A stretch of DNA of 64,000 bases, taken from the sequence record PV730300.1. One strand, given 5' to 3'. Source of the DNA: a phage. Of the stretch, positions 1 to 64,000 are shown piece after piece (the first letter of the stretch is position 1; every line of letters begins with the position of its first letter). Made by a program: the position numbers and the translations under genes. The notes under the pieces were generated by a model, which was not told the DNA's origin, did no database searches, and worked only from the letters and a program-made list of their open reading frames with translations.

Positions 1-31
1 AGATTTAAGTTCAGAGAAACTTTGGTTTAAA

Positions 32-1651
32 ATGGAAATTAGTCAAAACATGCCAGGTTTTAAAGAAGAACCTTTGGTGCCGACTTTGACTGTAACCCTC
101 CTGGATAAAAGTGTTCATTATGTCAGTTTAGGATTCTATGCTTCAGATATTTCAGAAGATGGTAAAACAGCCACAATCAAGCTAGATTTTGGTAATATCT
201 TTTCTGGCCCTAATAATGATATTCCTTTGGATATGAGTGCCGTAGACAATATTTTCTTCTCTTTGATTACAGCAAGGTATGAAAAAATAGAGGAGATTGT
301 ACCTATTGACAGTCAAGAGGCTTGGTTTACTTTCACTCTTCTTGAACCTACTTCTGGTTATAGTATGATGAAAGTCAGCAACCTTGTCCAGCCTGAACAT
401 GATATTCGCATGTGCACATCTTATGATGATATGTATAACCTGACTCCAGAGAGAGTTATTTATAATACATATGCACTAGGTTATCGTGGAATGATTAACC
501 ATTACAACGGAATGTCTCACTATTATGAGTTCTCATGGAACGGAACATCTTGGGCTTTAAATAGATCTGTTTTCCTGAATCCGGCTACAGAAGCTTGGCT
601 TAACAGTTTCCATTCTATAGCTAATGAAAATGGCTACACAATAATGAACTCTTTGAGTTTTGAGTTGATGAGCACAGTTTGTCCTGTTGAATGGGTCCAG
701 CATGATTGGAACGATGCTCTTGCAGCAACAGGGTATAAGCCTCCTAGTTACGTGTTGTCTCCAACTATTGACGAAGGCATGGAATATTTGCAAAATGTTA
801 TTAACAAAATAGCATCTATTTCTCAAGCTAATAACATTCCAGTCGTCATTCAAATTGGTGAACCTTGGTGGTGGTATAATACAGCAAGTAAAATGCCTTG
901 CATATACGATTACACTACCAAACTGGCATTCAACACAGAAACTGGCTTATTTGCACAAGATGCAGGAACAATAGATAATTATAAAACAGGAACGCCGTTT
1001 GACGAATACTATGCGTTTTTGTCTCGTAAACTAGGATTAAGAGTTACAAAGTTTGCAACAGACACTAGAGCAACTTATCCAGGAGCTAAAGTAACATTGC
1101 TGCCATTCTTACCATCAATTATCGGCAATGGTTTAATGGAGAAAGTTAACTTTCCGTCTGATTACTACATTCCTGAAGCTTTTGATTTTTATTGTTCAGA
1201 GTGTTACGACTGGCTTCTGGAAGGTAAAATGATGAAAGCATTTGATGCAATTACCATACCACATGAAAAATTAGGTTTTGAATATTCTGATATTCACTAT
1301 CTTGCAGGTTTTGTTCCAGATGCTACTCTTGCCCCTTTGTATGGCTTTGATCCTGAATCAAACTACCGCACGTATCTTTGGAAAATGATTATAGGTAACA
1401 TAGTGTTGAACGCCAATAAGTTTGACGGACTTACACAATATATATGGGCCTATCCTCAAATAATGCACGATTCTATCACGGTAGTTAATTCTCAATCCCA
1501 AGTTTTCTATATGGGTAACGTGCCTTTGAACGCTTATTTACAGGATATCACTCTTAAGCAGGTAAATGTTGAGATTGCCACCCTAAGTGGAATTACATTA
1601 GCCACTAAATCTGGAGAAGATTTAGTAACAACACAAAAATTTTATATATAG
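32..1651 (+). CDS. hypothetical protein, probably virion/tail-associated (539 aa)
   Basis: Long ORF opening a co-directional block of tail genes; next gene starts 9 nt after its stop; no catalytic motif recognised. Confidence 0.5.
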   Translation: MEISQNMPGFKEEPLVPTLTVTLLDKSVHYVSLGFYASDISEDGKTATIKLDFGNIFSGPNNDIPLDMSAVDNIFFSLITARYEKIEEIVPIDSQEAWFTFTLLEPTSGYSMMKVSNLVQPEHDIRMCTSYDDMYNLTPERVIYNTYALGYRGMINHYNGMSHYYEFSWNGTSWALNRSVFLNPATEAWLNSFHSIANENGYTIMNSLSFELMSTVCPVEWVQHDWNDALAATGYKPPSYVLSPTIDEGMEYLQNVINKIASISQANNIPVVIQIGEPWWWYNTASKMPCIYDYTTKLAFNTETGLFAQDAGTIDNYKTGTPFDEYYAFLSRKLGLRVTKFATDTRATYPGAKVTLLPFLPSIIGNGLMEKVNFPSDYYIPEAFDFYCSECYDWLLEGKMMKAFDAITIPHEKLGFEYSDIHYLAGFVPDATLAPLYGFDPESNYRTYLWKMIIGNIVLNANKFDGLTQYIWAYPQIMHDSITVVNSQSQVFYMGNVPLNAYLQDITLKQVNVEIATLSGITLATKSGEDLVTTQKFYI

Positions 1652-1659
1652 GAGTAAAA

Positions 1660-3300
1660 ATGTCAACTACAATTACTAATTTACCTGAAACATCAAAAGT
1701 TAATGGTTCTGATTACCTGGTTTTAGACCAACCTGATAAGACTGTTAAAAGCACAGTTTCCAACTTTCTTACTGACACTGGGGTGGTTTTAGCCACCCAG
1801 TTGAAAGATACAGATGGAGCAGGTTTAGTTAACACATCTAGCGGAGATTCAGTCCAAACCGTTATTGATTATCTGATAGATACTGACCTGGCTCATCTTA
1901 GTAATCTGGCTACTGCCAAAGCGTCTACCATTAAAGCCAACAACATTAATATTGCTTATAAATATGGTAATGTTTCTTATCTCTCTACCGGCACTACTGG
2001 TACGCCTTCAACTGGTAACGCACATACTTTTTATGATGCAACTGGTAAGGGGTTTAAGATAAATGCACCGCAACGGCAGAAAAACACTTCTGGTGTAATA
2101 GCATTCTCGGAAGTATGGACTAAGTTAGATTTAGACCCTACTCTATTCGAAAAAGCAATATCGCTAGGAATTGGTACATTCATGTTCTATACCTGGACAG
2201 CGCCAGTACAGACATATAAAGATTTCCTCGACCTTGCGAGTATTTACGGATTTGATGTTATTTTACAGGCAGTACCAAATAGTACGTATTCATCCGACCT
2301 GGACGCGGATTTCGCTAAACTGTCTCCTTTATTCGACCATGACGCTGTAGTAGGGTTATACCTATTCGACGAGCCGAACTTGTCTACATACCCTCTTACC
2401 CGCCAGGGTGAGATTATTGCTAAAGCGAAAACACTTAGTAACCTACCGCTGTACGCCGCTAGTAATGCAGAAGTTAACGGGGAATCTCTACCACTCCATA
2501 TGGATATTGATTACGTATTTACATCCCAGTACGCGCATTTCATAGGTGCAGTTGGTATCCGTCGATACGCTGCCTCTATGTGGTCGGCTATGGAGGAGGA
2601 GGGGATGAGGGCAGGACGTATCATCCCGTTACTAACAGCGTATTGGTATGAGAACGAGGCCCCAACTTTAAAATCCGCACAGATTACAGCGGTTAATAAC
2701 TTCATCTGTAAAAACTTTTCTAAGATTGGCATGTGGGCTTTCTATGCTAATAAAAATGGGCACTTTCTGGAAAACGATGACCAGATATATAATCTCGTGA
2801 AACAAAGTCTTGCCATCCGCAAGAGTAAAATAAAAGACTGTAAGTTGATACGTACACTATTCCGAAAGGCTAACGCCCTGCCCGCTAACTGCTATAAATA
2901 CCAGACAAAACCAACTGTCGTAGGGGATGTGTTCTGGCTAGATCCTGCATCAACCGCTACATGGAACGACCCCGCAGGAGTTATTCGAATTAAGACAGGG
3001 GAGCAATTCGCCATAAACTTTGGGCGACCAGTACGTCTGGAGGCGATTATAGCAGCTTTCACCGACAACAACGGTTCAAGTAACAGCGCCACCCTGTCCC
3101 TCACTTTCAACCCAACTATCGCATCTGGTAGGGTGTATGATACTACTGTCACAAAAGTAGGCGGCGGCGATTTTGAGTGGTTTTTTACGGATTTATCGAA
3201 CCCACCACATTTAGTTACTACAGTGGCTATAAAGGTTGTATCGTCTACTGGCTCTGACTATCTGATATTGGAGCGTATTGGTTTTGTAGTAACTGAGTAA
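1660..3300 (+). CDS. putative tail fiber/tailspike protein (546 aa)
   Basis: N-terminal LPETSKVNGSDYLVLDQ-type segment typical of fiber/spike anchor regions; sits in tail module; followed by terminator. Confidence 0.5.
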   Translation: MSTTITNLPETSKVNGSDYLVLDQPDKTVKSTVSNFLTDTGVVLATQLKDTDGAGLVNTSSGDSVQTVIDYLIDTDLAHLSNLATAKASTIKANNINIAYKYGNVSYLSTGTTGTPSTGNAHTFYDATGKGFKINAPQRQKNTSGVIAFSEVWTKLDLDPTLFEKAISLGIGTFMFYTWTAPVQTYKDFLDLASIYGFDVILQAVPNSTYSSDLDADFAKLSPLFDHDAVVGLYLFDEPNLSTYPLTRQGEIIAKAKTLSNLPLYAASNAEVNGESLPLHMDIDYVFTSQYAHFIGAVGIRRYAASMWSAMEEEGMRAGRIIPLLTAYWYENEAPTLKSAQITAVNNFICKNFSKIGMWAFYANKNGHFLENDDQIYNLVKQSLAIRKSKIKDCKLIRTLFRKANALPANCYKYQTKPTVVGDVFWLDPASTATWNDPAGVIRIKTGEQFAINFGRPVRLEAIIAAFTDNNGSSNSATLSLTFNPTIASGRVYDTTVTKVGGGDFEWFFTDLSNPPHLVTTVAIKVVSSTGSDYLILERIGFVVTE

Positions 3301-3309
3301 TAATACATT

Positions 3310-3335
3310 CCCCTCTTAGGAGGGGTCTTTTTCTT
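3310..3335 (+). terminator. rho-independent terminator
   Basis: CCCCTC-ttag-GAGGGG hairpin followed by a T-run, directly after the stop of 1660-3300. Confidence 0.6.
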
Positions 3336-3355
3336 AGAAAAACAAAGAGGTACTT

Positions 3356-3508
3356 ATGAACGAATTATTCTCCCAAGGCGGTATTGCCCCAGGTATTACT
3401 GCCATTGGTCTTAGTGCTGCCGGAGTATTAGTTCACTCTGCTGGTAATGTGGACCTTGGGGAATTAGCTGCATATCGTGATTTAAAAAGTAATGAGAACG
3501 CACTATGA
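3356..3508 (+). CDS. small hydrophobic protein (50 aa), not in ORF track
   Basis: ATG preceded by AAAGAGG RBS; hydrophobic GIAPGITAIGLSAAGVLV stretch; stop overlaps next ATG (ATGA). Confidence 0.35.
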   Translation: MNELFSQGGIAPGITAIGLSAAGVLVHSAGNVDLGELAAYRDLKSNENAL

Positions 3509-3747
3509 GAAAATTTTTAATAGGTATGTTCTGTACATATCCTGATAATAAAGTCAGTTCTACGAAAGTCTGGAACGCTGTAGGCATGTCGGTTATGACA
3601 GGCATGTTTATCTTTTTAGGAATAGAAAAAGAAATTCCTGAATGGATGGGTTGGGCTTTTGTTTTCATGATAACTCCTTCTCGCCTCATGAAAAATCTTA
3701 TTGATTTACGCTGGGGCAGATCACAATCTACCAAAGAGGATGACTAA
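3505..3747 (+). CDS. small membrane protein (80 aa), holin-like candidate
   Basis: Two hydrophobic segments; translationally coupled to flanking genes; the antisense ORF 3411-3734 is judged spurious. Confidence 0.4.
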   Translation: MRKFLIGMFCTYPDNKVSSTKVWNAVGMSVMTGMFIFLGIEKEIPEWMGWAFVFMITPSRLMKNLIDLRWGRSQSTKEDD

Positions 3748-5234
3748 TGGACGAATATGGTTTGACAGATGCGGGATTTGTAATCCCGACTTTTGACGAT
3801 GTTTTAAACAACTACATGACAGCAGTAAAAAACACATTTGGTGCAGATGCAGCCACTTCGGAAGATACTGTGATCGGACAACTGTTTAGAATAATTGCAT
3901 ACACAGATTACACATTGTGGGAAGGTATGCAAGGTGTTTATAATACTCAAACACTGGATGGTGCAGAAGGTATTTATCTTGATGAAATCTTTTCTAAACG
4001 CGGTTTCTATCGAGCAGGTGCAGCAGCAAGTACAGGTTATGCATATGTTAAGAGTAATAACAAAGCAGCTTGGACTTATGAGCTAGGCACGGATATTTAC
4101 TTCAACTCTGATAGTGATATGAACTACTATGTTAGCACACCAACCATGTTGAATGCTAAGATTGCAGCTTATCAAATCTCTCGTGCTAATGCAACTGCTA
4201 CAGGTGTTCCAAATATTACTTTTTATGCACAAAGTGCGGTCGATGGAGGACTAAACAGCAAAACACTTGCACCTGGTTCTTCTACATTTATAACCGATCT
4301 TGAAACTTTTATCAAGGCAAATTTAACAGAAGCTGATCGTAGTCTTGTATTTTCTGATTCAGGTAACTTATCAATTGGTTTTACTTCTTTAACCAGTGAT
4401 ACTCCAGTGGGGCTGGTAACTCCTATTAAATTTTATGCTAGTGTTCCGGTTGGAACCAAGTGGAGTGAGATTCCGGTAGTTGCAGCAGAGAAAGGATACA
4501 ATCCTGTTGGTGTGGAGTCTATTACAGGGATATCTTCTACCTTTACAGGTTATCTTGACAGTGGTAACTTCTATTCATTTTCTCCTGGTCGAGATGTTGA
4601 GACAGACGCAGAATTCCGCTCTCGTTTCAATGACAACGTTGATGAAGCTAACGCAGGGACACGAGCAGCTATTGTGAAAGCTCTGTTGCTTACAGATGGT
4701 GTTACTAAGGTGAAGATTTATGATAACCCTACGTTACATGATCAAGAACACGCTCCAGCTATGACTTTCCAGACTATAGTTTATGGTGGCAGTGCAGAAG
4801 AAATTGCAAATGTTATCTATAAAACCAAACCAATCAACACTTTGACACACGGAACAACTAACATAACAGTTACAACAGAAGATGGAGGACAAGAAATTAT
4901 TCGCTTCTCCCCTGGTGCTTCTGCTACGTATTCTGTAAAACTTGTTTATCAAACTGTCAACGGAACAACTTTAAGTGGAACAGAAAAACAAAACATCGTA
5001 GAAGCTTTACAAAACCTGCAAGCTTACTTTGAGTTAGGTTCTTCAGTAACGAACGATCAAATCAAAGGTGTTATTTATGCAGCACTTGCTTTTGGACGCT
5101 TGACTTCTCTTCGTGTTTATGTTAAACTTAATACTGAGGATGACAGTAAATATACAGAGAATAATATAGTTCCTGCTTATAATGTTGTCCCTTCTTTTGA
5201 CCTTGATAACATTTCTTACGAGTATGGAGTGTAA
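3747..5234 (+). CDS. baseplate J-like protein (495 aa)
   Basis: N-terminal segment resembles baseplate-J family N-termini; followed by the small protein / fiber / fiber-assembly gene order seen in P2-like tail modules. Confidence 0.5.
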   Translation: MDEYGLTDAGFVIPTFDDVLNNYMTAVKNTFGADAATSEDTVIGQLFRIIAYTDYTLWEGMQGVYNTQTLDGAEGIYLDEIFSKRGFYRAGAAASTGYAYVKSNNKAAWTYELGTDIYFNSDSDMNYYVSTPTMLNAKIAAYQISRANATATGVPNITFYAQSAVDGGLNSKTLAPGSSTFITDLETFIKANLTEADRSLVFSDSGNLSIGFTSLTSDTPVGLVTPIKFYASVPVGTKWSEIPVVAAEKGYNPVGVESITGISSTFTGYLDSGNFYSFSPGRDVETDAEFRSRFNDNVDEANAGTRAAIVKALLLTDGVTKVKIYDNPTLHDQEHAPAMTFQTIVYGGSAEEIANVIYKTKPINTLTHGTTNITVTTEDGGQEIIRFSPGASATYSVKLVYQTVNGTTLSGTEKQNIVEALQNLQAYFELGSSVTNDQIKGVIYAALAFGRLTSLRVYVKLNTEDDSKYTENNIVPAYNVVPSFDLDNISYEYGV

Positions 5235-5236
5235 AA

Positions 5237-5866
5237 ATGGCAGTGAGTGTTGACCATGTAACAACTTGGGCCAGTATCAACGAAGATGTTAAAAACCTTC
5301 TGATTGAAGATTTTAAATCTTCTCCTAACATTGTCAAGCTCCTCTACATCGTATCCAGTGAAAAGCAAAAGATAGATCAGGCAATGATCTATCTTGCTAA
5401 ACACCGCTTGATCTCTACAGCCACAGGCAAATACCTAGATATTCTAGGGGAAGAAATGGGGATCGAACGTAATGGCTCTGATGATGAAGAGTATAGAACA
5501 ATATTAAAAATCAGGGCTTACCGCGTAGCCTCATCGGGGACTCGTGGTGACATAATTGATATCTTCGCCCGTTTCACAGGAACAGAGCGTGAAACGCTTA
5601 ATACTTACGTAGGTTTGAATAAAACCTTTGATGTGTTTTTCTACAACCTGTGTCTTCAATCTGATCAAGCTTTAGAGCAGTTGCTAAGTGTTTTCCCTAT
5701 TATTAGTAGCTACCGTCTTGGAGCAAAAGCAGGATCAGCTTTTGGTTTTAGTTCTTATTATGCTACCAAACCGCCTCATGGTATTGGTGGTTTAGGTTCC
5801 CTGTACATGGAATCTACTGGGGATGAAACAGGACGCATGTGTACGCTTCTCAAGCAAATAGATTAA
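5237..5866 (+). CDS. tail/baseplate protein (209 aa), gpI-like position
   Basis: Position between J-like protein and tail fiber; GGAGTG RBS; function from context only. Confidence 0.4.
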   Translation: MAVSVDHVTTWASINEDVKNLLIEDFKSSPNIVKLLYIVSSEKQKIDQAMIYLAKHRLISTATGKYLDILGEEMGIERNGSDDEEYRTILKIRAYRVASSGTRGDIIDIFARFTGTERETLNTYVGLNKTFDVFFYNLCLQSDQALEQLLSVFPIISSYRLGAKAGSAFGFSSYYATKPPHGIGGLGSLYMESTGDETGRMCTLLKQID

Positions 5867-5875
5867 GGAGTTTAA

Positions 5876-6937
5876 ATGGCGAAGCCAATATATTATCCTG
5901 ACTGGGCTACACAAACTGTAACGCTCCCAGGAACTTTAAACACAAACAAAATTAGACCTAAAGAAACCATCCGCACAGTTGGTATGGATTATGGTCAAAT
6001 CATGACTTGCGAAGAAATGAACTGGATTCTTAATAATATCGGTTTATGGATTCGCTATTTGGTGGATGACTTTCTTCCAACTTTACCTAATACCTACTTG
6101 CCTTTAGTGGGAACTAAGATTACAATGGCAGGTGATGCTACTGGTGAGGCTACTTGGAACGGTAACAAAGAAGTTACTTTATCTATCCAAGTTCAAGATA
6201 ACAGTCATAATCACTTGTCGGCAAACATTACAGATGCCACTAGTTCAACAGTAACACCAAACGTGTTGGTAAAACGTGATGCGGGTGGTGCTATTTATGG
6301 TGGCGATGTTTATGTTAACGGTACTTCCACAACAGATCCTGCAACACTGTTCTTCAAAAACTTCGCAGGACAAACAAATGGTGAGATTTCTGCCGAGTAT
6401 CAAAGCGGAGGTCAGCTTTACATCTATCGTAGAAATCCTAGCACAGGTAATGTATCGGCAGGTGTTCGTTTATATGATGCAGGTTATGTTCTAATAGACA
6501 GTCCAAGATCAAACAGTGGGCAAGATACTTCTAACGGAAACGCTTTAGTTCGCTTAGATTATCTGAATTCTCGTTTGACTTCTCTTCAGAACACATTGCA
6601 GACGAATATTAACACTGTTCAAAACAACCTGAATAGTGTTAACAACAACCTCTCTTCTCGTATAAACAATGTAGAAAGTAATCATCAAAGTCAGATTACA
6701 AATAACTACAACTATGCTAACGGAACCTTTGTAAGAGATATTCGTTATACTAGCCAAGGTGTGTATTATCCCCCAGGGAACGAGGTTTCTTGGACTTATA
6801 TCTGTTCTTCTGGTTATGTTCTTTCTGGTATTATCGTACAGGAAACAGGACGTAGCTCTGCGGATAACATCGGTGGGGTTTACTTCAAACGCCTCCAGCG
6901 CAACGTTAACGGAAACTGGTACGATATTGGAGGCTAA
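5876..6937 (+). CDS. tail fiber protein (353 aa)
   Basis: Central N/Q/S/T-rich heptad-like segment (LQNTLQTNINTVQNNLNSVNNNL) typical of fiber shafts; immediately followed by a fiber-assembly chaperone gene. Confidence 0.6.
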   Translation: MAKPIYYPDWATQTVTLPGTLNTNKIRPKETIRTVGMDYGQIMTCEEMNWILNNIGLWIRYLVDDFLPTLPNTYLPLVGTKITMAGDATGEATWNGNKEVTLSIQVQDNSHNHLSANITDATSSTVTPNVLVKRDAGGAIYGGDVYVNGTSTTDPATLFFKNFAGQTNGEISAEYQSGGQLYIYRRNPSTGNVSAGVRLYDAGYVLIDSPRSNSGQDTSNGNALVRLDYLNSRLTSLQNTLQTNINTVQNNLNSVNNNLSSRINNVESNHQSQITNNYNYANGTFVRDIRYTSQGVYYPPGNEVSWTYICSSGYVLSGIIVQETGRSSADNIGGVYFKRLQRNVNGNWYDIGG

Positions 6938-7483
6938 ATGATATTTACAAACTTTAAAAAATATATTCCTGAAGACCCTGAACTAAAAGAATTGGTAGAA
7001 GCAGAGAACATTCTTTTTCTTCGTTGCGATCAAGGTTACGATTGGTATGATTTACGTAGCACAGAGTTCAATAACGATAAAATGAAAGTCGTTTTTGATG
7101 ATCAAAATCGTATTGTGTTTTGGAATACTGATCCTACACTACTTTGCCCTGAAGATCTTTCTATAGCACAAGTAGACTTTAATATAGATACTTTTGAGGA
7201 TATTAGGAACAAGGTTCTGGATTTAGAAACCTTAACTCTTAAGGATAAAGAGTATTCCCGTGAAGAGTTGATGACACAAGCTAGTGCAAAAATTCGCTCT
7301 TTACAAGAAACAGCGGTAGCACTTATAACACCTTTACAGTATGCTAAAGATTTAGAAATGGCTACTGAAGACGAATTAGCTTATCTTAAAAATCTTCAAG
7401 TTTATGTAGTTAAACTAAATCGTGTTCCGCTTCAAAAAGACTATCCTTACGCTATAGATTGGCCTACATTACCGACAGAATAA
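6938..7483 (+). CDS. tail fiber assembly chaperone (181 aa)
   Basis: C-terminal pattern ending KDYPYAIDWPTLP resembles Tfa-family C-termini; located directly after the fiber gene. Confidence 0.6.
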   Translation: MIFTNFKKYIPEDPELKELVEAENILFLRCDQGYDWYDLRSTEFNNDKMKVVFDDQNRIVFWNTDPTLLCPEDLSIAQVDFNIDTFEDIRNKVLDLETLTLKDKEYSREELMTQASAKIRSLQETAVALITPLQYAKDLEMATEDELAYLKNLQVYVVKLNRVPLQKDYPYAIDWPTLPTE

Positions 7484-7492
7484 GGGATCACT

Positions 7493-7828
7493 ATGGAATT
7501 TCAAGAAGCATGGGGACTTGCAAAGGATGCAATAATCCCTTTAATCGGAGTCATCTGGTTCTTTTTCAAACAAAAAATGGATAAATTCGGCTCTGATCTT
7601 GAGGAAATGGAGGAGAAAAGTCGAGAGCTAGAGAAGAAGTTGGTCTTTGTTGAATCAACTTATGCAACTAAAGCCGAACTTACCCAGATGCTAAATCAAA
7701 TTAACTCTACATTAATGGCAAATAATAACACCCTTGAGCAAAAAATTGAAAAGATTATGGACCTCAAGAATGCGACTATCCAAATGATGCTAGATGACAT
7801 AGTTAAACGTACACAGAATAAGGGGTAA
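7493..7828 (+). CDS. membrane-anchored coiled-coil protein (111 aa)
   Basis: One N-terminal hydrophobic helix (IIPLIGVIWFFF) then charged heptad-like region. Confidence 0.4.
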   Translation: MEFQEAWGLAKDAIIPLIGVIWFFFKQKMDKFGSDLEEMEEKSRELEKKLVFVESTYATKAELTQMLNQINSTLMANNNTLEQKIEKIMDLKNATIQMMLDDIVKRTQNKG

Positions 7829-7831
7829 TTA

Positions 7832-10800
7832 ATGGCAACATTCCCAACATATCCAGCAACGTCTCTCGAACAGGGCGTAGACCTGGTTATTTTCTCATCT
7901 AACCAACTCCATGATGTTATTAATGGAAGTGCTACAGAGAGTATTGAAACAGAATCAGGGTTGATACCAACCCTGAGAAAAGCCCTTGTTGACAACTTTT
8001 TCTTTAAAAGCCCATTGGATTGGGCGCAAGGCACAAACGAAACAGTTTTTAACCAACTTCGTTATTTCCAGAATGGAGTATTGAGCGGTTATTACTATGC
8101 CCCTAACGCTACATTGGTTAACCCAATCCCTATGCAAGGGACTCCAGTAGGAGATAACAACTGGGTATTGTGGGGACTGAAAACAGAACAACTAGCAACA
8201 GAAGTCACCCCGTGGGTATACTCTGGTGCAACGGGTTATGAAACAGTAATTAGTCCTCCTTACATCTTTGATAGTGCTATTGTTACGATCAATGGTGTTA
8301 TTCAGGTTCTGGGGGAAGCTTTCCGTATAGAAGATAGTAAGATCATCTTATCTGAACCTTTGGGACACGATCCTGCAACAGGACTGCCAAACAAGCTTTT
8401 TGCTTATATTGGTAAAATCGTAGCTTCAGCAGATACAGATCCTAACCTAGAGAATCGTCTTGTTAGTTTAGAAACAAAAACGGAAGAACTAACAGAAAGC
8501 ATGGATAAAGTCCCTCTGCAAACTATTGCTCGTAAATATGGTTTGTTAGATGATGAGGTGGCTTACGCAACAGCAGGTCAATCGTTAACAGGGATTAAAG
8601 CTCTGTATGATCCAGTAGCACAGTCTTCCTACACATTACCTCCTAACATCACAGGAACTTTAACATCCTTATCTGTTTCTGGAGTAATGACTTATTCTGG
8701 TGGGTCTGTAGATCTTTCTGCACTAGCTGTTGAACGTGGACAGTTTGTTCATTTGCCTACAAGCTTTGGTAATAACGTAACTCTGACAGCTAAAAATCAG
8801 ACGATTGGACGTGGTGCTGGTCGTTATCGTTGGGCTGGAAGTTTACCAAAAAGTATTTTGGCCTCCGATACATTGGAGACAAGCGGTGGATTAGGTCCAA
8901 ATGCATGGGTTCTGACCAATACAGAAGGACTGTTAACCCCTCGTGGTGGAACATACAACGACTTATTCGATGTTGTCTACTTGTCAGAATTTGCTAACAA
9001 CACAACAGCATATACCACACCAGAAGCAGCTTTCCAAGCAGCACTGTTAGCAGCAAAAGCTTCTAAAAGCAAGATTCTCGATGCTTACGGTTGTGATATG
9101 ACTTTCACGACAAGCTCTTTTGATATTCAAGGTATCACTTTGCGTGGGGGTGTGTTCCGTGGTCAACGCGACTATCGTGTGCAAAATGCTACAGTAGAAG
9201 GCACAACTTTCCGTAACTCTCGTGTTATGTATTGGGGTGGTGCTGTGCGCATGTTCGATTGTTTGTGGGACGGTGCTCCTCGCGCAGGTCAAGTTGGTAG
9301 CTTGGTATTCCAAGGCAACCCAATATCAGGTACTTTTGAAATTGATAACTGTACTTTTAAAAACGGGTTGTATGGCATCCTTCAACAAGGAACAGGGGAA
9401 CCAGTAACACGTGGTGTCTTCCGTAACCTTACCTTCATGGACATGCAAGGTGATGCAATAGAACTGAACGTCATCAATAAACATTATGACGATGGTTGTG
9501 TGATTGAGAATATTTACCTGTCTAATATCGATGGGACTAACGCTCCTATTCCTCTGTCCAACTGGGGTATCGGTATCGGTGTAGCTGGTAAAGGACCATA
9601 TGGTTACGGAATCCCTGATGATCAATATTGCAAGAATATTACAATTCGTAACGTTTTTGCAAAACGTTGTCGTCAGATTGTCCACGTAGAAGTTGGTCGT
9701 AATATCTCTATCGAAAACATTCATGGCGATCCAGACCAGACCGTATCTGTTGGGACAGGTTTGGCAACTGGCGCAGTTGTAATGTATGGAAGTAAAGATT
9801 TTACGATTGACGGTGTTTACGGAGAGCCTAAAACAGACGGTAGCACACTTGCAAGTAATATCCGTATGATTTATTTGGAGTGGGGAACTAACGCAGTTCT
9901 GGATGAAGAGGGTAATCCGGTAGTTCCGGCACAGGGCAGACCTTCAAATCCATGCTTTAACTATTCTGTTCGTAACATTCACACCAAAACTGGGCGTGTT
10001 TTTGCGGGAGTTTCCGCTGGACCAGGTTATGAAAACAGAGTTAGCTTTGAAAATATTCGTTGCGCTGCATTGCAGTTGTTCGGTATAGCTTCTTGGCTTT
10101 CAATGTCTAACATCACCTGTAATATCTTCGATTGTGTTGGTCAACCTGAATCTGGTCCAGGGACATTTTATGATGGATTCTTCCGTAGAGAAAAATCTGT
10201 TCTTGAAATGGTTAACGTAAACTGTTACCCAGATGGCAAGACGATGGTTACTGGTCGTCCACAGTGGAGCCGTTGCCGTTACTCTGATATTCATCGTGTC
10301 AACTGTAATGTTGAAGCTAATATGTATACCAATATCGCAGGTGGTATTGGAGCTATTGTAGGGACAACGGGCAAAGTTTATTACTTAGAGCCTAATCCTA
10401 GTCGAAACATTGATGGAATGCATTTCCCAACAGGGAAAGAGTTTGACAAAGGTGATATGATAGTCAAGGCGGATAATACGTTCTTCCTTGTAACAACAAG
10501 TGGGGCATATATTCCAGATATCCCAGCTTTCGGTATTCGAGCTACACAGGCAGGAGATACCTTCCTAACACAGAACTTGACTCCTAACGGGACAGCAACA
10601 AATGCTTCTTGGTTGTATCATTACCCTCTGTCAGCAGGGACACGTATCCGTATTCCTGGTGCTGGCGTAGGTGGAGCAGATTTGGACACAGTTATTACTC
10701 GTGCACCTTATCAAGATAATGATACGTGGACTAACCCAGTTAAAATAGACATTGCAGATCCAATTGTAACGCCTACAAGTGCTGGAGTTAGAATTAAAAC

Positions 10801-10885
10801 CATACCTAATGATTCCAGCAATGTTTCTGTAGGTAATACTGCGGTTATTCGCCCAACGCCAGTAGTAGATGTGCCAACAACCTAA
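7832..10885 (+). CDS. tailspike/tail fiber protein with predicted right-handed beta-helix (1017 aa)
   Basis: Largest ORF of the tail module; repeated N/G/T-rich rungs (NCTFKNGLYG, NISIENIHGD, NITIRNVF) as in pectate-lyase-fold depolymerases; terminator follows. Confidence 0.55.
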   Translation: MATFPTYPATSLEQGVDLVIFSSNQLHDVINGSATESIETESGLIPTLRKALVDNFFFKSPLDWAQGTNETVFNQLRYFQNGVLSGYYYAPNATLVNPIPMQGTPVGDNNWVLWGLKTEQLATEVTPWVYSGATGYETVISPPYIFDSAIVTINGVIQVLGEAFRIEDSKIILSEPLGHDPATGLPNKLFAYIGKIVASADTDPNLENRLVSLETKTEELTESMDKVPLQTIARKYGLLDDEVAYATAGQSLTGIKALYDPVAQSSYTLPPNITGTLTSLSVSGVMTYSGGSVDLSALAVERGQFVHLPTSFGNNVTLTAKNQTIGRGAGRYRWAGSLPKSILASDTLETSGGLGPNAWVLTNTEGLLTPRGGTYNDLFDVVYLSEFANNTTAYTTPEAAFQAALLAAKASKSKILDAYGCDMTFTTSSFDIQGITLRGGVFRGQRDYRVQNATVEGTTFRNSRVMYWGGAVRMFDCLWDGAPRAGQVGSLVFQGNPISGTFEIDNCTFKNGLYGILQQGTGEPVTRGVFRNLTFMDMQGDAIELNVINKHYDDGCVIENIYLSNIDGTNAPIPLSNWGIGIGVAGKGPYGYGIPDDQYCKNITIRNVFAKRCRQIVHVEVGRNISIENIHGDPDQTVSVGTGLATGAVVMYGSKDFTIDGVYGEPKTDGSTLASNIRMIYLEWGTNAVLDEEGNPVVPAQGRPSNPCFNYSVRNIHTKTGRVFAGVSAGPGYENRVSFENIRCAALQLFGIASWLSMSNITCNIFDCVGQPESGPGTFYDGFFRREKSVLEMVNVNCYPDGKTMVTGRPQWSRCRYSDIHRVNCNVEANMYTNIAGGIGAIVGTTGKVYYLEPNPSRNIDGMHFPTGKEFDKGDMIVKADNTFFLVTTSGAYIPDIPAFGIRATQAGDTFLTQNLTPNGTATNASWLYHYPLSAGTRIRIPGAGVGGADLDTVITRAPYQDNDTWTNPVKIDIADPIVTPTSAGVRIKTIPNDSSNVSVGNTAVIRPTPVVDVPTT

Positions 10886-10891
10886 TGGAAC

Positions 10892-10916
10892 AGAGGGGGA
10901 TTCCCCCTCTTCTTCC
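10892..10916 (+). terminator. rho-independent terminator (weak T tract)
   Basis: AGAGGGGG-att-CCCCCTCT hairpin then TCTTCC, just after the tailspike stop. Confidence 0.45.
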
Positions 10917-10946
10917 AATAGAATGGTCTAATGATAGGAGAGATAA

Positions 10947-12971
10947 ATGAATTTAACAAGACCTAATAGTGCGATAGCCGATCTGGTAGAAGCTACTTAT
11001 CGAAAACGTCGCAGCTTTGAGGCAGGTTTTACATTACGTAATTCCCGTGAAGTTTTGCTGTTAGCAGCAGAAGGGAATTATTACCAATGGAAAGGAACTT
11101 TTCCTAAAGTAGTTCCAGCAAACTCTACGCCAGCCACCACAGGTGGTATTTCTTCCCTTGCATGGCAAAGTGTTGGGACCGCTGATGATATAGCAATTAT
11201 CAATGCCAAGTTTACGGCAATGCAGCAACAGATTGATGATCTGTCGGAAACAATACCTGAAGCTGGTAAATCGGCTTATCAGATCGCACTTGATAATGGT
11301 TTTGTTGGAACAGAAGCACAATGGCTTGCTTCTTTGAAAGGGGATACTGGTGCTCAACTTAATATTAAAGGATCATTAGCAAGCACTAGTGAGCTACCAT
11401 CTACAGGTAACGTTGCAGGGGACGGTTATATCGTAGGCGATGTAATCTATGCTTGGGATGGTTCTGTTTGGAAGCTTATTTCTTCTCTTGGACCAGAAGG
11501 GAAATCAGCTTATGAGGTATGGTTGGCAGATGGTAATACAGGATCTGTTTATGATTTTCTTACCTCTATAAAAGGTGATAAAGGTGATGTTGGTCCTACA
11601 GGGCCACAGGGAGCACCTGGTGTTAACGCCAACGGTTTTGATTATCGTGGAGATTTGCCTTCTACAAGTAACTTACCACAACCTAACTCTGAAAACGTAA
11701 GCCAAGCTTATTCTATCAATGGTAATCTTTATGTCTCTAATGGGACAGCTTGGGTCAACATGGGTAATATTGTTGGTCCTCAAGGTCCACAAGGTGAGGC
11801 AGGTAAAGACGGTCTTGATGGAACAGATGGAGATGAAGGGAAATCTGCATATCAAAGTTGGCTGGATGCTGGTAATGAAGGGACAGAAGTAGATTTTATT
11901 GCCTCACTTAAAGGTCCAAAAGGAGACAAGGGTGATCAAGGAGAGCGAGGTCCACAAGGTGAACTAGGTCCACAAGGACCAGTGGGTGCAACAGGATCAG
12001 GCTTAGAGATTATCGGGGTTCTGAACAGTGAAGCTGAACTTCCTCCTACTGGAGAAGTAGGTGATGCATATAAAATTAATAATGATTTGTATGTTTGGAT
12101 TCAAGATGCTACGGAATGGATGAATGTTGGCAGTCTTGGAGGAACATCAATTACAGCTAAAGGTCATGTTCCGAACAGTGAAGCTCTCCCTGTTTATAAT
12201 AACTATGGTGATGCCTATTTAACTGAAGACACTAGTAATCTTTACATCTATACCTACGATCAAGACACCAATTCCGCATCTTTTGTTGACATGGGAAGTA
12301 TTAAAGGCGACAAAGGTGAAAAAGGGGATAAAGGAGATAAGGGTGATCCTGGAACAAACGGAACCAACGGTACTAATGGGACCAACGGTAAAGACGGCGC
12401 ACAGTGGTTTGTAGCAACAACTAATCCAGTCGCAGGTGATGGTGTTATCAATGATTACGCTTTCAACACTACCACTGGAGCAGTGTTTAAGAAAACAGAT
12501 TCTTCTACGTGGACACTTATAGGAACTCTTCCTAGTATACCAGAAGCACCTCAAGACGGCTTGACGTATGGTCGTTCTGATGGGAACTGGATCGAAATAT
12601 CAGGATCAGATCCTACAGAAGCTATAACACCAACTAAAGTTACAGCAGGTTTCATGGAACTTGAAACAACTACTGCCAACTCTGGAGCATCTTGGACTCC
12701 TTCTGGAACTTCCAATATGTATGTTGTTACAGTAACTGACGCTCTGACAGTTGGAGCATGGCCTGGTGTCACTGGCTCTACAAAGCCTAAAGCGTTTTCA
12801 GCAATGATTTATTTGATTCAAGATACAACGGGACACACGGTTACACTAGATGCGTCTTATGGAGCACTGAATGATACAGAAATAGCAACTACTGCTAACG
12901 CAGTAACAATTTTGCAATTAACGTATCCTGGTGTGGGTAATGTCGTGGACATGGTTGTTGTAACACGATAA
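10947..12971 (+). CDS. collagen-like repeat tail fiber protein (674 aa)
   Basis: Several Gly-X-Y blocks (GDKGDVGPTGPQGAPG; GPQGPQGEAGKDGLDGTDGDEG; GPKGDKGDQGERGPQGELGPQGPVGATG; GDKGEKGDKGDKGDPGTNGTNGTNGTNGKDG). Confidence 0.7.
   Translation: MNLTRPNSAIADLVEATYRKRRSFEAGFTLRNSREVLLLAAEGNYYQWKGTFPKVVPANSTPATTGGISSLAWQSVGTADDIAIINAKFTAMQQQIDDLSETIPEAGKSAYQIALDNGFVGTEAQWLASLKGDTGAQLNIKGSLASTSELPSTGNVAGDGYIVGDVIYAWDGSVWKLISSLGPEGKSAYEVWLADGNTGSVYDFLTSIKGDKGDVGPTGPQGAPGVNANGFDYRGDLPSTSNLPQPNSENVSQAYSINGNLYVSNGTAWVNMGNIVGPQGPQGEAGKDGLDGTDGDEGKSAYQSWLDAGNEGTEVDFIASLKGPKGDKGDQGERGPQGELGPQGPVGATGSGLEIIGVLNSEAELPPTGEVGDAYKINNDLYVWIQDATEWMNVGSLGGTSITAKGHVPNSEALPVYNNYGDAYLTEDTSNLYIYTYDQDTNSASFVDMGSIKGDKGEKGDKGDKGDPGTNGTNGTNGTNGKDGAQWFVATTNPVAGDGVINDYAFNTTTGAVFKKTDSSTWTLIGTLPSIPEAPQDGLTYGRSDGNWIEISGSDPTEAITPTKVTAGFMELETTTANSGASWTPSGTSNMYVVTVTDALTVGAWPGVTGSTKPKAFSAMIYLIQDTTGHTVTLDASYGALNDTEIATTANAVTILQLTYPGVGNVVDMVVVTR
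12304..12398 (+). repeat. tandem triplet-codon repeats (GXY block) inside the collagen-like fiber gene
   Basis: aaaggngan-type 9-nt units followed by four ggaaccaacgg-like units. Confidence 0.6.
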
Positions 12972-12975
12972 CAGA

Positions 12976-12999
12976 AGCCCCGAAAGGGGCTTTCTTTTT
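12976..12999 (+). terminator. rho-independent terminator
   Basis: AGCCCC-gaaa-GGGGCT hairpin followed by TTTCTTTTT. Confidence 0.65.
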
Positions 13000-13012
13000 A
13001 TGGAGGGTTTAA

Positions 13013-14773
13013 ATGTTTCCAATTCCAATATTTACTATTATGACTAGCACTGGTGTCGTTCCTCTGCCAGCAGGTATTGTTAAAAAAGTGATTACTTTAG
13101 ATTACCCAGATAACGCTGGTAATTCTAACAACAGTTTAGCAATTTTGCTTAATGATGGTAGATTGTTTACTCAAGGCGCAAACCTCTTTGGTGAGATTGC
13201 AGATGGAACTCGTAGTGCACGATTCAATAATTTCCACTTAGCTTCTACTGTAGTAGCGGACGTGTTTACCGCAGATCGTTGTTTTGTTATTAAAACTAAC
13301 AGTGGTGGATGGCAATATTCAGGATTGACAGCAGGGTTGGTAGGATCTATAGCAGCAGGTGGTACGGATGCATGTGTAACTACTTGGACCAGCTTTCCAT
13401 CTGTAATAACAGGGACTATTTCTTTAGCCAATCTTAAAGAGGTTAAAGGAGGGTATAACAATACTCTCTGGTTAATGAATAGTGGTGTTCTTTATGGATC
13501 GGGTCAAAACACAGTAGGTAGTTTAGGTGCAAGCACTACTAACGAAGTTTCTACTCCTCGTCAGATAACAAGCGCAGCAGTTGCTTTTGATGCAGGTTAC
13601 AACCAATGCTCTTATGTCAACAATGTGGGAACCTTGCGTGTTTGTGGAGCTAGTAAAGGTTTAGCAGGTAATAATAACACAACAACAGCTTTTGTCAATG
13701 CCAAGATATCCACTACTGAAACAGTGTATGTCAAAGATTACATCAATACAGTTTCCCAGACAATAGTTGTAGGAGATACCTCCGGTGGCACGGGTACAGT
13801 AAACTACTTATATGTTAGATCTAATACAGAAACAACCTACACTAAACTGGACACCTTTGCAGCAGGTTTTTCAACATGGAAATTTCCACCAAGCCGCCAC
13901 TCTTTTTTCGTTGGGATCAATAATTCCTTGTGGGCTATTGGTAAGAACTATACGGCAAACTTAGGTTTGGGATATGATTCTGCGAGCGGAGATCCACTCC
14001 AAGTGGGAAAACCAGTTAAACCTGAAGGAGTGGGTTCCTGGGATATAAACAAGCTCACAAGCGTTCATACGCTGAATATGGATATTACTAACCAATTAGG
14101 TTATCAAGGAACCTTTTTCGTTTATAACGGGAATATGTATTATTCCGGTATTTGGAAAGATGGGAAAGCCTCGTATCTGTTCAATAGTGGTCTAAACTAT
14201 AATAAATTCACACCAATAGCAAGCTCTGTGATTACAGGGGATGTGCTGGCGACTAGCTTAACTACAGATTCTTTAGGAATTTGTATTGTAGGTGGAACTA
14301 AACAGTTGACACATTCTGTTAGCCCAGAAGGAGGTAAACTTTTCAATATTAAATACACTTCTTCTGCCCCTGCAAACATGACAATATCATCTACTGGTTT
14401 AATGACTTTCCATGCAGAAGGTGGTTTTGATGCAGGTATGACAGCCTTAAACGCTGAAGGAACAATTTTATCAGATACCTCTGGAGGATATGCTTCAACA
14501 TTGAGTGTTTACACCCCTAGCTTATCTGCGATGGATGTAGGAACAACACAAACAATGGTAGCAGAAATAACGCCAACAGGGGCAGCAAGCTTACCTGGTA
14601 TGGTTGTTGAGTATACCACTACAGATCCTAGTGTTGCTACAGTAGATCCTACAACTGGTGTAATAACTGGTGTTGGTGACGGTGGTTGTAGGATTGGTTG
14701 CACAGCTACGTATCAAGGTGTTGTTACCGCTTCTGATAGTTCTTATTTAACGGTGAATGCTGTTGCGGGATAA
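13013..14773 (+). CDS. tail fiber / receptor-binding protein with C-terminal Ig-like (Big_2-type) domain (586 aa)
   Basis: C-terminus (...TTDPSVATVDPTTGVITGVGDGG...YQGVVTASDSSYLTVNAV) matches bacterial Ig-like group 2 pattern; last gene of tail block. Confidence 0.55.
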   Translation: MFPIPIFTIMTSTGVVPLPAGIVKKVITLDYPDNAGNSNNSLAILLNDGRLFTQGANLFGEIADGTRSARFNNFHLASTVVADVFTADRCFVIKTNSGGWQYSGLTAGLVGSIAAGGTDACVTTWTSFPSVITGTISLANLKEVKGGYNNTLWLMNSGVLYGSGQNTVGSLGASTTNEVSTPRQITSAAVAFDAGYNQCSYVNNVGTLRVCGASKGLAGNNNTTTAFVNAKISTTETVYVKDYINTVSQTIVVGDTSGGTGTVNYLYVRSNTETTYTKLDTFAAGFSTWKFPPSRHSFFVGINNSLWAIGKNYTANLGLGYDSASGDPLQVGKPVKPEGVGSWDINKLTSVHTLNMDITNQLGYQGTFFVYNGNMYYSGIWKDGKASYLFNSGLNYNKFTPIASSVITGDVLATSLTTDSLGICIVGGTKQLTHSVSPEGGKLFNIKYTSSAPANMTISSTGLMTFHAEGGFDAGMTALNAEGTILSDTSGGYASTLSVYTPSLSAMDVGTTQTMVAEITPTGAASLPGMVVEYTTTDPSVATVDPTTGVITGVGDGGCRIGCTATYQGVVTASDSSYLTVNAVAG

Positions 14774-14778
14774 GAAAA

Positions 14779-14804
14779 GGAGCCAAATGGCTCCTTTCTT
14801 TTAT
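14779..14804. terminator. bidirectional terminator between convergent gene blocks
   Basis: GGAGCC-aaat-GGCTCC hairpin flanked by A-run upstream and T-run downstream; lies between the plus-strand tail block and the minus-strand replication block. Confidence 0.6.
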
Positions 14805-15295
14805 TCAGCGTTCAACCCTTCCCCATGTTCTTGATGCCAAGCTTCATGGTGCAGAGGACACAGCCATAGAACATCTAACGGTTTATCATAATCACAATGA
14901 TGAGCATGAACATCAACAGACCCACACACTTGGCAAGGTTGTTTTATTAACTTTCCATCTCGGAGTGCGTTACCTACAGCTATATGAGCAGAACGTTTTT
15001 TCGGATTCTTTTCGATGTAACGTTTCTTAGCTTCATTAGCCTTATCTTTACCTTTCCCTTTTGCGTAAGCCTCTTTTAAAGCTTTGCGCTCTGGGGTCTG
15101 ATCTCTGTTTTTATCATACTCTTTGTAATATTCAGATTTATCTTTACGATTCTGTTTAACATCTTTCTTATTACATTCTTTGCATTTATTGACGTGACCG
15201 TCAGCCATAGCTTTATGTTTGTAAAATTCAGTGAGGGGCTTTAACACCCCACACTTGAAACAAACCTTAGAAGCAATGCAGGAAGTTTCGACCAT
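14801..15295 (-). CDS. HNH endonuclease (start uncertain; ATG at 15295 chosen)
   Basis: C-terminal CQVCGSVDVHAHHCDYDKPLDVLWLCPLHHEAWH is an HNH motif with zinc-ligand cysteines; the longest ORF (to 15493) overlaps the upstream gene and is probably over-extended. Confidence 0.6.
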   Translation of the reverse strand: MVETSCIASKVCFKCGVLKPLTEFYKHKAMADGHVNKCKECNKKDVKQNRKDKSEYYKEYDKNRDQTPERKALKEAYAKGKGKDKANEAKKRYIEKNPKKRSAHIAVGNALRDGKLIKQPCQVCGSVDVHAHHCDYDKPLDVLWLCPLHHEAWHQEHGEGLNAE

Positions 15296-16196
15296 ATTGC
15301 AGTCCAATAGGGGCAAAAGGAATATCTTCATCGAAGTCCATTGGAGGTTCTTCTTGATTACTTGGAGTTGGTTCTGGTTGTGGTTCAGGTTTCTTAACTT
15401 CTTTCTTCTCTTCTTTCTTAGGTTGTTCTGCGGAACCACGGATGGCAGCAGCAACTTTATCAGACAGAGCCAGAACTTTACGAGCAGAGTCAATCAGATC
15501 TTCTACAGATACAGTCTTAATGGTATGGTCTTTACAAGCATTGAGGATAGCGTGACCAACAGATGCCCCAAGATCATAATCATTAATATCAACGCCACGA
15601 GATTCAGCAATTTCCGATTTCAGTGTGACAGTTGCAGATTGAACAACCCCAGCGATATCGAAAGCATCGCCTTTAACACCATTACGAATCAGTTCCAGTG
15701 CACCATTTACTGCGTGACCAGTTTCCAGACCTACAGTATCACGTTTTTTATAGGATTGCTTAGGAGCATCGTTGGAACCTTTATTGCCAGAAGATTTGTT
15801 AGACTTCTGAACACCATCGGTAGACAATACTGTAATACGAGATTTTTTAGTATTGTAGTAAGTCTTACCGCCTTTATTATCAACGCGATCAATATCAATA
15901 CTTACTTCTACACCTTTTTCAATAGTGATCCAATTATCACCTTCTTTGACTTGCAGGTTTTCATAACCTTCTTTCAGTTCAATGTCACCAAGAGAAATCC
16001 AAACACCTTTCTCATCTGGTTTAGCACCTTTCTCTTTCAGAACAAGAGAAGCTCGGTGAGTTGAAACAATCGTTTTTCCTTCCCAATGAAAAGTTTTAGG
16101 TTCAGCGAATTTATCCAGTTTAACGTAGTCTACGATACCAGTTGCATAAGTTACGGTTTTGCCTTTACGATCAGTTTCAGTATTAATTACGGACAT
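15267..16196 (-). CDS. putative single-stranded DNA-binding protein (309 aa)
   Basis: Basic/Gly-rich linker then acidic DFDEDIPF motif resembling the bacterial SSB C-terminal tip; strong AGAGGAGA RBS; in replication module. Confidence 0.5.
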   Translation of the reverse strand: MSVINTETDRKGKTVTYATGIVDYVKLDKFAEPKTFHWEGKTIVSTHRASLVLKEKGAKPDEKGVWISLGDIELKEGYENLQVKEGDNWITIEKGVEVSIDIDRVDNKGGKTYYNTKKSRITVLSTDGVQKSNKSSGNKGSNDAPKQSYKKRDTVGLETGHAVNGALELIRNGVKGDAFDIAGVVQSATVTLKSEIAESRGVDINDYDLGASVGHAILNACKDHTIKTVSVEDLIDSARKVLALSDKVAAAIRGSAEQPKKEEKKEVKKPEPQPEPTPSNQEEPPMDFDEDIPFAPIGLQYGRNFLHCF

Positions 16197-16212
16197 TATT
16201 ATCTCCTCTATA

Positions 16213-16605
16213 TTACATTAATTTTGCACAGAAAGAGCGGAGTCTTTCCATATCATCTTGCTCTAACAGGTATTTACCTTTACCTATTCCAACTCCAATT
16301 TCACCATTAGGAAAATGAACTATTTGCACTGGGAAACCTCCGAGTTTAATTGTGGCAGCTTTGCCTTCTTCGTCTATAACGTTTCGGATTGTATCTTGCA
16401 GTGAAATGAATTCTTTGTTTGTAACAGTGGTTTCAATTATTTCAGATGTTTCAACACGAGCAGTTAGCTTCTTGTTTCCACCTTGAATAACCAAAATTTG
16501 AAAATAAAAAGAGTTGTCAAGACCTACAACATTTTTCTCAACTAGTGTCAAACTGGTATAGTTTCCATAAACAGTTTCAACAGCTATCTTAGAACGTTCA
16601 GTCAT
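16213..16605 (-). CDS. hypothetical protein (130 aa)
   Basis: ORF in co-directional block; no motif recognised. Confidence 0.45.
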   Translation of the reverse strand: MTERSKIAVETVYGNYTSLTLVEKNVVGLDNSFYFQILVIQGGNKKLTARVETSEIIETTVTNKEFISLQDTIRNVIDEEGKAATIKLGGFPVQIVHFPNGEIGVGIGKGKYLLEQDDMERLRSFCAKLM

Positions 16606-16650
16606 TGAATGCTATCCTATCATAAAATGTTTAATATTGTCAAGCTTTAA

Positions 16651-17244
16651 TTACCAAGGAATATCATCTTCTTCCAATCTGGCATCTACTTGAGGTGGAC
16701 GTGGAACCTTAACCTCTTTCACAAAACGAAGATATGGGAAACGTGTAGCAATTTTAATAACATGTTTGGCATCTTCTCTAACATCTTTGTGCAAGAAGCA
16801 GATCCCTGTTTCCAAGGTTGTTTCAAAATCTTTAGAATAATAACAGTCCTTCCCATCAAATGCAGCCTGGCAGATGGACAGATCGAACTCATTTAGAAAG
16901 GTTGTCATTACGCTTGGTTCCATAATCATAAGGTTGCAAAGCTGACCATCACGTTCAAACTCAAAAACGTGTTTAAGACCAGTAACACCTTCATAATTGT
17001 CAGAAGCCTCTTTGTTTCCTAGTTTACGAATATTGGTTCCCATTAAAGCAGATGCAATTAATCCTTGTATTTGTTCTTCAGTCTGATGTGCAGGAAGGGA
17101 TGTATAGAAATCCAGATCACGTCCAGCAATATCAAGAATACGCCAATCACGAACAGCACCGCCAGCCAAGACAGAATTAGGATCAGCGATCTTTAATACG
17201 GTAAGAATCTCTTTGGCAATATTGATTTGTTTTGATTTAGTCAT
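16651..17244 (-). CDS. minimal nucleotidyltransferase-fold protein (197 aa), CCA-adding-enzyme-like head domain
   Basis: LAGGAVRD...DLD matches the GGxVRD / DxD signature of class II tRNA nucleotidyltransferase / poly(A) polymerase heads; C-terminus ends EEDDIPW. Confidence 0.45.
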   Translation of the reverse strand: MTKSKQINIAKEILTVLKIADPNSVLAGGAVRDWRILDIAGRDLDFYTSLPAHQTEEQIQGLIASALMGTNIRKLGNKEASDNYEGVTGLKHVFEFERDGQLCNLMIMEPSVMTTFLNEFDLSICQAAFDGKDCYYSKDFETTLETGICFLHKDVREDAKHVIKIATRFPYLRFVKEVKVPRPPQVDARLEEDDIPW

Positions 17245-17455
17245 TGATACGCTCCACAGTTACTTTTACAACATCGTCCATATTAATCTCATCCCCCAAG
17301 ACCTCAATAACACCTTCCTCATAAAGTCGAGCACATTCTTCCCACACTTCAGCTTCCGTCATTCCACCTGCAATCTTATTTGCAAGACCTTTAATAACAT
17401 CTTCATTTTGTTCATCAACAAGAATTGAAACATTAAAGCTCACTAATTTACGCAT
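17237..17455 (-). CDS. hypothetical protein (72 aa)
   Basis: AAGGAG RBS upstream of ATG; no motif recognised. Confidence 0.45.
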   Translation of the reverse strand: MRKLVSFNVSILVDEQNEDVIKGLANKIAGGMTEAEVWEECARLYEEGVIEVLGDEINMDDVVKVTVERIND

Positions 17456-17465
17456 TGTTTTCTCC

Positions 17466-17633
17466 TTATACTTCTAAACGGAAAGTTTCTTTAGATACAA
17501 AATCGTATCCACCTTTTTCAAGCCAGTTATTGTAAACCTCATCGGCTTGAGACTCTATCATAAAATACCGAGTGGTAACTTCGTCTCCGACAATACGCAC
17601 AATTTTATAGCAAATCATGATACCATTTCCCAT
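17466..17633 (-). CDS. small hypothetical protein (55 aa), not in ORF track
   Basis: ATG overlaps the stop of the upstream gene (TAATG); fills an otherwise empty 170-nt gap. Confidence 0.35.
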   Translation of the reverse strand: MGNGIMICYKIVRIVGDEVTTRYFMIESQADEVYNNWLEKGGYDFVSKETFRLEV

Positions 17634-17824
17634 TAATCTTCCTCCAGATCAATTTCATTGTAACAATGTATGCAGAAACCATCATTGTGCATATGTTGTT
17701 CATAAGACATATCTTTACCACAAGACCAACAACGGATATCCCCATCGTCCCATTCACGTTCTTCTTCACCTTCAAATTCATCTGGTAGGTAAGGCATACC
17801 AAGACAATCTAAATCGTAATGCAT
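17633..17824 (-). CDS. small zinc-ribbon protein (63 aa)
   Basis: CWSCG...CIHC cysteine pairs; GGAGGAG RBS. Confidence 0.45.
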   Translation of the reverse strand: MHYDLDCLGMPYLPDEFEGEEEREWDDGDIRCWSCGKDMSYEQHMHNDGFCIHCYNEIDLEED

Positions 17825-17837
17825 ATCTCCTCCTATA

Positions 17838-17855
17838 AAGGGGCAGAAGCCCCTT
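17838..17855 (-). other. stem-loop between DNA polymerase and downstream gene (possible attenuator or processing site)
   Basis: AAGGGGC-agaa-GCCCCTT hairpin; no clear U tract on either strand. Confidence 0.3.
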
Positions 17856-17872
17856 ATAAAACAATGAGTTAA

Positions 17873-20470
17873 CTAGTGACAGGACGCCCAGGAATTACCC
17901 ACATCATACCCAGCAGTAAGCTGAACATTAAGATTGTAAAATTCTCCAGCCTTAGTAACAGCTAAAGCAGCAAGTTCACCTGCCCGACTATAAGCTGTAA
18001 ACCATCCACCTTTGGGAGATTCATGAATGTTAGCCCAAATTTGCCCTGTCTCTTTTTCCTTATTATGCTTCCATTCTTCGACTTTAGCAAGGCATTCTTT
18101 ATCAATTTTCTTTTGTTCTTCAGGATCGTCTACTTTCTTCCAACCTAATGATTCAGGTGAAAACCATTTAAATTCTACAAGGTTACGAGAAACTTCAAGC
18201 TGGGCTTCATCGTGATATGCAATCATTTGTTGCACGAAATCTTTATTCTTCCAGTCATCTTTAAAGAAGTCAACACTTAATCCTTCTTCTTCGATCATGT
18301 CGTCATAAATAACCATTGCACGTTTAGCACAGATAACCCCACCACTTTGGAACAGAGAGTTAAGAATCGCGTGAGCAGAACGAGTAGGAACCTTACGACC
18401 GTCAATACCCAAAACATATTGTTTACCAGTCTTAACCCAGAAATCGTTTAAACGTTCTTTAAGACGCGCCAATGGGAATGCAGCTTCCCAGAAAGCATCG
18501 AACACCAATTGACCTGTAAACTTATCGCTACCAATTGTTTTAGCAACCTTGTCGGCTTGTGCACCATAGGTAATACCATACTTAACAGATTTAGCAGGAC
18601 TACGTTCAAATTTACGTCCAATAGTTTCAGTGATACGTTTTGCCATCATTGTGTGAACATCGTTAGGTTTCTCTAACAACAGAGCGTTACAATATTCGTG
18701 TGGCTCCGGCTCGTACCGCCAACAGTAGTGTGATTCAATTTTTGCTTCCAAAGAGTCGAAGTCGTAGCCGATCTGGAAGTATTTAGGAACCTCCACACCA
18801 AACAAGTTACGCATCTCCCATCCAAACAAAGATGTGACACGAGGAATATTAGCTACAGATCTATGCTTCATACGAGAGGTTGCAGCATCACATGTAGCGG
18901 CTGGGGTAGGAATACGACCATCCGCCCTTACTGCGGCTAAGAAACCTTTATCGTATTCTTGATCTTCCTCATCTTCTTCCCAATCAGCACCACCACCTAA
19001 AATAGAATTCCTACGATGCTTATACGTTAAGTATTCTACAATCTGTGTAGCATAAGGGAATTTCTCACCCAAAGCTTGCAGGTTAGGACAGATTTCTTTT
19101 TCCTGACCTTTGGTAAAGCATGGGTTAGTCAATACTTTAAGACCGCGACCTTTACCTTTTGCTATACGCTCTTGAATCTTCCTCTCCAAGGTTTCCGGTG
19201 TGCACTCCAGATGATCACAACGATCCTGACAAAAATTAGAAGATAGAGTTTGCTCAACGTAAGCTCGAATACCTTTCTGAAGTTCTTCCTCGCTCTTTTT
19301 AATCTTGGTGCCAGATTTAAGAGTCAAGTCTTTATCTTTATATTCAGACGGTACCCAACCTAATCCTACAAGCCAGTTTTTAATATGGGTAGTATCGTTC
19401 AATGTTGCAGGTATGTTAGGATCACACAAAGGCTCATCTGCTGCAACTGGCAGTTTCCACTCTTTCCCCAACATCACTAACCACCAATCTCCATCCCTCT
19501 CTTCCAAATGACCATCATGTTTCTTAGCAAAATTGATCATATGGTTAGTTGGCTCTAAGTTCTTTTTAATTTGCAACTTAGGTGGAATAAAAGCCTTAAG
19601 ATAACCTTTTGTTGCTGGTTTAGGTGGCAAAATAGGCTCAACGAGTAAACGAAGACGCTCCATTTCTGCATCCAAAAAAGCAAGGTTCTCTTCTGCTTGC
19701 TTCATGTTAAAAGCAAACCCACGGTGTTCCTGGCGTGTAATAATGTCTGCTACACGTTGTTCAAGTTCAAATGGACCTTCCCATTTATCATAATCGCCCC
19801 ATTCTTCCATAAGGTAATTATATACGCTCGTATTGGCTTTGTTGTCATAGATACAGTAATAAAGCATATCCGCAGCAAAAGTCTTAAATCGATCTTCTTC
19901 TGGAATCTCTTTACGGAAATCTATTTTTACATCACCACCTGCCTTTCGAGAAAGTGCTGCCAAACTATGTCCTGATTTGCCCTCAATCTTTCGATCTGGG
20001 TTTAACACTTTACTCAAAATCAAGGAGTCAATAAGTTTTACCTTATTTTTGCCCCACGTGTTATATTTAACACTGTAATCTAAGCCATAAAACAGTTTTG
20101 TAGCCAACCAGTCGTAGTTGATACCGTTGTGAGCCACAGCCATTTCAACCAGATATTCAGGCTTATCTTTAAAATAACCTTCATGATTAATAAAGTCTGG
20201 GAAATCTTTTAGTTGAAAATGTGTGTAATCTTGCGCCACATATTCTTTAAGAACATATGTGTATTTACCATCTGACTCTTCATAAGGACGCCCATCAAAG
20301 ATGTATTTAGGGCCATCGTGGAAAGCTACTATTTCTCCTGTTTCATGGTTCTCTAAGACAATACAGTGCATTTGAAATGTGTCTTTGAGACGATAAGGAC
20401 TAGCTAAATAATCGATAGTGTCATTATTCAACAATCCGTTTGCTTCAATATCCCATGTAAACTTACTCAC
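17873..20470 (-). CDS. family-A DNA polymerase with 3'-5' exonuclease domain (865 aa)
   Basis: N-terminal WDIEANGL exo motif; GIDGRKVPTRSAHAILNSLFQSGGVICAKRAM and the C-terminal ...NSWASCH tail align by eye with T7 gp5-type polymerases. Confidence 0.9.
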   Translation of the reverse strand: MSKFTWDIEANGLLNNDTIDYLASPYRLKDTFQMHCIVLENHETGEIVAFHDGPKYIFDGRPYEESDGKYTYVLKEYVAQDYTHFQLKDFPDFINHEGYFKDKPEYLVEMAVAHNGINYDWLATKLFYGLDYSVKYNTWGKNKVKLIDSLILSKVLNPDRKIEGKSGHSLAALSRKAGGDVKIDFRKEIPEEDRFKTFAADMLYYCIYDNKANTSVYNYLMEEWGDYDKWEGPFELEQRVADIITRQEHRGFAFNMKQAEENLAFLDAEMERLRLLVEPILPPKPATKGYLKAFIPPKLQIKKNLEPTNHMINFAKKHDGHLEERDGDWWLVMLGKEWKLPVAADEPLCDPNIPATLNDTTHIKNWLVGLGWVPSEYKDKDLTLKSGTKIKKSEEELQKGIRAYVEQTLSSNFCQDRCDHLECTPETLERKIQERIAKGKGRGLKVLTNPCFTKGQEKEICPNLQALGEKFPYATQIVEYLTYKHRRNSILGGGADWEEDEEDQEYDKGFLAAVRADGRIPTPAATCDAATSRMKHRSVANIPRVTSLFGWEMRNLFGVEVPKYFQIGYDFDSLEAKIESHYCWRYEPEPHEYCNALLLEKPNDVHTMMAKRITETIGRKFERSPAKSVKYGITYGAQADKVAKTIGSDKFTGQLVFDAFWEAAFPLARLKERLNDFWVKTGKQYVLGIDGRKVPTRSAHAILNSLFQSGGVICAKRAMVIYDDMIEEEGLSVDFFKDDWKNKDFVQQMIAYHDEAQLEVSRNLVEFKWFSPESLGWKKVDDPEEQKKIDKECLAKVEEWKHNKEKETGQIWANIHESPKGGWFTAYSRAGELAALAVTKAGEFYNLNVQLTAGYDVGNSWASCH

Positions 20471-21264
20471 TATTCCTCCTTTCTAATGTTCTCCAGAACC
20501 CACTGAAGTTCTTTTAAACTTAAACTTCTTACTCCCGCAGTTTTACTAGCTTCAGCTTTAAGTAACGGGTAAGCCTCAATGATACGCGTTTTAAGATCAG
20601 AAGTCAAGGCTTTTAAAAAATAGGTAGATGCTTCAGATAAAGAATCTTCTTCTGATAACACTTTACCTGCACTTGCTCCCGCTCTCCTAACAGCTATATC
20701 GTAGTCTTTACTGTTACCTAATACGAATAATCGATTCTCTCCTAAAACAACGGGAGAACGCTTCTCGTTGCGTTTAATCCATACCTGGAATACACAAGGA
20801 ACATCCCAAGGTTCTCCATGAAGAATAAAAGATCCTTTTGGACATTCTTCTTCGTAAAGAAGATGCATATGGGGATTTAGTTTGTGTGCAAAAAAGATTT
20901 TTTGAAATGTGCGAGGCAAGATAAAACAAATACCACCTTCGTTATCCAGCATTTCAGCACAATGGTTAAAGAATTTAATGGCAAGACTAGCATTTTTTCC
21001 AAAAGGAGGATTACCGACAAAAGCAGTTACACTACCAACAGACTCAACAGATTGAGCTAAAAAATCTGCCTCAATACAATCTTCAAACTTAGGGTCAATA
21101 TCAAAAGAAGTTATGTTTTTAAAACAAGAAGAGAAAGCTCCTTCTCCCGCAGATGGTTCTACGTAGTTAGCTTCCTCTCCAAAAATTTCTTTGATCTTAT
21201 CACATAAGAACCCCGCATAAGCGGGGTTAGTGTAATATTGATCAAGTGTGTTCAACTTGCTCAA
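20470..21264 (-). CDS. DNA methyltransferase (N6-adenine or N4-cytosine class), no adjacent restriction enzyme recognised
   Basis: SAM-binding EPSAGEGAF and catalytic NPPFG motifs; its stop overlaps the polymerase start. Confidence 0.7.
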   Translation of the reverse strand: MSKLNTLDQYYTNPAYAGFLCDKIKEIFGEEANYVEPSAGEGAFSSCFKNITSFDIDPKFEDCIEADFLAQSVESVGSVTAFVGNPPFGKNASLAIKFFNHCAEMLDNEGGICFILPRTFQKIFFAHKLNPHMHLLYEEECPKGSFILHGEPWDVPCVFQVWIKRNEKRSPVVLGENRLFVLGNSKDYDIAVRRAGASAGKVLSEEDSLSEASTYFLKALTSDLKTRIIEAYPLLKAEASKTAGVRSLSLKELQWVLENIRKEE

Positions 21265-21273
21265 TAGTCCTCC

Positions 21274-21705
21274 TTAGTTGTTAGCGAACTCAATAGTGAG
21301 GTCAACTTTACCATCATCAGAAATAACCATGTTTTTAGTATTTTTAAAGATGATATCTACTTTACCTTCACTTACACGACAGAAGGCAACACCATCTGCA
21401 ACTTTATCGATATAATATTTGTAAGAAAGAATACCCACTTTACTACGACCAGCACCTTTTGTGAAAGAAGGGCTTACATCGAAACGGAAACCTTTGGAAG
21501 AAACAACACGGTAAGAACGTCCAGTTGGGATATGTTCAATAACAGAAACATTGTTCTCAACAACTTTTACAGCAAACTCTTCAGGATGATCCTCAACAAT
21601 CATATGTGGGATGGCAAATGCCAACGCTTGTTTGTGTTTAATAACACCAGCACCCAGAGCACCAGCAGCTTTAACTTTTGCATTCAGATCGATTGTCATA
21701 CGCAT
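21274..21705 (-). CDS. hypothetical protein (143 aa)
   Basis: ORF with its own promoter-like element upstream; no motif recognised. Confidence 0.45.
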   Translation of the reverse strand: MRMTIDLNAKVKAAGALGAGVIKHKQALAFAIPHMIVEDHPEEFAVKVVENNVSVIEHIPTGRSYRVVSSKGFRFDVSPSFTKGAGRSKVGILSYKYYIDKVADGVAFCRVSEGKVDIIFKNTKNMVISDDGKVDLTIEFANN

Positions 21706-21739
21706 TTTTACTTCTCCTCTTGTTTGGTTGATGAGACAA

Positions 21740-21767
21740 GTATAAGTCCCTTCCGCAAAGTTGTCAA
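21740..21767 (-). promoter_or_regulatory. sigma70-like promoter for 21274-21705
   Basis: On minus strand: TTGACA, 16-nt spacer, TTATAC. Confidence 0.4.
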
Positions 21768-21769
21768 CA

Positions 21770-21799
21770 GGTATTTTTAATAAAAGGGCCGAAGCCCTT
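21770..21799 (-). terminator. rho-independent terminator after primase-helicase gene
   Basis: AAGGGC-ttcg-GCCCTT hairpin followed on the minus strand by TTTATTAAAAA. Confidence 0.5.
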
Positions 21800-23576
21800 A
21801 ATAGTTGCTATCCGTAGGCAAATTAGCAGGATTGTTGAAATACTGCTCTTTGTCATGCAGAGTTGCAGTTCTAATGTCATAGTAAAACTGCCCTGCCGGA
21901 CCAGTTTCCGAGAACTCACGGTTTTTTAGGATAAAGCAATGAGTCGTATTTCGTTCTACAGGGTCTTCAGCGGCTTTATCTCGTTCCAAAGCCAAGGTAA
22001 TACCAGCGCCTTTAGCCAAGAAACTACTACCCATTGCATCGTCCTCTGTTAAGTGTTCATTGCCACCATTAGCCGATTTCTTAACGTGTGAGATGACGAT
22101 AATAGTTATAGCATACTCTTTCATGATGCGCTTCAACCATGTTGCTAACTCTTCCTGGGCTTGAACATCCATACCAGAAAGCAAATCAGAATAAGGGTCG
22201 ATAACAAGAATTGTTACTCCAAAATAGATGATCATCTCCAAAACTTTTTCTTTGATAGACTCCACATCTGCTCCACGATCATCACACACATAAAAACGTG
22301 GTGATCCATCTTCTCTTTCGTAAAAATCTAGGATTTTTTCTTTATTCTCTTCCAGGATTTGAAATTTCTCTTCCGGTGTTTTCCTATGTAGAGGAATATG
22401 CAGGAACGAGGACAACAGGTTACGAGAATATTTCTTATAAGTTGCTTCCAATGACAGAATACCAAGAGTATGTTCTGGGTGTGCAACGATAATATGTTTG
22501 GTGATCTCATTCACCATCAAAGTTTTACCGATACTGGTCTTTGCCAGAATGACTGTAATCTCTTCCTCTACTAAACCACCACCCAGCATATTTGCAGCAA
22601 CACGCATAAAAGGAGGCAAGGTAATCATCTTGGATTCCAAGCATTCTAATGCAGCTTCATACAAGACATTAGAAGCATAAACACCTGCTGGGGTGTATAG
22701 ACGAGCACTCCAAAAAGCTTTTACGAAATCCTTTGCACGACCTTCTTCCAGATACTGATTGGCATCCTTAAGATCCATCTGCATACGGTAGACTTTGTTA
22801 CGAGGCAACACCTTAACAATATTTTCAAATGCCTCATTACCCGCTTTGTCATTATCCATGCAAACAATAATCTTCTTAAATTTTTCAAAGAAAGGATATT
22901 GTGCCTGAACTTGTTTATACATACTGGTTTCACCAGTTGTGCCACTAACTACTGCTGGAAGTTCATATTTGTTGTCCAAGTTTTCAGACAGCATTTGATA
23001 AGCTGCCAGAGCATCGTGTTCACCACCTGTAATTACCACAGTATGAGAACGGTCTGCAAAACGAATTTGTCCAAAAAGATCTACATCTTTACCTACTTGA
23101 CCAATAGGTTTACTGAAATCTTTAGGATGGATACGACGCTTAAAACCAACCAATTCTTTACCGATGGTAGTTGGATATAAACAACTTTCTACTACCATCT
23201 GATCCCCTTCCTGACGGTATTCATAACGAACACCATAGAAAGATGAAACTTTTTCTTTAATGCCTCGATAACCACGTGGGTTGGTTGATGTTTCTTGAAC
23301 AATTTTACGATGAATCTGTTTATTAAATTCCGAACCCACAATCTCCTCCTCTTCTTCTAAAACTTCACCATTTTCTCGTAACCATTCTACGCTAGGAATA
23401 GTGTATTCACACGCAAAGCACTTAGCACCTTTATGCTCTCCATTAGAATCTAATCCATAAACCATCAAGTTATTACGAGAGCGATCCTTGCCATTTTTCA
23501 TGCAGCGCGGACAACCTGTATGCCCTTCCTTGCTAAGATCAACATCAAATCCATATTTAGTTATAATGTGCGACAC
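21798..23576 (-). CDS. bifunctional primase-helicase, T7 gp4-like (592 aa)
   Basis: N-terminal zinc finger (CPRC...CFAC), TOPRIM-like DNDKAGNEA, DnaB-family Walker A (GKT) region. Confidence 0.85.
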   Translation of the reverse strand: MSHIITKYGFDVDLSKEGHTGCPRCMKNGKDRSRNNLMVYGLDSNGEHKGAKCFACEYTIPSVEWLRENGEVLEEEEEIVGSEFNKQIHRKIVQETSTNPRGYRGIKEKVSSFYGVRYEYRQEGDQMVVESCLYPTTIGKELVGFKRRIHPKDFSKPIGQVGKDVDLFGQIRFADRSHTVVITGGEHDALAAYQMLSENLDNKYELPAVVSGTTGETSMYKQVQAQYPFFEKFKKIIVCMDNDKAGNEAFENIVKVLPRNKVYRMQMDLKDANQYLEEGRAKDFVKAFWSARLYTPAGVYASNVLYEAALECLESKMITLPPFMRVAANMLGGGLVEEEITVILAKTSIGKTLMVNEITKHIIVAHPEHTLGILSLEATYKKYSRNLLSSFLHIPLHRKTPEEKFQILEENKEKILDFYEREDGSPRFYVCDDRGADVESIKEKVLEMIIYFGVTILVIDPYSDLLSGMDVQAQEELATWLKRIMKEYAITIIVISHVKKSANGGNEHLTEDDAMGSSFLAKGAGITLALERDKAAEDPVERNTTHCFILKNREFSETGPAGQFYYDIRTATLHDKEQYFNNPANLPTDSNY

Positions 23577-23588
23577 TTTGTTCTCCTG

Positions 23589-23867
23589 TTAAAATGGTTC
23601 GTTAGTCTCCATCATATATTCTGCTTCTAGTTCTTCCATGTGCTTTCTAAATTGGAAAGCAATTTCTGCTACAGTTACATTTAAATCTTTTTCAAAAACT
23701 TCTGTAGAGCCTTCGTAAAAACGAATACCGTCAATTAAAAGCCCTCCGTGGTAATCCCAATCACTTTCACGAGAAAGCGGGTTAGGCTCTTCATAATAGT
23801 AATCCACCTCCACGACTAAAGCTTTCCCGTTACGAGTGGTGTATTCAAAATCAAAAGTGTTAATCAT
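23589..23867 (-). CDS. hypothetical protein (92 aa)
   Basis: ORF translationally coupled to neighbours. Confidence 0.45.
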   Translation of the reverse strand: MINTFDFEYTTRNGKALVVEVDYYYEEPNPLSRESDWDYHGGLLIDGIRFYEGSTEVFEKDLNVTVAEIAFQFRKHMEELEAEYMMETNEPF

Positions 23868-24811
23868 TATAGCTCCTCAAATAAAAGTCTACGACGCTCA
23901 TTCAACACATCAATGTGATAATGAGTCCTGACATACTTAGCTAATGCTAATCCTTTCTCCATGCAAACATCGGGAGCACTTAATAAGTATTCCGTAATAT
24001 CTTTCCACTCGGAAGGTGTTTCAGCAAAGAATAACAGATCTTTAAACTCTTGTGTATGATAATTCTCACGAGGAGAACAGATCAAAGGTAAACCCTTAGC
24101 ACCTGCCTCAAGAATTTTAAGATTGCTTTTTGCATTATTAAACACGTTATCAATCAATGGCGCAAGACTGATTTGATGACCATCGTAAGATTCCATGTAG
24201 TTGGCATATGGTCTTACACCTTCATAAACACAAGTTGGTGCTACATTTTCCCTGATTACAGACCATTCACGACTACTTAAAACTTCAGAATCCCTACGAA
24301 AACCACATATTGTAAGATCTTTACCAAAATCGGGCAAGATAGCCAAATCTTGTTTATGTGTTTCACTTCCAGCCCAGACTAATGGAGTTTTGGAGTAGCG
24401 ATCACGGGTCAACACAAATTGACCTTCATCGTAAGGAAGTCCATTAGGGATTATGTGCACATTATCATTGTATTGTGAAAGTTCAACTTGCAAGGCAGGT
24501 GTCGTAGTTGTAACAAGGTCACTGTGCTCTAAAAACCATTTTAAATGTTCACGAATACCTGATTCAAAAATACCTTCTAACATGTGTCCTTTTGGAATAA
24601 CTAAAGAGTCATCCAAATCCATAACCATTTTAAAGCCTAGGTTTTTAAGGGCTAAAAAGCCCTCTTTACCTTTTGTTGGCACTCCGTTAAAAACGAAAAC
24701 GTTGTGTTTAGGTTGTGAAGAGAACTGCCTTGAGTAAGGCAGCACTACCCTATGGAAATCGCAGACACTATAATTGATTCCGTTACGATTGTCAAGAATT
24801 ATTTGTCCCAT
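23867..24811 (-). CDS. glycosyltransferase-like protein, paralog 1 (314 aa)
   Basis: Alignable by eye over its length with the adjacent gene (shared CD-HR-V-P, VWAG, SNLKILEAGAKG-P segments); C-terminal E/G-rich segment resembles GT-B donor-binding region. Confidence 0.4.
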   Translation of the reverse strand: MGQIILDNRNGINYSVCDFHRVVLPYSRQFSSQPKHNVFVFNGVPTKGKEGFLALKNLGFKMVMDLDDSLVIPKGHMLEGIFESGIREHLKWFLEHSDLVTTTTPALQVELSQYNDNVHIIPNGLPYDEGQFVLTRDRYSKTPLVWAGSETHKQDLAILPDFGKDLTICGFRRDSEVLSSREWSVIRENVAPTCVYEGVRPYANYMESYDGHQISLAPLIDNVFNNAKSNLKILEAGAKGLPLICSPRENYHTQEFKDLLFFAETPSEWKDITEYLLSAPDVCMEKGLALAKYVRTHYHIDVLNERRRLLFEEL

Positions 24812-24818
24812 ACTTCAC

Positions 24819-25766
24819 CTACAAACTTTCAATAACCTGGCGTCGCAATTCGTTTGCATCTGCCAGATTGTAGTGTGTTCGAACATGTTCCGCTAAGAAC
24901 AAGCCACGATCTTCCCGATAGTTTGGATTGCGAAGAAGCTTAACAATTTCGTAATGCCATTCTGCTTTATTCTCTGCGTAAGCAACAGCACGAGCATCTA
25001 CAGGGTTAAAATAAGGTAACACCTTAGAACAAACAATCGGAATACCTTTTGCCCCAGCTTCCAGGATTTTGAGATTACTTTTGCAATTATTAAAATCATT
25101 ATCTACCAAAGGAGCTATAGCAATAGCATGACTTTCGTAAACACTCATGTAATTATCTAAATCTTTTACAGCAGCTTTATATTTGGCATTTGGTAAATTT
25201 CTGCGAATCTTAATCCACTCTTGTCCCGTGATGCTCTGCGATGCTTCATATCCCGCAATAGTAAGAAGTTCATCATCGAAAGTATTAGAGACTAGTCGTA
25301 AATCGGGTTCGTGACTAGCACCGCCAGCCCATACAACAGGGGTACCGGATGAACGATCATTTGACAAAGTGAATTGTCCACTATCAAAAGGAAGTGCATT
25401 TCGGATCACAACAACATTCCTATTTAAGTGACGGATCTTATATGCCAAGTATTCCGTAGTCACAATAACCACATCAGCAAGTTTAACCATAGCCACAATA
25501 GCATGAGTGTTTGACTCGTATAGACTTGCTAAATAATGTTCTGGATTAAGTTGGTAGAAATCATCTAAATCTACAACAATCTTAACACCTTGACGTTTCA
25601 AAGATAAAACGTATTCTGCACCTTTAGAGTGGATACGGTTAAACACAACAACATCTTTCTTAGGTTGAAGATTATGGTTGTTAAATGGCATAACAATACG
25701 ATGATAGTCACAACCGCTGTGAGGTTTTGCATCAATTTTTAGTTTAGACCATTTTTTATTTGACAT
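24819..25766 (-). CDS. glycosyltransferase-like protein, paralog 2 (315 aa)
   Basis: Tandem paralog of 23867-24811. Confidence 0.4.
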   Translation of the reverse strand: MSNKKWSKLKIDAKPHSGCDYHRIVMPFNNHNLQPKKDVVVFNRIHSKGAEYVLSLKRQGVKIVVDLDDFYQLNPEHYLASLYESNTHAIVAMVKLADVVIVTTEYLAYKIRHLNRNVVVIRNALPFDSGQFTLSNDRSSGTPVVWAGGASHEPDLRLVSNTFDDELLTIAGYEASQSITGQEWIKIRRNLPNAKYKAAVKDLDNYMSVYESHAIAIAPLVDNDFNNCKSNLKILEAGAKGIPIVCSKVLPYFNPVDARAVAYAENKAEWHYEIVKLLRNPNYREDRGLFLAEHVRTHYNLADANELRRQVIESL

Positions 25767-26439
25767 GTGCTAGTGCCTCCTCATAGGAAATTCGGATTTT
25801 CCCATTTTTAATATCCTCTAAAGATGCTTTATATTCTTCCCAGTTAATCCCGATAGCAGCTTCTTTCTCTTCTTTTGTCAGATTAGCAAAAGGCATAGGA
25901 TTGTTTCCAAAAACATCGTCTGGGTGGATATAAGCCATGATACGAAGTGGACAAGGTGTTGCCTGAATACCATGATTCAAACCAGCAGCTTTCAAACGGT
26001 GTCCCCATTCGGCATCTTCAAAACCATAACCGTGAGTGTAAGGGCGGAAATAACCCATCTTCTCAACAACGGCACGAGAATACATTGCAAATTGACACAT
26101 TGCAAGTTCCCAGAGAATAACTTCTCCTTTGCTTCCAACAACTTTATCTTTGAAGTACTCCGGCATACCAAAGAAATCCCATCCTCCAGAAACAGCCTGA
26201 TCTACAAAATATGTTTCCCATCCTTCCATGACTGGGTAGCAATCATCGTCAAAAATAAACCAATAATCATAACCTTCTTCATAGAACTGGTGCATAAGTT
26301 CATTCCTGGCATAAGCTACACCTTTACGATCTGGATCGTTGAATACTCGAAAATCTGCACGTGGATCTGTTACAAGGTAGTCTTTAAGTGGACGGACACC
26401 TACAGTGATAACACCCACTCCGATTTTAATATTTTCCAT
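25756..26439 (-). CDS. glycosyltransferase-like protein with DxD-type motif (227 aa)
   Basis: WFIFDDDCYP resembles the GT-A DxD metal/donor-binding motif. Confidence 0.35.
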   Translation of the reverse strand: MENIKIGVGVITVGVRPLKDYLVTDPRADFRVFNDPDRKGVAYARNELMHQFYEEGYDYWFIFDDDCYPVMEGWETYFVDQAVSGGWDFFGMPEYFKDKVVGSKGEVILWELAMCQFAMYSRAVVEKMGYFRPYTHGYGFEDAEWGHRLKAAGLNHGIQATPCPLRIMAYIHPDDVFGNNPMPFANLTKEEKEAAIGINWEEYKASLEDIKNGKIRISYEEALAHVK

Positions 26440-26447
26440 TTTCTCTC

Positions 26448-27011
26448 CTAAATAGTTTTACTGTGATCATGACAGTGTAATAAATGATGTATAGACCGTT
26501 GAGGATTTGTTTGACCTAATCTGTAAATGTGAAACAGATACATTCCCCGCATCAATCCTAACCTCTTTCCTTTTTCATGTAAAGTGCGAGAGAAAATTAA
26601 GTCAAATTGGATAGATTTTTCTTCGAAAGGAATTTCATTCCACAGTGATTTCCTAAAAAGCAAAAAGAAACCAGCTAAAGGTGTTCCAAAAGGAACTTCT
26701 TCAACGTTTGTTTTATGATATTCCCGTGCAATTTTAGCATATTCTATGTGATTTAGAATGTCTGGGTCATCATTAATTTGGTTAGAGAAAAGCTGATAAC
26801 CACTACCCAGCCTATTACAAGTTGCACCTATTACATCAAAAGGTGGGTTTGACATAATAAGCTCTTCAAGCATAGATGGTTGATCAGGTAGGAGGAACAT
26901 TGTATCGGTATCTCTTAAACACACCCAACTATCATCTGGAAGAACGGCAATAGCTTCATTAATAGCCTTGCCGATATTTCCTGTCAGATAGGGAGTAATA
27001 TAATAAATCAT
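26448..27011 (-). CDS. glycosyltransferase-like protein (187 aa)
   Basis: CLRDTDTMF DxD-like motif; same operon as the other three GT-like genes. Confidence 0.3.
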   Translation of the reverse strand: MIYYITPYLTGNIGKAINEAIAVLPDDSWVCLRDTDTMFLLPDQPSMLEELIMSNPPFDVIGATCNRLGSGYQLFSNQINDDPDILNHIEYAKIAREYHKTNVEEVPFGTPLAGFFLLFRKSLWNEIPFEEKSIQFDLIFSRTLHEKGKRLGLMRGMYLFHIYRLGQTNPQRSIHHLLHCHDHSKTI

Positions 27012-27027
27012 TCTCCCCTCCGTTATA

Positions 27028-27219
27028 TTAACTGTCAGCTACAATCCCACGTTTAATCATTTCTTGTTGGATTTGGATCACACGATCTCGTGCTTCCATA
27101 TATTCTTTAAAAGATTCTTGAAGATGGTCACGAGCTACGTCTCGTAGCTTAATCAGTTTGTCGTTTGTCACTTCTTGAAGAGAGATTTCGCCAGTTTCAT
27201 TGGTCCCAAGCGTTTTCAT
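27028..27219 (-). CDS. hypothetical protein (63 aa)
   Basis: Small ORF in co-directional block. Confidence 0.4.
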   Translation of the reverse strand: MKTLGTNETGEISLQEVTNDKLIKLRDVARDHLQESFKEYMEARDRVIQIQQEMIKRGIVADS

Positions 27220-27475
27220 TTACAACCTCCTTAATAGCTACTGCACAGTTCTTACAAATACATTGACCTTTGTTCTTAGAAATTTCAATGTAAGGTTCAT
27301 TTTCGTTTTCTCCGCGTCGTGAGTCGTATATTACTGTATTGAAGCAGACAACGCAAATGTTTTTAATAACGACATATTTTTGCACTTTCTGTTTAGTGCG
27401 AAAATTGACTTCAATGACTTCTCCCATCAGTGAATCTCCCCTAAAATGTTGTTTTGAGACATTACTGCGGAGCAT
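27197..27475 (-). CDS. small cysteine-rich protein, possible zinc ribbon (start uncertain)
   Basis: CVVCF...CICKNC cysteine pairs; N-terminus may start at the internal MGEV. Confidence 0.35.
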   Translation of the reverse strand: MLRSNVSKQHFRGDSLMGEVIEVNFRTKQKVQKYVVIKNICVVCFNTVIYDSRRGENENEPYIEISKNKGQCICKNCAVAIKEVVNENAWDQ

Positions 27476-27774
27476 TCTACAGCATCATGAGTCCTTGCAA
27501 AACGCTCCCACAACACAGCATCTACTTTAAGAACCATACAAGGATAAATACTGTCGTTGATCATATCAATGCTATATTTATCTACATCCTTTTCATCTTC
27601 CATAAACAAAGTAGCGTATGCTTCTAAATGCTTACGGGTGTAGTATACATCCTCTTCGGTAAGACCGACAACCAGGTAACTTGCTACAACAACAGTATTA
27701 TCTTCTTGCATTTTAACTCCCCTTTGGTAGATAGAAACCATGCACTTTATCTCGATAAACAAGACGCATATCAC
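27427..27774 (-). CDS. hypothetical protein (start uncertain)
   Basis: ORF overlapping its neighbours at both ends; real start probably internal. Confidence 0.3.
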   Translation of the reverse strand: MICVLFIEIKCMVSIYQRGVKMQEDNTVVVASYLVVGLTEEDVYYTRKHLEAYATLFMEDEKDVDKYSIDMINDSIYPCMVLKVDAVLWERFARTHDAVECSAVMSQNNILGEIH

Positions 27775-28234
27775 GTTCCCAGTGTGTCCTTATATTCCGT
27801 TTCTTGAAGTATAGAGCACCTTTAGTAACATCTAAAACAGACCGCAATTCAGGAAAATGTTTCTCTAAATAAAGTAAACGCTCCGCTATTGCTTTTGCTT
27901 CCTGCCACTTATCTTTCTCTGTTACGTTAAAAGTTTTCGCATATGAGAATTGTCCTTTCTGGAACAAGACTCCTCTGACTGTGTTAGGGAAGTAGGTATC
28001 ATTTCTTCTGTTGATTACCACATTCCCAACGGCATTCATTCCTTTTTTACCCAGACCGCGACCTTCTGCGTAAATTGCACAAGCTAATAGAATTTTATCA
28101 TTATATTGCTTTGTACATTTGTGAACTACTTTAGCGGTTTTTACGTTTGCAGCTTCGGCTTTCGCCACAACAGGTGTAAATGTAAAAGCAGTTAAGGATA
28201 GTAACGCAACTGTTACAAAGTTTTTTATCAGCAA
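27713..28234 (-). CDS. secreted SleB/CwlJ-like cell-wall hydrolase (endolysin candidate), TTG start
   Basis: N-terminal signal-like hydrophobic segment ending AKA; YAEGRGLG...NAVGNVVINRRND...FPNTVRGVLFQKGQFSYA matches cell-wall hydrolase family 2 pattern; AGGAGG RBS 7 nt before TTG. Confidence 0.6.
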   Translation of the reverse strand: MLIKNFVTVALLSLTAFTFTPVVAKAEAANVKTAKVVHKCTKQYNDKILLACAIYAEGRGLGKKGMNAVGNVVINRRNDTYFPNTVRGVLFQKGQFSYAKTFNVTEKDKWQEAKAIAERLLYLEKHFPELRSVLDVTKGALYFKKRNIRTHWERDMRLVYRDKVHGFYLPKGS

Positions 28235-28334
28235 ATTTTGCCTCCTTTTTAAGTTAACGAATTTCTAGTATAACACGATAGAGGCTTTATTGCAAGAGGG
28301 GGGATTTCTCCCCCTCAAAATCATTTGTTAATTA

Positions 28335-28937
28335 TTATGGACATTCATACCATTCTTTTTTACCACCGAAGGCCATCACCACATCACAAATATCCAGACC
28401 AGCTTTACCTACACCATATGCTTTCAGCTTCCATTCCCCATCTTCACGAACCAAGGAAGCCACGTGGCAGATTGTGTTGCCAGCTACTTCAGGAGCCAGG
28501 AAGTCAAAATCCAGAATTTCCACATTGCGCTCGGAGTCGAAGATTTTAAGCATACCTTCAGAAGCATGACCAAAACGTTTCAGACCTGTATCATCATCAA
28601 TGGTCAGGACAAAGGCAATCTCTTGTGCATCAGGAGAGATTTTAGCCAGAGTAATATCAATCTGCTCCATGCTGCCAGTTCCATCACGAACATCGTCACC
28701 AGCGAAGGTAGAACGTTCAGGATCAAACTTGTTAGCATAGCAAACCAGGTGACGTGCAGACAGCATTTCAGGATTGCCAGCGGCATTGTGACGACAAACC
28801 AGTGCACTTACATCCAGATCCAGTTTAGAATCAGATTTCCAAGAGAATTCCAGGCGCAGTTCTTTCAGAGCCGGAGCAACTTTCTTCAGGGAAATTTTTT
28901 CGCTAGAGCCTTTTTTCAGGGAAATTTTATCAGTCAT
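28335..28937 (-). CDS. TerD-family protein (200 aa)
   Basis: N-terminal ISLKK repeats and GDDVRDGTGSMEQIDI...LTIDDD Ca-binding-like acidic motifs typical of TerD domains. Confidence 0.65.
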   Translation of the reverse strand: MTDKISLKKGSSEKISLKKVAPALKELRLEFSWKSDSKLDLDVSALVCRHNAAGNPEMLSARHLVCYANKFDPERSTFAGDDVRDGTGSMEQIDITLAKISPDAQEIAFVLTIDDDTGLKRFGHASEGMLKIFDSERNVEILDFDFLAPEVAGNTICHVASLVREDGEWKLKAYGVGKAGLDICDVVMAFGGKKEWYECP

Positions 28938-28952
28938 CTTTTGTCTCCTCTA

Positions 28953-29222
28953 TTATTTAAGTGTAATACCAGTTACAGTCAATTCTACTTCCAAAAGCTT
29001 AGATGTGTTTTGGATTGATACTAATTGTGCATGATGGTTTAGTTCTACAGCAGAACAATCATTTTCCCCATCATCTACTTTTAAATAAACAATGATTTCA
29101 CTAAGGTCTAAACCATTTTCGTCAAATGCATTTTCATAGACGAAAGTATCTCCTACATCCAAATCTTTAATGGTAAGGCATCGTTTATTTACTTTTTGCT
29201 CATCAATTTCGAAGTTTAACAC
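28953..29222 (-). CDS. hypothetical protein, paralog of 30244-30522 (89 aa)
   Basis: Shares KDLDVGDTF...LEVELTVTGITLK pattern with 30244-30522. Confidence 0.45.
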   Translation of the reverse strand: MLNFEIDEQKVNKRCLTIKDLDVGDTFVYENAFDENGLDLSEIIVYLKVDDGENDCSAVELNHHAQLVSIQNTSKLLEVELTVTGITLK

Positions 29223-29451
29223 TTCTTCCTCCTAATGTTATCTCCGGTTTGTATATACGAAGAATTATAGCATTTTCATTTTCTTTGTCAACCCATTCTT
29301 CATAATCGGGCCATACATGAATCTCTACTCTACTTACAATATCTTCCATTCGCACAGTCCCAATGAAATACTCTTTGAGACTGCGTATAATGAAAGCTTC
29401 TCTCTCGCGCCAATAATTTTCTATGACTTGAGAGGCAAGCTCGTCGATCAT
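29203..29451 (-). CDS. hypothetical protein (82 aa)
   Basis: ORF coupled to neighbours. Confidence 0.4.
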   Translation of the reverse strand: MIDELASQVIENYWREREAFIIRSLKEYFIGTVRMEDIVSRVEIHVWPDYEEWVDKENENAIILRIYKPEITLGGRSVKLRN

Positions 29452-30242
29452 TTTTTAGCACCTACTTTAACAACCCACTCTCCGAACTCTTCAGATAAGA
29501 GTTTGTCATAAAGCTCTGAATCTGTCAAGTCTAAATCTTTAATGCCAATAAAACCAACATTATCATAAGCATTTGCCAGTTCTTTCAGGAAGCCAAACTT
29601 CTCATTACCAACGCCAACCATGAACCAATAGATAGGCTTATTCTTATTTTCTTCAATAAGACGACGAACAGCACTAGGATCACCATTCTCACCATCCGTC
29701 TGGAAGAATACAACACCAGGGGTAACGTCAGCACCTGGTTCAGATACAGCTACAACTTTTTCACGCTCTACAGACACTGTTTCAGTTTTACCAAGCAGAC
29801 GATTAAAGAAGCCTTTCTTTGGAGCCTCCTCTTGTACCACTTGTTTAGTGGTAATATATTTAGTAACAGTGCCAAAATACTCATCGTAGATATCCGCCAT
29901 TACAGGGGCGTAATTTGTTCCACCTCCGATACGAACATTACGCATACATTTACCAACATAGTCATCGTAAACATCTGCTGTTGCTGGAGTAAGCTCTTGG
30001 GAACTCGTATTGAAGGCCCACATATCAATTTGTTGATTATCGTCGAACAGCATACCAAAAGGAAGCAGTTTACCTACAAAATCACTCACTACCCCACTAG
30101 AATATAGACCATGCATACTACCAGAAATATCTAGAGCACATGCTACACGAAGAACAATCTTACCTTCATTCAGGTTCTTATTCTTTTTCAGAGAGAAAGC
30201 AAGGTTTTCTTGACGTTTTTTCAGGCTGATTTTCTCGGACAT
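29448..30242 (-). CDS. vWA-domain protein (TerY/TerF-like) with TerD-like N-terminus (264 aa)
   Basis: MIDAS-type DISGSM motif; N-terminal EKISLKK as in TerD family. Confidence 0.55.
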   Translation of the reverse strand: MSEKISLKKRQENLAFSLKKNKNLNEGKIVLRVACALDISGSMHGLYSSGVVSDFVGKLLPFGMLFDDNQQIDMWAFNTSSQELTPATADVYDDYVGKCMRNVRIGGGTNYAPVMADIYDEYFGTVTKYITTKQVVQEEAPKKGFFNRLLGKTETVSVEREKVVAVSEPGADVTPGVVFFQTDGENGDPSAVRRLIEENKNKPIYWFMVGVGNEKFGFLKELANAYDNVGFIGIKDLDLTDSELYDKLLSEEFGEWVVKVGAKK

Positions 30243-30243
30243 A

Positions 30244-30522
30244 TTATTTCTCCTTCTTAAGTGTAATATTGGTAACTTCTAAATCTACTTCCACCATATT
30301 TGTATCTGGTGGGATGCAATGAGTATAGCCTCGTTGTGCTAGTGATCCATTAATACAAATCGCACTGTTTGTGGAATTTTTAATGAACACCAAGTTACGG
30401 TAGGTATCCAACCCTGCGTCTTCATAGGCATCATAATACATGAATGTGGCCCCTACGTCAAGATCTTCGAAAGCAATAGGTAAATCCTGACACTTTTCTT
30501 CTTGAATATTGAATCTAAACAC
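30244..30522 (-). CDS. hypothetical protein, paralog of 28953-29222 (GTG start)
   Basis: GGAGG then GTG start gives an N-terminus aligned with its paralog; longer track ORF would overlap the upstream gene by about 70 nt. Confidence 0.45.
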   Translation of the reverse strand: MFRFNIQEEKCQDLPIAFEDLDVGATFMYYDAYEDAGLDTYRNLVFIKNSTNSAICINGSLAQRGYTHCIPPDTNMVEVDLEVTNITLKKEK

Positions 30523-31078
30523 GCATACCTCCTCTACCAATTTTGAAGCCCAAATCGTAAGCTTCCTTAGTGATCTTTTGTAACTCACTTATAGGAAGTG
30601 TTACAAGAGGATCATCTTCTTCAATTTCCATCTTGTCATCTTCTGTTTCAATGAGAGTATTATGCACTTTGTGATAAGGGTTGTCAACACGTTTAAACTT
30701 ATTCTTTTCTGTGCTGAAAAAACAATCTGGATCTTCTTCACCATCACCCCAACCTTGATTAGGATCTCCGTCAGATTGTTCTGTAGGGATTTCACCTGTA
30801 AAGTACTCTTCCAGCACCATAGCGATACCGTCCCTTGGATTTGAGGAATGCATTAAATCACAAACCTTACCCCAATCCATAGCCCATTCGAACCGTTCAC
30901 GAACGCCATTTTCATCCTCCTTTCCAGAGAAAACACAACCATAACTATCATAGTTGCCATACATCTCTTCAATAACAGCACCGTCCTTCAAAAGAAAGAG
31001 ATAACAAGGTGATCCGTCGAAAGAAGTAGAAAGGGCAGCTTTGCCCGATTCCTTACACAAAAAACTAAAACAACCCAT
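30515..31078 (-). CDS. hypothetical acidic protein (187 aa)
   Basis: ORF; Asp/Glu-rich C-terminal half. Confidence 0.45.
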   Translation of the reverse strand: MGCFSFLCKESGKAALSTSFDGSPCYLFLLKDGAVIEEMYGNYDSYGCVFSGKEDENGVRERFEWAMDWGKVCDLMHSSNPRDGIAMVLEEYFTGEIPTEQSDGDPNQGWGDGEEDPDCFFSTEKNKFKRVDNPYHKVHNTLIETEDDKMEIEEDDPLVTLPISELQKITKEAYDLGFKIGRGGMRV

Positions 31079-31281
31079 TACAAACCCTCCTTCAGATTAT
31101 CAAGAGCTACAGTGGTTTCACAAAAGTCTCCATACGTTTTATGATGTTCCAGAAAAGCTTCGGGTCCACCCCAATCATTGTCTTGTGTATTCCAGCCATC
31201 AATAAAAGCATCTTCAATGATTGTGATCAGTTCTTGTCGGGTTAACTGGATAATATTAGGGTCGTTATCGTAGTTAAACAT
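31078..31281 (-). CDS. hypothetical protein (67 aa)
   Basis: ORF coupled to neighbours. Confidence 0.4.
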   Translation of the reverse strand: MFNYDNDPNIIQLTRQELITIIEDAFIDGWNTQDNDWGGPEAFLEHHKTYGDFCETTVALDNLKEGL

Positions 31282-31447
31282 CCTCTTCCTCCTCTAAAAT
31301 ATGGAACCCGTAATTACAATAGTCCTGAAAGGTTTCGTGCGCAAGATCTTCTATATCCTCTTGAGACATATCATCTTCAATTTCGATATCCACAACCTCA
31401 TTGCATCCACACCAAGCAGTTTCAATACTCACTCGTAATATTTTCAT
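31274..31447 (-). CDS. small acidic protein (57 aa), not in ORF track
   Basis: ATG overlaps the upstream stop (TAATG); ends overlapping the next start. Confidence 0.3.
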   Translation of the reverse strand: MKILRVSIETAWCGCNEVVDIEIEDDMSQEDIEDLAHETFQDYCNYGFHILEEEEDV

Positions 31448-31641
31448 TACTCCTCCTCATTGAAGTCAATATCTGCAAGGAGTTGGAATTTACGGAAGTT
31501 ACGACAACCTTCATAAATATAACAATCACGACAAACTGCTAGAACACTTGGGGGATATATGCCTCCCATCGGTGCGAATCGTTTTTCGTCATCATAACGG
31601 ACACCAATGTCTTCATCAATTATATAGATACGGATTCTCAT
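31447..31641 (-). CDS. hypothetical protein (64 aa)
   Basis: ORF coupled to neighbours. Confidence 0.4.
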   Translation of the reverse strand: MRIRIYIIDEDIGVRYDDEKRFAPMGGIYPPSVLAVCRDCYIYEGCRNFRKFQLLADIDFNEEE

Positions 31642-32750
31642 TTACCAAGCCCTCGTTTCACAGCAGCTACCATCCCGTCTTCCAGAGATTGAACTTCATT
31701 AATATAATCAACACGAGCAGCACGGGCTTCCGTATTGATGCGGTTAGTTTCTTCCAACATCTTAACCAAGTTTTCCTGATCGTGACGCAGAGTTTCAATA
31801 TCCAACACTTGACGGTTAGCCAGTGCTGCTGCTTCGATTTGATTCTGTGTGGCAAGATCGCTACCCAGTTTAATTGCCAGGTTAAATTCATCAAGAACGT
31901 TATTCTGCGTCTCTGCTGCTTTCATTTGACGTAAGCTTTCGATATACATTGAGAAGTTAGCAGAGTAAGCAGGAATAACATTATTTACTATGTTACGCGC
32001 AGATCGCATTAAGCTTGCAGAAACTTTTTGCATACCTTGTACACGCGGTCCCATTTGGACACACAGTAGGCGCAATGCTTTTAAATCTGCAATACGAATC
32101 TCCAGAAGATCCAAAGTATCTCGGATCACTTGTCGCTGTTCTACTGCATCTTCTGGAAGAGCAGCCAAAACTTGTTCTTCTTTTTCATAGGTTGCTGTTA
32201 GAAGCTGCATATCTCGGTTCAAACTTGCAGCATATTGTCCAATAGCTTGATGTAGCTTTTCAAGATATACCAAGGAATCTTCTTCTTTGCGAATATCCAT
32301 TTGAAGGTTCTTTACCAACTCTTCAATACGGTTATTAACATTATCAAACTCCCCGAACAGGTCTTCTTTCATACCCATAACTTTTTTAATGAGTTTAGTA
32401 ATACCTTTGCTTTGTTTAATAGAGTTTGGATCAAGTTGTTTTGCCTGTTTAATCAAAGCTGTGAGTCGTTCACTCATCTGATCGCCTTGATTACTACGTT
32501 GATGTTTTAATACCTCGGCATTCAAGGAACGCAAGGTTGTTCCTGCCTCTGCCCCAATCTCTTCGATCTCTTGTCGGGTCATAGAAGGCAAAACTGGAAC
32601 TTCTTGCGGTGCTGCTGGTGCGTAAACAGGACTGGCATCTAACACGCTTGGAGCGAATACAGATTTACTTGCATCTGTTGTTGCAGCGAATACACTCATT
32701 TCAGACTTCTTCTGACCACCAGTAGCTGCTTTTAAAAATGGACTTGTCAT
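31638..32750 (-). CDS. TelA-like (toxic anion resistance family) protein (370 aa)
   Basis: Size and extended coiled-coil character typical of TelA/KlaA proteins; sits with TerD, vWA and TerC genes. Confidence 0.5.
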   Translation of the reverse strand: MTSPFLKAATGGQKKSEMSVFAATTDASKSVFAPSVLDASPVYAPAAPQEVPVLPSMTRQEIEEIGAEAGTTLRSLNAEVLKHQRSNQGDQMSERLTALIKQAKQLDPNSIKQSKGITKLIKKVMGMKEDLFGEFDNVNNRIEELVKNLQMDIRKEEDSLVYLEKLHQAIGQYAASLNRDMQLLTATYEKEEQVLAALPEDAVEQRQVIRDTLDLLEIRIADLKALRLLCVQMGPRVQGMQKVSASLMRSARNIVNNVIPAYSANFSMYIESLRQMKAAETQNNVLDEFNLAIKLGSDLATQNQIEAAALANRQVLDIETLRHDQENLVKMLEETNRINTEARAARVDYINEVQSLEDGMVAAVKRGLGK

Positions 32751-33337
32751 TCTTCATTCTCCTCTTCTGCATCTCTTATATATGGTGAAACACCGTACTC
32801 TTTAGCTACTTTAACCCAATCATCCCATTTATACAACCATAATTTTCCTTCAGTTCCTTCTTTATCTGATTTCAACCACATATTAGGTTGCTTGCCTGGA
32901 TACATGCGATTAGGTTTACGATTATAACCTCTGACACATCTTGTCGCAAACCTATCTACCAGAACAAGAACATACTTATATTCGTGGTTCAACGGTTCTT
33001 TGGAAGTGGCTTTAGGATTAGCCCCTAATTCTGCTGCCAGTTTTTGCCAATGAGCACCGTGTCTACTAAATTTACCCATACAACCATCAATAGCATGAGC
33101 AATTTCGTGCTTCATTGTATCCACGATCATATCTCTTGTAGAGTTCTTATGCAAGTGCCAATTTACAACAACAATTTTATCTCGGTAGTTGCACCAACCG
33201 AAAGAGTTATTCACTTTGTTTCTAACACAAGCTTTATATCCTGCTTCACGTAACATGTTGTAGTAAACAGGAAAATCTTCTTTTATTTCCTGCATCACTT
33301 CCCACCACAAGAGTTGCAAGTCTCTCTCGGTATGCAT
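32747..33337 (-). CDS. SprT-like zinc metallopeptidase (196 aa)
   Basis: HEIAH (HExxH) motif in a SprT-like setting; overlaps the TelA-like gene stop. Confidence 0.5.
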   Translation of the reverse strand: MHTERDLQLLWWEVMQEIKEDFPVYYNMLREAGYKACVRNKVNNSFGWCNYRDKIVVVNWHLHKNSTRDMIVDTMKHEIAHAIDGCMGKFSRHGAHWQKLAAELGANPKATSKEPLNHEYKYVLVLVDRFATRCVRGYNRKPNRMYPGKQPNMWLKSDKEGTEGKLWLYKWDDWVKVAKEYGVSPYIRDAEEENEE

Positions 33338-33340
33338 AAC

Positions 33341-33934
33341 TTACACCTTAAAAGCGAAATACGTGGTCGTGGCTTCAAAATCAGGGCCAGATAAACTTGC
33401 ACTGAAATCTGAAATATTTGTAATTAAAAAGCTTTTATGCATACCTAACACAGCCACGCTTTCAATATCTTCTACTAACATTTCAATCATGTTAGAAACA
33501 TGGCTGAACGTAGAGTTTTGTTTTTTGATGGTGTAGAAAGAAAGATTCCCACCTGCTGTATAAGATACCTCTTCAAAATCTTTAATCGTATATTGTGTGC
33601 CATCAGTAAAGAAAATGGTAGCTTTATTAGTAGCACGTTTCTTGTTTTTTGGTCCTTTTTTACGTTTACTGCGAGTAGGCAAACCGTTTGGAAATACCGT
33701 AGCTACAAATTCTTCAGGAGAAACCTCCTTACCGAAATCATAACCGTAAGAAACAGCGTCTATAAACTCGTCGTCTTCATTTTTAAAATAATGAAAATAG
33801 GGCCAATTTGAGAGATTATCGAGCATCTTATGCTCATCCACAGCAGAGAACGTATCCCTCAAAGCACGTGTGATTTGTAAAGCATTAGGCAAACTTTTAA
33901 CACCTGTAATGGAAGTACGAATAGAAATTGTCAT
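33341..33934 (-). CDS. hypothetical protein (197 aa)
   Basis: ORF; basic KRKKGPKNKKR patch. Confidence 0.45.
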   Translation of the reverse strand: MTISIRTSITGVKSLPNALQITRALRDTFSAVDEHKMLDNLSNWPYFHYFKNEDDEFIDAVSYGYDFGKEVSPEEFVATVFPNGLPTRSKRKKGPKNKKRATNKATIFFTDGTQYTIKDFEEVSYTAGGNLSFYTIKKQNSTFSHVSNMIEMLVEDIESVAVLGMHKSFLITNISDFSASLSGPDFEATTTYFAFKV

Positions 33935-33948
33935 TGTTTTTCTCCTTA

Positions 33949-34386
33949 TTAACGTCGCTTGCTACGAGATGAACTCTTTTTACTTAAAGGGCTATTGTAA
34001 GATTTACGAGTTGTATAGCTACTATTTGTTTTAAAAGTTTGTCTCGGCTTTTCATAAGTTTTTATCTCTTGCTTAGGCTTACCATAAAAATTAGTTTTCG
34101 GTTTAGGTGTATTATAATGCTTATTAATAATCGTTCTGTTATCGTTATAATCCCCACTGTTACGATTACCACCACCACTCATCATATGCCCTAACAACAT
34201 ACCTGTAGCAAACTCACCAACACCGCTACTACTAGAACCGCCACCATTGTTGATAATAGTTGTATCTCCGTCAGATCCTTGTTGAGCGTATTGTTGAGGA
34301 GGTTGTTGGTATTGTGCAGGATTTGTTTCATCCTCGCAAGCTGTTAAAAAGATACAACCAATTAAAATCAGTGCTAGTTTTTTCAT
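33949..34386 (-). CDS. lipoprotein, Gly/Ser-rich (start at internal ATG)
   Basis: MKKLALILIGCIFLTAC signal peptide with lipobox cysteine; GAGGAAAG RBS before this ATG. Confidence 0.5.
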   Translation of the reverse strand: MKKLALILIGCIFLTACEDETNPAQYQQPPQQYAQQGSDGDTTIINNGGGSSSSGVGEFATGMLLGHMMSGGGNRNSGDYNDNRTIINKHYNTPKPKTNFYGKPKQEIKTYEKPRQTFKTNSSYTTRKSYNSPLSKKSSSRSKRR

Positions 34387-34573
34387 ATTTGCTTTCCTCA
34401 TTTTGACTATTAATACACCTGTGTTTGAAATCTCCAGAGAAGCAATAAAGTTGCTCTCCATCTCGGTATAAACTCACTTTACTGCCGTTGATTACGCTTG
34501 TCAATACAAAAATTACAACAAACAACCCTATTGCAAAACAAATATTTTCAAACACAACCAACAAGTATTTCAT
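34328..34573 (-). CDS. small membrane protein (81 aa)
   Basis: One hydrophobic helix; overlaps the lipoprotein gene start. Confidence 0.3.
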   Translation of the reverse strand: MKYLLVVFENICFAIGLFVVIFVLTSVINGSKVSLYRDGEQLYCFSGDFKHRCINSQNEESKYEKTSTDFNWLYLFNSLRG

Positions 34574-34920
34574 TTTAAAAATACCTCATCATCAGTTTCA
34601 TTATCCCAGAAGAACAAATCCCAACCATTCGGATCATTCCATTTGGCTGCTGGAGAAGTCCATATTTGTTCGATATCAATATTCAAAACTTCACCGTTTC
34701 GTTTTGAAACAGCTTTAGTTAATTCCCAACGAGATACAGGCTCTACTTCTCCTGAACCACTTCCACAACAAGCTACAACATTAGGAGGCAAATTAATTGG
34801 ATCTTTGGTCACAATCATAACGCTTACCCCAGGGTAAACTTTTGAAAGATAATCTAAAACGTAATCCACATCACCAGATAAATCCCAAATAAGTTCTTGA
34901 ATTTCATCAAAATTATTCAT
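34570..34920 (-). CDS. hypothetical protein (116 aa)
   Basis: ORF following the TerC gene. Confidence 0.45.
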   Translation of the reverse strand: MNNFDEIQELIWDLSGDVDYVLDYLSKVYPGVSVMIVTKDPINLPPNVVACCGSGSGEVEPVSRWELTKAVSKRNGEVLNIDIEQIWTSPAAKWNDPNGWDLFFWDNETDDEVFLK

Positions 34921-34962
34921 AAGTCTCTCCTATAAAATAGCCTCCCGAAGGAGGCTCATCTA

Positions 34963-35937
34963 TTAAACAGCAGCTTCTTCTTTTTCAGGGAAGATAAAGC
35001 TTGCAATAACACCCAGAGCTAATGTGCCTAGAACAATCATCAGACTTACGTTAGGGGAAATATCATGCGGGAGGAATGACCACTTGGCATGAAGTGTTTC
35101 ACCGAACGGGTGATACATAAGTTTAGCACCAACAAACACCAGAACCACAGCAACAGCTTTCTCTAAGTGAACCAGATATTTCACAGCTACACTCAACACA
35201 AAGAAAAGTGCACGTAAACCAAGAACAGCCATCAGCATTGCAGAATAAACTAGCAGAGGTTCTTGTGTCACACCGATCACAGCCGGAACTGAATCAAAAG
35301 AGAAGACAATATCTGTAAGCTCAATAACAAACACACAAAGAAGAGCAGGAGTTGCATATTTAATACCATTCTTAATGGTGATGAACTTTTCACCATCCAG
35401 CGCATTGTGCACAGGCAGAACTTTACCTACTAAACGAACAGCCCAATGCTTAGAGTAATCAATATCCTCTTCTTCGTCACCACCTTTGATGATAGCCACG
35501 GCAGACCAAGCTACAATCAAACCGAACAACACTTGGACCGACCAATGAAGGTTAAACAAAGCGGTCCCTGCTGCAACAAAAATACCTCGGAAGACAATGG
35601 CTCCTGCAATCCCCCAAAGTAAAATCTTATGTTGGAGATGTGTACTCTTAATTCCAAAGCTTGCAAAAATTGCCATGAACACCATCAGGTTATCTACAGA
35701 AAGACTCTTTTCCAACACATAGCCACTTAAGAAAAGCGCGGCAAACTCTTTACCATGTTCTACCCAAATGAATGCGTAATATCCTAAAGCTAAAGCAATC
35801 CAAAAAACAGACCAAAGCAAAGCAGATTTAATTCCAATTTCTTTATTCTCTTTATGACCAAAGAAATCGATACCAATAGACAATGCCAAAATACCAACTA
35901 AAACAACTACATCAATAATTGGGAAACCGAGTTGCAT
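34963..35937 (-). CDS. TerC-family integral membrane protein (324 aa)
   Basis: Multiple transmembrane segments and the TerC-type EKSLSVDNLMVF motif; preceded by an early-type promoter-hairpin cassette. Confidence 0.75.
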   Translation of the reverse strand: MQLGFPIIDVVVLVGILALSIGIDFFGHKENKEIGIKSALLWSVFWIALALGYYAFIWVEHGKEFAALFLSGYVLEKSLSVDNLMVFMAIFASFGIKSTHLQHKILLWGIAGAIVFRGIFVAAGTALFNLHWSVQVLFGLIVAWSAVAIIKGGDEEEDIDYSKHWAVRLVGKVLPVHNALDGEKFITIKNGIKYATPALLCVFVIELTDIVFSFDSVPAVIGVTQEPLLVYSAMLMAVLGLRALFFVLSVAVKYLVHLEKAVAVVLVFVGAKLMYHPFGETLHAKWSFLPHDISPNVSLMIVLGTLALGVIASFIFPEKEEAAV

Positions 35938-36013
35938 TCTTTTCTCCTCTCTTTGCGGGGAACTATTCCCCGCTTCATGTGATATATCTTACTCTTTTTA
36001 AGAACTGTGTCAA
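35938..36013 (-). promoter_or_regulatory. early-type promoter-hairpin-RBS cassette driving the TerC gene
   Basis: On minus strand: TTGACA, 16-nt spacer, TAAGAT, ATATCACAT, GCGGGGAA-tag-TTCCCCGC hairpin, AAAGAGAGGAGAAAAGA, ATG; same layout as the 57.6-64 kb cassettes. Confidence 0.6.
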
Positions 36014-36016
36014 CAC

Positions 36017-36238
36017 TTATTTTGTTGAATGAGAGGAAAAGATTCCTCGTAATACCGCCAGAATAAACGAAACACAAACCACGGTCCAGAAGGTTACTGG
36101 GACAGTGATATCTGCATGACCCATAACTTCAGCAACATAGTTGTAAGCCAGCAACAGTAACCAAGCTGGAATCAAACTAAGCATAAAAGCAATAACAAAA
36201 AAGCTTACCACTGCAACAATACCTGCAAAAACACCCAT
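36017..36238 (-). CDS. small membrane protein (73 aa)
   Basis: Two hydrophobic helices. Confidence 0.4.
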   Translation of the reverse strand: MGVFAGIVAVVSFFVIAFMLSLIPAWLLLLAYNYVAEVMGHADITVPVTFWTVVCVSFILAVLRGIFSSHSTK

Positions 36239-36250
36239 ACTAATCTCCTC

Positions 36251-36724
36251 TTAAAGTTTATAAATAGTTACATCGTGACCTGTTTTTACTAAAGTTTCTT
36301 CAATCATCACTTGGATGATAGCCCAATTACCTCCAGCATATCCAGCGCCAATCATAGGTAAGCCGATCTTACATTTTTGGTCACGGAGAAGCAAATCATT
36401 AGCCATAGCTATTAGTGCATCGTAAAGTGCATCATAGTCCAACTGACGACCTTTAGCATTGTATCCGTAACGGTATTGCCCGTATAGATTATATACCAAA
36501 GGGTCTGATTGTTCGTCTGGCACCCCTAAACTAAAAGAACCTAACTTACTTTGATCACCAGCCATTGTGTCTAAATCTGCCGCATATGCATAAGGGAATG
36601 CTCGTTTAATTTGCGGAGCAATTCCTGCTCCCATGTTACACATACAATTGCAACAATGAGCAATAACAGTTACTTCACCTGCTTTAGCGGCATCAATAAG
36701 ATTACCTGTTTTCGTTTTAAGCAT
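36251..36724 (-). CDS. macrodomain protein, TARG1/OARD1-like (157 aa)
   Basis: IAHCCNCMCNMGAGIA and C-terminal IGLPMIGAGYAGGNW...DVTIYKL align by eye with TARG1 (LAHCISEDCRMGAGIA ... LSMPRIGCGLDRLQW...DIKITVYTL). Confidence 0.6.
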   Translation of the reverse strand: MLKTKTGNLIDAAKAGEVTVIAHCCNCMCNMGAGIAPQIKRAFPYAYAADLDTMAGDQSKLGSFSLGVPDEQSDPLVYNLYGQYRYGYNAKGRQLDYDALYDALIAMANDLLLRDQKCKIGLPMIGAGYAGGNWAIIQVMIEETLVKTGHDVTIYKL

Positions 36725-36736
36725 TTTAGCTCCTTA

Positions 36737-37564
36737 TTACAGAATGTGTTGTTTTGTGTAACGATCCAAGAATTCAAAGTTTTCAGCATACTTTGAAATT
36801 CGGTTGTAACCTTCTCCCAAGCATCCAAAGAAAAGTTGCTCTACATAGTAGTGTGGCAATTGACTAAGAATGATTTTGAAGTCTTCATGATTTTGGCCCA
36901 TAAGATATTTAATAGGACGAACAAGACACTGTGCATCACGTTCTTCATTAATCATTTTAACAAATGCTTCTGGTGTATTAATGTAGTTAAAATTCAGTTT
37001 AGCTTCGGTATCTGCTTGATTACCTTCATATTTTGCAAAATACAGGAAGTAAACATCATTTTTAACTTGATTTTCATCAAGAATCTCAATCAGTTTGTCT
37101 TCATGCGTTCCAGTGATATTTACATCATCAATGAATACAAGCTTCTTATCACCCCAGAATTCTTTGTTGCAGTAGAATGTATCCCCATCAATAAGTTTCT
37201 TACGACTAGCTTTATCCAAGAAACCATAATCGTTGATATAGCTAACTTTACGATGAATAATGTCCAGTTCTGCTGAACGACCTTGATCATATTGTGATTG
37301 CAACATGTTAAAGTAATTAATAAAATGATCTGTCATCATTGTTGCAGCATTATGCACATGGTTGTAAGGAGAAGGAATGATAACAAATTGTTCCCCAATA
37401 TGTTTCATTGCCACTTGAGCAAAAAACTGAAGTGCCAATTCTTTACCCATACGACGCGCGGCTTGGTTACTACCAAATTTCAATTTTGAATAATCTTGGA
37501 TATCAAAAGTAGCAGTTTCCAGGTCATCAAATTTATTTGCAAAAATTTGAGTTTGATTACGCAT
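36737..37564 (-). CDS. phosphoribosyltransferase-domain protein (275 aa)
   Basis: KLVFIDDVNITGTHED resembles the PRPP-binding motif of type I PRTases. Confidence 0.55.
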   Translation of the reverse strand: MRNQTQIFANKFDDLETATFDIQDYSKLKFGSNQAARRMGKELALQFFAQVAMKHIGEQFVIIPSPYNHVHNAATMMTDHFINYFNMLQSQYDQGRSAELDIIHRKVSYINDYGFLDKASRKKLIDGDTFYCNKEFWGDKKLVFIDDVNITGTHEDKLIEILDENQVKNDVYFLYFAKYEGNQADTEAKLNFNYINTPEAFVKMINEERDAQCLVRPIKYLMGQNHEDFKIILSQLPHYYVEQLFFGCLGEGYNRISKYAENFEFLDRYTKQHIL

Positions 37565-38213
37565 TTACAATTTCTCCTCTTTTAAGTTTCTCTAGTAAGT
37601 CGTTAGGGTTCTTAATATGACAGAAGTTAAATCCTAAGTCAACACATTTTCCATCATATTCTTCACTATCGCCTACGTGCAATACTTCGTGCCCTAACAG
37701 AGGGATCGGAGAATACGTGAGCGTGCGAGCAAAGAATCGCGGATCTGGTTTACAAAGTAAAGCTTCATCCGAGAAATGGGTGAACTCAAAACAATTCCAA
37801 CTATCAAACTTACAAGCACGACGCAGGATATCCCCTGATATAAAGTTGGTATTGCTCTTAATACTCAAATCATAACGTCCCGAAAGATACAGCAAGTACA
37901 TCGGCAGATCCACGGCTACGTGTGGTGGAAACTTAAGGAACCACTGTTCACACTCAAAACGAAGCTTTGCAGACTTCCAAGGCGTTATCCCAAGTTCAGA
38001 ACCAAGTCTTTCCCAGGCGTATGCTGCACACTCGGCTTTGCCTTGAAGTGCTGCATTATCCAGTTCCTTTTTGATCTTCTTATAAGCTGCTCTTGCTTCC
38101 ACTTCTGTAATATCTCCATATTTTGCGATAGTCCAGGCTCGCATATCTGCGTAATTGGAGTTTGCTGTGATCAGTGTGTTCCATACATCAAAAGAGATAT
38201 GTTTAATAGTCAT
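37557..38213 (-). CDS. HAD-superfamily hydrolase-like protein (218 aa)
   Basis: N-terminal FDVWNTL (haloacid-dehalogenase-type motif I variant) and distal HVGDS motif. Confidence 0.5.
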   Translation of the reverse strand: MTIKHISFDVWNTLITANSNYADMRAWTIAKYGDITEVEARAAYKKIKKELDNAALQGKAECAAYAWERLGSELGITPWKSAKLRFECEQWFLKFPPHVAVDLPMYLLYLSGRYDLSIKSNTNFISGDILRRACKFDSWNCFEFTHFSDEALLCKPDPRFFARTLTYSPIPLLGHEVLHVGDSEEYDGKCVDLGFNFCHIKNPNDLLEKLKRGEIVNA

Positions 38214-38214
38214 A

Positions 38215-38820
38215 TTAAGCCCACCATGCGTCTAAGTTAAGATTACTGTCCACTACCACTTGTTCTATGTGGTAGCCTTTTATCTGTATCCCACTGTTCA
38301 AGAGCATATCATACGCTTCATTGAAACGCAACTTATCTTCTGCGGAATATAAGCGAGCATTATAAAATCGGTAATCAATTTCTTCAGCATTAGAAGAAAT
38401 ACGGAAGAAGTTTGTTTCTACTTCGGGGTCACTTGCTGAAGTCTTAATGTGAACTTCTCCGTAATTTTCTTTACTTAGATCCATGAAAAGAACACAGGCA
38501 ACATGTTTAAACATTCGTTCCAGTTTGTAACGAACAACATTGAAACCTGCATTCTCAAGTTTTTCTACACACTGCAACATTAAAGTAGTGTCGAGATCGC
38601 TTTGATACTTTGTTAACATACGATCACGTTGAGACTTTGTATCCCGATGTAAATCAATTGTTGTGCATTTGGCACCAATAATCTTAGCTGCTTTCATCAA
38701 CTCTTCAGAACTAACGTTAGATAAAGTAAGATGAAAATGGGCTTTCCACACTTTTTTAGCAGGGACACCAAAAGATTTATCCCCACTATTCGGCATGTTG
38801 ACTACTACACTATGTTGCAT
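38215..38820 (-). CDS. hypothetical protein (201 aa)
   Basis: ORF between the HAD-like gene and nrdG operon; no motif recognised. Confidence 0.45.
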   Translation of the reverse strand: MQHSVVVNMPNSGDKSFGVPAKKVWKAHFHLTLSNVSSEELMKAAKIIGAKCTTIDLHRDTKSQRDRMLTKYQSDLDTTLMLQCVEKLENAGFNVVRYKLERMFKHVACVLFMDLSKENYGEVHIKTSASDPEVETNFFRISSNAEEIDYRFYNARLYSAEDKLRFNEAYDMLLNSGIQIKGYHIEQVVVDSNLNLDAWWA

Positions 38821-38835
38821 TACTTATCTCCTCAC

Positions 38836-39027
38836 TTAAAATGGAAGTCTTTGAAGTTCATCTCCTCCGATATCAAGTAATTTAGCAACATCTTGATCAG
38901 AAAGCAACTCTTTTCTTTGTAAAATATCTACAAGGGTTGCAAGAATGTCCTTAACGTCCCGATCACTGTTCTTCAAAAGTTCTCCTGCCGTCCCTACTCT
39001 ATCTCCTACAGCAAAATATGTAACCAT
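38836..39027 (-). CDS. small hypothetical protein (63 aa, start at internal ATG)
   Basis: AGGAGG RBS before internal ATG; longer form would overlap nrdG. Confidence 0.35.
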   Translation of the reverse strand: MVTYFAVGDRVGTAGELLKNSDRDVKDILATLVDILQRKELLSDQDVAKLLDIGGDELQRLPF

Positions 39028-39040
39028 GAAACCTCCTAAG

Positions 39041-39511
39041 TTAATCTGATTGCCAACCACTTGCCGTTTTGGTCCATAATCTTTGATTATCTGACCCTCT
39101 GAAAGGTTTTGTAGTTGGATTGTTTATTTCATACTTTCCGTCTACAATAATGTCAACAAGATTTTTAATATACAAAGGCACTTCCTCAAAAGTATATCCT
39201 GTATACACCATTATATCTTTGCTTGACCCATAAACATCTCTAACCTTTTCTATAAGGTTTTTAACATTGTAAATATTCTGCGGATCTAATGGCTCTCCTC
39301 CTAAAATTGTTAAACCTTTTACAAACGGTCTTGACAAATCTTTTAAAACTTGCTCTACATTTTCGTGAGTAAACGGTTTCCCATAAGAATAAGACCAGGC
39401 TTTTTGGTTAAAACAGCCACGACAACCGTGGCTACAACCACTAACCCAGAGGGAGCACCTAACTCCCTCACCATTAATAAGATCTACAGGTTCGTATCCT
39501 GCAAAATTCAA
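39041..39511 (-). CDS. nrdG: anaerobic ribonucleotide reductase activating protein (radical SAM)
   Basis: CSLWVSGCSHGCRGC (CxxxCxxC-type cluster) near N-terminus; size and position next to nrdD. Confidence 0.85.
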   Translation of the reverse strand: MNFAGYEPVDLINGEGVRCSLWVSGCSHGCRGCFNQKAWSYSYGKPFTHENVEQVLKDLSRPFVKGLTILGGEPLDPQNIYNVKNLIEKVRDVYGSSKDIMVYTGYTFEEVPLYIKNLVDIIVDGKYEINNPTTKPFRGSDNQRLWTKTASGWQSD

Positions 39512-41334
39512 AAATGTTTCTCCCTTTGCAAAACTTCCTGCATTTTACCTTTGTTATAAGGCCGTGAATTAGGGGCAGAAAGATACCCTGATACACGTCT
39601 AACTACAGAAATAGTTTCTTCTTCATGGTTGCCACAATCAGGACACTCAAACCCTTTAGCCGTTGCCTTAAATTCCCCATGAAAACCACACTTAAAGCAT
39701 TGATCCACGGGCTGATTAATACCAAAATAGTGAATATGTTCATAAGCGTAGTCTACTAAAGTCTCCAAAGCTTCTAAGTTATTCTTTAAGTTTGGTGTTT
39801 CGACATAACTTATGTTACCACCATTACTAATCTGTGCAAAACCTGCTTCATAATCCCATTTTTCAAAAGGATTTGTTACCAACCATACAGGTTGATGAAA
39901 AGAGTTAGTAAGATAGTCTCTTTCTACCAAACCTGGGTATTTTTCATTTAAAGCTGTTGCAAACTTATAGCACAAAGATTCTGCTGGAGTTCCATAGAGA
40001 CTAAACGCCAAATTAGATCGTTCTTTAAACACAGCACACACATCTTTCATATGTTGCAGAATGTTTTTACCAAGTTCCTTTTTATCTTTTTCTTCTGGAT
40101 AAAGGATTTCCAAAGCTTCGGCAAGACCTACATAACCAATACTAATAGAAGCATAACCACCTTCAAACAAAACACCAATTTCATCGTTGGCATTTAAACG
40201 CGCTAAAGCCCCTTCCATGAAAAGAATAGGGTTTTCAGATGCTTTGGTATGTCTGATACGGTTTACACGTAGCATGTGAGCATCGTAGGCTATCTCCATA
40301 TGTTTATTAAGAAGATCGGTGAAAGATTCTCCTTTACTTCTCGCTTCCGCAGCGATCAGAGGTAAGTTGATAGAAACTACTCCAAGGTTGAATCGTCCAT
40401 CGTATTTTTCTCCTTGTTCGGTGGCATAGTGAGAAAGGAAGCTTCTGCAACCCATGCTTGTAACCTTGCCATCTGAAGATCCTGTGACTTCCATGTTCAG
40501 TGGAACAGAGATGAAATCAGGGTAAATCCTTTCTGCACAACATTCCATTGCCAGTTGCTTGAGATCGTAATTCGGGTCACCCGGTTTCATATTCACCCCG
40601 TCTTTCAGGAAGAACACGACTTTCGGGAATACTGGGGTCACGCGATCCTTCCCAAGACCTCCTGTATGAACCTTTAAATAGTTCTTAGTGATCATTCGTC
40701 CAAAAACAGAGGTGTCCAAGCCGAGGCTGATAGTGATGAATGGTGATTGACCATTCACACTCATCAAGGTATTAACTTGATACAGAAGTGTTTGCATTGC
40801 GTCATAAACAAGACTGTCCACCACTTCCATCGCCCTTTTCTCTAAGTCCTCTGTATTAGGACCACGATAATTTTTGCTGAGATTATTAAAGATTTTGTTG
40901 TAGCTTTTTTCTACGTATTGTTTTAATCCCTCGTCAATATGCGCACAAGTCTGTCCACCATACTGGCTCGATGCTACAGCTTGGATGATTTGAGTTAGCA
41001 CTGTGGTAGCTACTCCAATAGATTTTGGTTTTTCTATCTGTGCAGCACCGATCTTAAAACCATTTTCTAACATATCTTGGTAATTAACAAGACAACAGTT
41101 TGTAAGAGGAGAGAGCAGATAATCCAAGTCGTGAATATGTCCAAAACCTTCTGTATGCCATTCTGACAAGTTTTTTGGCAGTATCTGTGTCATTGCCATA
41201 TGTTTGCTTAAAATCCCCGCCAAGAGATCCCTGTGTGTGTTAACGAGGTGGGAAGGTTTGTTTGCATTCTCTCTAGTGTATGTTTCTGAAGTGCGATCTA
41301 AAAAAGAAAAAACATCTTGGTACAAATCTTTCAT
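39508..41334 (-). CDS. nrdD: anaerobic ribonucleoside-triphosphate reductase (class III)
   Basis: C-terminal zinc ribbon (CFKCGFHGEF...CPDCGNHEEE) followed by the glycyl-radical motif RRVSGYL. Confidence 0.85.
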   Translation of the reverse strand: MKDLYQDVFSFLDRTSETYTRENANKPSHLVNTHRDLLAGILSKHMAMTQILPKNLSEWHTEGFGHIHDLDYLLSPLTNCCLVNYQDMLENGFKIGAAQIEKPKSIGVATTVLTQIIQAVASSQYGGQTCAHIDEGLKQYVEKSYNKIFNNLSKNYRGPNTEDLEKRAMEVVDSLVYDAMQTLLYQVNTLMSVNGQSPFITISLGLDTSVFGRMITKNYLKVHTGGLGKDRVTPVFPKVVFFLKDGVNMKPGDPNYDLKQLAMECCAERIYPDFISVPLNMEVTGSSDGKVTSMGCRSFLSHYATEQGEKYDGRFNLGVVSINLPLIAAEARSKGESFTDLLNKHMEIAYDAHMLRVNRIRHTKASENPILFMEGALARLNANDEIGVLFEGGYASISIGYVGLAEALEILYPEEKDKKELGKNILQHMKDVCAVFKERSNLAFSLYGTPAESLCYKFATALNEKYPGLVERDYLTNSFHQPVWLVTNPFEKWDYEAGFAQISNGGNISYVETPNLKNNLEALETLVDYAYEHIHYFGINQPVDQCFKCGFHGEFKATAKGFECPDCGNHEEETISVVRRVSGYLSAPNSRPYNKGKMQEVLQREKHF

Positions 41335-41434
41335 TATTAATCCTTATTTTGTGAGTAGAACTATTATTCTACCTCTTCCAACCGAAAAAAGCTTTGAGGA
41401 AAATCAAAAAAGGCGCAAAGTGCGCCTTTAAGTT

Positions 41435-42784
41435 TTATCGTTTGGAGAGGAATTGTCTTCCCATGATCTTACCGTTCTTTACAGCGGTCCCATCGTGTCC
41501 ATTATAATCCCAAGTTCCATCAATGTTACGCAAGAAGCTATCACGAACAGTGTAGGCTTTACCGTTCTCTACTTTACTTTCTTCAACAATGATTGCCATA
41601 ACAAGCTTATTTTCAATTTCGGTAGTAACCGATTCTTTAATACCCTCTGTAACTTCACGATCATATTGGATATAAACTCGCTCCTCGGTCACTTGCACGT
41701 CTACCACATTTTTAAATGTGTATGTCTGCTGTGTAGTGTAAAGGACACGAACAACACTCTTCTTACCTACTGGCGGCTTCTTACGAGGCTTACGGTAACG
41801 TGGAGACGGGTTAAGTTTAATATAGCCTACAATGTCTGATCCATCTCCAGAGTGGCTCCAATAAAGTGTCTCTGCCAACAAACCTTTTCCTTGGTCCCCA
41901 TTTCGAAAAAGAACATCAACAGGACCATCACAAGGGCGTTTACCTCCGATGTGGGCTTGGTATTTTGCTGTTCTTGGGAGAACAAAATATTCTTCAATCT
42001 GCCATTCACTATCGTATTTCTCCCATTCAAAGTGGTTGGCTTTGCATACTTCTAAAACACCATTTTTGTAACGGACTTGAACAAAGTCCTCACAAGGTTG
42101 AATACCTGTATTAGGAATATAGGTAGGCTCTGTGTCTTCTGGTTCAAAAGTCTTTTTTTGTTGTTCCACATCTTCCACTTTTCTTACATGCTTAGTATAA
42201 AACATATCTTTAAACTCCTGTGCTTCAACCTCAACTGCAAATTCATGTTCTCTGACCGCCGGAGGCACAAGACTTCCACACTCAAGATGTAGAGCATCCA
42301 GACCTGCCATTTTATCGTAAAAGATAACTTTTCGATACTTCTTACCGTCTTCTGGAATAGCAGGGTCTACTCGTTTAAGACGGGAAGCATCGCTTTTAGT
42401 CCAAAAACTCTTCCCTGTTGTATTATTGAAAGTAGTAATCATTTCTCCAATTTCTTCTTCAGAAAGGTTACTAGTGTCTGTGTAAACATCTTCAATTTTT
42501 AGCATTTTAGTTTTCTTAAAAATTAAATCTAGCATTGCATCTCCTGTAAAACGTAGTTCATTATCTCCTACTGTCGGCTCTCCATTAAATTCATCGGTCC
42601 CGACTGTGTGACAGATGTATGGAAAATTTGTGCAACCGTGTAAAAGAGCATATTGTCCTGTAAGTTTAGGATCTGTCTCTTTAGTCCAACCATATGCAAT
42701 CTCAATAGCTTTGCAAAGCCTATCGAACAAGCCCCGATTGTTTGCCGCTGTTACCAAATCTTGCTTATGTGCATATACATTCAT
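41435..42784 (-). CDS. hypothetical protein (449 aa)
   Basis: Large ORF; no motif recognised by eye. Confidence 0.5.
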   Translation of the reverse strand: MNVYAHKQDLVTAANNRGLFDRLCKAIEIAYGWTKETDPKLTGQYALLHGCTNFPYICHTVGTDEFNGEPTVGDNELRFTGDAMLDLIFKKTKMLKIEDVYTDTSNLSEEEIGEMITTFNNTTGKSFWTKSDASRLKRVDPAIPEDGKKYRKVIFYDKMAGLDALHLECGSLVPPAVREHEFAVEVEAQEFKDMFYTKHVRKVEDVEQQKKTFEPEDTEPTYIPNTGIQPCEDFVQVRYKNGVLEVCKANHFEWEKYDSEWQIEEYFVLPRTAKYQAHIGGKRPCDGPVDVLFRNGDQGKGLLAETLYWSHSGDGSDIVGYIKLNPSPRYRKPRKKPPVGKKSVVRVLYTTQQTYTFKNVVDVQVTEERVYIQYDREVTEGIKESVTTEIENKLVMAIIVEESKVENGKAYTVRDSFLRNIDGTWDYNGHDGTAVKNGKIMGRQFLSKR

Positions 42785-43335
42785 AATAACCCTCCTCGTT
42801 TTATTGCAATAGATGCCCTAGGCTCTGCGATACCAGTGGCGTATAAATATGGATGACCTTGTGGAGAAGTTCTCATCCCAAACGAACCTAATTCTAACCC
42901 ATACATATCTTCCACGTCAAGACCAATATCTGTCTCTATGATTTGAGTTTGAACTTTGTAATACGTCCAAAAGAAATAGCGCATAGTTTCGGCATATTCT
43001 TTGACGGACGCTCCTGGATAAAACTCAATAATTTCCAACTTTAAGAAAATGTTAAAATGAGCATCATCCAATTCTTCTTCTGTTCGGTAGCAAGGTGTTA
43101 GAGCCATATAAGGATGATCTGTTGAAAATTCAAACCCATCTTTCTCCATCTGGAGGAAAGACTGCTCTGCACTGGCTACGTAGAACTTACCATTAGGATG
43201 CCCCAAGGGGCGATCCTCTTTACCTTCTGGTAATGTATATGCAAGGATATCCGCATCTACAAGATAAGGGACTTCCAACATCTCCGCAAATCGCCCGTAG
43301 TAATCAATAGCTTGAGCAATAACAGCTACGTTCAT
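42781..43335 (-). CDS. hypothetical protein (184 aa)
   Basis: ORF coupled to neighbours. Confidence 0.45.
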   Translation of the reverse strand: MNVAVIAQAIDYYGRFAEMLEVPYLVDADILAYTLPEGKEDRPLGHPNGKFYVASAEQSFLQMEKDGFEFSTDHPYMALTPCYRTEEELDDAHFNIFLKLEIIEFYPGASVKEYAETMRYFFWTYYKVQTQIIETDIGLDVEDMYGLELGSFGMRTSPQGHPYLYATGIAEPRASIAIKRGGLL

Positions 43336-43583
43336 GATCTTCCTCCTGTGCGGAAAGCGCGTTTAGTAATGTTGGACATAATGATTAAATCTTGTAAAGT
43401 CATATCTGGGAACTGTTGTTCTAAAACTCCCTCAACAGCACCTATAATATCTGACAATTCAACAAGTTGCATTATTTTGCAATCCTGCGCAACAGCATCA
43501 AAAAGTTCTTCTACTTCCTCTTTAATCTTTTCTATGCTGCCGTAAGGTTGTTTCTTAATGTCTGTTATGTGATACCCTGCCAT
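43332..43583 (-). CDS. MazG-like nucleotide pyrophosphohydrolase candidate (83 aa)
   Basis: Small helical protein with clustered acidic residues (EKIKEEVEEL...ELSDIIGAVEGVLE) as in MazG-type dimeric NTP-PPases. Confidence 0.35.
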   Translation of the reverse strand: MAGYHITDIKKQPYGSIEKIKEEVEELFDAVAQDCKIMQLVELSDIIGAVEGVLEQQFPDMTLQDLIIMSNITKRAFRTGGRS

Positions 43584-45176
43584 TTAACGATCCTCTCTGA
43601 TTTGATTAATCTTACGAGCAAGGGCAGCTATAAGCTTATCTTCTTCAGATACAGGAGCCGTGCTCTTACCTAAACGATGCATGTCTAAAATCTCTTGAAC
43701 AGTCCGGTTCCATTGCAGACATTTAATACAACGTGTATGTGCAACATACAGAAGATTTCGTTCTGATTCTTCAAGACCTACCCACTCACCCTTCTTATCA
43801 TAATTAGAAGGGAAGTCATTTGCAACAATAACCTGATCCCATTCCAAACCTTTTGATTTGTGGGCTGTAGTTAAAGTAACTTTAGCCGTTGGAGAGTTAC
43901 GGTGCATACGTAAAGTGTATGCAATATTATTAGCTTTACCAGAAACAACAATGTTTAAAAGTCGTTTTGCATCAGGATCTGATTCTGCACACTCTACAAA
44001 TTCTTCCCAAGAAGTGTAAGGGAGAACTGTCTCATGCTTAACTTTGTCCAAATCACCTCTACGTAAAGCATTAACACTATCAACCATAGAAATGAAATCT
44101 TTGGTATCTACGTTAATAATAATCTCTTCTCCGTTAGCGATTCGGTCCATAGCTTCGAGCAACAGAGTCAAATTCTTACGGAAAATAATGGTGTAAGGTT
44201 TACTATAATCTACCACATCAGAATGAAAACTTCCAGTGACAGTATCATAACCTTTGCCTACCAGCGGATGCTTCAGAGGTGAGCGATCAGAAAGGATCGC
44301 ATTAGCAATGTCCGCAACTTTAGGACCAAAGCGAAAACAAGCTGTCAGAGGCAACTCAACCCCATATGTAGCCGTTTGCTTCATCATGTTCTGGCTTCCA
44401 CGGAACTGATAAATACTCTGAAACTCATCACCCACAACAACAATACGTTTAGCCGATTTAGCATTGCGAAGGATAGACAGGAATGCAGGGTTAACATCCT
44501 GGAATTCATCTCCAAAAATAATATCGTATCCTAAATCTTCTTTACTCAATTCAAAGAGTTTCACATAGGTGTCATGAGTCATAATGGTTTCTGATTTAGG
44601 ATCAATACGCTCCCGCCAAAGTTGCTTCGCATATTTAACAACTTCGTTAATAAGTTTTTGTTCGTTGATGTTCTTACGTTTAAGATCTGACATATGCACT
44701 TTAGGAAAATGTTTATGTCCAATATGTTCATCGTCAGAAAACTCGTATTTAGCTAAAGTTTGTTTTACCATTAACCCGATCATTGCACGAGTCAGTAGCA
44801 CTTTACCATTCTTATCGATCAAGTTCTGAATCTTGAATTTTTTAGCAATCTCACTACCAGTTCCAGCTACGTTAACATATTGACCTTCTGGACGAGACAA
44901 TTTGTGTCGAAGGTTTTGTGGAAGACGCTGGTAGCAGATAGAATGTAGCGTTCGGCACATAACATTAGGCGGCATTTTACGTCGAGCTTCCTCTGCCATA
45001 CTTTTGTTAAACGCCAAGTATAGAATACTATCATTTGTGCCATTAGCCAACATATACAGTGTTGACGTTTTACCTGATCCAGATTTAGCTTGAATTGTAA
45101 CGAAACGATTTTCTTTATACCCGCTTTCAATAGCGTATTGTTCCTCGGTAGGTGTAAAACTCAATTGTGTAGACAC
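43584..45176 (-). CDS. superfamily-1 DNA helicase, UvrD/Dda-like (530 aa)
   Basis: Walker A AKSGSGKTS; GDEFQD; VVVGDEFQSIY; C-terminal TTAHKSKGLEWDQV and YVAHTRC motifs. Confidence 0.8.
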   Translation of the reverse strand: MSTQLSFTPTEEQYAIESGYKENRFVTIQAKSGSGKTSTLYMLANGTNDSILYLAFNKSMAEEARRKMPPNVMCRTLHSICYQRLPQNLRHKLSRPEGQYVNVAGTGSEIAKKFKIQNLIDKNGKVLLTRAMIGLMVKQTLAKYEFSDDEHIGHKHFPKVHMSDLKRKNINEQKLINEVVKYAKQLWRERIDPKSETIMTHDTYVKLFELSKEDLGYDIIFGDEFQDVNPAFLSILRNAKSAKRIVVVGDEFQSIYQFRGSQNMMKQTATYGVELPLTACFRFGPKVADIANAILSDRSPLKHPLVGKGYDTVTGSFHSDVVDYSKPYTIIFRKNLTLLLEAMDRIANGEEIIINVDTKDFISMVDSVNALRRGDLDKVKHETVLPYTSWEEFVECAESDPDAKRLLNIVVSGKANNIAYTLRMHRNSPTAKVTLTTAHKSKGLEWDQVIVANDFPSNYDKKGEWVGLEESERNLLYVAHTRCIKCLQWNRTVQEILDMHRLGKSTAPVSEEDKLIAALARKINQIREDR

Positions 45177-45190
45177 GTATTTCTCCTCTC

Positions 45191-45706
45191 TTAATAAAAA
45201 CTCTTGACAATCCTCATCATTTCCTTAGCTCTGTTGGCATAAGGTTCTTTTAGATTAGGTGGCAAATGTGCATTAATGTACCCCATTTGTTTTTCCCATG
45301 TCCACTTATCTTTAAATCTTGGCATGGTGTCTCCTGCTAAACTGTTTTCTTTTCGTGTTTGAATAATCCAATTACATGGAAAATGCACACCACCTTTACG
45401 GAAGGGAATATAATGTCCCAATGTGAATGCCTTATTGTTCTTTAAACGTCCAGCTAAATTAAGATTAACAATAAGACTACGAAACACGTAGTATTGATAA
45501 AGATTGTCAACAGTATATACAGAGTAGTATGCTCTAAGTGCATTATCTCGACTAAGATTACCAACATCCAAACTGCACCAGTTTAAATTACTTGGATCGT
45601 AGTTGTGATTATCAATCCATTCTTCTCTTTCCTCAAATTCTGCATTAACAGCGGATTGCCCTGCCGTAGATACAAAAAGAGAATTTGCATCAAAGAACAT
45701 ACTCAC
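45191..45706 (-). CDS. hypothetical protein (171 aa)
   Basis: ORF in block. Confidence 0.45.
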   Translation of the reverse strand: MSMFFDANSLFVSTAGQSAVNAEFEEREEWIDNHNYDPSNLNWCSLDVGNLSRDNALRAYYSVYTVDNLYQYYVFRSLIVNLNLAGRLKNNKAFTLGHYIPFRKGGVHFPCNWIIQTRKENSLAGDTMPRFKDKWTWEKQMGYINAHLPPNLKEPYANRAKEMMRIVKSFY

Positions 45707-45714
45707 TCCCCCTT

Positions 45715-46068
45715 TTAGTTTACATCGTTTAGAGCATTACCAATTTTTAAGATAATAACATCGTTAAGAGCTTCTTCTCCATTAAGGCCAGAGAAAGCAG
45801 GAGTAACGAAAGTTACCATATAATAATGGTCTTCTTGTAGGATTGCGATAACGCCGTCTAGTTTAACATCTCCTGTGAAACGAAAAACTTTCAACTTTTG
45901 TTCTAAAGGAAGATCTCCTTCAACATTTAAAACCATATCTCCGACACCAAACTTTTCTGCCCCGATGTAGATGTAAGCTTGGTCCTCTTTTTTATGGTAA
46001 TACAATGTTGCTTGTTTGTCTTGTAGTGTTGTGATACCAAACACATCTACATCAATAATATTTTTCAA
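45715..46068 (-). CDS. hypothetical protein (TTG start chosen)
   Basis: GGAGGAGAA then TTG overlapping the upstream stop; longer track ORF would overlap the upstream gene by 60 nt. Confidence 0.4.
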   Translation of the reverse strand: MKNIIDVDVFGITTLQDKQATLYYHKKEDQAYIYIGAEKFGVGDMVLNVEGDLPLEQKLKVFRFTGDVKLDGVIAILQEDHYYMVTFVTPAFSGLNGEEALNDVIILKIGNALNDVN

Positions 46069-46433
46069 AAATTCTCCTCCCAAATCCAATAATTGTCTAC
46101 ATAAGTAGGATGCCTTTTGTCCCACTCTTTTCTAGCCCAGGCCACGGCTGCTACCAATACATCTCCATGACAAGGTTGAGGTGAGCAGTAGCAAACTAAA
46201 TCTTTCCCTTCTAACTCTAATAAATCTTCAAGAGTGATCTTACCACAACGAATTTGCTCCCACAACCACTCTTTATACCTTTGTATGGTTGATCCTCGTG
46301 GTTCATCATCTTTTAACTTAAAAGGATTTGCAAACTTAGAGGCTTTTAGTCCCATATGTGGCATTGCTCTACCAATATAAACAGCACCCTCTGGGATTGT
46401 TTTGCCTAAATGGTAAAAGTTTAATACCTTCAT
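46065..46433 (-). CDS. conserved-looking hypothetical protein with cysteine/histidine cluster (122 aa)
   Basis: GRAMPHMGLKASKFANPF...LVCYCSPQPCHGDVL motif block; family not identified. Confidence 0.45.
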   Translation of the reverse strand: MKVLNFYHLGKTIPEGAVYIGRAMPHMGLKASKFANPFKLKDDEPRGSTIQRYKEWLWEQIRCGKITLEDLLELEGKDLVCYCSPQPCHGDVLVAAVAWARKEWDKRHPTYVDNYWIWEENF

Positions 46434-46434
46434 A

Positions 46435-46797
46435 TTAACCTAAACACATACGTGCGATCAGACCTTGGATGAGTTTATCTGCTTCTTCACGATCATAGTC
46501 GGTATCTTCTATACCACCATCTTCGTCACGATAAACTTTACCTTCCAGGTACCCAGCATCGATCAAACCAATAATCAAATCAAACTGCCAGCAAGAGTTA
46601 CCGAAAGGGCGTTTTCCACTGAAACTGTCTTCTTCTTCCCAAAGTGTAGAGAGCAGTCGTCTGAAATATTCACGCACAGTAACAGTGCCAAGATCATCGT
46701 CTTCAAAAACAACATCTAAAGCATCTGGTTCAGCTTTCTCTACAACAGGCACATAACGTTGACCATTAATAACAACATCTACGATTGTTTCTCTCAT
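46435..46797 (-). CDS. hypothetical protein (120 aa)
   Basis: ORF in block. Confidence 0.45.
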   Translation of the reverse strand: MRETIVDVVINGQRYVPVVEKAEPDALDVVFEDDDLGTVTVREYFRRLLSTLWEEEDSFSGKRPFGNSCWQFDLIIGLIDAGYLEGKVYRDEDGGIEDTDYDREEADKLIQGLIARMCLG

Positions 46798-47156
46798 TTT
46801 TCCTCCTTTTTGTATTCAATGAACATATCTGCATAGTAAGCTTTACGTTCTTCAAATTTAGCAGGGTTTACCACAATGAACAACACCTTTCTGTTGTCTT
46901 GTGGTTCTTTGACTGTAATATATAAATCTTTTGTGCAATAGAAACCTGTGGCTTTGTAAGCGTCACCCCAATTATCCACTCCACGATCTATACGATCAAA
47001 CTTACAGTTATACTTTTTATCATCCACCTGGTAGACAGCTTCACCACCATACCAAGTGAAGAATTGGCTACCTTCCACCCCAATCTTGAAACCATCACGG
47101 GCGGCTGTAGCATTGGTGGCAATCATCAACATCAGGACACAAAGTAGCCTTTTCAT
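46794..47156 (-). CDS. secreted protein (120 aa)
   Basis: N-terminal signal peptide MKRLLCVLMLMIATNATAA. Confidence 0.5.
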   Translation of the reverse strand: MKRLLCVLMLMIATNATAARDGFKIGVEGSQFFTWYGGEAVYQVDDKKYNCKFDRIDRGVDNWGDAYKATGFYCTKDLYITVKEPQDNRKVLFIVVNPAKFEERKAYYADMFIEYKKEEK

Positions 47157-47462
47157 TTAGAATTCCTCTTCAGTCTTCTGTCGGTTTTTGAAGAATACTA
47201 CGTCATATACCTCTCCGTAACCATCATTTACACAAAACATAATAAAACGATCATCTTCTGCTGTTGGTGCACGATGTTCAAGTTCAAAACTTTCAATAAA
47301 ACCGCGTGAATTTACGTAGTAGATTTCATCCTCACCAGAGAACATCCAATCCCTGTCTATCAGATAGAAAGCTAAACTCACAGGCGACAACTCATCCTTC
47401 ACAGAATCATTGTACAGCATGTGGGCTGCAACTGCCAAGCTTAAAGTCGGATTATACAACAT
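47157..47462 (-). CDS. hypothetical protein, tandem paralog A (101 aa)
   Basis: Alignable with 47462-47770 (shared DEIY...FIM-FCVN-G-GE...VVF-K pattern). Confidence 0.5.
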   Translation of the reverse strand: MLYNPTLSLAVAAHMLYNDSVKDELSPVSLAFYLIDRDWMFSGEDEIYYVNSRGFIESFELEHRAPTAEDDRFIMFCVNDGYGEVYDVVFFKNRQKTEEEF

Positions 47463-47770
47463 TACACCTCCTCGTCAGACTCATCTGCTTTAGAGAATAC
47501 AACATTAAACGTTTCACCGCAACCATTATTTACGAAATACATGATAAAGTTTTCATCTTCGTCTACAGGGCCACGGTATTCCAGTTCGTAGCTATACAGA
47601 GAACTATCGCTTGTGGCTCCCTGCGGATACCAGAAATAGATCTCATCGAAAGATTTAACCCACTTCAAACCTGTACGATCCTCAAACACTAATGAGGAAG
47701 GATTGTCAGCATCTTTGACAGCTTCTTCATAATCCTGGTGGAACTTGACTGCTGTTGATAATGTGCTCAT
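47462..47770 (-). CDS. hypothetical protein, tandem paralog B (start at internal ATG)
   Basis: GGAGG RBS before internal ATG gives 102 aa matching its paralog; track start is a GTG 13 codons upstream. Confidence 0.5.
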   Translation of the reverse strand: MSTLSTAVKFHQDYEEAVKDADNPSSLVFEDRTGLKWVKSFDEIYFWYPQGATSDSSLYSYELEYRGPVDEDENFIMYFVNNGCGETFNVVFSKADESDEEV

Positions 47771-47943
47771 TATGCCTCCTCGTAATGTTTGCAAACAACG
47801 TGTCTCCACGTCTTCTTATAATGTTCTCGCTTCGTCATAGCTTCTTGATAAGAGGGAATACGCTGTAACAGAAGTCTCCATTCGCAGTCTACGCCCATAC
47901 GTCCGTACAAAGCATAACGAACATTGTTTTTCTTGTCTTGCAT
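47770..47943 (-). CDS. small basic protein (57 aa), not in ORF track
   Basis: GGAGGG RBS; stop overlaps the next ATG (TAATG). Confidence 0.35.
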   Translation of the reverse strand: MQDKKNNVRYALYGRMGVDCEWRLLLQRIPSYQEAMTKREHYKKTWRHVVCKHYEEA

Positions 47944-47962
47944 ACTCCCTCCGATCAGTTAA

Positions 47963-48160
47963 TTAAACTTTTTCCCAAGTACCAAAAGCACAGGAAGGGT
48001 AGATTCCAACTTGAGGGTTTCCGTTATCATCTTTGAAAGTAAAACTGTTGTTGTCTTTATCAAGAACTGTAGAATAAATCTTACCAACAGTAACGCAGTT
48101 GGAAGCTTGACCCAGTTCAGTGAGAGTAAGACATTTCATTTTCTGTTTCTTTGTAGCCAT
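47963..48160 (-). CDS. hypothetical protein (65 aa)
   Basis: AAGGAG RBS; own promoter upstream. Confidence 0.45.
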   Translation of the reverse strand: MATKKQKMKCLTLTELGQASNCVTVGKIYSTVLDKDNNSFTFKDDNGNPQVGIYPSCAFGTWEKV

Positions 48161-48190
48161 TTATAAAATCTCCTTAGTAAGTGAATCTTT

Positions 48191-48220
48191 ATTCTACACA
48201 AAGAGCTTTGCACATGTCAA
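48191..48220 (-). promoter_or_regulatory. sigma70-like promoter for 47963-48160, flanked by an 8-bp inverted repeat
   Basis: On minus strand: TTGACA, 18-nt spacer, TAGAAT; ACAAAGAG / CTCTTTGT inverted repeat brackets the -35. Confidence 0.4.
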
Positions 48221-48242
48221 GTAACTCTTTGTCAGATTAGTC

Positions 48243-48512
48243 TTAATGATTAGTGATGTTGATGACAATCTTAGTTTCAACCTTAGCCCAACAGTAGTCT
48301 GCTTCATTAAAACGACTAGTCACAATGTATTCTCCTGCACGAGAACCTGTTAAGCACACTGCACCTGTATCTGTAGCTAAGTAGTAGTCCCGTTCTTGTT
48401 CACTTACTTCTGAATCGTAGTAGTAGAAAACAGACATAGGTTCAATTTCATCTAAACGATATAATTTTGGAACAGGGGATTTCTCGATAAACTCGATAGA
48501 AGTCTTACTCAT
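48243..48512 (-). CDS. hypothetical protein (89 aa)
   Basis: ORF coupled to downstream gene. Confidence 0.45.
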   Translation of the reverse strand: MSKTSIEFIEKSPVPKLYRLDEIEPMSVFYYYDSEVSEQERDYYLATDTGAVCLTGSRAGEYIVTSRFNEADYCWAKVETKIVINITNH

Positions 48513-48706
48513 TTGTTTTCTCCTAGATCTAAACTAATTAAGAAGTCACGAAGGATGATCATTTGTTCTGTAGATAATGATAATACACCTTCTCCATAAA
48601 TATCACCAGACCATTCAGCAGTTAGATCTAGTGTACCAGTACCAGGAAACCAATCAATAGTGATCTGATTACCATTAGAGTCAGGTAGTATTTCACTGAC
48701 TAACAT
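48509..48706 (-). CDS. hypothetical protein (start at internal ATG, 65 aa)
   Basis: AGGAGAG RBS before internal ATG. Confidence 0.4.
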   Translation of the reverse strand: MLVSEILPDSNGNQITIDWFPGTGTLDLTAEWSGDIYGEGVLSLSTEQMIILRDFLISLDLGENK

Positions 48707-48875
48707 AACACACTCTCCTATTATTGTTCTTGATCTTACGATCATCTACCGATAAGAACAAGTACTTAAATCTCTGTTCTTCGAACATCTAACGATAGAG
48801 ATTAATCTATTACATAATCTATACTCGCTATCGCTCGACCCTTCGGGGTTAGGGTAGCATATTTTTTGAAAAAAG

Positions 48876-49199
48876 TCAACACTTATTTTTGGTAAGTAGA
48901 TAAATCAATTGTTCACCTGCCTCTGGTGCATATAGTGCTTTAGTATCGAAGTCAAAGAAGTGAGTGACTCCTGTTACTTTGGATGCATGAATAGATAATC
49001 GTGCAAGCTTAAGCAGATTATCCATTTCCGCAATCTTTGCACGAAATACTGCACGTGTAGCGTCAAAAGCTGCATGTGGCATGTATTTACGATTTAGACT
49101 ACTACGTTTAAATTTACGATAATCTGCAATGATCTTGTTACGTTCTTTGTTCAAGTGCTTTACCAGTGCAGTATATACATGTGGTTCTTTGTTAGCCAT
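48876..49199 (-). CDS. hypothetical protein (start at internal ATG, 107 aa)
   Basis: GAGGAG RBS before MANKEPHV. Confidence 0.4.
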   Translation of the reverse strand: MANKEPHVYTALVKHLNKERNKIIADYRKFKRSSLNRKYMPHAAFDATRAVFRAKIAEMDNLLKLARLSIHASKVTGVTHFFDFDTKALYAPEAGEQLIYLLTKNKC

Positions 49200-49404
49200 T
49201 GTTAATCTCCTCTTCATATGTTGGTAGTGCATGGTATGCGATCACAGGTGCCAAGTCAAAATAAAAATGACCATTGATAACAGCTATCGTGCCATTGCGT
49301 GTTTTGTTAACTTCACAGAATCCCTTCTTGCCGTTTGCCATGATTACAAGCCACTCTCCGATAGGAACATCCTCAGTACCAGATACTTTAATCCATCCAC
49401 TCAC
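49192..49404 (-). CDS. hypothetical protein (70 aa)
   Basis: ORF coupled to neighbours. Confidence 0.4.
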   Translation of the reverse strand: MSGWIKVSGTEDVPIGEWLVIMANGKKGFCEVNKTRNGTIAVINGHFYFDLAPVIAYHALPTYEEEINNG

Positions 49405-49724
49405 TTTACTTCCCCTTTGTAATCGGACACTATACCAGGTCTTACTTTTGCCTTAAGATGTTTCAACTCTGCCATAGGAGTTGCCACTTGTATAAGGTTA
49501 ATAATTTCAACCTCGTAGATAGTATACTCATAACCCGCATACTTCCCAATGGAATGCAGGTATTTGATAGCATGTTCAGGTGAATCTGCTTCAACATACC
49601 CCAAATCTTTTGTAGTGCGGCCTTCACAGTCGCCTTCTGTAGTTACGTGATAAAGTGTCATAAAACCTCCTCGTAGTAAGGCAAAGCTTTGATTAACTGT
49701 TCTGAAGTGCCATTCTCTGTCCAT
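49401..49724 (-). CDS. hypothetical protein (start uncertain)
   Basis: ORF; possible internal start at MTLYHV. Confidence 0.4.
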   Translation of the reverse strand: MDREWHFRTVNQSFALLRGGFMTLYHVTTEGDCEGRTTKDLGYVEADSPEHAIKYLHSIGKYAGYEYTIYEVEIINLIQVATPMAELKHLKAKVRPGIVSDYKGEVK

Positions 49725-49803
49725 GTAACCCCGTTGTCAAGAGAAACAAACCCTTTCTTATCGATAAATTTACGGAGACAACCAGTGAACTTGTTTTTGT
49801 AGA

Positions 49804-50247
49804 TCATTTCTTCTTTCCTTTCTTTAATTTGTTGTGACCTTTACCCTTATAAAGCTTGTGATTACGAGCAGAGGGGTTATTTTGGTTCTCCAGTCGGCTA
49901 ACAGGTGTATTCCAAAGATTTCCTGCTACAAAAGATGCTGCCACAAGTTCTTCCAGGTATACAAAATCCAAAACAGGTATCTTTGTTTCCCTCATCTTGC
50001 GTTCTACATTAGACAACACGCCTTCTTCCTGACTGTCTTCTTTTTCAATTACAGACCAACCCTCTTCCTGCCAAGCTTCCCCTCTGAACCAAGTTTCCAT
50101 GTTATAACCTTGTTCGTCGAGAATAACACCATCTCGCATCTCAAACCATTCGCCACCACAAAAATGGCGGTGCTCAACACGTCTACCTTCCTTCATTGCT
50201 TCTTTAGCTTCGGGCCAAGTCAGTTTGATGTTTTGGATGTTTTGCAT
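49804..50247 (-). CDS. hypothetical protein with basic C-terminal tail (147 aa)
   Basis: First gene after the divergent promoter; Trp-rich N-terminal half, KGKGHNKLKKGKKK tail. Confidence 0.5.
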   Translation of the reverse strand: MQNIQNIKLTWPEAKEAMKEGRRVEHRHFCGGEWFEMRDGVILDEQGYNMETWFRGEAWQEEGWSVIEKEDSQEEGVLSNVERKMRETKIPVLDFVYLEELVAASFVAGNLWNTPVSRLENQNNPSARNHKLYKGKGHNKLKKGKKK

Positions 50248-50277
50248 TTGTTTTCTCCTTTTGTTTGGTAGGAGTTG

Positions 50278-50336
50278 ATCTTAACAAGATTAAAAAGTAT
50301 GTCAATACTTGATCTGAAATTATTTTCAGGTATCAT
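50278..50336. promoter_or_regulatory. divergent back-to-back sigma70-like promoters
   Basis: Minus strand: TTGACA-16-TAAGAT (same type as the early cassettes); plus strand: TTGATC-16-TATCAT; the two -35 boxes are a few bp apart. Confidence 0.5.
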
Positions 50337-50361
50337 GTATGAACATTAACAAGAGAGGTAG

Positions 50362-50655
50362 ATGATGAACATTACTTTAGCAACTAAGAATATTTCTGAA
50401 ACAATTAACGGTTTTGGTGTGATTGTAGCCTTGCACGGTAACAATGAGAAATGGTTGGCTTCTTTTGAAGAGGATCGTCAACACAACATTATTTTAGATG
50501 CCCCTATAAAAGTTATGCATATCGTTGGTGAAAGCAAAGTGCTCACTTCCTCCCGTTCAAAAGAACAAATTACAAATGAATTAGTAAAACTGCTTGACAA
50601 TGTTCTTAACATGTTTGATAATGCACCCATCGATACAAAACGTGTCTTAATGTGA
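50362..50655 (+). CDS. hypothetical protein (97 aa)
   Basis: AGAGAGG RBS; first gene of plus-strand block. Confidence 0.5.
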   Translation: MMNITLATKNISETINGFGVIVALHGNNEKWLASFEEDRQHNIILDAPIKVMHIVGESKVLTSSRSKEQITNELVKLLDNVLNMFDNAPIDTKRVLM

Positions 50656-50667
50656 GAGGAGAACAAA

Positions 50668-50955
50668 ATGTACTATTCACAAGACGAAGTAGCAAACATT
50701 AAACTGGCAGTGGGAGATCTTATTGTGTCACCTAACTACTATTGGGATAACACAGATTTGGTTGAAGTAGTAACCCATGTTGGAGTTGAAGGTATTGTGC
50801 TCTACACACTAGGTGGAGGTGTTGTTGGGGAAATGGAACGTTATACGACAACGAAGAAACTGGTAAGCTCTTATCACATGTTTTTACACCAAGGTTCGGA
50901 AGAGTATACAGCTTTCTTGTTGAAATTAGATGCAGATCGGGAGAAGGCACGATGA
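50668..50955 (+). CDS. hypothetical protein (95 aa)
   Basis: ORF with GAGGAG RBS. Confidence 0.45.
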   Translation: MYYSQDEVANIKLAVGDLIVSPNYYWDNTDLVEVVTHVGVEGIVLYTLGGGVVGEMERYTTTKKLVSSYHMFLHQGSEEYTAFLLKLDADREKAR

Positions 50956-51308
50956 AAATTGTACACGATGAAATTCAAATAGAAGAAAGTGACCTGATGG
51001 ATTTGGATGCAGTTTTGGGAAAGGTAATCTATGCAGGAATTAAAGCCTTCCGTGAGAAGGCAAACAATAGCACGTTTGTCATGATCCCCACTAAACTGAT
51101 GCGTGTTTTGTATCCAAATAGAAGTGCGCCGTATACAGATGAAGAAGAGGAGACAGGTAGAAGAGAGTGGTTAAATATTTTAGAAAAGATGGAGAATGCT
51201 TTTATTGATAGTGGTAATCCAGAAATCGTGTATGCTGAAGATCAAAGGAAGGCACGATTAGAGGGCCGTCTTTTATTCGCTAGTTATTTTGATAATCTTT
51301 GGAGCTAA
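50952..51308 (+). CDS. hypothetical protein (118 aa)
   Basis: Translationally coupled (ATGA overlap). Confidence 0.45.
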   Translation: MKIVHDEIQIEESDLMDLDAVLGKVIYAGIKAFREKANNSTFVMIPTKLMRVLYPNRSAPYTDEEEETGRREWLNILEKMENAFIDSGNPEIVYAEDQRKARLEGRLLFASYFDNLWS

Positions 51309-51487
51309 ATATGTCTGAATTCTTCACAATGGCTTTCTTAGGGATCTATCTGATTATTAGTGCTGTTGGCTTAATCATGTCTCTAATAGAGGGAATGGGA
51401 ATTAAGTGGAATTGTGCATTCGGTATAGCTCTTATGCTCACTCCGGTTTGGATCTACATCTGCAAAGCAGTTGAACTCATTGGTTAA
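51299..51487 (+). CDS. small membrane protein (62 aa)
   Basis: Two hydrophobic helices. Confidence 0.4.
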   Translation: MELNMSEFFTMAFLGIYLIISAVGLIMSLIEGMGIKWNCAFGIALMLTPVWIYICKAVELIG

Positions 51488-51836
51488 TGGAGGTAATATG
51501 TTTAGTAAAGAAATGAGAGAGGTGATCGCTACTCTGGTAGTAGATCATGGTGTTGAAGTTGAGCGTCACGTTTGGAAAGATGAGCCTCCTTTCTTTGATT
51601 TGGCATCACGGGCTAAAAGTCACATGTATCTCCTTGAAGATGATAAGGATTTTATTCTGCGTATGCGTTATGATCGAGAGTTTAGAATTCCTCTTGACAC
51701 AGATCCTGATGATGTAGTATTGTGGTTGGCAGAGCATTTCGCATTTAACGCTCTACATGGAAGAAGTTTTGGTAATGAACGTTGGGATACCATTTGTCGT
51801 AAACATAATATTGAACCAGAATACGGGAGTATGTAA
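51471..51836 (+). CDS. hypothetical protein (121 aa)
   Basis: ORF in block. Confidence 0.45.
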   Translation: MNSLVNGGNMFSKEMREVIATLVVDHGVEVERHVWKDEPPFFDLASRAKSHMYLLEDDKDFILRMRYDREFRIPLDTDPDDVVLWLAEHFAFNALHGRSFGNERWDTICRKHNIEPEYGSM

Positions 51837-52087
51837 TGTTAAGCGTTAAGCCTAAGATGATCAGTGAAGACCAGAAAGATTTCATTTACAAGTGTGGACG
51901 AATCTGGAGAGAGTATACCAAGGGTAACGAGGTCGTGGTGGTTACTGAACACCAGATTGAAATCTCTGATCTTTTCGGTGATTATTTGCAAGTGATCAAA
52001 TTAGGCATTGACAGAGGTTTGGTGCAGGTGTTAACATTATCCCAAGTTGAAGCAGAACACTTAGACAAAATCATTGTCGAGTTCTAA
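51836..52087 (+). CDS. hypothetical protein (83 aa)
   Basis: ORF coupled to neighbours. Confidence 0.45.
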   Translation: MLSVKPKMISEDQKDFIYKCGRIWREYTKGNEVVVVTEHQIEISDLFGDYLQVIKLGIDRGLVQVLTLSQVEAEHLDKIIVEF

Positions 52088-52100
52088 GAGGAGAAAGAAT

Positions 52101-52265
52101 ATGATCTCTTTAGAATCAATAGCTTTTAAGAAAGGGTATACCGCAGGGTTCAAGTTTGGTATGTTTAATAAAGTAAATCCATACTGTCCAATGACACACA
52201 AAAAGGAATTCGAAGAATGGGAAGATGGATTTTCTAAAGGCTACCAGGCAAAGGGTTGGTTGTAA
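52101..52265 (+). CDS. hypothetical protein (54 aa, start at internal ATG)
   Basis: AGAGGAGAAAG RBS before ATG at 52101. Confidence 0.4.
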   Translation: MISLESIAFKKGYTAGFKFGMFNKVNPYCPMTHKKEFEEWEDGFSKGYQAKGWL

Positions 52266-52274
52266 GGAGAGAAT

Positions 52275-52439
52275 ATGATTTTAAACTTCATCATCAACTT
52301 GTGTTTGACATTGGGACTACTCTGTGCAATAGTATCCCCTCTGGTTGGTGAATATTATTCTGAACTGGCGATGTTTATAGTTCTTGGTGCGGCTATTGCT
52401 AATATGTTTGTCGCTGCGATTTGTATGTTGTGGGAATAG
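52275..52439 (+). CDS. small membrane protein (54 aa), not in ORF track
   Basis: AAGGAGAG RBS; two hydrophobic segments. Confidence 0.35.
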   Translation: MILNFIINLCLTLGLLCAIVSPLVGEYYSELAMFIVLGAAIANMFVAAICMLWE

Positions 52440-52450
52440 GAGGGAAGTTT

Positions 52451-52807
52451 ATGAAAAAATTAATCTTAGCCACATTGCTGGCTACCGTAAGCTTCACCAC
52501 TTACGCTCAAAAATTTGTAGCAGTTAAAACGGATATTGGTAAAGATGTTGTGATCACAGGCAACAAATTTTACTATACACCTGGAAATGGTGTTCTAGAA
52601 GAGTGCCAAGATGTTGAGGCATATACAGGAAAAGAAGATAACACGGAACGTCCTTTTTATTCTATTATAGCTACTTGCAAAAATGAAATAGTAGCTATTA
52701 AACAATACAAAGATGCCCCTGGAGGAGAGTACTTATTAATCAAGAATATTAAGAGTGAAAAAACTGCAAAGTTTACAGTAATTATTTTAAAAGGAGAAAC
52801 GTTCTAA
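52451..52807 (+). CDS. secreted protein (start at internal ATG)
   Basis: Signal peptide MKKLILATLLATVSFTTYA; AGGAGGG RBS. Confidence 0.5.
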   Translation: MKKLILATLLATVSFTTYAQKFVAVKTDIGKDVVITGNKFYYTPGNGVLEECQDVEAYTGKEDNTERPFYSIIATCKNEIVAIKQYKDAPGGEYLLIKNIKSEKTAKFTVIILKGETF

Positions 52808-53946
52808 TGAAATACACTATTTTTGGAGATGTGGCTGTTGTAAATAAGGAATATGGTGTTGAAGCTAATAAACTTCCTGCTGGAGTTTGGGTTGTCAACT
52901 GCGATCCGCACGGTAACTACTCTTTAGTGCGTGGCGAAAGTTTCTCTCTTCCGAACACTCTTTATGGGGAAACTAAAGACCGCGCCGCACATGTTATTAA
53001 AACATTTGCTCGTCGTAGTAAAGAAGGTAAAAATACTGGGGTGTTACTGACAGGGACAAAGGGCAGTGGTAAGACGATGTTAGCTAAACTGATTAGCATG
53101 TCCCTAATGTCCACAGAAGGTTTAGGTATTCCAACCATTTTGGTTACACAGCCTTACACAGATGCTGGCTTCTTAGAATTTATGAGTAAAATTACAGATC
53201 GTGCTGTTGTTTTATTTGACGAATTTGATAAAGTGTACGCTAAGAAAGAAGATCAGGAAGCACTGTTGACCTTGTTGGATGGAACAGGAAGTGGGAATAA
53301 ACTTTACATCCTAACTAAAAATAGTGGTTATATCTCGGAATATTTTGTAAACCGTCCTAGTCGTATCTATTATAGTTTCAATTACGATAAACTGTCTAGT
53401 GAAACTATGTTAGATTACTTGGATAAGAACTTGGTAAATAAAAAACACGTAGATAACTTCCAACGTTTATGGGATGTTAGTACAGAGTTGTCTTTTGATG
53501 TTATTCAAGGTATTGTAGAAGAATTGAATTTCTATCCAAAAATGACTTTTAAAGAATGTCTGGAAATGATGGGTATTTCTTTAGGCAACGATGCTAAATG
53601 GAATGTGGCTTCTATCGTAGCTAATGGCAAAACGCTGAAGGTGAATTGGATCAATAACTGGCACGACTTCACCCCTACTAAGTTTTTGTCGGGTGCTTGT
53701 TCCTTGAACATCTATCTACAAAGCTTGAAAGATGATGAAGTGGAAGCAATGGAAACCAATAGTTATGTTATCCTAGACGAAGATGGCGACCCACATATTG
53801 ATCTATGTGCAACTGCTGATGGTCTAACTTGTGATCTGATTGAAGGTGGTAAGATCCTGGTGATGAGCACTACACCAGGAAACACTCTGCGAGTGGTGCT
53901 GGAGCCTGTAACGCAGCGATCTACCACACTGGGTAGCGTATTCTGA
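52807..53946 (+). CDS. AAA+ / P-loop ATPase (379 aa)
   Basis: Walker A GTKGSGKT and Walker B VVLFDEFD. Confidence 0.65.
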   Translation: MKYTIFGDVAVVNKEYGVEANKLPAGVWVVNCDPHGNYSLVRGESFSLPNTLYGETKDRAAHVIKTFARRSKEGKNTGVLLTGTKGSGKTMLAKLISMSLMSTEGLGIPTILVTQPYTDAGFLEFMSKITDRAVVLFDEFDKVYAKKEDQEALLTLLDGTGSGNKLYILTKNSGYISEYFVNRPSRIYYSFNYDKLSSETMLDYLDKNLVNKKHVDNFQRLWDVSTELSFDVIQGIVEELNFYPKMTFKECLEMMGISLGNDAKWNVASIVANGKTLKVNWINNWHDFTPTKFLSGACSLNIYLQSLKDDEVEAMETNSYVILDEDGDPHIDLCATADGLTCDLIEGGKILVMSTTPGNTLRVVLEPVTQRSTTLGSVF

Positions 53947-53962
53947 TACAGCACAAATAGCT

Positions 53963-53988
53963 AAACCCGCTTCGGCGGGTTTTGTTAT
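53963..53988 (+). terminator. rho-independent terminator
   Basis: AAACCCGC-ttcg-GCGGGTTT hairpin followed by TGTTATATT. Confidence 0.6.
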
Positions 53989-54015
53989 ATTGATTTCAGT
54001 TTAATAGGAAGAGAA

Positions 54016-55023
54016 TTGTTAGATATGCCAGTAAAGAAGAGTATTGAAACATATATGGAAGAATGTAAGCCGATAGCTGAGGCTAAAGGGATTACCATTC
54101 TCGGCACGTATGGAGAAGATAAAGGTGTGCATACGAAGATGATCAATCGTTGTGAGCATGGTCATGAATGGAATACTACAACGTTTCACAGTTTTAAAGA
54201 TGGTCGAGGTTGTCCTAAGTGCGCCTACAGAGAACGTTCGAAAAAGAGAAGCAAAGCTATCACTATTCCAGACCAGCAACACATACAAGATTTTATGAAG
54301 GTAGGTAAATTTAAGGAAGGCACTATTTTCACCAATACAGGGGAACGTAAAGGGTGTGATATAGTATGGATGGTTGAATGTCCTGTTTGCTCTCATGATG
54401 AATATGTGGAAGCTGGGGTGTGTGATGGTAAATTCTATGCTACCGGAAGTCATCTTAAACGTGGGTGTCTCCCTTGCCGCTGTTCTACGAGTTACAAATA
54501 CACAGAGGATCAGACCACCTATAGAACAAGAAAGGAAGTAGAAAGGAGAGGATATATATGGGTAGGATGGATCGGTAAACCTTCAACAATGGGTAAGTTT
54601 AAATATGGATGTAAGGAGCACGGGGAACAGATAGGGCGTGCAGATGGTTTGCTACATAAGGGGAGTGGGTGTCCGCAGTGCGGGGGCCAAAACCAACAAC
54701 AATGTTACATTAATCATATTTATGATGAAGATGGTATTCTTTGTGCACTGAAGTTTGGTATTGCCAATAGTAGTGATCGCCGTATCAAAGAACAGAATAG
54801 CCGCAATGTGTTTACTATGAGACAAGTTCAAGTGTGGCAGTTCCCCACTGTGAAGCAGTGCAAAAATTCAGAAAAGTATTGCAAAAAGGTGTTAGACACA
54901 GAAGCAGTGAGCAAATATGCTATGCCAGACGGCTACACAGAAACAGTGGAGCTATCTTGTTTGGCCTCAATACAAAACATTTATAAACTTTATGGTGGAA
55001 CATTACAGGAGGAAACATGTTAG
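54016..55023 (+). CDS. cysteine-rich multi-zinc-finger protein (335 aa)
   Basis: Several CxxC pairs (GCPKCAY, CPVCSHDE, CLPCRC, GCPQCGG, CKEHG). Confidence 0.45.
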   Translation: MLDMPVKKSIETYMEECKPIAEAKGITILGTYGEDKGVHTKMINRCEHGHEWNTTTFHSFKDGRGCPKCAYRERSKKRSKAITIPDQQHIQDFMKVGKFKEGTIFTNTGERKGCDIVWMVECPVCSHDEYVEAGVCDGKFYATGSHLKRGCLPCRCSTSYKYTEDQTTYRTRKEVERRGYIWVGWIGKPSTMGKFKYGCKEHGEQIGRADGLLHKGSGCPQCGGQNQQQCYINHIYDEDGILCALKFGIANSSDRRIKEQNSRNVFTMRQVQVWQFPTVKQCKNSEKYCKKVLDTEAVSKYAMPDGYTETVELSCLASIQNIYKLYGGTLQEETC

Positions 55024-55382
55024 TTGACGTTCAAATTATGCGCAACGAAAGAATGGACTTCTTTGAAGCAGTAGAGAAACATCTGATCAGATGGGACTAT
55101 GAATTTGTTCCTGCTGGATGTGGACCAGTAGAGCATTTAGCGGAAGACGACGATGTATACATGATCATTCGTCAAGTGTACCAGACAGACCAGTGTGAAG
55201 AAACTCCCGAACTGATTTTGTTTGAGTGTAAAGATCTTGCAAAATATTTTGACTATGGCGGAAAAGAGGGTCATAATCTCTCCAGATACAATAAACGTCT
55301 ACTTATCTTAGACTACATGCGGAACAACAAACACAAACTCATCGACGCAGACGCAGTTTATGGCTACTGGTGGATGGACTAA
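55017..55382 (+). CDS. hypothetical protein (121 aa)
   Basis: ORF coupled to upstream gene. Confidence 0.45.
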   Translation: MLVDVQIMRNERMDFFEAVEKHLIRWDYEFVPAGCGPVEHLAEDDDVYMIIRQVYQTDQCEETPELILFECKDLAKYFDYGGKEGHNLSRYNKRLLILDYMRNNKHKLIDADAVYGYWWMD

Positions 55383-55395
55383 CAAAGGAGAAACT

Positions 55396-55584
55396 ATGGC
55401 ACGTTTAGCAGATAACCCTGTATTCTACCCCGTTCTTGATCTTTATGATGAATTGACATATGTTGTGGAGCGGTATAACTACAATGAAGATCTTTTGGAG
55501 ACAAACCTTAAAGTGGTCCTGATGAAAGCCTATCAGAAAGGGCAACGTGAAATTTTGGAGAGTATGAAAAATGCGAATAACTGA
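55396..55584 (+). CDS. hypothetical protein (62 aa, start at internal ATG)
   Basis: AAGGAGAAA RBS before ATG at 55396. Confidence 0.4.
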   Translation: MARLADNPVFYPVLDLYDELTYVVERYNYNEDLLETNLKVVLMKAYQKGQREILESMKNANN

Positions 55585-56113
55585 TGATTATGTATTCTTC
55601 TTTTCACATAAAGATGTGTTTAGTAATTGGTATATTGCACCCTTTACAGAAACCGAACCAGGTTACAATCAAACATTTAATTGTGTCGAACAATATATGA
55701 TGTGGCGTAAAGCTTTGCTTTTTAATGACCACAACACTGCACAGGCTATTCTGACTCATAGCTTGATACGGAAAGATGAGAAGATCCAAGCTTATTACAA
55801 ACGTATGGGTAGGGCAGTGTCGGATTTTGATAACAACGTATGGGAAGAGAACCGTGAGCGTATTGTTATGCGAGGTTTATGCTTGAAATATGTACAGAAT
55901 CCAGATTTGTATGCAGACTTACACCTTTACCAATATAAAACGTTTGTTGAAGCAAGCCCCTACGATAAGGTTTACGGAATTGGAATGGGGATGTATGAAC
56001 CAGGGGTGCTAAACCCTGCCACCTGGAAAGGGCAGAATCTTTTAGGCAAATATCATAATAAACTGATCGAAATACTTTTCCCAGACAAAATACCGCAAAG
56101 ACGATATTTGTGA
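55571..56113 (+). CDS. NADAR (YbiA-like) domain protein (180 aa)
   Basis: FFFSHKDVFSNWY, CVEQYMMWRKA, NVWEE and FVEASPYDKVYGIGMG match the conserved NADAR blocks. Confidence 0.6.
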   Translation: MRITDDYVFFFSHKDVFSNWYIAPFTETEPGYNQTFNCVEQYMMWRKALLFNDHNTAQAILTHSLIRKDEKIQAYYKRMGRAVSDFDNNVWEENRERIVMRGLCLKYVQNPDLYADLHLYQYKTFVEASPYDKVYGIGMGMYEPGVLNPATWKGQNLLGKYHNKLIEILFPDKIPQRRYL

Positions 56114-56167
56114 TATTTTAACTTTTTTCATTTTTAGAACAAAGGTGTCACTTTGTAGCACAGAAAT

Positions 56168-56207
56168 AAGGCTCCTACAGCACCGTAGAGAGCCTGTTAT
56201 TTTGTCT
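56168..56207 (+). terminator. rho-independent terminator closing the plus-strand block
   Basis: AGGCTC...GAGCCT extended hairpin with internal CTAC/GTAG pairing, followed by GTTATTTTGTCTT. Confidence 0.5.
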
Positions 56208-56355
56208 TATACAAACACTTATCTTTTTCAGTTTGCATCACTAGAATTAGATCTAGGTGGGTTCCTGAAGGTTTACCAATAAGATTAAAGGTTATCTCAA
56301 ATTACCACTACCTGTTATCTCAAAAAATCCCTCAAATTATTTAAACTTTTTAAGA

Positions 56356-56543
56356 ATTTACAAAAGTGAAAGTTGAAAACCAAAATTTAAAGTTTAGGAA
56401 AATTATCTTAAAATGTCAGATACAAAACAAAACTCAAAAGTCAAGGAAAATTTTAAAAATTTTGCGCGCCCACAGTATTTAAAGTTTTTTTGCTTTTACA
56501 AAAATGAAAGTACAAAAGCAAAATTTAAAGTTTACAAAAATTT
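56356..56543. repeat. two copies of a ~45-bp AT-rich direct repeat (about 56356-56405 and 56493-56543)
   Basis: acaaaagtgaaagttgaaaaccaaaatttaaagtttaggaaaatta vs acaaaaatgaaagtacaaaagcaaaatttaaagtttacaaaaattta. Confidence 0.6.
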
Positions 56544-56554
56544 ATGCAGATGGG

Positions 56555-56664
56555 AATGAGAAGAGTTCTCATATGGAAATGCAAATGATAATGATTCGCA
56601 TTTAGGTTTATAAATGAGATTGATTCTTATTTGATAAGGTAAATGATAAGCATTCTCATTTAGA
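56555..56664. repeat. four iteron-like imperfect palindromes, about 27-bp periodicity
   Basis: gaatgagaagagttctcatatgg / aaatgataatgattcgcatttagg / aaatgagattgattcttatttga / aaatgataagcattctcatttaga. Confidence 0.6.
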
Positions 56665-56895
56665 GAATGACGCGCAGGGGTGGTGTTTGTCTCGCGCTCC
56701 CGTGTCCCCTCGCCATGTAATAAGAATAACAGATCCAGCCAGGAAAGCAAGCGATTATTTTTATCTTTACATTTCTTTACAAATATATAGCGCCCAGCCT
56801 CCCGGCGATCGACCTTCCAACCGGTGCCCCTGGTATGTTAGCCCCGCCTTTACGCCGTGGGGGTGGCGCTTCCTCTTCTGTATGTAAAACAGTAT

Positions 56896-56935
56896 AAGCC
56901 CGATCCCTGGGCTTGTCAAGATTATTTTTTGTTTT
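56896..56935. terminator. bidirectional hairpin terminator in GC-rich block
   Basis: AAGCCC-gatccctg-GGGCTT hairpin; T-run downstream on plus strand, TGTTTT downstream on minus strand after the stop of 56922-57188. Confidence 0.4.
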
Positions 56936-57188
56936 CTTGCCAGGATAAGACACCTAACCAAAAATGCATATCGCCCCGCGCCCCTGGTGGGATCTTGCTT
57001 TCCCCGCCGCCACTGCAAGCCCATAAATAACCATCAGCGAACGGATCAAAGTTTTCTATCTCTTCCACCTTATGATCGCCCAGGTTGAGAACGGTTTCAA
57101 CCTTTAAGCCCGTTGCGCTTGCTACCTGGTGCACCGTGCCGCCTTGCCAGCCCAATGAGTGCATAAGGTGTAATGTAGTATTTGTCAT
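56922..57188 (-). CDS. small hypothetical protein (88 aa), divergent from the early array
   Basis: Coherent GC-rich codon usage; upstream TTGCTG-17-TATCAT, then GCGCC...GGCGC hairpin and AAAGGG RBS, a diverged version of the early cassette. Confidence 0.4.
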   Translation of the reverse strand: MTNTTLHLMHSLGWQGGTVHQVASATGLKVETVLNLGDHKVEEIENFDPFADGYLWACSGGGESKIPPGARGDMHFWLGVLSWQENKK

Positions 57189-57296
57189 GGTATCGCCCTT
57201 TCTTTGTTGTGCGCCCTGGTTGGCGCGGTAGAAAGATGATAGCCGTTTCCTTTATATACAGCAAGCAAAAAAGAAAATAAAAAAGATTAAAAAATG

Positions 57297-57325
57297 GTTG
57301 ACGTTCCCCAGGGGGTAGCGTATTA
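57297..57325 (+). promoter_or_regulatory. sigma70-like promoter with about 135-nt leader for first early-array gene
   Basis: TTGACG, 17-nt spacer containing CCCCAGGGGG, TATTAT. Confidence 0.4.
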
Positions 57326-57461
57326 TTCATCTTGTCGAGGGGGGCGAGGCACAACGACAATAAACAAAAGGCGGGCGCGATGCAGGACGGGCAAAGGTGA
57401 GGATCTCCATAATCCACCGTCCACCAACAAAAAACATCATTCATAACCTGGAATTAAGATC

Positions 57462-57659
57462 ATGGCAACATTGCACATAGTAGCGAAAGCAGGACAAATC
57501 AGCGTAATTGTAAACGGTTTTACTGAATTCAGTCATCCCCAGGATGATCATGAAACGGTTTTATCTTTTATTGATTCCTTGTTAGAAATGGGAGTCATTA
57601 CAGAAGATCAGCACGCTACAAAATGCAAGCGCGTTAATCAAATTGCAGAAATAGAATAA
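57462..57659 (+). CDS. early small protein (65 aa)
   Basis: ORF ends 6 nt before the next cassette -35. Confidence 0.5.
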   Translation: MATLHIVAKAGQISVIVNGFTEFSHPQDDHETVLSFIDSLLEMGVITEDQHATKCKRVNQIAEIE

Positions 57660-57665
57660 AAAGTA

Positions 57666-57746
57666 TTGACAACGTTTTTTAATCTGATAAGATGTATCAC
57701 ATAGGGCGGGAAATGGTTTCCCGCCCACAATAGAAGAGAAATCATC
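57666..57746 (+). promoter_or_regulatory. early promoter-hairpin-RBS cassette 1
   Basis: TTGACA-16-TAAGAT, GTATCACAT, GGGCGGGAAA-tgg-TTTCCCGCCC hairpin, AGAAGAGAAATC, ATG. Confidence 0.65.
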
Positions 57747-57899
57747 ATGGCATCATATAGCGCAACAATGATCGTAGCTGGCATCACTGGTAAACCTATG
57801 AGCGGTGGCGGATCTTTCGCTAATATCAATATCGACGGACGTTTATCCCTGGACGCAGCGATCGCCATTGCACGGGATACATTCAAAAAAAGAATGTAA
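57747..57899 (+). CDS. early small protein (50 aa as written; probably continues to 58020 in the +1 frame)
   Basis: ATG defined by cassette 1; ends just after an A7 run (57885-57891); +1 frame stays open to 58020, immediately before the next cassette. Confidence 0.45.
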   Translation: MASYSATMIVAGITGKPMSGGGSFANINIDGRLSLDAAIAIARDTFKKRM

Positions 57900-58023
57900 A
57901 TTCAACAAACAAAATTATCTCGGTTTTGCTATTGAAAAAACCGCGCGTTTTGTGGATTATAAAAGCCCGAAAATGGTTGATACTACACTAAAAGCGCAAG
58001 ATGTAGCGTTTTTGCTTTAAGGC

Positions 58024-58096
58024 TTGACGCTAACGAATAATTTGTTAATATGTTACATAACGCGGGAATAGTTCCCGCTGTTTGTAAGGTGATACA
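58024..58096 (+). promoter_or_regulatory. early promoter-hairpin-RBS cassette 2 (diverged)
   Basis: TTGACG-16-TAATAT, GTTACATAA, GCGGGAA-tag-TTCCCGC hairpin, ATG. Confidence 0.55.
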
Positions 58097-58354
58097 ATGT
58101 TTTACATCAAATTAAAAGGTCACGTTATCGCGTTCAAGGATAAAGCTTTTTACCGGTTAGCTAAATATGCTTTGATCCATCCTCATTATGTTTACATAAG
58201 GGGGCGCGATGAGATAAATATCTTTGATCAAACAACATGCGAAAACATCGAGATCCGCAAGGTTGGCGTACGTGATTATCGTACATCTTTCTACCCTTGC
58301 AAGGATTCCGCAAGTCTTTTTAAGGTGTGCCGATTATTGAAAAAAGGTGGGTAA
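58097..58354 (+). CDS. early small protein (85 aa)
   Basis: ORF defined by cassette 2. Confidence 0.5.
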   Translation: MFYIKLKGHVIAFKDKAFYRLAKYALIHPHYVYIRGRDEINIFDQTTCENIEIRKVGVRDYRTSFYPCKDSASLFKVCRLLKKGG

Positions 58355-58355
58355 T

Positions 58356-58925
58356 ATGGGCCGCGAATATGTGATCCAAACCTGGGTAAAACATGAAGCA
58401 GATGATCCGCGCATCATTCCCGATCATCTTGTCGATGAATCCACGGGCTATAGCGGGGAGCAAATAGGCAACAGATTAGCACGCAGTAACGGCAACGTAA
58501 AAGCGCGCTATGTGCGCCCTGGTTGGCTGGCGAATGGTACCGCTGATTTATCCAGTGCGGAAGATACGAGCGACGGCGCGAAAGATAATCCCTTGTACAA
58601 AATTGATCCGGCTTTTCGTGTCCTGGATGAATATCCCAGCAAGATAGCGGCGCTCGATCAGGCCCTGGAAAGTAAGCGCATCACCTGGACCGCTTACAAC
58701 ATGGCAAAAAACGTACTTGATGGTAAGCTGATCCAGGCTGAAAGGAAATTAGCCAAAATTGCAGCCATAGCCCAGGAGGAAGACGAGGAAACAACGGAAG
58801 AGGAAGAGTACGAAGAGATCCCGCCGTTGTTGTGTGTTGATGCTTTTCCTGATTATCAACCGACAGAGGAAGAAAAAAGGATCGCCCTAGAAAACTTTGA
58901 AAATATTATTGACAACATTTTTTAA
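58356..58925 (+). CDS. early protein (189 aa), acidic C-terminal region
   Basis: ATG 2 nt after upstream stop with GGTGGG RBS; C-terminal codons (IIDNIF) are the -35 and spacer of the next cassette. Confidence 0.5.
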   Translation: MGREYVIQTWVKHEADDPRIIPDHLVDESTGYSGEQIGNRLARSNGNVKARYVRPGWLANGTADLSSAEDTSDGAKDNPLYKIDPAFRVLDEYPSKIAALDQALESKRITWTAYNMAKNVLDGKLIQAERKLAKIAAIAQEEDEETTEEEEYEEIPPLLCVDAFPDYQPTEEEKRIALENFENIIDNIF

Positions 58926-58991
58926 TCTGATAAGATGTATCACATAGGGCGGCGGAATGGTCCACCGCTCAAAACAGAAGAGAGAAAAATC
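58909..58991 (+). promoter_or_regulatory. early promoter-hairpin-RBS cassette 3
   Basis: TTGACA-16-TAAGAT, GTATCACAT, GGCGG...CCGC hairpin with AATGG loop, AACAGAAGAGAGAAAAATC, ATG. Confidence 0.65.
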
Positions 58992-59237
58992 ATGAAACAC
59001 TTATCATCTATCACCAACCACAATGAAATTTTCGTTAATGAAAAAGGTTTCGCCTGGATTCAGTTAAAAGAGATGAAAAATAACCGTCATGTAACGGTTG
59101 TTCGTAAAATTAAAAGCAAGCCTTTTAGTAACTTCTCGATTGATACCGTGCGGATCAAGAATGAAGAATACTTGATCGATAGTCAAATCACTTGGAGCTT
59201 AACGGCATCAGCCGCCGCGCCATATTTCGCAAACTAA
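58992..59237 (+). CDS. early small protein (81 aa)
   Basis: ATG set by cassette; track ORF starts upstream inside the promoter and is over-extended. Confidence 0.5.
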   Translation: MKHLSSITNHNEIFVNEKGFAWIQLKEMKNNRHVTVVRKIKSKPFSNFSIDTVRIKNEEYLIDSQITWSLTASAAAPYFAN

Positions 59238-59247
59238 GAAAAAACGT

Positions 59248-59327
59248 TTGACACTGTTTAAAGTTCTGTTATAGTTTATCACGTAGGGCGGCAATGGTGC
59301 CGCCAACAATGAAAAAAGGTTATCATC
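59248..59327 (+). promoter_or_regulatory. early promoter-hairpin-RBS cassette 4
   Basis: TTGACA-16-TATAGT, TTATCACGT, GGCGGCA-atgg-TGCCGCC hairpin, AAAAAAGG, ATG. Confidence 0.6.
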
Positions 59328-59693
59328 ATGGCTATTAATATCAATGTTTCCTCTTATGCTACCCTGGCTGACACGGCTAAAATCGAATTATCTAGCATTG
59401 AGGCGGTGCATATTAGCGCCCGCCGCTGGTTTCAAAAGTCTTATGGTAATACTTATTTCTCTTTGATGGTTGACGTTGAGATCGGCGGTAAACTGATCGA
59501 GGTGGTTAACGTTCCGTTTCAATATGGCTATGGTGATCATTTTGATACCGTTGCCCTGGAAGAGTTTAGCAAGGTTGTTAATATGGAAGGTAAAGAGTTT
59601 TCGCGCGGCGCGTATCTTTCCCGTTTTTGCCGTGACAATGGGATCACTGTATACAGTCATGCAAGCGATGTTAAACGTAAAAAAGATCTATAA
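59328..59693 (+). CDS. early protein (121 aa)
   Basis: ORF defined by cassette 4. Confidence 0.5.
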   Translation: MAININVSSYATLADTAKIELSSIEAVHISARRWFQKSYGNTYFSLMVDVEIGGKLIEVVNVPFQYGYGDHFDTVALEEFSKVVNMEGKEFSRGAYLSRFCRDNGITVYSHASDVKRKKDL

Positions 59694-59699
59694 AAAGCA

Positions 59700-59781
59700 T
59701 TGACAGCACGAATAAAAAGAGTAAACTGTATTACATCAAGGCGGCGGAATGGTCCACCGCCTAACAAAGAGAGAAATAAAA
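59700..59781 (+). promoter_or_regulatory. early promoter-hairpin-RBS cassette 5
   Basis: TTGACA-16-TAAACT, GTATTACAT, GGCGG...CCGCC hairpin with AATGG loop, AACAAAGAGAGAAATAAAA, ATG. Confidence 0.6.
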
Positions 59782-59964
59782 ATGGCTAAATGCACTATCT
59801 GCAAAAAAGAAATAGTATTAGTTCCAAGTGCAAGTGAACGCGCCGCGCGTTTCGGTGGGAAAGCGTCAGACTACACGAAAATGTTTACTACTCATGCAGA
59901 TTGCCAGGTGGCAAAACGTTCACAAGAAAGCATAGAATTAATGCGTAAACTTTCCAAAAAATAA
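59782..59964 (+). CDS. early small cysteine-containing protein (60 aa)
   Basis: CTIC...HADC; ATG set by cassette. Confidence 0.5.
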   Translation: MAKCTICKKEIVLVPSASERAARFGGKASDYTKMFTTHADCQVAKRSQESIELMRKLSKK

Positions 59965-59966
59965 TA

Positions 59967-60049
59967 TTGACAAAGTATCTTATTACTATATAATGTTTTA
60001 CATAGGGCGCGGGAATAGTTCCCGCCCCACTGAAAAAGAGAGAAAAATC
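59967..60049 (+). promoter_or_regulatory. early promoter-hairpin-RBS cassette 6
   Basis: TTGACA-16-TATAAT, GTTTTACAT, GCGGGAA-tag-TTCCCGC hairpin, AAAAAGAGAGAAAAATC, ATG. Confidence 0.65.
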
Positions 60050-60289
60050 ATGGCTAAATCTAAAATGTACAACGGTCACAAAAACAAAACTCATTGGAAT
60101 GTAAGCCTTTGGATTAATAACGATCCAGGTTTTTATAATATGGCAAAAGAATTTATAGCCGTGAACAACAATAAAGATAACGCCGCGCGTGAAATGATGT
60201 CACTACTTAACGAAATGGGCCAAAATACTACGCCAGATGGCTATAAATTCAGCAAAACCAGTATCCGCGCCGCTATGGTAGGAATGTAA
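60050..60289 (+). CDS. early small protein (79 aa)
   Basis: ATG set by cassette. Confidence 0.5.
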   Translation: MAKSKMYNGHKNKTHWNVSLWINNDPGFYNMAKEFIAVNNNKDNAAREMMSLLNEMGQNTTPDGYKFSKTSIRAAMVGM

Positions 60290-60298
60290 TAAAAGCAG

Positions 60299-60380
60299 TT
60301 GACAACGTTTTTTAATCTGGTAAAGTGTATCACATAGGGCGGGAAATGGTTTCCCGCCAAATGAAAGAAAGGTTATCATT
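60299..60380 (+). promoter_or_regulatory. early promoter-hairpin-RBS cassette 7
   Basis: TTGACA-16-TAAAGT, GTATCACAT, GGCGGGAAA-tgg-TTTCCCGCC hairpin, ATG. Confidence 0.65.
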
Positions 60381-60608
60381 ATGGCTATCGTTATTGTTCG
60401 CGTATCCGGCACGGTTGGAATCTCCCAGGTAGTAGCAGTTATCACCGAGAAGAAAGGGGATGATCTTCACTCCTCCTTGAATAGCTGGGCGGTCGCTAAC
60501 TTTGGGCAATGGTCGAGCGTTGAGTACATCGAATCCTACCAGGTGCCAACGATTAGCCTGACCGATCTCAACGTTGATCGTCTGTTATGCCTGGATGAAT
60601 TAATCTGA
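60381..60608 (+). CDS. early small protein (75 aa)
   Basis: ORF defined by cassette 7. Confidence 0.5.
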   Translation: MAIVIVRVSGTVGISQVVAVITEKKGDDLHSSLNSWAVANFGQWSSVEYIESYQVPTISLTDLNVDRLLCLDELI

Positions 60609-60617
60609 AAAAGATTG

Positions 60618-60698
60618 TTGACACGGGAAAGAAAAAGAGTAAACTGTATTACGTAGGGCGGCAATAGTGCCGCTCATAACAGAAGAGAGATTATCACG
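60618..60698 (+). promoter_or_regulatory. early promoter-hairpin-RBS cassette 8
   Basis: TTGACA-16-TAAACT, GTATTACGT, GGCGGCA-atag-TGCCGC hairpin, AACAGAAGAGAGA, ATG. Confidence 0.6.
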
Positions 60699-60914
60699 AT
60701 GGCTAATATCCGCACACTGTTAAAAAATGCAAAGCAAGTTTTATTTTCAGATGACGAATATTTCAATAAAGACATTACGGGCGTAAAAAATCTTAAAGAT
60801 GTGAAAGATGTGATAGGTATTCGCGGATCTTTACGTAAAGGTGACACATGCGGTAACAAGGTGCAATATAAATTAGATCAGTTTTATGATTTTACTTTGA
60901 CAATTATTTCATAA
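60699..60914 (+). CDS. early small protein (71 aa)
   Basis: ORF defined by cassette 8. Confidence 0.5.
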   Translation: MANIRTLLKNAKQVLFSDDEYFNKDITGVKNLKDVKDVIGIRGSLRKGDTCGNKVQYKLDQFYDFTLTIIS

Positions 60915-60920
60915 AACTAC

Positions 60921-61005
60921 TTGCAAACCTGGTAAAATAAAGTAAACTATATTCATCAAGGCGGTGGAATAGCCCACCGCCTAACAAAGAGAAGAGGAAA
61001 ATATC
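60921..61005 (+). promoter_or_regulatory. early promoter-hairpin-RBS cassette 9
   Basis: TTGCAA-16-TAAACT, TATATTCAT, GGCGGTGG...CCACCGCC hairpin, AACAAAGAGAAGAGGAAAA, ATG. Confidence 0.6.
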
Positions 61006-61176
61006 ATGATCACTTTCGCTACCCGTGAAGCCGCTCGCAACGTTGCACGTAAAGTTAACGCCGCCAACCTGGGCGCTACGCTTAAAGCACCGGTGAAAGA
61101 TGAATCAGGAAAATGGATCTTTCCTGGTCTGCATCACGCTGATAAGCTGGGAACATTAACGCTAAAAAATAAATAA
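61006..61176 (+). CDS. early small protein (56 aa), not in ORF track
   Basis: ATG set by cassette 9; ends 8 nt before the next -35. Confidence 0.45.
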   Translation: MITFATREAARNVARKVNAANLGATLKAPVKDESGKWIFPGLHHADKLGTLTLKNK

Positions 61177-61183
61177 TATCCGC

Positions 61184-61260
61184 TTGACAGTAGCATCATT
61201 TATAAGTAAAGTAACAACAACGGCGGGAAATGGTTTCCCGCTCAAAAAGAGAGAAAAACC
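61184..61260 (+). promoter_or_regulatory. early promoter-hairpin-RBS cassette 10
   Basis: TTGACA-17-TAAAGT, GGCGGGAAA-tgg-TTTCCCGC hairpin, AAAAAGAGAGAAAAACC, ATG. Confidence 0.6.
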
Positions 61261-61614
61261 ATGAAAGCACAAAATGCAATTAAAGAGTACATCCTTGCCG
61301 CTATTGATTATAGCGAGTATGGCATCACGGAAGAGAAAGAGAAGATCGCGGAATTGATGCGCTGTTTTAATTCCGAATACTGGTACCCTGATAATCAAAA
61401 ACGGTACGATCATAGTATTATTAAAGCAATAGCATCATGGTTACAAGGTTTGCCATCAAATATTAATATCGCTTTCGAGTATTGGGAAGTAGATCGGTTG
61501 TTAACATCCTGGGGATACATTACAGAGAATAGCAGAGACGATAAAATCCAACGAGAAAGGGAAAATTATTGGCTTTATATTGCAGGCGTGATCCTTGCTT
61601 GCTCTTATGAATGA
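61261..61614 (+). CDS. early protein (117 aa)
   Basis: ORF defined by cassette 10. Confidence 0.5.
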   Translation: MKAQNAIKEYILAAIDYSEYGITEEKEKIAELMRCFNSEYWYPDNQKRYDHSIIKAIASWLQGLPSNINIAFEYWEVDRLLTSWGYITENSRDDKIQRERENYWLYIAGVILACSYE

Positions 61615-61620
61615 TAAACC

Positions 61621-61693
61621 TTGACAATTTTACAAAACAGTTTAAATTAATAATATAGCGGCAATGGTGCCGCTCATATAAAGAGGAAACAAA
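61621..61693 (+). promoter_or_regulatory. early promoter-hairpin-RBS cassette 11
   Basis: TTGACA, AT-rich -10 region, GCGGCA-atgg-TGCCGC hairpin, AAAGAGGAAAC, ATG. Confidence 0.5.
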
Positions 61694-61840
61694 ATGAATA
61701 CATCTAATCGCGCAGAAAAAATCCAATCTTCCAAGATCCGCAAGGCCTGGAACGAGGAAGTGATCCGCAAAGGCGACAAGCGCAATAAAACAAAGCGCGG
61801 GAAGAGTGACAAATATAATTGGATGGATTTAGAGGATTAA
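61694..61840 (+). CDS. early small basic protein (48 aa), not in ORF track
   Basis: ATG set by cassette 11; followed by a terminator. Confidence 0.45.
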   Translation: MNTSNRAEKIQSSKIRKAWNEEVIRKGDKRNKTKRGKSDKYNWMDLED

Positions 61841-61847
61841 CATAACA

Positions 61848-61874
61848 AGGGCGCAAATAGCGCCCTTTCTTTTT
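61848..61874 (+). terminator. rho-independent terminator inside the early array
   Basis: AGGGCGC-aaata-GCGCCCT hairpin followed by TTCTTTTT. Confidence 0.65.
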
Positions 61875-61895
61875 ACATGCAGAGGATAAACAAAG

Positions 61896-62081
61896 ATGAC
61901 TTTAAACGAGCTTAAAACAGCCTACAACGCAACATTAAAAATAGCCGTGCATTACCGTGATGAATATGGTTTTATCACGCAGGGCGTGATCCTGGGCTTT
62001 TCTGACGATGGTTTGATCTATGTTGATGCACATTATAACAAGGTAAAACCTGAAAACGTCATTAGCATAAAATATCTTTAA
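61896..62081 (+). CDS. early small protein (61 aa)
   Basis: GAGGA RBS; the only array gene with a terminator rather than a cassette upstream. Confidence 0.45.
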   Translation: MTLNELKTAYNATLKIAVHYRDEYGFITQGVILGFSDDGLIYVDAHYNKVKPENVISIKYL

Positions 62082-62087
62082 AAGTGG

Positions 62088-62166
62088 TTGACACCATAAC
62101 CGGACCTGTTAAACTGTATTACATCAGGCGGGGAATAGTTCCCCACCATACAAAAAGGTAAATATT
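62088..62166 (+). promoter_or_regulatory. early promoter-hairpin-RBS cassette 12
   Basis: TTGACA-16-TAAACT, GTATTACAT, GGGGAA-tag-TTCCCC hairpin, AAAAAGG, ATG. Confidence 0.6.
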
Positions 62167-62373
62167 ATGATCACCGCAAAACAAGAGAAAATCATTATCG
62201 ACGTTGCAGCCGTTGCCGCTATTGCTATTATTGGATCTTATTATGATACCCGTTTCCCGTCGGCTATGCATGAGATCGCCGCCGTTGCATCAGTTGGCGT
62301 ACTGTTTTACGTTGGTAAACGCTATTTATCACCAATGATTAACAAGCTGACACCGTGGAAAAATAAAGGTTGA
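62167..62373 (+). CDS. early small membrane protein (68 aa)
   Basis: Hydrophobic helices (IIIDVAAVAAIAIIG, AAVASVGVLFYVG). Confidence 0.5.
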   Translation: MITAKQEKIIIDVAAVAAIAIIGSYYDTRFPSAMHEIAAVASVGVLFYVGKRYLSPMINKLTPWKNKG

Positions 62374-62445
62374 TCCTGTTTTATATTGTGTTATAGTTAT
62401 CGTGTAGGGCGGCAATGGTGCCGCGCCCCCTTTGAGGATGCAATC
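62370..62445 (+). promoter_or_regulatory. early promoter-hairpin-RBS cassette 13 (diverged -35)
   Basis: TTGATC-16-TATAGT, TATCGTGT, GGCGGCA-atgg-TGCCGC hairpin, ATG. Confidence 0.5.
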
Positions 62446-62730
62446 ATGAGTAAAGCTAACACCGTGCTAATGTTTTCCCTGATTAATGATCCCGCTTACT
62501 TGTCCAACATGACGCAGGAGGGTAACACATTAACGGCAACATTCACCAATAAGCTTGACCGAGTGATCATCATCTCACTGAAAACAGTTGGTAAAGGCTT
62601 TTACTCGTTAGCTTATCATTGGATCACTGATACCGATGAGACAAGCCAGGACTATAGCGCCCCATTCCCTGAATCAATGGCGCGGGAGATCATCGCCGCC
62701 GTTGTAAATGATGGTTTGTTTACTGCATAA
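62446..62730 (+). CDS. early protein (94 aa)
   Basis: ATG set by cassette; track ORF over-extended into the promoter. Confidence 0.5.
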   Translation: MSKANTVLMFSLINDPAYLSNMTQEGNTLTATFTNKLDRVIIISLKTVGKGFYSLAYHWITDTDETSQDYSAPFPESMAREIIAAVVNDGLFTA

Positions 62731-62745
62731 AAATTTAGAAAAGGC

Positions 62746-62825
62746 TTGCAATAATTTTGAGATAGTGTATATTTAATTCATAGGGCGGCGGGAATAGTTC
62801 CCAAAGCAAACGAGAGGATTACACG
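62746..62825 (+). promoter_or_regulatory. early promoter-hairpin-RBS cassette 14
   Basis: TTGCAA-16-TATATT, GGGAA-tag-TTCCC hairpin, AACGAGAGGATTACACG, ATG. Confidence 0.5.
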
Positions 62826-62945
62826 ATGAGCAAGTACACAGTAGAATACACGGTAGAAAATCCGGCAGTATCCGAAGGTAAAAAGATGACATTTGCCATC
62901 AGTATAATCGCTTTCGTTGTCACTATCTTATCAATCATCTTATAA
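62826..62945 (+). CDS. early small membrane protein (39 aa), not in ORF track
   Basis: ATG set by cassette 14; C-terminal hydrophobic helix FAISIIAFVVTILSIIL. Confidence 0.4.
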   Translation: MSKYTVEYTVENPAVSEGKKMTFAISIIAFVVTILSIIL

Positions 62946-62955
62946 GGTGCACACC

Positions 62956-63117
62956 ATGAAAACAACAAATATTATCAAAGAGATCGCCCTTGCCGCTGGC
63001 GTTGAGATCGAGGAAGTGATCGCGCTCAATCTTACAGAAAACGATCTGCGCAACTATGAAACGGAAAGCGTGAAAGCGAGCGGCGCGGTCCTGGCATATA
63101 ATCCGGCTAACAAGTAA
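62956..63117 (+). CDS. early small protein (53 aa, start at internal ATG)
   Basis: AAGGTG RBS before ATG at 62956. Confidence 0.4.
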   Translation: MKTTNIIKEIALAAGVEIEEVIALNLTENDLRNYETESVKASGAVLAYNPANK

Positions 63118-63126
63118 GGGCGCAAC

Positions 63127-63333
63127 ATGTTAAGCAATGCAGACAAGAAAAAGATCCAGGCACTGGTAAAGCGTCAACGGTTGGCAAAAAAGGCGGTAAA
63201 AGTTAGTTTGCAACGTGTAATAGACGGAATCATCACAGCAAGCGAACAAGCCGACAACATGCAATATAACAGCAAGCCGCTTAACCTGGTTTGCAGTAGT
63301 CCGGCAAGTAATATTATTTACGCGACACGTTAA
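63127..63333 (+). CDS. early small protein (68 aa)
   Basis: ORF coupled to upstream gene; ends 6 nt before the next -35. Confidence 0.45.
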   Translation: MLSNADKKKIQALVKRQRLAKKAVKVSLQRVIDGIITASEQADNMQYNSKPLNLVCSSPASNIIYATR

Positions 63334-63339
63334 AAAGTA

Positions 63340-63415
63340 TTGACAAGCTGAATCAACCTAATAAGATGTATCACATAGGGGCGACAAGCGCCCCGCCTAA
63401 CAGAGAGATAGAATC
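63340..63415 (+). promoter_or_regulatory. early promoter-hairpin-RBS cassette 15
   Basis: TTGACA-16-TAAGAT, GTATCACAT, GGGGCG-acaa-GCGCCCC hairpin, AACAGAGAGATAGAATC, ATG. Confidence 0.6.
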
Positions 63416-63694
63416 ATGACCATCGCCAAATTATCCGCCGAAGAAATCGAACAAGTGTTAACTACTAACCTGGAACAATGGAAACGTGAGGCAGATATAC
63501 AATCAGCACAACGGCTTAACGAGAAGTTAACACCGGATGATCTGAGTAAGATTATAGATCCTCAATTCTATGAAGATATTCACGACACCGTTTTAAGCGT
63601 CGAGGATGTACTTGATAAGCATTACATTGCTACTGATTTGCAGGTTTACGGGCGTAAAAACTTTATCACTATTCACGACATTTACAATAATTAA
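63416..63694 (+). CDS. early protein (92 aa)
   Basis: ORF defined by cassette 15. Confidence 0.5.
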   Translation: MTIAKLSAEEIEQVLTTNLEQWKREADIQSAQRLNEKLTPDDLSKIIDPQFYEDIHDTVLSVEDVLDKHYIATDLQVYGRKNFITIHDIYNN

Positions 63695-63704
63695 AGGCGC
63701 TAAC

Positions 63705-63815
63705 ATGAATCCGAAAGACATGCAAGCCTGGAAAGGGTATGATGATCTAAGCGCCTTGCGCAATAAGTCCAGCCGTAACCTTAGACGATTGAAAGCAAAG
63801 AAAAAGAAAAAATAG
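63705..63815 (+). CDS. early small basic protein (36 aa, start at internal ATG)
   Basis: ATG after AAAGG; Lys-rich C-terminus; ends 1 nt before the next -35. Confidence 0.35.
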   Translation: MNPKDMQAWKGYDDLSALRNKSSRNLRRLKAKKKKK

Positions 63816-63816
63816 T

Positions 63817-63893
63817 TTGACAAGTCCGCTTAATCTGGTAATATGTATCTTGTAGGGCGGCAATGGTGCCGCTCACAAGAAGAGAGAAAAATC
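63817..63893 (+). promoter_or_regulatory. early promoter-hairpin-RBS cassette 16
   Basis: TTGACA-16-TAATAT, GTATCTTGT, GGCGGCA-atgg-TGCCGC hairpin, AAGAAGAGAGAAAAATC, ATG. Confidence 0.6.
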
Positions 63894-64000
63894 ATGAAAA
63901 TCACAAAAAGCCTAACTAATTATGCAGCACGTCGCGGATTATGTTTAACCGTTGAAAACTTAGGGAAAGAAGACTTTTTGTGTTTTTGGGAGCTTGAAAA
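63894..64000 (+). CDS. early small protein, 3'-truncated by window end
   Basis: ATG set by cassette 16; ORF open to the last base of the window. Confidence 0.45.
   Translation, partial: MKITKSLTNYAARRGLCLTVENLGKEDFLCFWELE

What the first reader, a model, noticed from the sequence alone, without database searches (positions are those of the whole stretch)
10947..12971. Collagen-like tail fiber with several GXY blocks built from short tandem DNA repeats
At least four Gly-X-Y blocks are encoded, some by near-identical 9-nt or 12-nt tandem units (12304-12398). Such repeats are prone to slipped-strand expansion or contraction, which could vary fiber length and host-surface reach between isolates or within a population.
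Basis: seen in the sequence. Interest (0 to 1): 0.45.

Follow-up and report, generated by a model that had tools for sequence, protein, structure and literature searches.

The report
Collagen-like segmented phage tail fibre
This is the already-annotated tail fibre gene of a phAPEC8-like E. coli phage. Its four short collagen-like stretches are real and do gain or lose whole Gly-X-Y units between relatives, but only rarely among close isolates, so the finding is correct and fairly ordinary.

Summary
The ORF 10947-12971 (+, 674 aa) is real and carries four uninterrupted Gly-X-Y blocks of 5, 7, 9 and 10 triplets, far beyond chance. The window is a Phapecoctavirus (phAPEC8-like) genome. The gene is 97-99% identical to more than 50 GenBank phage genes annotated as tail fibre, tail spike or collagen triple helix repeat protein.

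Its layout is an N-terminal tailspike-anchor domain, a helix, alternating small helical and beta modules separated by the four collagen blocks, a foldon-like motif, and a C-terminal beta-sandwich shared with other myophage tail fibres.

Of 60 listed close relatives, 57 have the same 2025-nt gene length. Two carry in-frame losses of 9 nt and 18 nt, both inside 12306-12398. In more distant orthologues block 4 ranges from 3 to 12 triplets and block 2 from 4 to 15, while block 1 is always 5.

The DNA units are not near-identical. TRF gives 75-78% matches, period 9 only, with no 12-nt unit. They are no more repetitive than the peptide sequence forces. This is a slowly evolving, triplet-quantised spacer, not a hypermutable locus. 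It is a known kind of feature and of low interest.

The parts
10936..10942 (+). Shine-Dalgarno-like AGGAGAG, 4 nt upstream of the ATG
   Evidence: Read directly from the sequence.
10947..12971 (+). Tail fibre CDS, 674 aa plus stop. Orthologue of phAPEC8 gp179.
   Evidence: ORF list. PHROG 15437 matches full length. 98.5% nt identity to phAPEC8_00179.
10980..11177 (+). N-terminal anchor domain (aa 12-77), Tail_spike_N of the TSP1/gp66 type
   Evidence: Pfam PF18668, 70.5 bits, E 1.3e-19. PDB sequence hits include 9vvr, 9occ, CBA120 TSP1/3/4 and G7C gp63.1. Foldseek hits to the same domains at E 1e-4 to 1e-5. AF2 pLDDT is 82-89.
11187..11252 (+). Single long alpha-helix (aa 81-102), a candidate trimeric coiled-coil neck
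   Evidence: AF2 DSSP assigns H81-102 with pLDDT 57-65. The coiled-coil role is inferred.
11265..11339 (+). A-module 1 (aa 107-131), GKSAY...SLKG two-helix hairpin
   Evidence: The G.SAY motif occurs at aa 107, 185 and 298. AF2 helices 110-116 and 123-130.
11352..11492 (+). B-module 1 (aa 136-182), four-stranded beta module with an LP...GD.Y...W..G motif
   Evidence: AF2 strands 139-180 with pLDDT 75-85. Motif listing.
11499..11573 (+). A-module 2 (aa 185-209)
11574..11621 (+). Collagen block 1, 5 triplets (GDKGDVGPTGPQGAPG). Its length is the same in every orthologue examined.
   Evidence: AF2 monomer pLDDT is below 50 over aa 210-229.
11634..11774 (+). B-module 2 (aa 230-276)
   Evidence: AF2 strands 232-274 with pLDDT 83-88.
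11775..11840 (+). Collagen block 2, 7 triplets. Orthologues have 4 to 15.
11838..11912 (+). A-module 3 (aa 298-322)
11913..11996 (+). Collagen block 3, 9 triplets. Orthologues have 7 to 11. It is the left edge of a divergent cassette (11907-12146) in anhysbys, nepoznato and WPEC1.
12000..12305 (+). B-modules 3 and 4 (aa 352-399 and 401-453)
   Evidence: AF2 strands 354-396 and 403-451 with pLDDT 68-87.
12306..12398 (+). Collagen block 4, 10 triplets (GDK GEK GDK GDK GDP GTN GTN GTN GTN GKD G). This is the length-variable block.
   Evidence: The 9-nt and 18-nt deletions in ASO2A and iGC_PHA_EC001 lie here. Orthologues have 3 to 12 triplets.
12399..12530 (+). B-module 5 (aa 485-528)
   Evidence: AF2 strands 487-527 with pLDDT 78-85.
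12537..12602 (+). Foldon-like motif IPEAPQDGLTYGRSDGNWIEIS (aa 531-552)
   Evidence: 13 of 22 residues match the T4 fibritin foldon. phmmer against PDB foldon chains gives E 1e-4 to 5e-3. Pfam Fibritin_C scores only 12.5 bits (cut-off 21), but the same alignment columns in relatives P0032, P0036 and P0041 score 36-37 bits. AF2 predicts a hairpin at 540-544 and 547-551.
12666..12968 (+). C-terminal beta-sandwich domain (aa 574-674), the presumed receptor-binding tip
   Evidence: AF2 pLDDT 80-92 in the C-terminal model. Sequence homology to the C-terminus of the phiTE tail fibre 9cuy_g, E 7e-11. Matches PHROG 4549 and Vequintavirus and Klebsiella myophage tail fibres. No significant solved fold. 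Receptor binding is inferred.
12974..13003 (+). Intrinsic-terminator-like hairpin and T-run directly after the stop codon
   Evidence: Terminator scan. Annotated as a terminator in ASO2A and phAPEC8.

Best explanation
The gene encodes a homotrimeric, segmented tail fibre of a phAPEC8-like myophage, one of several receptor-binding proteins in its multivalent adsorption apparatus. The steps below marked as inferred were not shown directly.

Layout. The N-terminal Tail_spike_N domain docks the fibre onto the baseplate-associated receptor-binding-protein scaffold (inferred from CBA120 and G7C). A short helix and a chain of small modules follow: helix hairpins of the form 'GKSAY...SLKG' and four-stranded beta modules. 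Four short collagen triple helices of about 4.6, 6.3, 8.0 and 8.9 nm separate these modules and act as stiff spacers. These lengths are inferred from the established 0.286 nm per residue rise.

Folding. The collagen segments have 5-10 triplets, no hydroxyproline, are rich in KGD and KGE, and are too short to fold alone. The flanking trimeric modules probably hold them in register. The foldon-like hairpin just downstream of the last block probably does this best, much as in engineered (GPP)10-foldon (inferred). The C-terminal beta-sandwich is the distal binding tip (inferred).

Length change. Length changes occur almost only by gain or loss of whole Gly-X-Y triplets in blocks 2, 3 and 4. A triplet is both a 9-nt quasi-repeat, which offers 5-10 nt of microhomology for slippage or unequal exchange, and a self-contained structural unit whose removal keeps frame and helix register. 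The changes are rare among close isolates and accumulate between genera.
For: Identity and context.

Gly-X-Y blocks beyond chance.

Domain map: the low-pLDDT segments of the monomer model coincide with the Gly-X-Y blocks (210-229, 276-299, 322-352, 454-484). N-terminal domain.

Foldon-like motif. Of the 120 listed homologues, 27 carry Pfam Fibritin_C hits, most together with Collagen.

C-terminal domain shared with other myophage tail fibres.

Triplet-quantised indels: -9 nt and -18 nt within block 4 in two isolates. Among the six orthologues at 79-98% identity, 6 of 8 indel events lie in block 4 and all 6 are multiples of 3 aa. Block lengths are 5 / 4-15 / 7-11 / 3-12 across orthologues.

Rarity: 57 of 60 listed relatives have the same 2025-nt gene length. 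All 3 metagenome matches have the same block-4 spacing. Listed cluster members are 674 aa, apart from the two known variants and one partial 189-aa fragment.
Against: No trimer model or experiment was available. Triple-helix formation, the docking partner and receptor binding are all inferred.

The foldon-like motif is below Pfam's threshold in this protein and has low pLDDT in the monomer.

The DNA units are not more alike than the peptide forces. A mutational bias is therefore not demonstrated separately from selective tolerance. Block 1 contains the only perfect 9-nt tandem duplication, AAAGGTGAT x2 at 11571-11588, yet never varies in length.

No virion proteomics for this protein was found.
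Confidence: 0.8

Rival explanations
1. Strong form of the first reader's idea. Block 4 is a hypermutable contingency locus. Slipped-strand mispairing generates fibre-length variants at high frequency within a lysate, and these variants differ in host range.
For: The only length polymorphisms among close isolates lie in 12306-12398 and are multiples of 9 nt. They sit at the most repetitive sub-runs, GDK/GEK and GTN.
Against: 57 of 60 listed relatives and all 3 metagenome matches keep the same length. The units are 75-78% alike with at most 10 nt of exact match, and are no more repetitive than random synonymous coding. The variants change length by only 0.9-1.7 nm out of about 28 nm of collagen, a figure inferred from the known helix rise.
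Confidence: 0.08
2. The confinement of indels to Gly-X-Y blocks reflects purifying selection alone. Whole-triplet changes are the only ones a fibre tolerates, and the repeats have no elevated mutation rate.
For: Block 1 holds the only perfect 9-nt tandem duplication yet has 5 triplets in all 25 or more orthologues. DNA repetition does not exceed the peptide-imposed level. Small 1-5 aa indels do occur in the loops of globular modules at 60% identity.
Against: The two recent deletions fall exactly where neighbouring units share the most sequence: GGAACAAAC/GGAACCAAC, and the AAAGG.GA run. This is what slippage predicts. The two causes are not mutually exclusive.
Confidence: 0.35
3. The protein is not a tail fibre. 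It is a head, neck or whisker fibre, like fibritin or a capsid fibre.
For: It has a foldon-like motif. The best non-N-terminal Foldseek hit is the Pa223 capsid spike, E 1.3e-5. tblastn hits a Klebsiella phage 'capsid fiber protein' through the A-module and collagen part.
Against: The N-terminal domain is the tailspike anchor of CBA120 and G7C. The gene sits between the colanidase tailspike and another tail protein, downstream of Baseplate_J, a tail fibre and a tail fibre assembly gene. The C-terminal domain is shared with annotated myophage tail fibres, including phiTE. The Pa223 match has TM 0.12/0.25 and rmsd 24 A, which is weak.
Confidence: 0.06
4. The Gly-X-Y blocks are flexible glycine-rich linkers or hinges between trimeric knots and do not form triple helices.
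For: Each block is short, at 5-10 triplets. Proline content is modest: 8 of 31 X positions and 2 of 31 Y positions. AF2 gives pLDDT below 50 there.
Against: Gly periodicity is strict with no interruption in any of 25 or more orthologues, and all length changes are whole triplets. A linker would not require this. The blocks are rich in KGD and KGE pairs, which are known to stabilise bacterial collagens (established knowledge). Low pLDDT is expected when a monomer is predicted for an obligate trimer. E. coli prophage fibres with similar sequences form true triple helices (PMC3368898).
Confidence: 0.1

Closest known systems
phAPEC8 gp179 (phAPEC8_00179, 'putative phage tail fiber protein') and its Phapecoctavirus orthologues. 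'TfpM2' (681 aa) of the proposed Wecvirus genus (PMC12695924) is probably the same gene, judged only by its 681-aa length, which matches orthologues P0020 and P0021.
   Same: Same gene. 98.5% nt identity over all 2025 nt, the same neighbours and the same four blocks. One record (PV191315) already labels it 'collagen triple helix repeat protein'.
   Different: The window's exact protein sequence is not in the 15-billion-protein collection. It differs from phAPEC8 in block 4 by GTN in place of GTD.
E. coli O157:H7 prophage collagen-like side tail fibre proteins EPclA-D (Ghosh et al. 2012, PMC3368898)
   Same: Trimeric phage fibre with an N-terminal attachment domain, a helical trimer segment, a Hyp-free collagen triple helix and a C-terminal trimerising or binding domain.
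   Different: EPclA has one continuous collagen domain between PfN/PCoil and PfC. Here four short blocks are interleaved with A and B modules. No EPcl-type Pfam domains were detected.
Branched tailspike complexes of CBA120 (TSP1-4) and G7C (gp63.1/gp66)
   Same: Homologous N-terminal anchor domain by sequence and predicted fold. The upstream colanidase carries the same domain internally, as expected for a scaffold-type receptor-binding protein.
   Different: No beta-helix depolymerase body. The shaft is made of collagen and small modules, so it is a fibre and not a spike, although some records call it 'tail spike protein'.
T4 fibritin foldon and engineered collagen-foldon chimeras (for example PDB 1NAY)
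   Same: A 22-residue motif, 59% identical to the foldon, placed C-terminal to a collagen segment. Relatives have one or two bona fide Fibritin_C hits in the same columns.
   Different: Below the Pfam threshold here. It is not at the extreme C-terminus: a 120-aa domain follows, and a beta module lies between it and the collagen block.
Variable-number collagen-like repeat proteins of bacteria (B. anthracis BclA, S. pyogenes Scl1/Scl2). This comparison rests on my own knowledge and was not tested here.
   Same: Gly-X-Y copy number differs between strains and sets filament length.
   Different: Those arrays are long, with near-identical DNA units and frequent polymorphism. Here the blocks are short, scrambled at wobble positions and nearly fixed within the genus.

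Membership tests
Collagen triple helix repeat proteins (Pfam PF01391; bacterial or phage collagen-like proteins) | Uninterrupted (Gly-X-Y)n runs scoring above the Pfam gathering threshold | tested here: met
   Four runs of 5, 7, 9 and 10 triplets. 46.5 bits against a cut-off of 27.2. Far beyond shuffled expectation.
Collagen triple helix repeat proteins (Pfam PF01391; bacterial or phage collagen-like proteins) | An adjacent trimerisation or registration domain | tested here: inconclusive
   Foldon-like motif at aa 531-552 and helix 81-102. Oligomeric state was not determined.
Collagen triple helix repeat proteins (Pfam PF01391; bacterial or phage collagen-like proteins) | Actual triple-helix formation (CD, protease resistance or a structure) | not testable with these tools
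   Only monomer AF2 was available, and the blocks have pLDDT below 50.
Tail_spike_N-anchored receptor-binding proteins (CBA120 TSP1-4, G7C gp66/gp63.1) | N-terminal PF18668 domain | tested here: met
   70.5 bits against a cut-off of 25. PDB sequence hits at E 1.8e-13 to 2.5e-5. Foldseek at E 2.8e-5 to 1e-3.
Tail_spike_N-anchored receptor-binding proteins (CBA120 TSP1-4, G7C gp66/gp63.1) | Right-handed beta-helix enzymatic body (a tailspike proper) | tested here: not met
   No Beta_helix or pectate-lyase hit. The AF2 model shows small modules and no beta-helix. It is therefore a fibre using a tailspike-type anchor.
Tail_spike_N-anchored receptor-binding proteins (CBA120 TSP1-4, G7C gp66/gp63.1) | Physical docking onto another receptor-binding protein or the baseplate | not testable with these tools
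   Inferred from homology only.
Fibritin_C / foldon (Pfam PF07921) | Score above the Pfam gathering threshold | tested here: not met
   12.5 bits, E 0.17, against a cut-off of 21 for aa 525-559. No hit in the 190-aa C-terminal scan.
Fibritin_C / foldon (Pfam PF07921) | Foldon signature residues and beta-hairpin, at a position homologous to bona fide foldons in relatives | tested here: met
   13 of 22 residues match the T4 foldon, with phmmer E 1e-4 to 5e-3. It aligns with the Fibritin_C hits (36-37 bits) of P0032, P0036 and P0041. AF2 predicts a hairpin at 540-551.
Slipped-strand VNTR or contingency locus | Perfect or near-perfect tandem DNA units | tested here: not met
   75-78% matches. Exact inter-unit matches are at most 10-12 nt. 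Not above the codon-randomised expectation.
Slipped-strand VNTR or contingency locus | Copy-number polymorphism among closely related isolates | tested here: met
   Two of 60 listed relatives differ, by -1 and -2 triplets in block 4. The frequency is low.
Slipped-strand VNTR or contingency locus | Length heterogeneity within one population | not testable with these tools
   No read data were available.

The most novel reading that the evidence does not exclude
The collagen blocks, especially 2 and 4, may act as an evolvable, triplet-quantised spacer system. It would set the reach and azimuth of the distal binding domain relative to the phage's other receptor-binding proteins. Hints include partial compensation between block 2 and block 4 lengths in the roughly 60%-identity orthologues (block 2 / block 4 triplets: 4/10, 8/7, 9/3, 10/3, 10/5). 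A natural collagen-foldon arrangement would serve as the folding nucleus. Changing the triplet number would then measurably shift adsorption on hosts with different O-antigen or capsule thickness.
Probability: 0.12. Interest if true: 0.45.

Novelty: already known. Interest (0 to 1): 0.2.

Why it matters
Practically, this gene is one of the receptor-binding proteins of a phage group widely isolated for therapy against APEC, ETEC, STEC and Shigella. The domain map shows where the fibre could be shortened, lengthened or re-tipped without breaking it: at the collagen blocks, the conserved SLKG and NVGSLGG module junctions, the foldon-like motif and the shared C-terminal tip. Conceptually it adds little. 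Collagen-like phage fibres and variable Gly-X-Y numbers are established, and here the variation is slow.

Tried and rejected
- A homologue search with the C-terminal 190 aa alone returned only two short fragments. The full-length search was used instead.
- Pfam found nothing for the A modules, the B modules or the C-terminal domain, even at E 10.
- Foldseek of the C-terminal model against the PDB gave no match at E <= 0.001. The best was the CBA120 TSP4 N-terminal region at E 0.015, and collagen XV/XVIII trimerisation domains matched only at E > 1.
- No 12-nt period was found.
- Minus-strand ORFs under the gene (for example 12260-12451, 'PLVPLVPLVPFVPGSPLSPLSP') are mirror images of the Gly-X-Y coding strand and were dismissed.
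- The phi92 adsorption-apparatus paper (PMC3457257) is not held. The E. coli O177 'proteomics' paper contains no virion mass spectrometry.
- EP57's 486-nt in-frame deletion is not counted as firm evidence. That record is only 130.7 kb and the region upstream of the gene is split into several short CDSs. SKA64's 76-nt duplication is also not counted, because it breaks the frame.
- Pattern scans for expanded or contracted block-4 alleles found only the standard spacing, in 3 metagenome loci and 1 IMG/VR locus.
Full report
OBSERVATION. The ORF at 10947-12971 (+) is real and encodes 674 aa. It contains four uninterrupted Gly-X-Y runs:
- aa 210-225, GDKGDVGPTGPQGAPG, 5 triplets, nt 11574-11621
- aa 277-298, 7 triplets, nt 11775-11840
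- aa 323-350, 9 triplets, nt 11913-11996
- aa 454-484, GDKGEKGDKGDKGDPGTNGTNGTNGTNGKDG, 10 triplets, nt 12306-12398

The protein is 13.5% Gly. In 10,000 shuffles only 34 produced even one run of 6 or more Gly at period 3. The real protein has four such runs. Pfam Collagen is above threshold. Tandem Repeats Finder reports period-9 or period-18 arrays in each block, including 12302-12347 and 12351-12388. No 12-nt period was found, and block 4 gives only 75-78% matches.

Written codon by codon, the units differ at wobble positions. In block 4 the Gly codons run GGC, GGT, GGG, GGA, GGT, GGA, GGA, GGT, GGG, GGT, GGC. The longest exact match between copies is 10 nt in block 4 and 12 nt in block 3. 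I recoded the same peptides 5,000 times with the codon usage of the phage's tail genes. The real block 4 is slightly less self-similar than the recoded versions (0.655 against 0.701 +/- 0.031, P(sim <= obs) = 0.10). Blocks 1 to 3 are indistinguishable from the recoded versions. The tandem DNA repeat is therefore a by-product of the peptide repeat and not a trace of recent unit duplication.

WHAT THE GENE IS. The window is a piece of a Phapecoctavirus genome (phAPEC8-like, subfamily Stephanstirmvirinae). The gene matches 71 phage records, 55 of them at 95-99% nt identity. The best is vB_EcoM_DE16 at 99.0%. Annotations include 'tail fiber protein', 'tail spike protein' and, once, 'collagen triple helix repeat protein'. 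It is the orthologue of phAPEC8_00179.

The gene order is Baseplate_J-like, tail fibre (gpH-like), tail fibre assembly protein, a 1017-aa colanic-acid-degrading tailspike, this gene, then an RCC1/Big_2 tail protein. PHROG 15437 'tail fiber protein' matches end to end at 1335 bits. A Shine-Dalgarno-like AGGAGAG precedes the ATG. A terminator-like hairpin follows the stop codon, and terminators are annotated on both sides of the gene in ASO2A.

ANATOMY. aa 12-77 is a Tail_spike_N domain (PF18668, 70.5 bits). It is homologous by sequence to the anchor domains of CBA120 TSP1/3/4, G7C gp63.1 and newer entries, and by predicted fold.

An AF2 monomer model built on 25 orthologues has mean pLDDT 66.8 and gives a clean domain map:
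- a beta domain at aa 20-78
- one long helix at aa 81-102
- three two-helix 'GKSAY...SLKG' A modules at aa 107-131, 185-209 and 298-322
- five four-stranded beta B modules at about aa 136-182, 230-276, 352-399, 401-453 and 485-528
- a beta-hairpin at aa 540-551
- a C-terminal beta-sandwich at aa 574-674

The segments with pLDDT below 50 (210-229, 276-299, 322-352, 454-484) coincide with the four Gly-X-Y blocks. This is expected when an obligate trimer is modelled as a monomer.

aa 531-552 (IPEAPQDGLTYGRSDGNWIEIS) is 13/22 identical to the T4 fibritin foldon. It hits foldon chains and foldon fusion constructs in the PDB at E 1e-4 to 5e-3, including the collagen-foldon chimera 1NAY. In this protein the motif is below Pfam's Fibritin_C threshold (12.5 bits against 21). 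In relatives with the same N-terminus and collagen blocks, the same alignment columns score 36-37 bits, sometimes as two tandem copies. Of the 120 listed homologues, 27 carry Fibritin_C, most together with Collagen.

The last roughly 110 aa are homologous to the C-terminus of the phiTE tail fibre (9cuy_g, E 7e-11). That part of phiTE was not built in the cryo-EM model. They also match Vequintavirus and Klebsiella myophage tail fibres. No solved fold matches this domain significantly. The only significant structural hit outside the N-terminus is the triple-beta-helix capsid spike of Pseudomonas phage Pa223 (E 1.3e-5, poor TM). It hints that the B modules interdigitate in the trimer.

COPY NUMBER. 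Of the 60 listed close relatives, 57 have the same 2025-nt gene length. Three differ:
- vB_EcoM_ASO2A is 9 nt shorter. It lacks one GTN unit at about 12357-12365.
- iGC_PHA_EC001 is 18 nt shorter. It lacks two K-G-D units at about 12321-12338. Both changes are in frame, at different sites, and inside 12306-12398.
- SKA64 carries a 76-nt tandem duplication of the first A module that breaks the frame.

Further checks agree. The 90%-identity protein cluster has 168 members. Of the 15 listed, 12 are 674 aa; the others are the two variants and one partial 189-aa fragment. A degenerate pattern spanning block 4 found three metagenome contigs, all with the standard spacing.

Further out, length changes accumulate:
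- Orthologues at 79-86% identity have 8, 9 or 12 triplets in block 4.
- Justusliebigvirus orthologues (about 60% identity) have 5/5/8/5 or 5/5/8/6 triplets, with PHB05 and muut differing by one GEK.
- Other metagenomic orthologues have 4-15 triplets in block 2, 7-11 in block 3 and 3-12 in block 4.
- Block 1 is 5 triplets in every sequence examined.

Among the six orthologues at 79% identity or more, 6 of 8 indel events lie in block 4 and all 6 are multiples of 3 aa. At 60% identity every indel within the Gly-X-Y blocks is a multiple of three residues, while the globular modules accumulate mostly 1-6 aa indels. vB_EcoM_EP57 has an in-frame 486-nt deletion that removes blocks 3 and 4 and two B modules. 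That record is short at 130.7 kb and the region upstream of the gene is annotated as several short CDSs, so I do not rely on it.

A second kind of variation is cassette exchange. In anhysbys, nepoznato and WPEC1 the segment 11907-12146 (block 3 plus B module 3) is only 42-70% identical, inside a gene that is otherwise mostly 90-100% identical, with somewhat lower flanks (80-100%) in WPEC1. The breakpoints lie at the conserved SLKG and NVGSLGG junctions.

MECHANISM. Shown:
- the gene, its blocks and its domain map
- its homology to tail-fibre and tailspike parts
- triplet-quantised length variation concentrated in blocks 2 and 4

Inferred:
- The protein is a homotrimer anchored through Tail_spike_N to the baseplate receptor-binding-protein scaffold. 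The upstream colanidase is the likely partner. It has an extra roughly 300-aa N-terminal region and the same domain at aa 302-361.
- The four Gly-X-Y blocks form short triple helices of about 4.6, 6.3, 8.0 and 8.9 nm, about 28 nm in total at 0.286 nm per residue (established value). They are stabilised by KGD and KGE ion pairs and clamped by the flanking trimeric modules.
- The foldon-like hairpin sets chain register for the last block.
- The C-terminal beta-sandwich binds the receptor.

Whole triplets can be lost or gained because neighbouring 9-nt units share 5-10 nt of microhomology. The change also preserves the reading frame and helix register. Block 1 never varies even though it holds the only perfect 9-nt duplication. 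This shows that structural tolerance, not mutability alone, decides which blocks vary. One triplet changes length by about 0.86 nm, so the variants seen within the genus alter reach by only 1-2 nm.

COMPARISON AND NOVELTY. The gene itself is already in GenBank many times and is annotated as a tail fibre. The kind is also established: a phage fibre with Hyp-free collagen segments and trimerising caps, for example the E. coli prophage EPcl proteins (PMC3368898). It uses a CBA120/G7C-type anchor but is not a tailspike, because it has no beta-helix. It resembles VNTR collagen-like proteins such as BclA and Scl only loosely (this comparison rests on my own knowledge). It fails the 'near-perfect DNA repeat' criterion and is nearly monomorphic within its genus.

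Two points are mildly new. One is the explicit segmented map. The other is a natural collagen-then-foldon arrangement, which a full-text search did not find described for phage tail fibres. Neither would surprise a specialist.

VERDICT. The feature is a known, ordinary tail fibre with slow, triplet-wise length evolution. Interest is 0.2.

Noticed in passing
window 13013-14773 (+): The downstream RCC1-like/Big_2 tail protein is 586 aa here. It is 97% identical to aa 1-584 of phAPEC8 gp180 (891 aa) and lacks that protein's C-terminal ~305 aa. Relatives span about 912 nt more over the same interval.
   Followed up: partly
window 14801-15493 (-): ORF with an HNH-like motif (CQVCG...HAHHCDYDKPLDVLWLCPLHHEAWH), directly after the truncated tail gene. 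It is annotated 'endonuclease' in a subset of relatives (Mt1B1_P17, ZCKP1, nieznany, nepoznato) and absent from phAPEC8. There is no Pfam hit at E < 0.01. It may be a homing endonuclease linked to the neighbouring deletion.
   Followed up: partly
window 11907-12146: Sharply bounded divergent cassette (42-70% nt identity) in phages anhysbys, nepoznato and WPEC1, inside a gene otherwise mostly 90-100% identical (80-100% in WPEC1). It covers collagen block 3 plus the following beta module, with breakpoints at conserved module junctions.
   Followed up: partly
window 11265-11340 (L001, phage SKA64): SKA64 carries a 76-nt tandem duplication of the first GKSAY...SLKG module. It shifts the frame, and the gene is annotated truncated at 545 aa. 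This may be a real mutation or an assembly error.
   Followed up: partly
window 11902-12386 (L091, phage EP57): EP57 has an in-frame 486-nt deletion joining ...EVDFV to GKDGAQW..., giving a 512-aa fibre without blocks 3 and 4. The record is only 130.7 kb and the region upstream of the gene is annotated as several short CDSs, so its quality is doubtful.
   Followed up: partly
window 8735-8914 (within ORF 7832-10885): The 1017-aa colanic-acid-degrading tailspike carries the same Tail_spike_N domain internally (aa 302-361), after an extra ~300-aa N-terminal region. This is the layout of scaffold-type tailspikes that other receptor-binding proteins dock onto.
   Followed up: no
relatives of window 10947-12971 in GenBank: Phages 97-99% identical in this gene are recorded with hosts Klebsiella (ZCKP1), Acinetobacter (ABPW7), Campylobacter (B15) and Pseudomonas. 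These host labels are odd for an E. coli phage genus.
   Followed up: no
orthologues P0023-P0030 (blocks 2 and 4): In the ~60%-identity orthologues, long block 2 goes with short block 4 and vice versa (block 2 / block 4 triplets: 4/10, 8/7, 9/3, 10/3, 10/5; exception 5/5). This hints at a constrained total length. The data points are few and phylogenetically dependent.
   Followed up: no
window 32-1651 (+): This ORF matches the 'non-contractile tail sheath protein TIM barrel' (PF23845, E 2.8e-79). That is unexpected for a gene in a contractile-tailed phage's baseplate region.
   Followed up: no

What the first reader, a model, noticed from the sequence alone, without database searches (positions are those of the whole stretch)
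15267..15331. SSB tip motif DFDEDIPF lies 15 codons before the stop, in the overlap with an HNH endonuclease gene
The acidic DFDEDIPF motif is normally the extreme C-terminus of bacterial-type SSBs, where the terminal Phe carboxylate contacts partner proteins. Here the reading frame continues for 15 residues and overlaps the start region of the adjacent HNH gene. This is consistent with an HNH element having inserted at the 3' end of the SSB gene and altered its terminus, or with a frameshift/assembly issue.
Basis: partly seen in the sequence, partly recalled or inferred. Interest (0 to 1): 0.5.

Follow-up and report, generated by a model that had tools for sequence, protein, structure and literature searches.

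The report
Nuclease cassette caps phage SSB tail
The 15 extra residues after the SSB "DIPF" tip are real; they are a conserved peptide that arrived together with a mobile nuclease gene from a family that sits almost only behind genes ending in this tip, so the ending is an undescribed feature, not a sequencing error.

Summary
Observation confirmed. On the minus strand the SSB (15267-16196, 309 aa) carries DFDEDIPF at residues 287-294, then APIGLQYGRNFLHCF and a stop. The downstream nuclease ORF starts at ATG 15295, 29 nt inside the SSB gene.

It is not an assembly error. The same junction occurs in at least four independent Phapecoctavirus isolates and in PsgM04F (84% SSB identity). About 50 related records without the nuclease end at DIPF-stop.

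1. The nuclease family is tied to this motif. In 80 IMG/VR loci sampled by nuclease homology, 74 of 78 upstream ORFs end in an acidic ..D-x-P-F tip. The carriers are unrelated: OB-fold SSBs, this SSB type, primase-helicases. ORFs ending DDDIPFN-stop have the nuclease downstream in 73/109 cases; ORFs ending DDDIPF-TAA in 1/136.

2. The extension is not a random scar. AP[IV]GL[QMP][YH]...[IL][HY]x[ILFM] recurs after the tip in many phage and prophage proteins, some with no nuclease nearby. It is under purifying selection in the SSB frame (pN/pS 0.34, against 0.95 in the nuclease frame) and is predicted disordered.

Best reading: a free-standing homing-endonuclease cassette delivered a portable tail module that caps the tip. 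Cleavage and the peptide's partner are inferred, not shown.

The parts
15267..16196 (-). SSB-like gene (309 aa, phrog_4477 type): OB-like beta domain 1-125, helical domain 155-253, disordered tail 256-309
   Evidence: ORF. PHROG match E 1.4e-95 ending at residue 294. AF2 model. 99-100% identical to the SSBs of relatives up to F294.
15315..15338 (-). Acidic tip DFDEDIPF (residues 287-294), equivalent to the E. coli SSB-Ct but not C-terminal here
   Evidence: Matches the E. coli SSB C-terminus. The third positions of the Pro and Phe codons (CCT TTT) co-segregate with the cassette, against CCG TTC in HNH-less genomes.
15270..15314 (-). 15-codon post-tip extension APIGLQYGRNFLHCF, a member of a conserved peptide family AP[IV]GL[QMP][YH]..[IL][HY]x[ILFM]
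   Evidence: pS 0.82 / pN 0.28 in this frame. pLDDT below 50, so predicted disordered.
15267..15295 (-). 29-nt overlap between the SSB 3' end (including the TAA stop at 15267-15269) and the nuclease 5' end (ATG 15295-15293 lies inside the codons for Q-Y-G)
   Evidence: The same overlap is annotated in PsgM04F and morffagbaw.
14801..15295 (-). Free-standing nuclease gene (164 aa, phrog_2340 'endonuclease')
   Evidence: 980+ homologous clusters. It is the only copy in the window.
15173..15271 (-). N-terminal four-Cys zinc ribbon of the nuclease (residues 9-41; C12, C15, C38, C41 invariant). This module is shared with nucleases that carry a different catalytic domain (JES2013), and is probably the DNA-binding part
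14825..14935 (-). C-terminal beta-beta-alpha region with invariant C121, C124, H132, H133, D135, C146, H150, H154 (HNH-like motif HH..LCxxHH..H)
14804..15314 (-). DNA present here but absent from HNH-less relatives (about 511 nt). It replaces their stop codon plus a 30-nt spacer (TGATCTTATTGATTTATAAAGAGTTTTTAT)
   Evidence: Alignments and junction print-outs.
14776..14797 (.). Hairpin terminator shared by the convergent tail-protein and SSB/nuclease transcription units. It marks the right-hand boundary of the cassette and is conserved in all relatives

Best explanation
The window comes from a phAPEC8-like E. coli phage (Phapecoctavirus). A promoter-less, free-standing HNH-type endonuclease cassette has replaced the stop codon and the 30-nt spacer behind the SSB gene.

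The nuclease belongs to a large family that sits almost exclusively just downstream of genes whose products end in the SSB-type acidic tip (..D-D-[IVLT]-P-F), whatever the rest of that protein is. The most likely mechanism is intron-less homing. The enzyme cuts tip-plus-stop DNA in genomes that lack it, and repair from the donor copies in the cassette together with the flanking donor codons.

In the enterobacterial branch, the donor DNA just after the Phe codon is an in-frame module of 14-17 codons. That module is a conserved peptide in its own right. In this phage it has three consequences:
1. It removes the tip-plus-stop sequence, which is inferred to give self-immunity.
2. It places the nuclease ATG inside the SSB reading frame, so nuclease translation is coupled to SSB translation or occluded by it.
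3. It leaves Phe294 without a free alpha-carboxylate and adds a disordered linear motif.

So the SSB probably no longer docks to host SSB-Ct pockets in the canonical way and instead presents a different, still unidentified binding surface.

Shown: the anatomy, the linkage, the family-wide association with the tip, and selection on the peptide. Inferred: cleavage specificity, the homing mechanism, and the peptide's effect on partner binding.
For: 1. Real and heritable. The junction is identical in ZCKP1, Mt1B1_P17 and nieznany, and in PsgM04F at only 84% SSB identity.

2. Presence/absence polymorphism at one site. About 53 records carry the HNH-less junction with DIPF-stop. There are two nuclease alleles and five deletion derivatives.

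3. The left boundary lies in the Pro-Phe codons. CCW TTT occurs in all five cassette or remnant genomes, against CCG TTC in both HNH-less ones.

4. The same cassette sits behind a different gene. The Seunavirus primase-helicase ends DFDNDTPF* in EC152 and PVP-SE1, but DFDNDTPF-APIGLQYANHAIYAL* plus the nuclease in GAP31 and KE23.

5. About 72-74% nucleotide identity across the tip, extension and nuclease 5' third with unrelated Drexlerviridae and Vequintavirinae phages.

6. Family-wide association. 74 of 78 upstream ORFs end in an acidic tip. The nuclease lies downstream of 73/109 DDDIPFN* ORFs against 1/136 DDDIPF-TAA ORFs.

7. The peptide is selected in the SSB frame: pN/pS 0.34, against 0.95 and 1.78 in the other two frames. 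TAC variants abolish the nuclease ATG yet keep the Tyr. The IYAL ending is encoded by many different codon sets.

8. The peptide also occurs without any nuclease. This is seen across the sampled phi92-like (Justusliebigvirus) genomes, in the PVP-SE1 SSB, and in lambdoid prophage ssb alleles found in 169-409 of 5426 E. coli genomes.

9. No sigma-70-like promoter lies between the SSB and the nuclease gene.

10. SSB-Ct pockets anchor the alpha-carboxyl of the terminal Phe (PMC10164576). Free-standing endonucleases next to their target gene, promoter-less cassettes and co-conversion are established for T4, for example segG beside gene 32 (PMC2988022).
Against: No cleavage assay or cross exists, so the target site and even nuclease activity are inferred. 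The protein fails Pfam, NCBIfam and PDB sequence searches, and the fold searches are not significant.

A strict gene neighbourhood could instead mean a functional partnership between the nuclease and tip-bearing proteins.

The type-2 allele, and 27 of 74 sampled loci, keep a terminal Phe. An extension is therefore not obligatory for carrying the nuclease.

The peptide is common in prophages that show no trace of the nuclease, so cassette and peptide may be only loosely coupled.

The DDDIPFN versus DDDIPF comparison uses contigs that are not phylogenetically independent.

Nothing here shows what the peptide binds, or that tip function is lost.
Confidence: 0.6

Rival explanations
1. Sequencing, assembly or frameshift artefact: the true gene ends at DIPF-stop and the extension is an error.
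For: Cellular SSBs, and most relatives of this phage, end at the Phe.
Against: There is no stop codon or frameshift signature. The identical 45-nt extension occurs in at least four other independently sequenced phages and, with synonymous differences, in dozens of unrelated phages.
Confidence: 0.02
2. Neutral read-through scar: the nuclease gene landed on the stop codon and the SSB frame simply runs on through meaningless cassette DNA until the next stop.
For: The extension starts exactly where the novel DNA starts. Some environmental loci carry odd, unrelated extensions after the tip, such as DIPFRHRHWLS and DIPFMWMLPLALAV....
Against: The peptide is conserved across very divergent DNA: pS 0.82, pN 0.28, with codon third positions free. 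It is retained across the sampled genomes of a genus that has no nuclease gene, and in prophages. The overlapping nuclease frame is the less constrained one.
Confidence: 0.08
3. The conservation serves nuclease expression, not the SSB: the 45 nt hold the ribosome-binding site and start codon, or encode a cis-acting nascent peptide that controls translation of the overlapping nuclease gene.
For: ATG1 lies in the Q-Y-G codons and ATG2 in the I-Y-A codons of many versions. There is no separate promoter. A conserved hairpin lies about 20 nt after the SSB stop.
Against: Tyr is kept with TAC, which destroys the ATG (L009, L017, L022, L023). The residues upstream of the ATG (A-P-I-G-L-Q) are conserved as protein. 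The peptide persists where no nuclease gene follows.
Confidence: 0.12
4. The nuclease is not a selfish homing element but a working partner of tip-bearing replication proteins (for example recruited by the tip), and the gene order reflects co-function.
For: 95% of sampled nuclease genes follow a tip-encoding gene. The SSB tip is a known recruitment handle.
Against: Presence and absence vary among genomes about 98% identical. Degenerate and deleted copies exist. The junction at the last codons is identical behind non-homologous genes. The N-terminal module is swapped between different nuclease domains. These are hallmarks of mobile endonuclease genes.
Confidence: 0.15

Closest known systems
T4 SegG (free-standing GIY-YIG homing endonuclease between genes 32 and 59, which cleaves the gene 32 SSB gene of T2)
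   Same: A promoter-less endonuclease gene lies next to the phage SSB gene. Its distribution among relatives is patchy and adjacent SSB-gene markers are co-inherited (PMC2988022).
   Different: The nuclease class differs (HNH-like with an N-terminal zinc ribbon, not GIY-YIG). Here the gene abuts and overlaps the 3' end of the target ORF and changes the protein's C-terminus. The family follows a short motif (the tip codons) across non-homologous genes rather than following one gene. Cleavage is not demonstrated.
T4 mobE and other free-standing HNH homing endonucleases
   Same: HNH-type, intergenic, co-transcribed with the neighbouring conserved gene, and associated with degenerate copies.
   Different: mob genes do not extend the neighbouring ORF. 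This protein matches no Pfam HNH model, and its domain order is zinc ribbon first, nuclease last.
E. coli SSB C-terminal tip (SSB-Ct, DFDDDIPF-COOH)
   Same: Near-identical octapeptide preceded by PP-M and a disordered acidic/proline linker.
   Different: Partner pockets use the free alpha-carboxylate of the last Phe. Here the Phe is followed by 15 residues. The DNA-binding body belongs to a different family (phrog_4477, no PF00436 hit).
Bas52_0087, the SSB-like protein of a BASEL-collection E. coli phage, with an FDDDIPF motif, that triggers DRT10
   Same: An SSB-like phage protein with OB-fold domains, a disordered C-terminal region and a host-like tip motif, proposed to interfere with host ExoI (bioRxiv 10.64898/2026.04.29.721553). 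Homology to the window SSB was not tested here.
   Different: That work does not discuss a post-tip extension. Whether the extension changes defence triggering is unknown.
Inteins and group I introns carrying homing endonucleases
   Same: A mobile nuclease gene rides inside or next to a conserved essential coding sequence and must leave the host protein functional.
   Different: There is no splicing of any kind here. The added residues stay on the protein, as a conserved tail.

Membership tests
Free-standing (intron-less) homing endonuclease gene | Endonuclease ORF outside any intron or intein, adjacent to a conserved gene | tested here: met
   164-aa ORF directly behind the SSB gene, overlapping it by 29 nt.
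Free-standing (intron-less) homing endonuclease gene | Presence/absence polymorphism at one site among otherwise near-identical genomes, with degenerate or deleted copies | tested here: met
   About 53 records lack it, about 10 have it, and 5 carry a deletion remnant, all with about 98% identical flanks. An environmental remnant VCFKCGAEKPL* was also found.
Free-standing (intron-less) homing endonuclease gene | Co-conversion of flanking markers with the endonuclease gene | tested here: inconclusive
   The last two synonymous sites of the SSB (CCW TTT against CCG TTC) co-segregate with the cassette in 7 genomes. No longer tract is visible.
Free-standing (intron-less) homing endonuclease gene | Site-specific cleavage of the endonuclease-less allele, and super-Mendelian inheritance in mixed infection | not testable with these tools
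   Needs enzyme assays and phage crosses.
HNH / His-Me finger (beta-beta-alpha-metal) nucleases | Match to curated HNH profiles | tested here: not met
   No Pfam or NCBIfam hit at E<=0.01 and no PDB sequence hit. Only PHROG families named endonuclease, endonuclease VII or HNH endonuclease match.
HNH / His-Me finger (beta-beta-alpha-metal) nucleases | beta-beta-alpha element carrying the catalytic His and a distal metal-binding His, often braced by a CxxC...CxxC/H zinc site | tested here: inconclusive
Bacterial-type SSB (PF00436, homotetrameric OB fold) | Profile match of the DNA-binding domain | tested here: not met
   No Pfam hit. The family is phrog_4477, with an OB-like beta domain plus a helical domain in the AF2 model.
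SSB-Ct type interaction tip | Acidic D-D-D-I-P-F sequence at the end of a disordered linker | tested here: met
   DFDEDIPF follows a 30-residue low-complexity linker with pLDDT below 50.
SSB-Ct type interaction tip | The Phe is the last residue, so its alpha-carboxylate is free for the partner's basic lip | tested here: not met
   15 residues follow F294. The requirement itself is taken from PMC10164576.
Post-tip extension peptide family (defined here) | 14-17 residues directly after the tip Phe matching AP[IVMF][GTC]L[QMP][YHF]x(3-5)[ILM][HYN]x[ILFMV] | tested here: met
   The window peptide is APIGLQYGRNFLHCF. There are 24 distinct DNA versions in fetched loci, 25 of 108 homologue clusters, about 55 representative-library hits, and 227 cultured-phage records that match a 27-aa tip-plus-extension probe at E<=0.01 (149 over at least 80% of it).

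The most novel reading that the evidence does not exclude
An unrecognised family of homing endonucleases homes on the few codons that encode the universal SSB acidic tip. This lets it jump between non-homologous replication genes and unrelated phages. In doing so it spreads a portable 15-residue interaction module that caps the tip and rewires which host or phage partners the SSB recruits. One example would be blocking ExoI and other SSB-Ct clients, or escaping defence systems that sense phage SSB proteins.
Probability: 0.3. Interest if true: 0.8.

Novelty: new variant of a known kind. Interest (0 to 1): 0.62.

Why it matters
The SSB C-terminal tip is a central protein-recruitment handle in bacterial DNA metabolism. 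Phage SSB-like proteins that carry it are emerging as triggers of anti-phage defence.

This analysis points to two things the searchable literature does not describe.

- A large nuclease family (980+ clusters) appears dedicated to the DNA encoding that tip. That would explain how it can sit behind unrelated genes.
- A conserved peptide follows the tip in model phages and prophages, including rV5, phi92 and lambdoid phages, and in prophage ssb alleles in 169-409 (about 3-8%) of complete E. coli genomes. Databases annotate these proteins as plain 'ssb' or 'hypothetical protein'.

If the peptide changes partner choice, natural pairs of near-identical phages with and without it (this phage against ESCO13) are ready-made material to test what a free SSB tip does for a phage.

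It also matters for annotation and for recombineering tools that pick systems by SSB C-terminal sequence.

Tried and rejected
- Pfam, NCBIfam and PDB sequence searches of both proteins gave nothing beyond the tip itself.
- AF2 of the SSB with a 50-sequence alignment was run to see whether the extension docks onto the folded domains. It is predicted disordered, so there is no intramolecular clue.
The 48-residue profile search returned only short gene fragments. These revealed the wider peptide family but gave no counts.
- Literature searches for the peptide strings and for SSB plus homing endonuclease found no description.
- Frameshifting or read-through restoring a terminal Phe was considered and rejected. 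There is no in-frame stop to read through, and the +1 frame is simply the nuclease ORF.
- A beta-clamp-binding motif, a PIP-box and an ssrA-like degron (the ..YAL/YALA endings) were considered from memory. The spacing does not fit the first two and nothing tests the third.
- A first regex for zinc ribbons under-counted tip-bearing loci. The ORF-based count is the one used.

Full report
**What is there**

On the minus strand, ORF 15267..16196 encodes a 309-aa protein ending ...EEPPMDFDEDIPFAPIGLQYGRNFLHCF*.
- DFDEDIPF is residues 287-294 (window 15338..15315).
- The 15 extra codons occupy 15314..15270 and the TAA stop is 15269..15267.

A second minus-strand ORF, in the +1 frame, runs down to 14801. 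Homologues are conserved from K10 onward and C12/C15 are invariant. The only start codon upstream of these is ATG 15295..15293. The nuclease is therefore 164 aa and overlaps the SSB gene by 29 nt.

**Origin of the window and identity of the two proteins**

The region is 98% identical to Phapecoctavirus (phAPEC8-like, Stephanstirmvirinae) E. coli phages.

The SSB has no Pfam hit. It belongs to phrog_4477, and every PHROG match ends at residue 294. Only its last about 26 residues resemble E. coli SSB. AF2 with a 50-sequence alignment gives three parts:
- an OB-like beta domain, residues 1-125;
- a helical domain, residues 155-253, at pLDDT about 90;
- a disordered tail, residues 256-309, with the extension below pLDDT 50.

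**Not an artefact; linked to the nuclease gene**

ESCO5 and ESCO13 lack the nuclease gene, and their otherwise 99-100% identical SSBs end DFDDDIPF*. ZCKP1 and Mt1B1_P17 have the gene and the identical 15-residue extension. So does PsgM04F, whose SSB is only 84% identical.

At the DNA level the HNH-less genomes read ..ATT CCG TTC TGA + 30 nt + terminator. The window reads ..ATT CCT TTT GCC CCT.. + about 511 nt + the same terminator.

A junction-specific query found about 53 records with the HNH-less arrangement. Five architectures exist in the genus:
- no nuclease;
- type-1 nuclease plus extension (the window, Mt1B1_P17, ZCKP1, nieznany, PsgM04F, and probably the more distant Citrobacter phage Tr1, whose junction was not read);
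- type-2 nuclease with a different N-terminal third, starting on the SSB stop codon and leaving DIPF terminal (nepoznato, AV125, phiWec188/190);
- extension retained with the nuclease deleted to MVETSCIASKVCFKC|MRLNAE, read in DIJ07P2; 536P1, vB_Ec-G1, DE16 and ECO340P2 give the same short two-piece match;
- variants of these.

In a seven-genome alignment, the only SSB sites that co-segregate with the cassette are the third positions of the Pro and Phe codons.

**The same block in unrelated phages and behind a different gene**

A sensitive DNA search with the nuclease-plus-extension region hit the tip, extension and nuclease 5' third at 72-74% identity in Drexlerviridae (ACG-M12, phiEB49), other siphophages, Vequintavirinae and others. 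Their upstream proteins end:
- ..FEDDIPFAPIGLQYGMSNIYVL*
- ..DFDDDIPFASVGLQYGKHRIYAL*
- ..DFCDDIPFAPVGLQYGKSRIYAL*

In Seunavirus the carrier is the primase-helicase. EC152 and PVP-SE1 lack the nuclease and end ..DFDNDTPF* or ..DMDEDTPF*. GAP31 and KE23 have it and end ..TPF-APIGLQYANHAIY[AV]L*.

JES2013 has the same 45-residue zinc-ribbon N-terminus fused to a different nuclease body.

**The nuclease family follows the tip motif**

I sampled 80 IMG/VR loci by nuclease homology (564+ relatives). Of the 78 with an upstream same-strand ORF, 74 have that ORF ending in an acidic ..P[FW] tip within about 80 nt of the nuclease gene. The tip is terminal in 27, followed by one residue (mostly Asn) in 38, by 2-9 residues in 4 and by 10-20 in 5.

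Sampling the other way gave the same picture. ORFs of at least 60 codons ending DDDIPFN* have the nuclease downstream in 73 of 109 cases. ORFs ending DDDIPF-TAA have it in 1 of 136 (Fisher p about 1e-33). The contigs are not independent, so the p-value is only indicative.

**The extension is a conserved peptide, not a scar**

A degenerate DNA scan and profile searches recovered the peptide on very different carriers:
- canonical OB-fold SSBs;
- Drexler-type SSBs;
- this SSB family;
- 335-480-aa acidic proteins;
- DUF669-like proteins.

Within the window SSB's own family, 25 of 108 90%-identity clusters carry an extension. Near-identical tails occur with and without it (for example ..FEDIPF* against ..FEDIPFAPIGLQYRELLYAM*), which indicates repeated gain or loss exactly after the Phe.

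Codon tables show free third positions: Ala GCC/GCT/GCA, Gly all four codons, Leu CTG/TTG/CTT/TTA. Tyr TAC destroys the nuclease ATG yet the Tyr is kept. The IYAL ending, which my search pattern did not constrain, uses many codon sets.

Nei-Gojobori estimates over 24 distinct versions give pS 0.82 and pN 0.28 (ratio 0.34) in the SSB frame. The ratio is 0.95 in the nuclease frame and 1.78 in the third frame.

The peptide also persists without any nuclease gene:
- PD06 and other sampled phi92-like phages (five synonymous and no non-synonymous differences from the window);
- the PVP-SE1 SSB;
- lambdoid phages HK75 and mEp235;
- prophage ssb alleles, followed by abc2, in 169-409 of 5426 complete E. 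coli genomes.

A tblastn search with a 27-aa tip-plus-extension probe matched 227 cultured-phage records at E<=0.01 (149 over at least 80% of the probe), rV5 and phi92 among them.

**Mechanistic reading**

Established background:
- SSB-Ct pockets bury the terminal Phe and anchor its alpha-carboxyl on a basic lip (PMC10164576).
- Free-standing homing endonucleases sit next to the conserved gene they cut. They are often promoter-less and spread with co-conversion of flanking markers. T4 segG, beside gene 32, is the SSB-linked precedent (PMC2988022).

On this basis the best-supported model is a homing-endonuclease cassette whose family uses the tip-plus-stop DNA as its landing site. No sigma-70-like promoter separates the SSB and nuclease genes, and the nuclease ATG lies inside the SSB frame.

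The 15-codon module came in as donor flank. It simultaneously removes the tip-plus-stop sequence and caps the tip with a disordered, selected linear motif.

What that motif binds is unknown. Because the body of the carrier protein varies freely, a host protein or the nuclease itself is the likeliest partner.

Phage SSB-like proteins with this tip have recently been linked to host ExoI and to DRT10 activation. That makes defence evasion or partner rewiring a testable idea, but nothing here shows it.

**Rivals**

- Assembly error is excluded.
- A neutral scar is contradicted by the selection pattern.
- Conservation for nuclease expression alone is contradicted by the TAC variants and by carriers without a nuclease.
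- A functional partnership between nuclease and SSB, rather than homing, remains possible. It fits poorly with the presence/absence polymorphism, the remnants and the domain swapping.

**Novelty**

Free-standing HNH endonucleases next to phage replication genes are known. Two things appear undescribed in the searchable literature: a family tied to a short protein-motif-encoding sequence across non-homologous genes, and a conserved in-frame tail that caps the SSB tip. I rate this a new variant of a known kind, of moderate to high interest. The key mechanistic steps are still inferred.

Noticed in passing
window 16651-17244 (-): The 197-aa nucleotidyltransferase two genes upstream of the SSB ends ...RLEEDDIPW*, an SSB-tip-like acidic motif with Trp in place of Phe. 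It is conserved in ESCO13.
   Followed up: partly
window 13013-14773 (+), junction near 14768-14775: The tail protein lacks about 310 C-terminal residues that are present in ESCO5, Mt1B1_P17, DIJ07P2 and nepoznato. Relatives read GCGGGA|AAGGAGTTAGCT...(about 930 nt)...TATAAA|TAAGAAAAGGAGCC, whereas the window reads GCGGGA|TAAGAAAAGGAGCC. None of the 40 best phage records listed spans this junction in a single aligned piece (32 more were not examined). It lies right beside the cassette, so it could be a repair-associated deletion or an assembly issue.
   Followed up: partly
window about 15225-15246 (-); L007, L011, L035, L067: A hairpin inside the nuclease codons C-G-x-x-K-P, about 20 nt after the SSB stop. 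It is GGGGCT-GAAA-AGCCCC in many loci and weaker (GGGG-TGTTAAAG-CCCC) in the window. It survives in a locus where the nuclease is truncated (L035). It may be an RNA element that regulates the nuclease.
   Followed up: no
IMG/VR loci L041-L117 and L118-L237: Many environmental phage SSB-like genes end ..DDIPFN* with the DNA ATH CCT TTT AAT/AAC TAA/TAG. A similar CC(C)TTTTAATTA element is sometimes repeated just downstream (L045, L047, L069). This suggests a cassette end that shares microhomology with the Pro-Phe codons.
   Followed up: partly
L026, L027 (EC152, PVP-SE1) and L011, L028: The Seunavirus primase-helicase natively ends in an SSB-like tip (DFDNDTPF* or DMDEDTPF*). A replicative helicase thus seems to carry the SSB recruitment handle.
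   Followed up: partly
L012 (JES2013 ORF198): It has the same about 45-residue zinc-ribbon N-terminus as the window nuclease, fused to an unrelated about 160-residue C-terminal body annotated endonuclease VII. This indicates modular exchange of the presumed DNA-binding head.
   Followed up: no
L007 2242-2245, L006: The type-2 nuclease allele of nepoznato/AV125 apparently starts at a TTG that overlaps the SSB TGA (TTTTGATC). In phiWec188 the annotated start lies downstream of the first CxxC, so that copy may be N-terminally damaged or mis-annotated.
   Followed up: no
window 15764-15768 region (SSB codons 143-144) and codon 290: Compared with six relatives, the window SSB lacks one Ala codon (a 3-nt deletion, alignment columns 429-431). 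It has D290E inside the tip, a change shared with phiWec188. Nepoznato has D291N.
   Followed up: no
L029, L033: Several prophage ssb genes carrying the extension are split into two called ORFs (an OB domain and a tail fragment). This suggests frameshifted or decaying copies, and it explains why the short-profile protein search returned only fragments.
   Followed up: no
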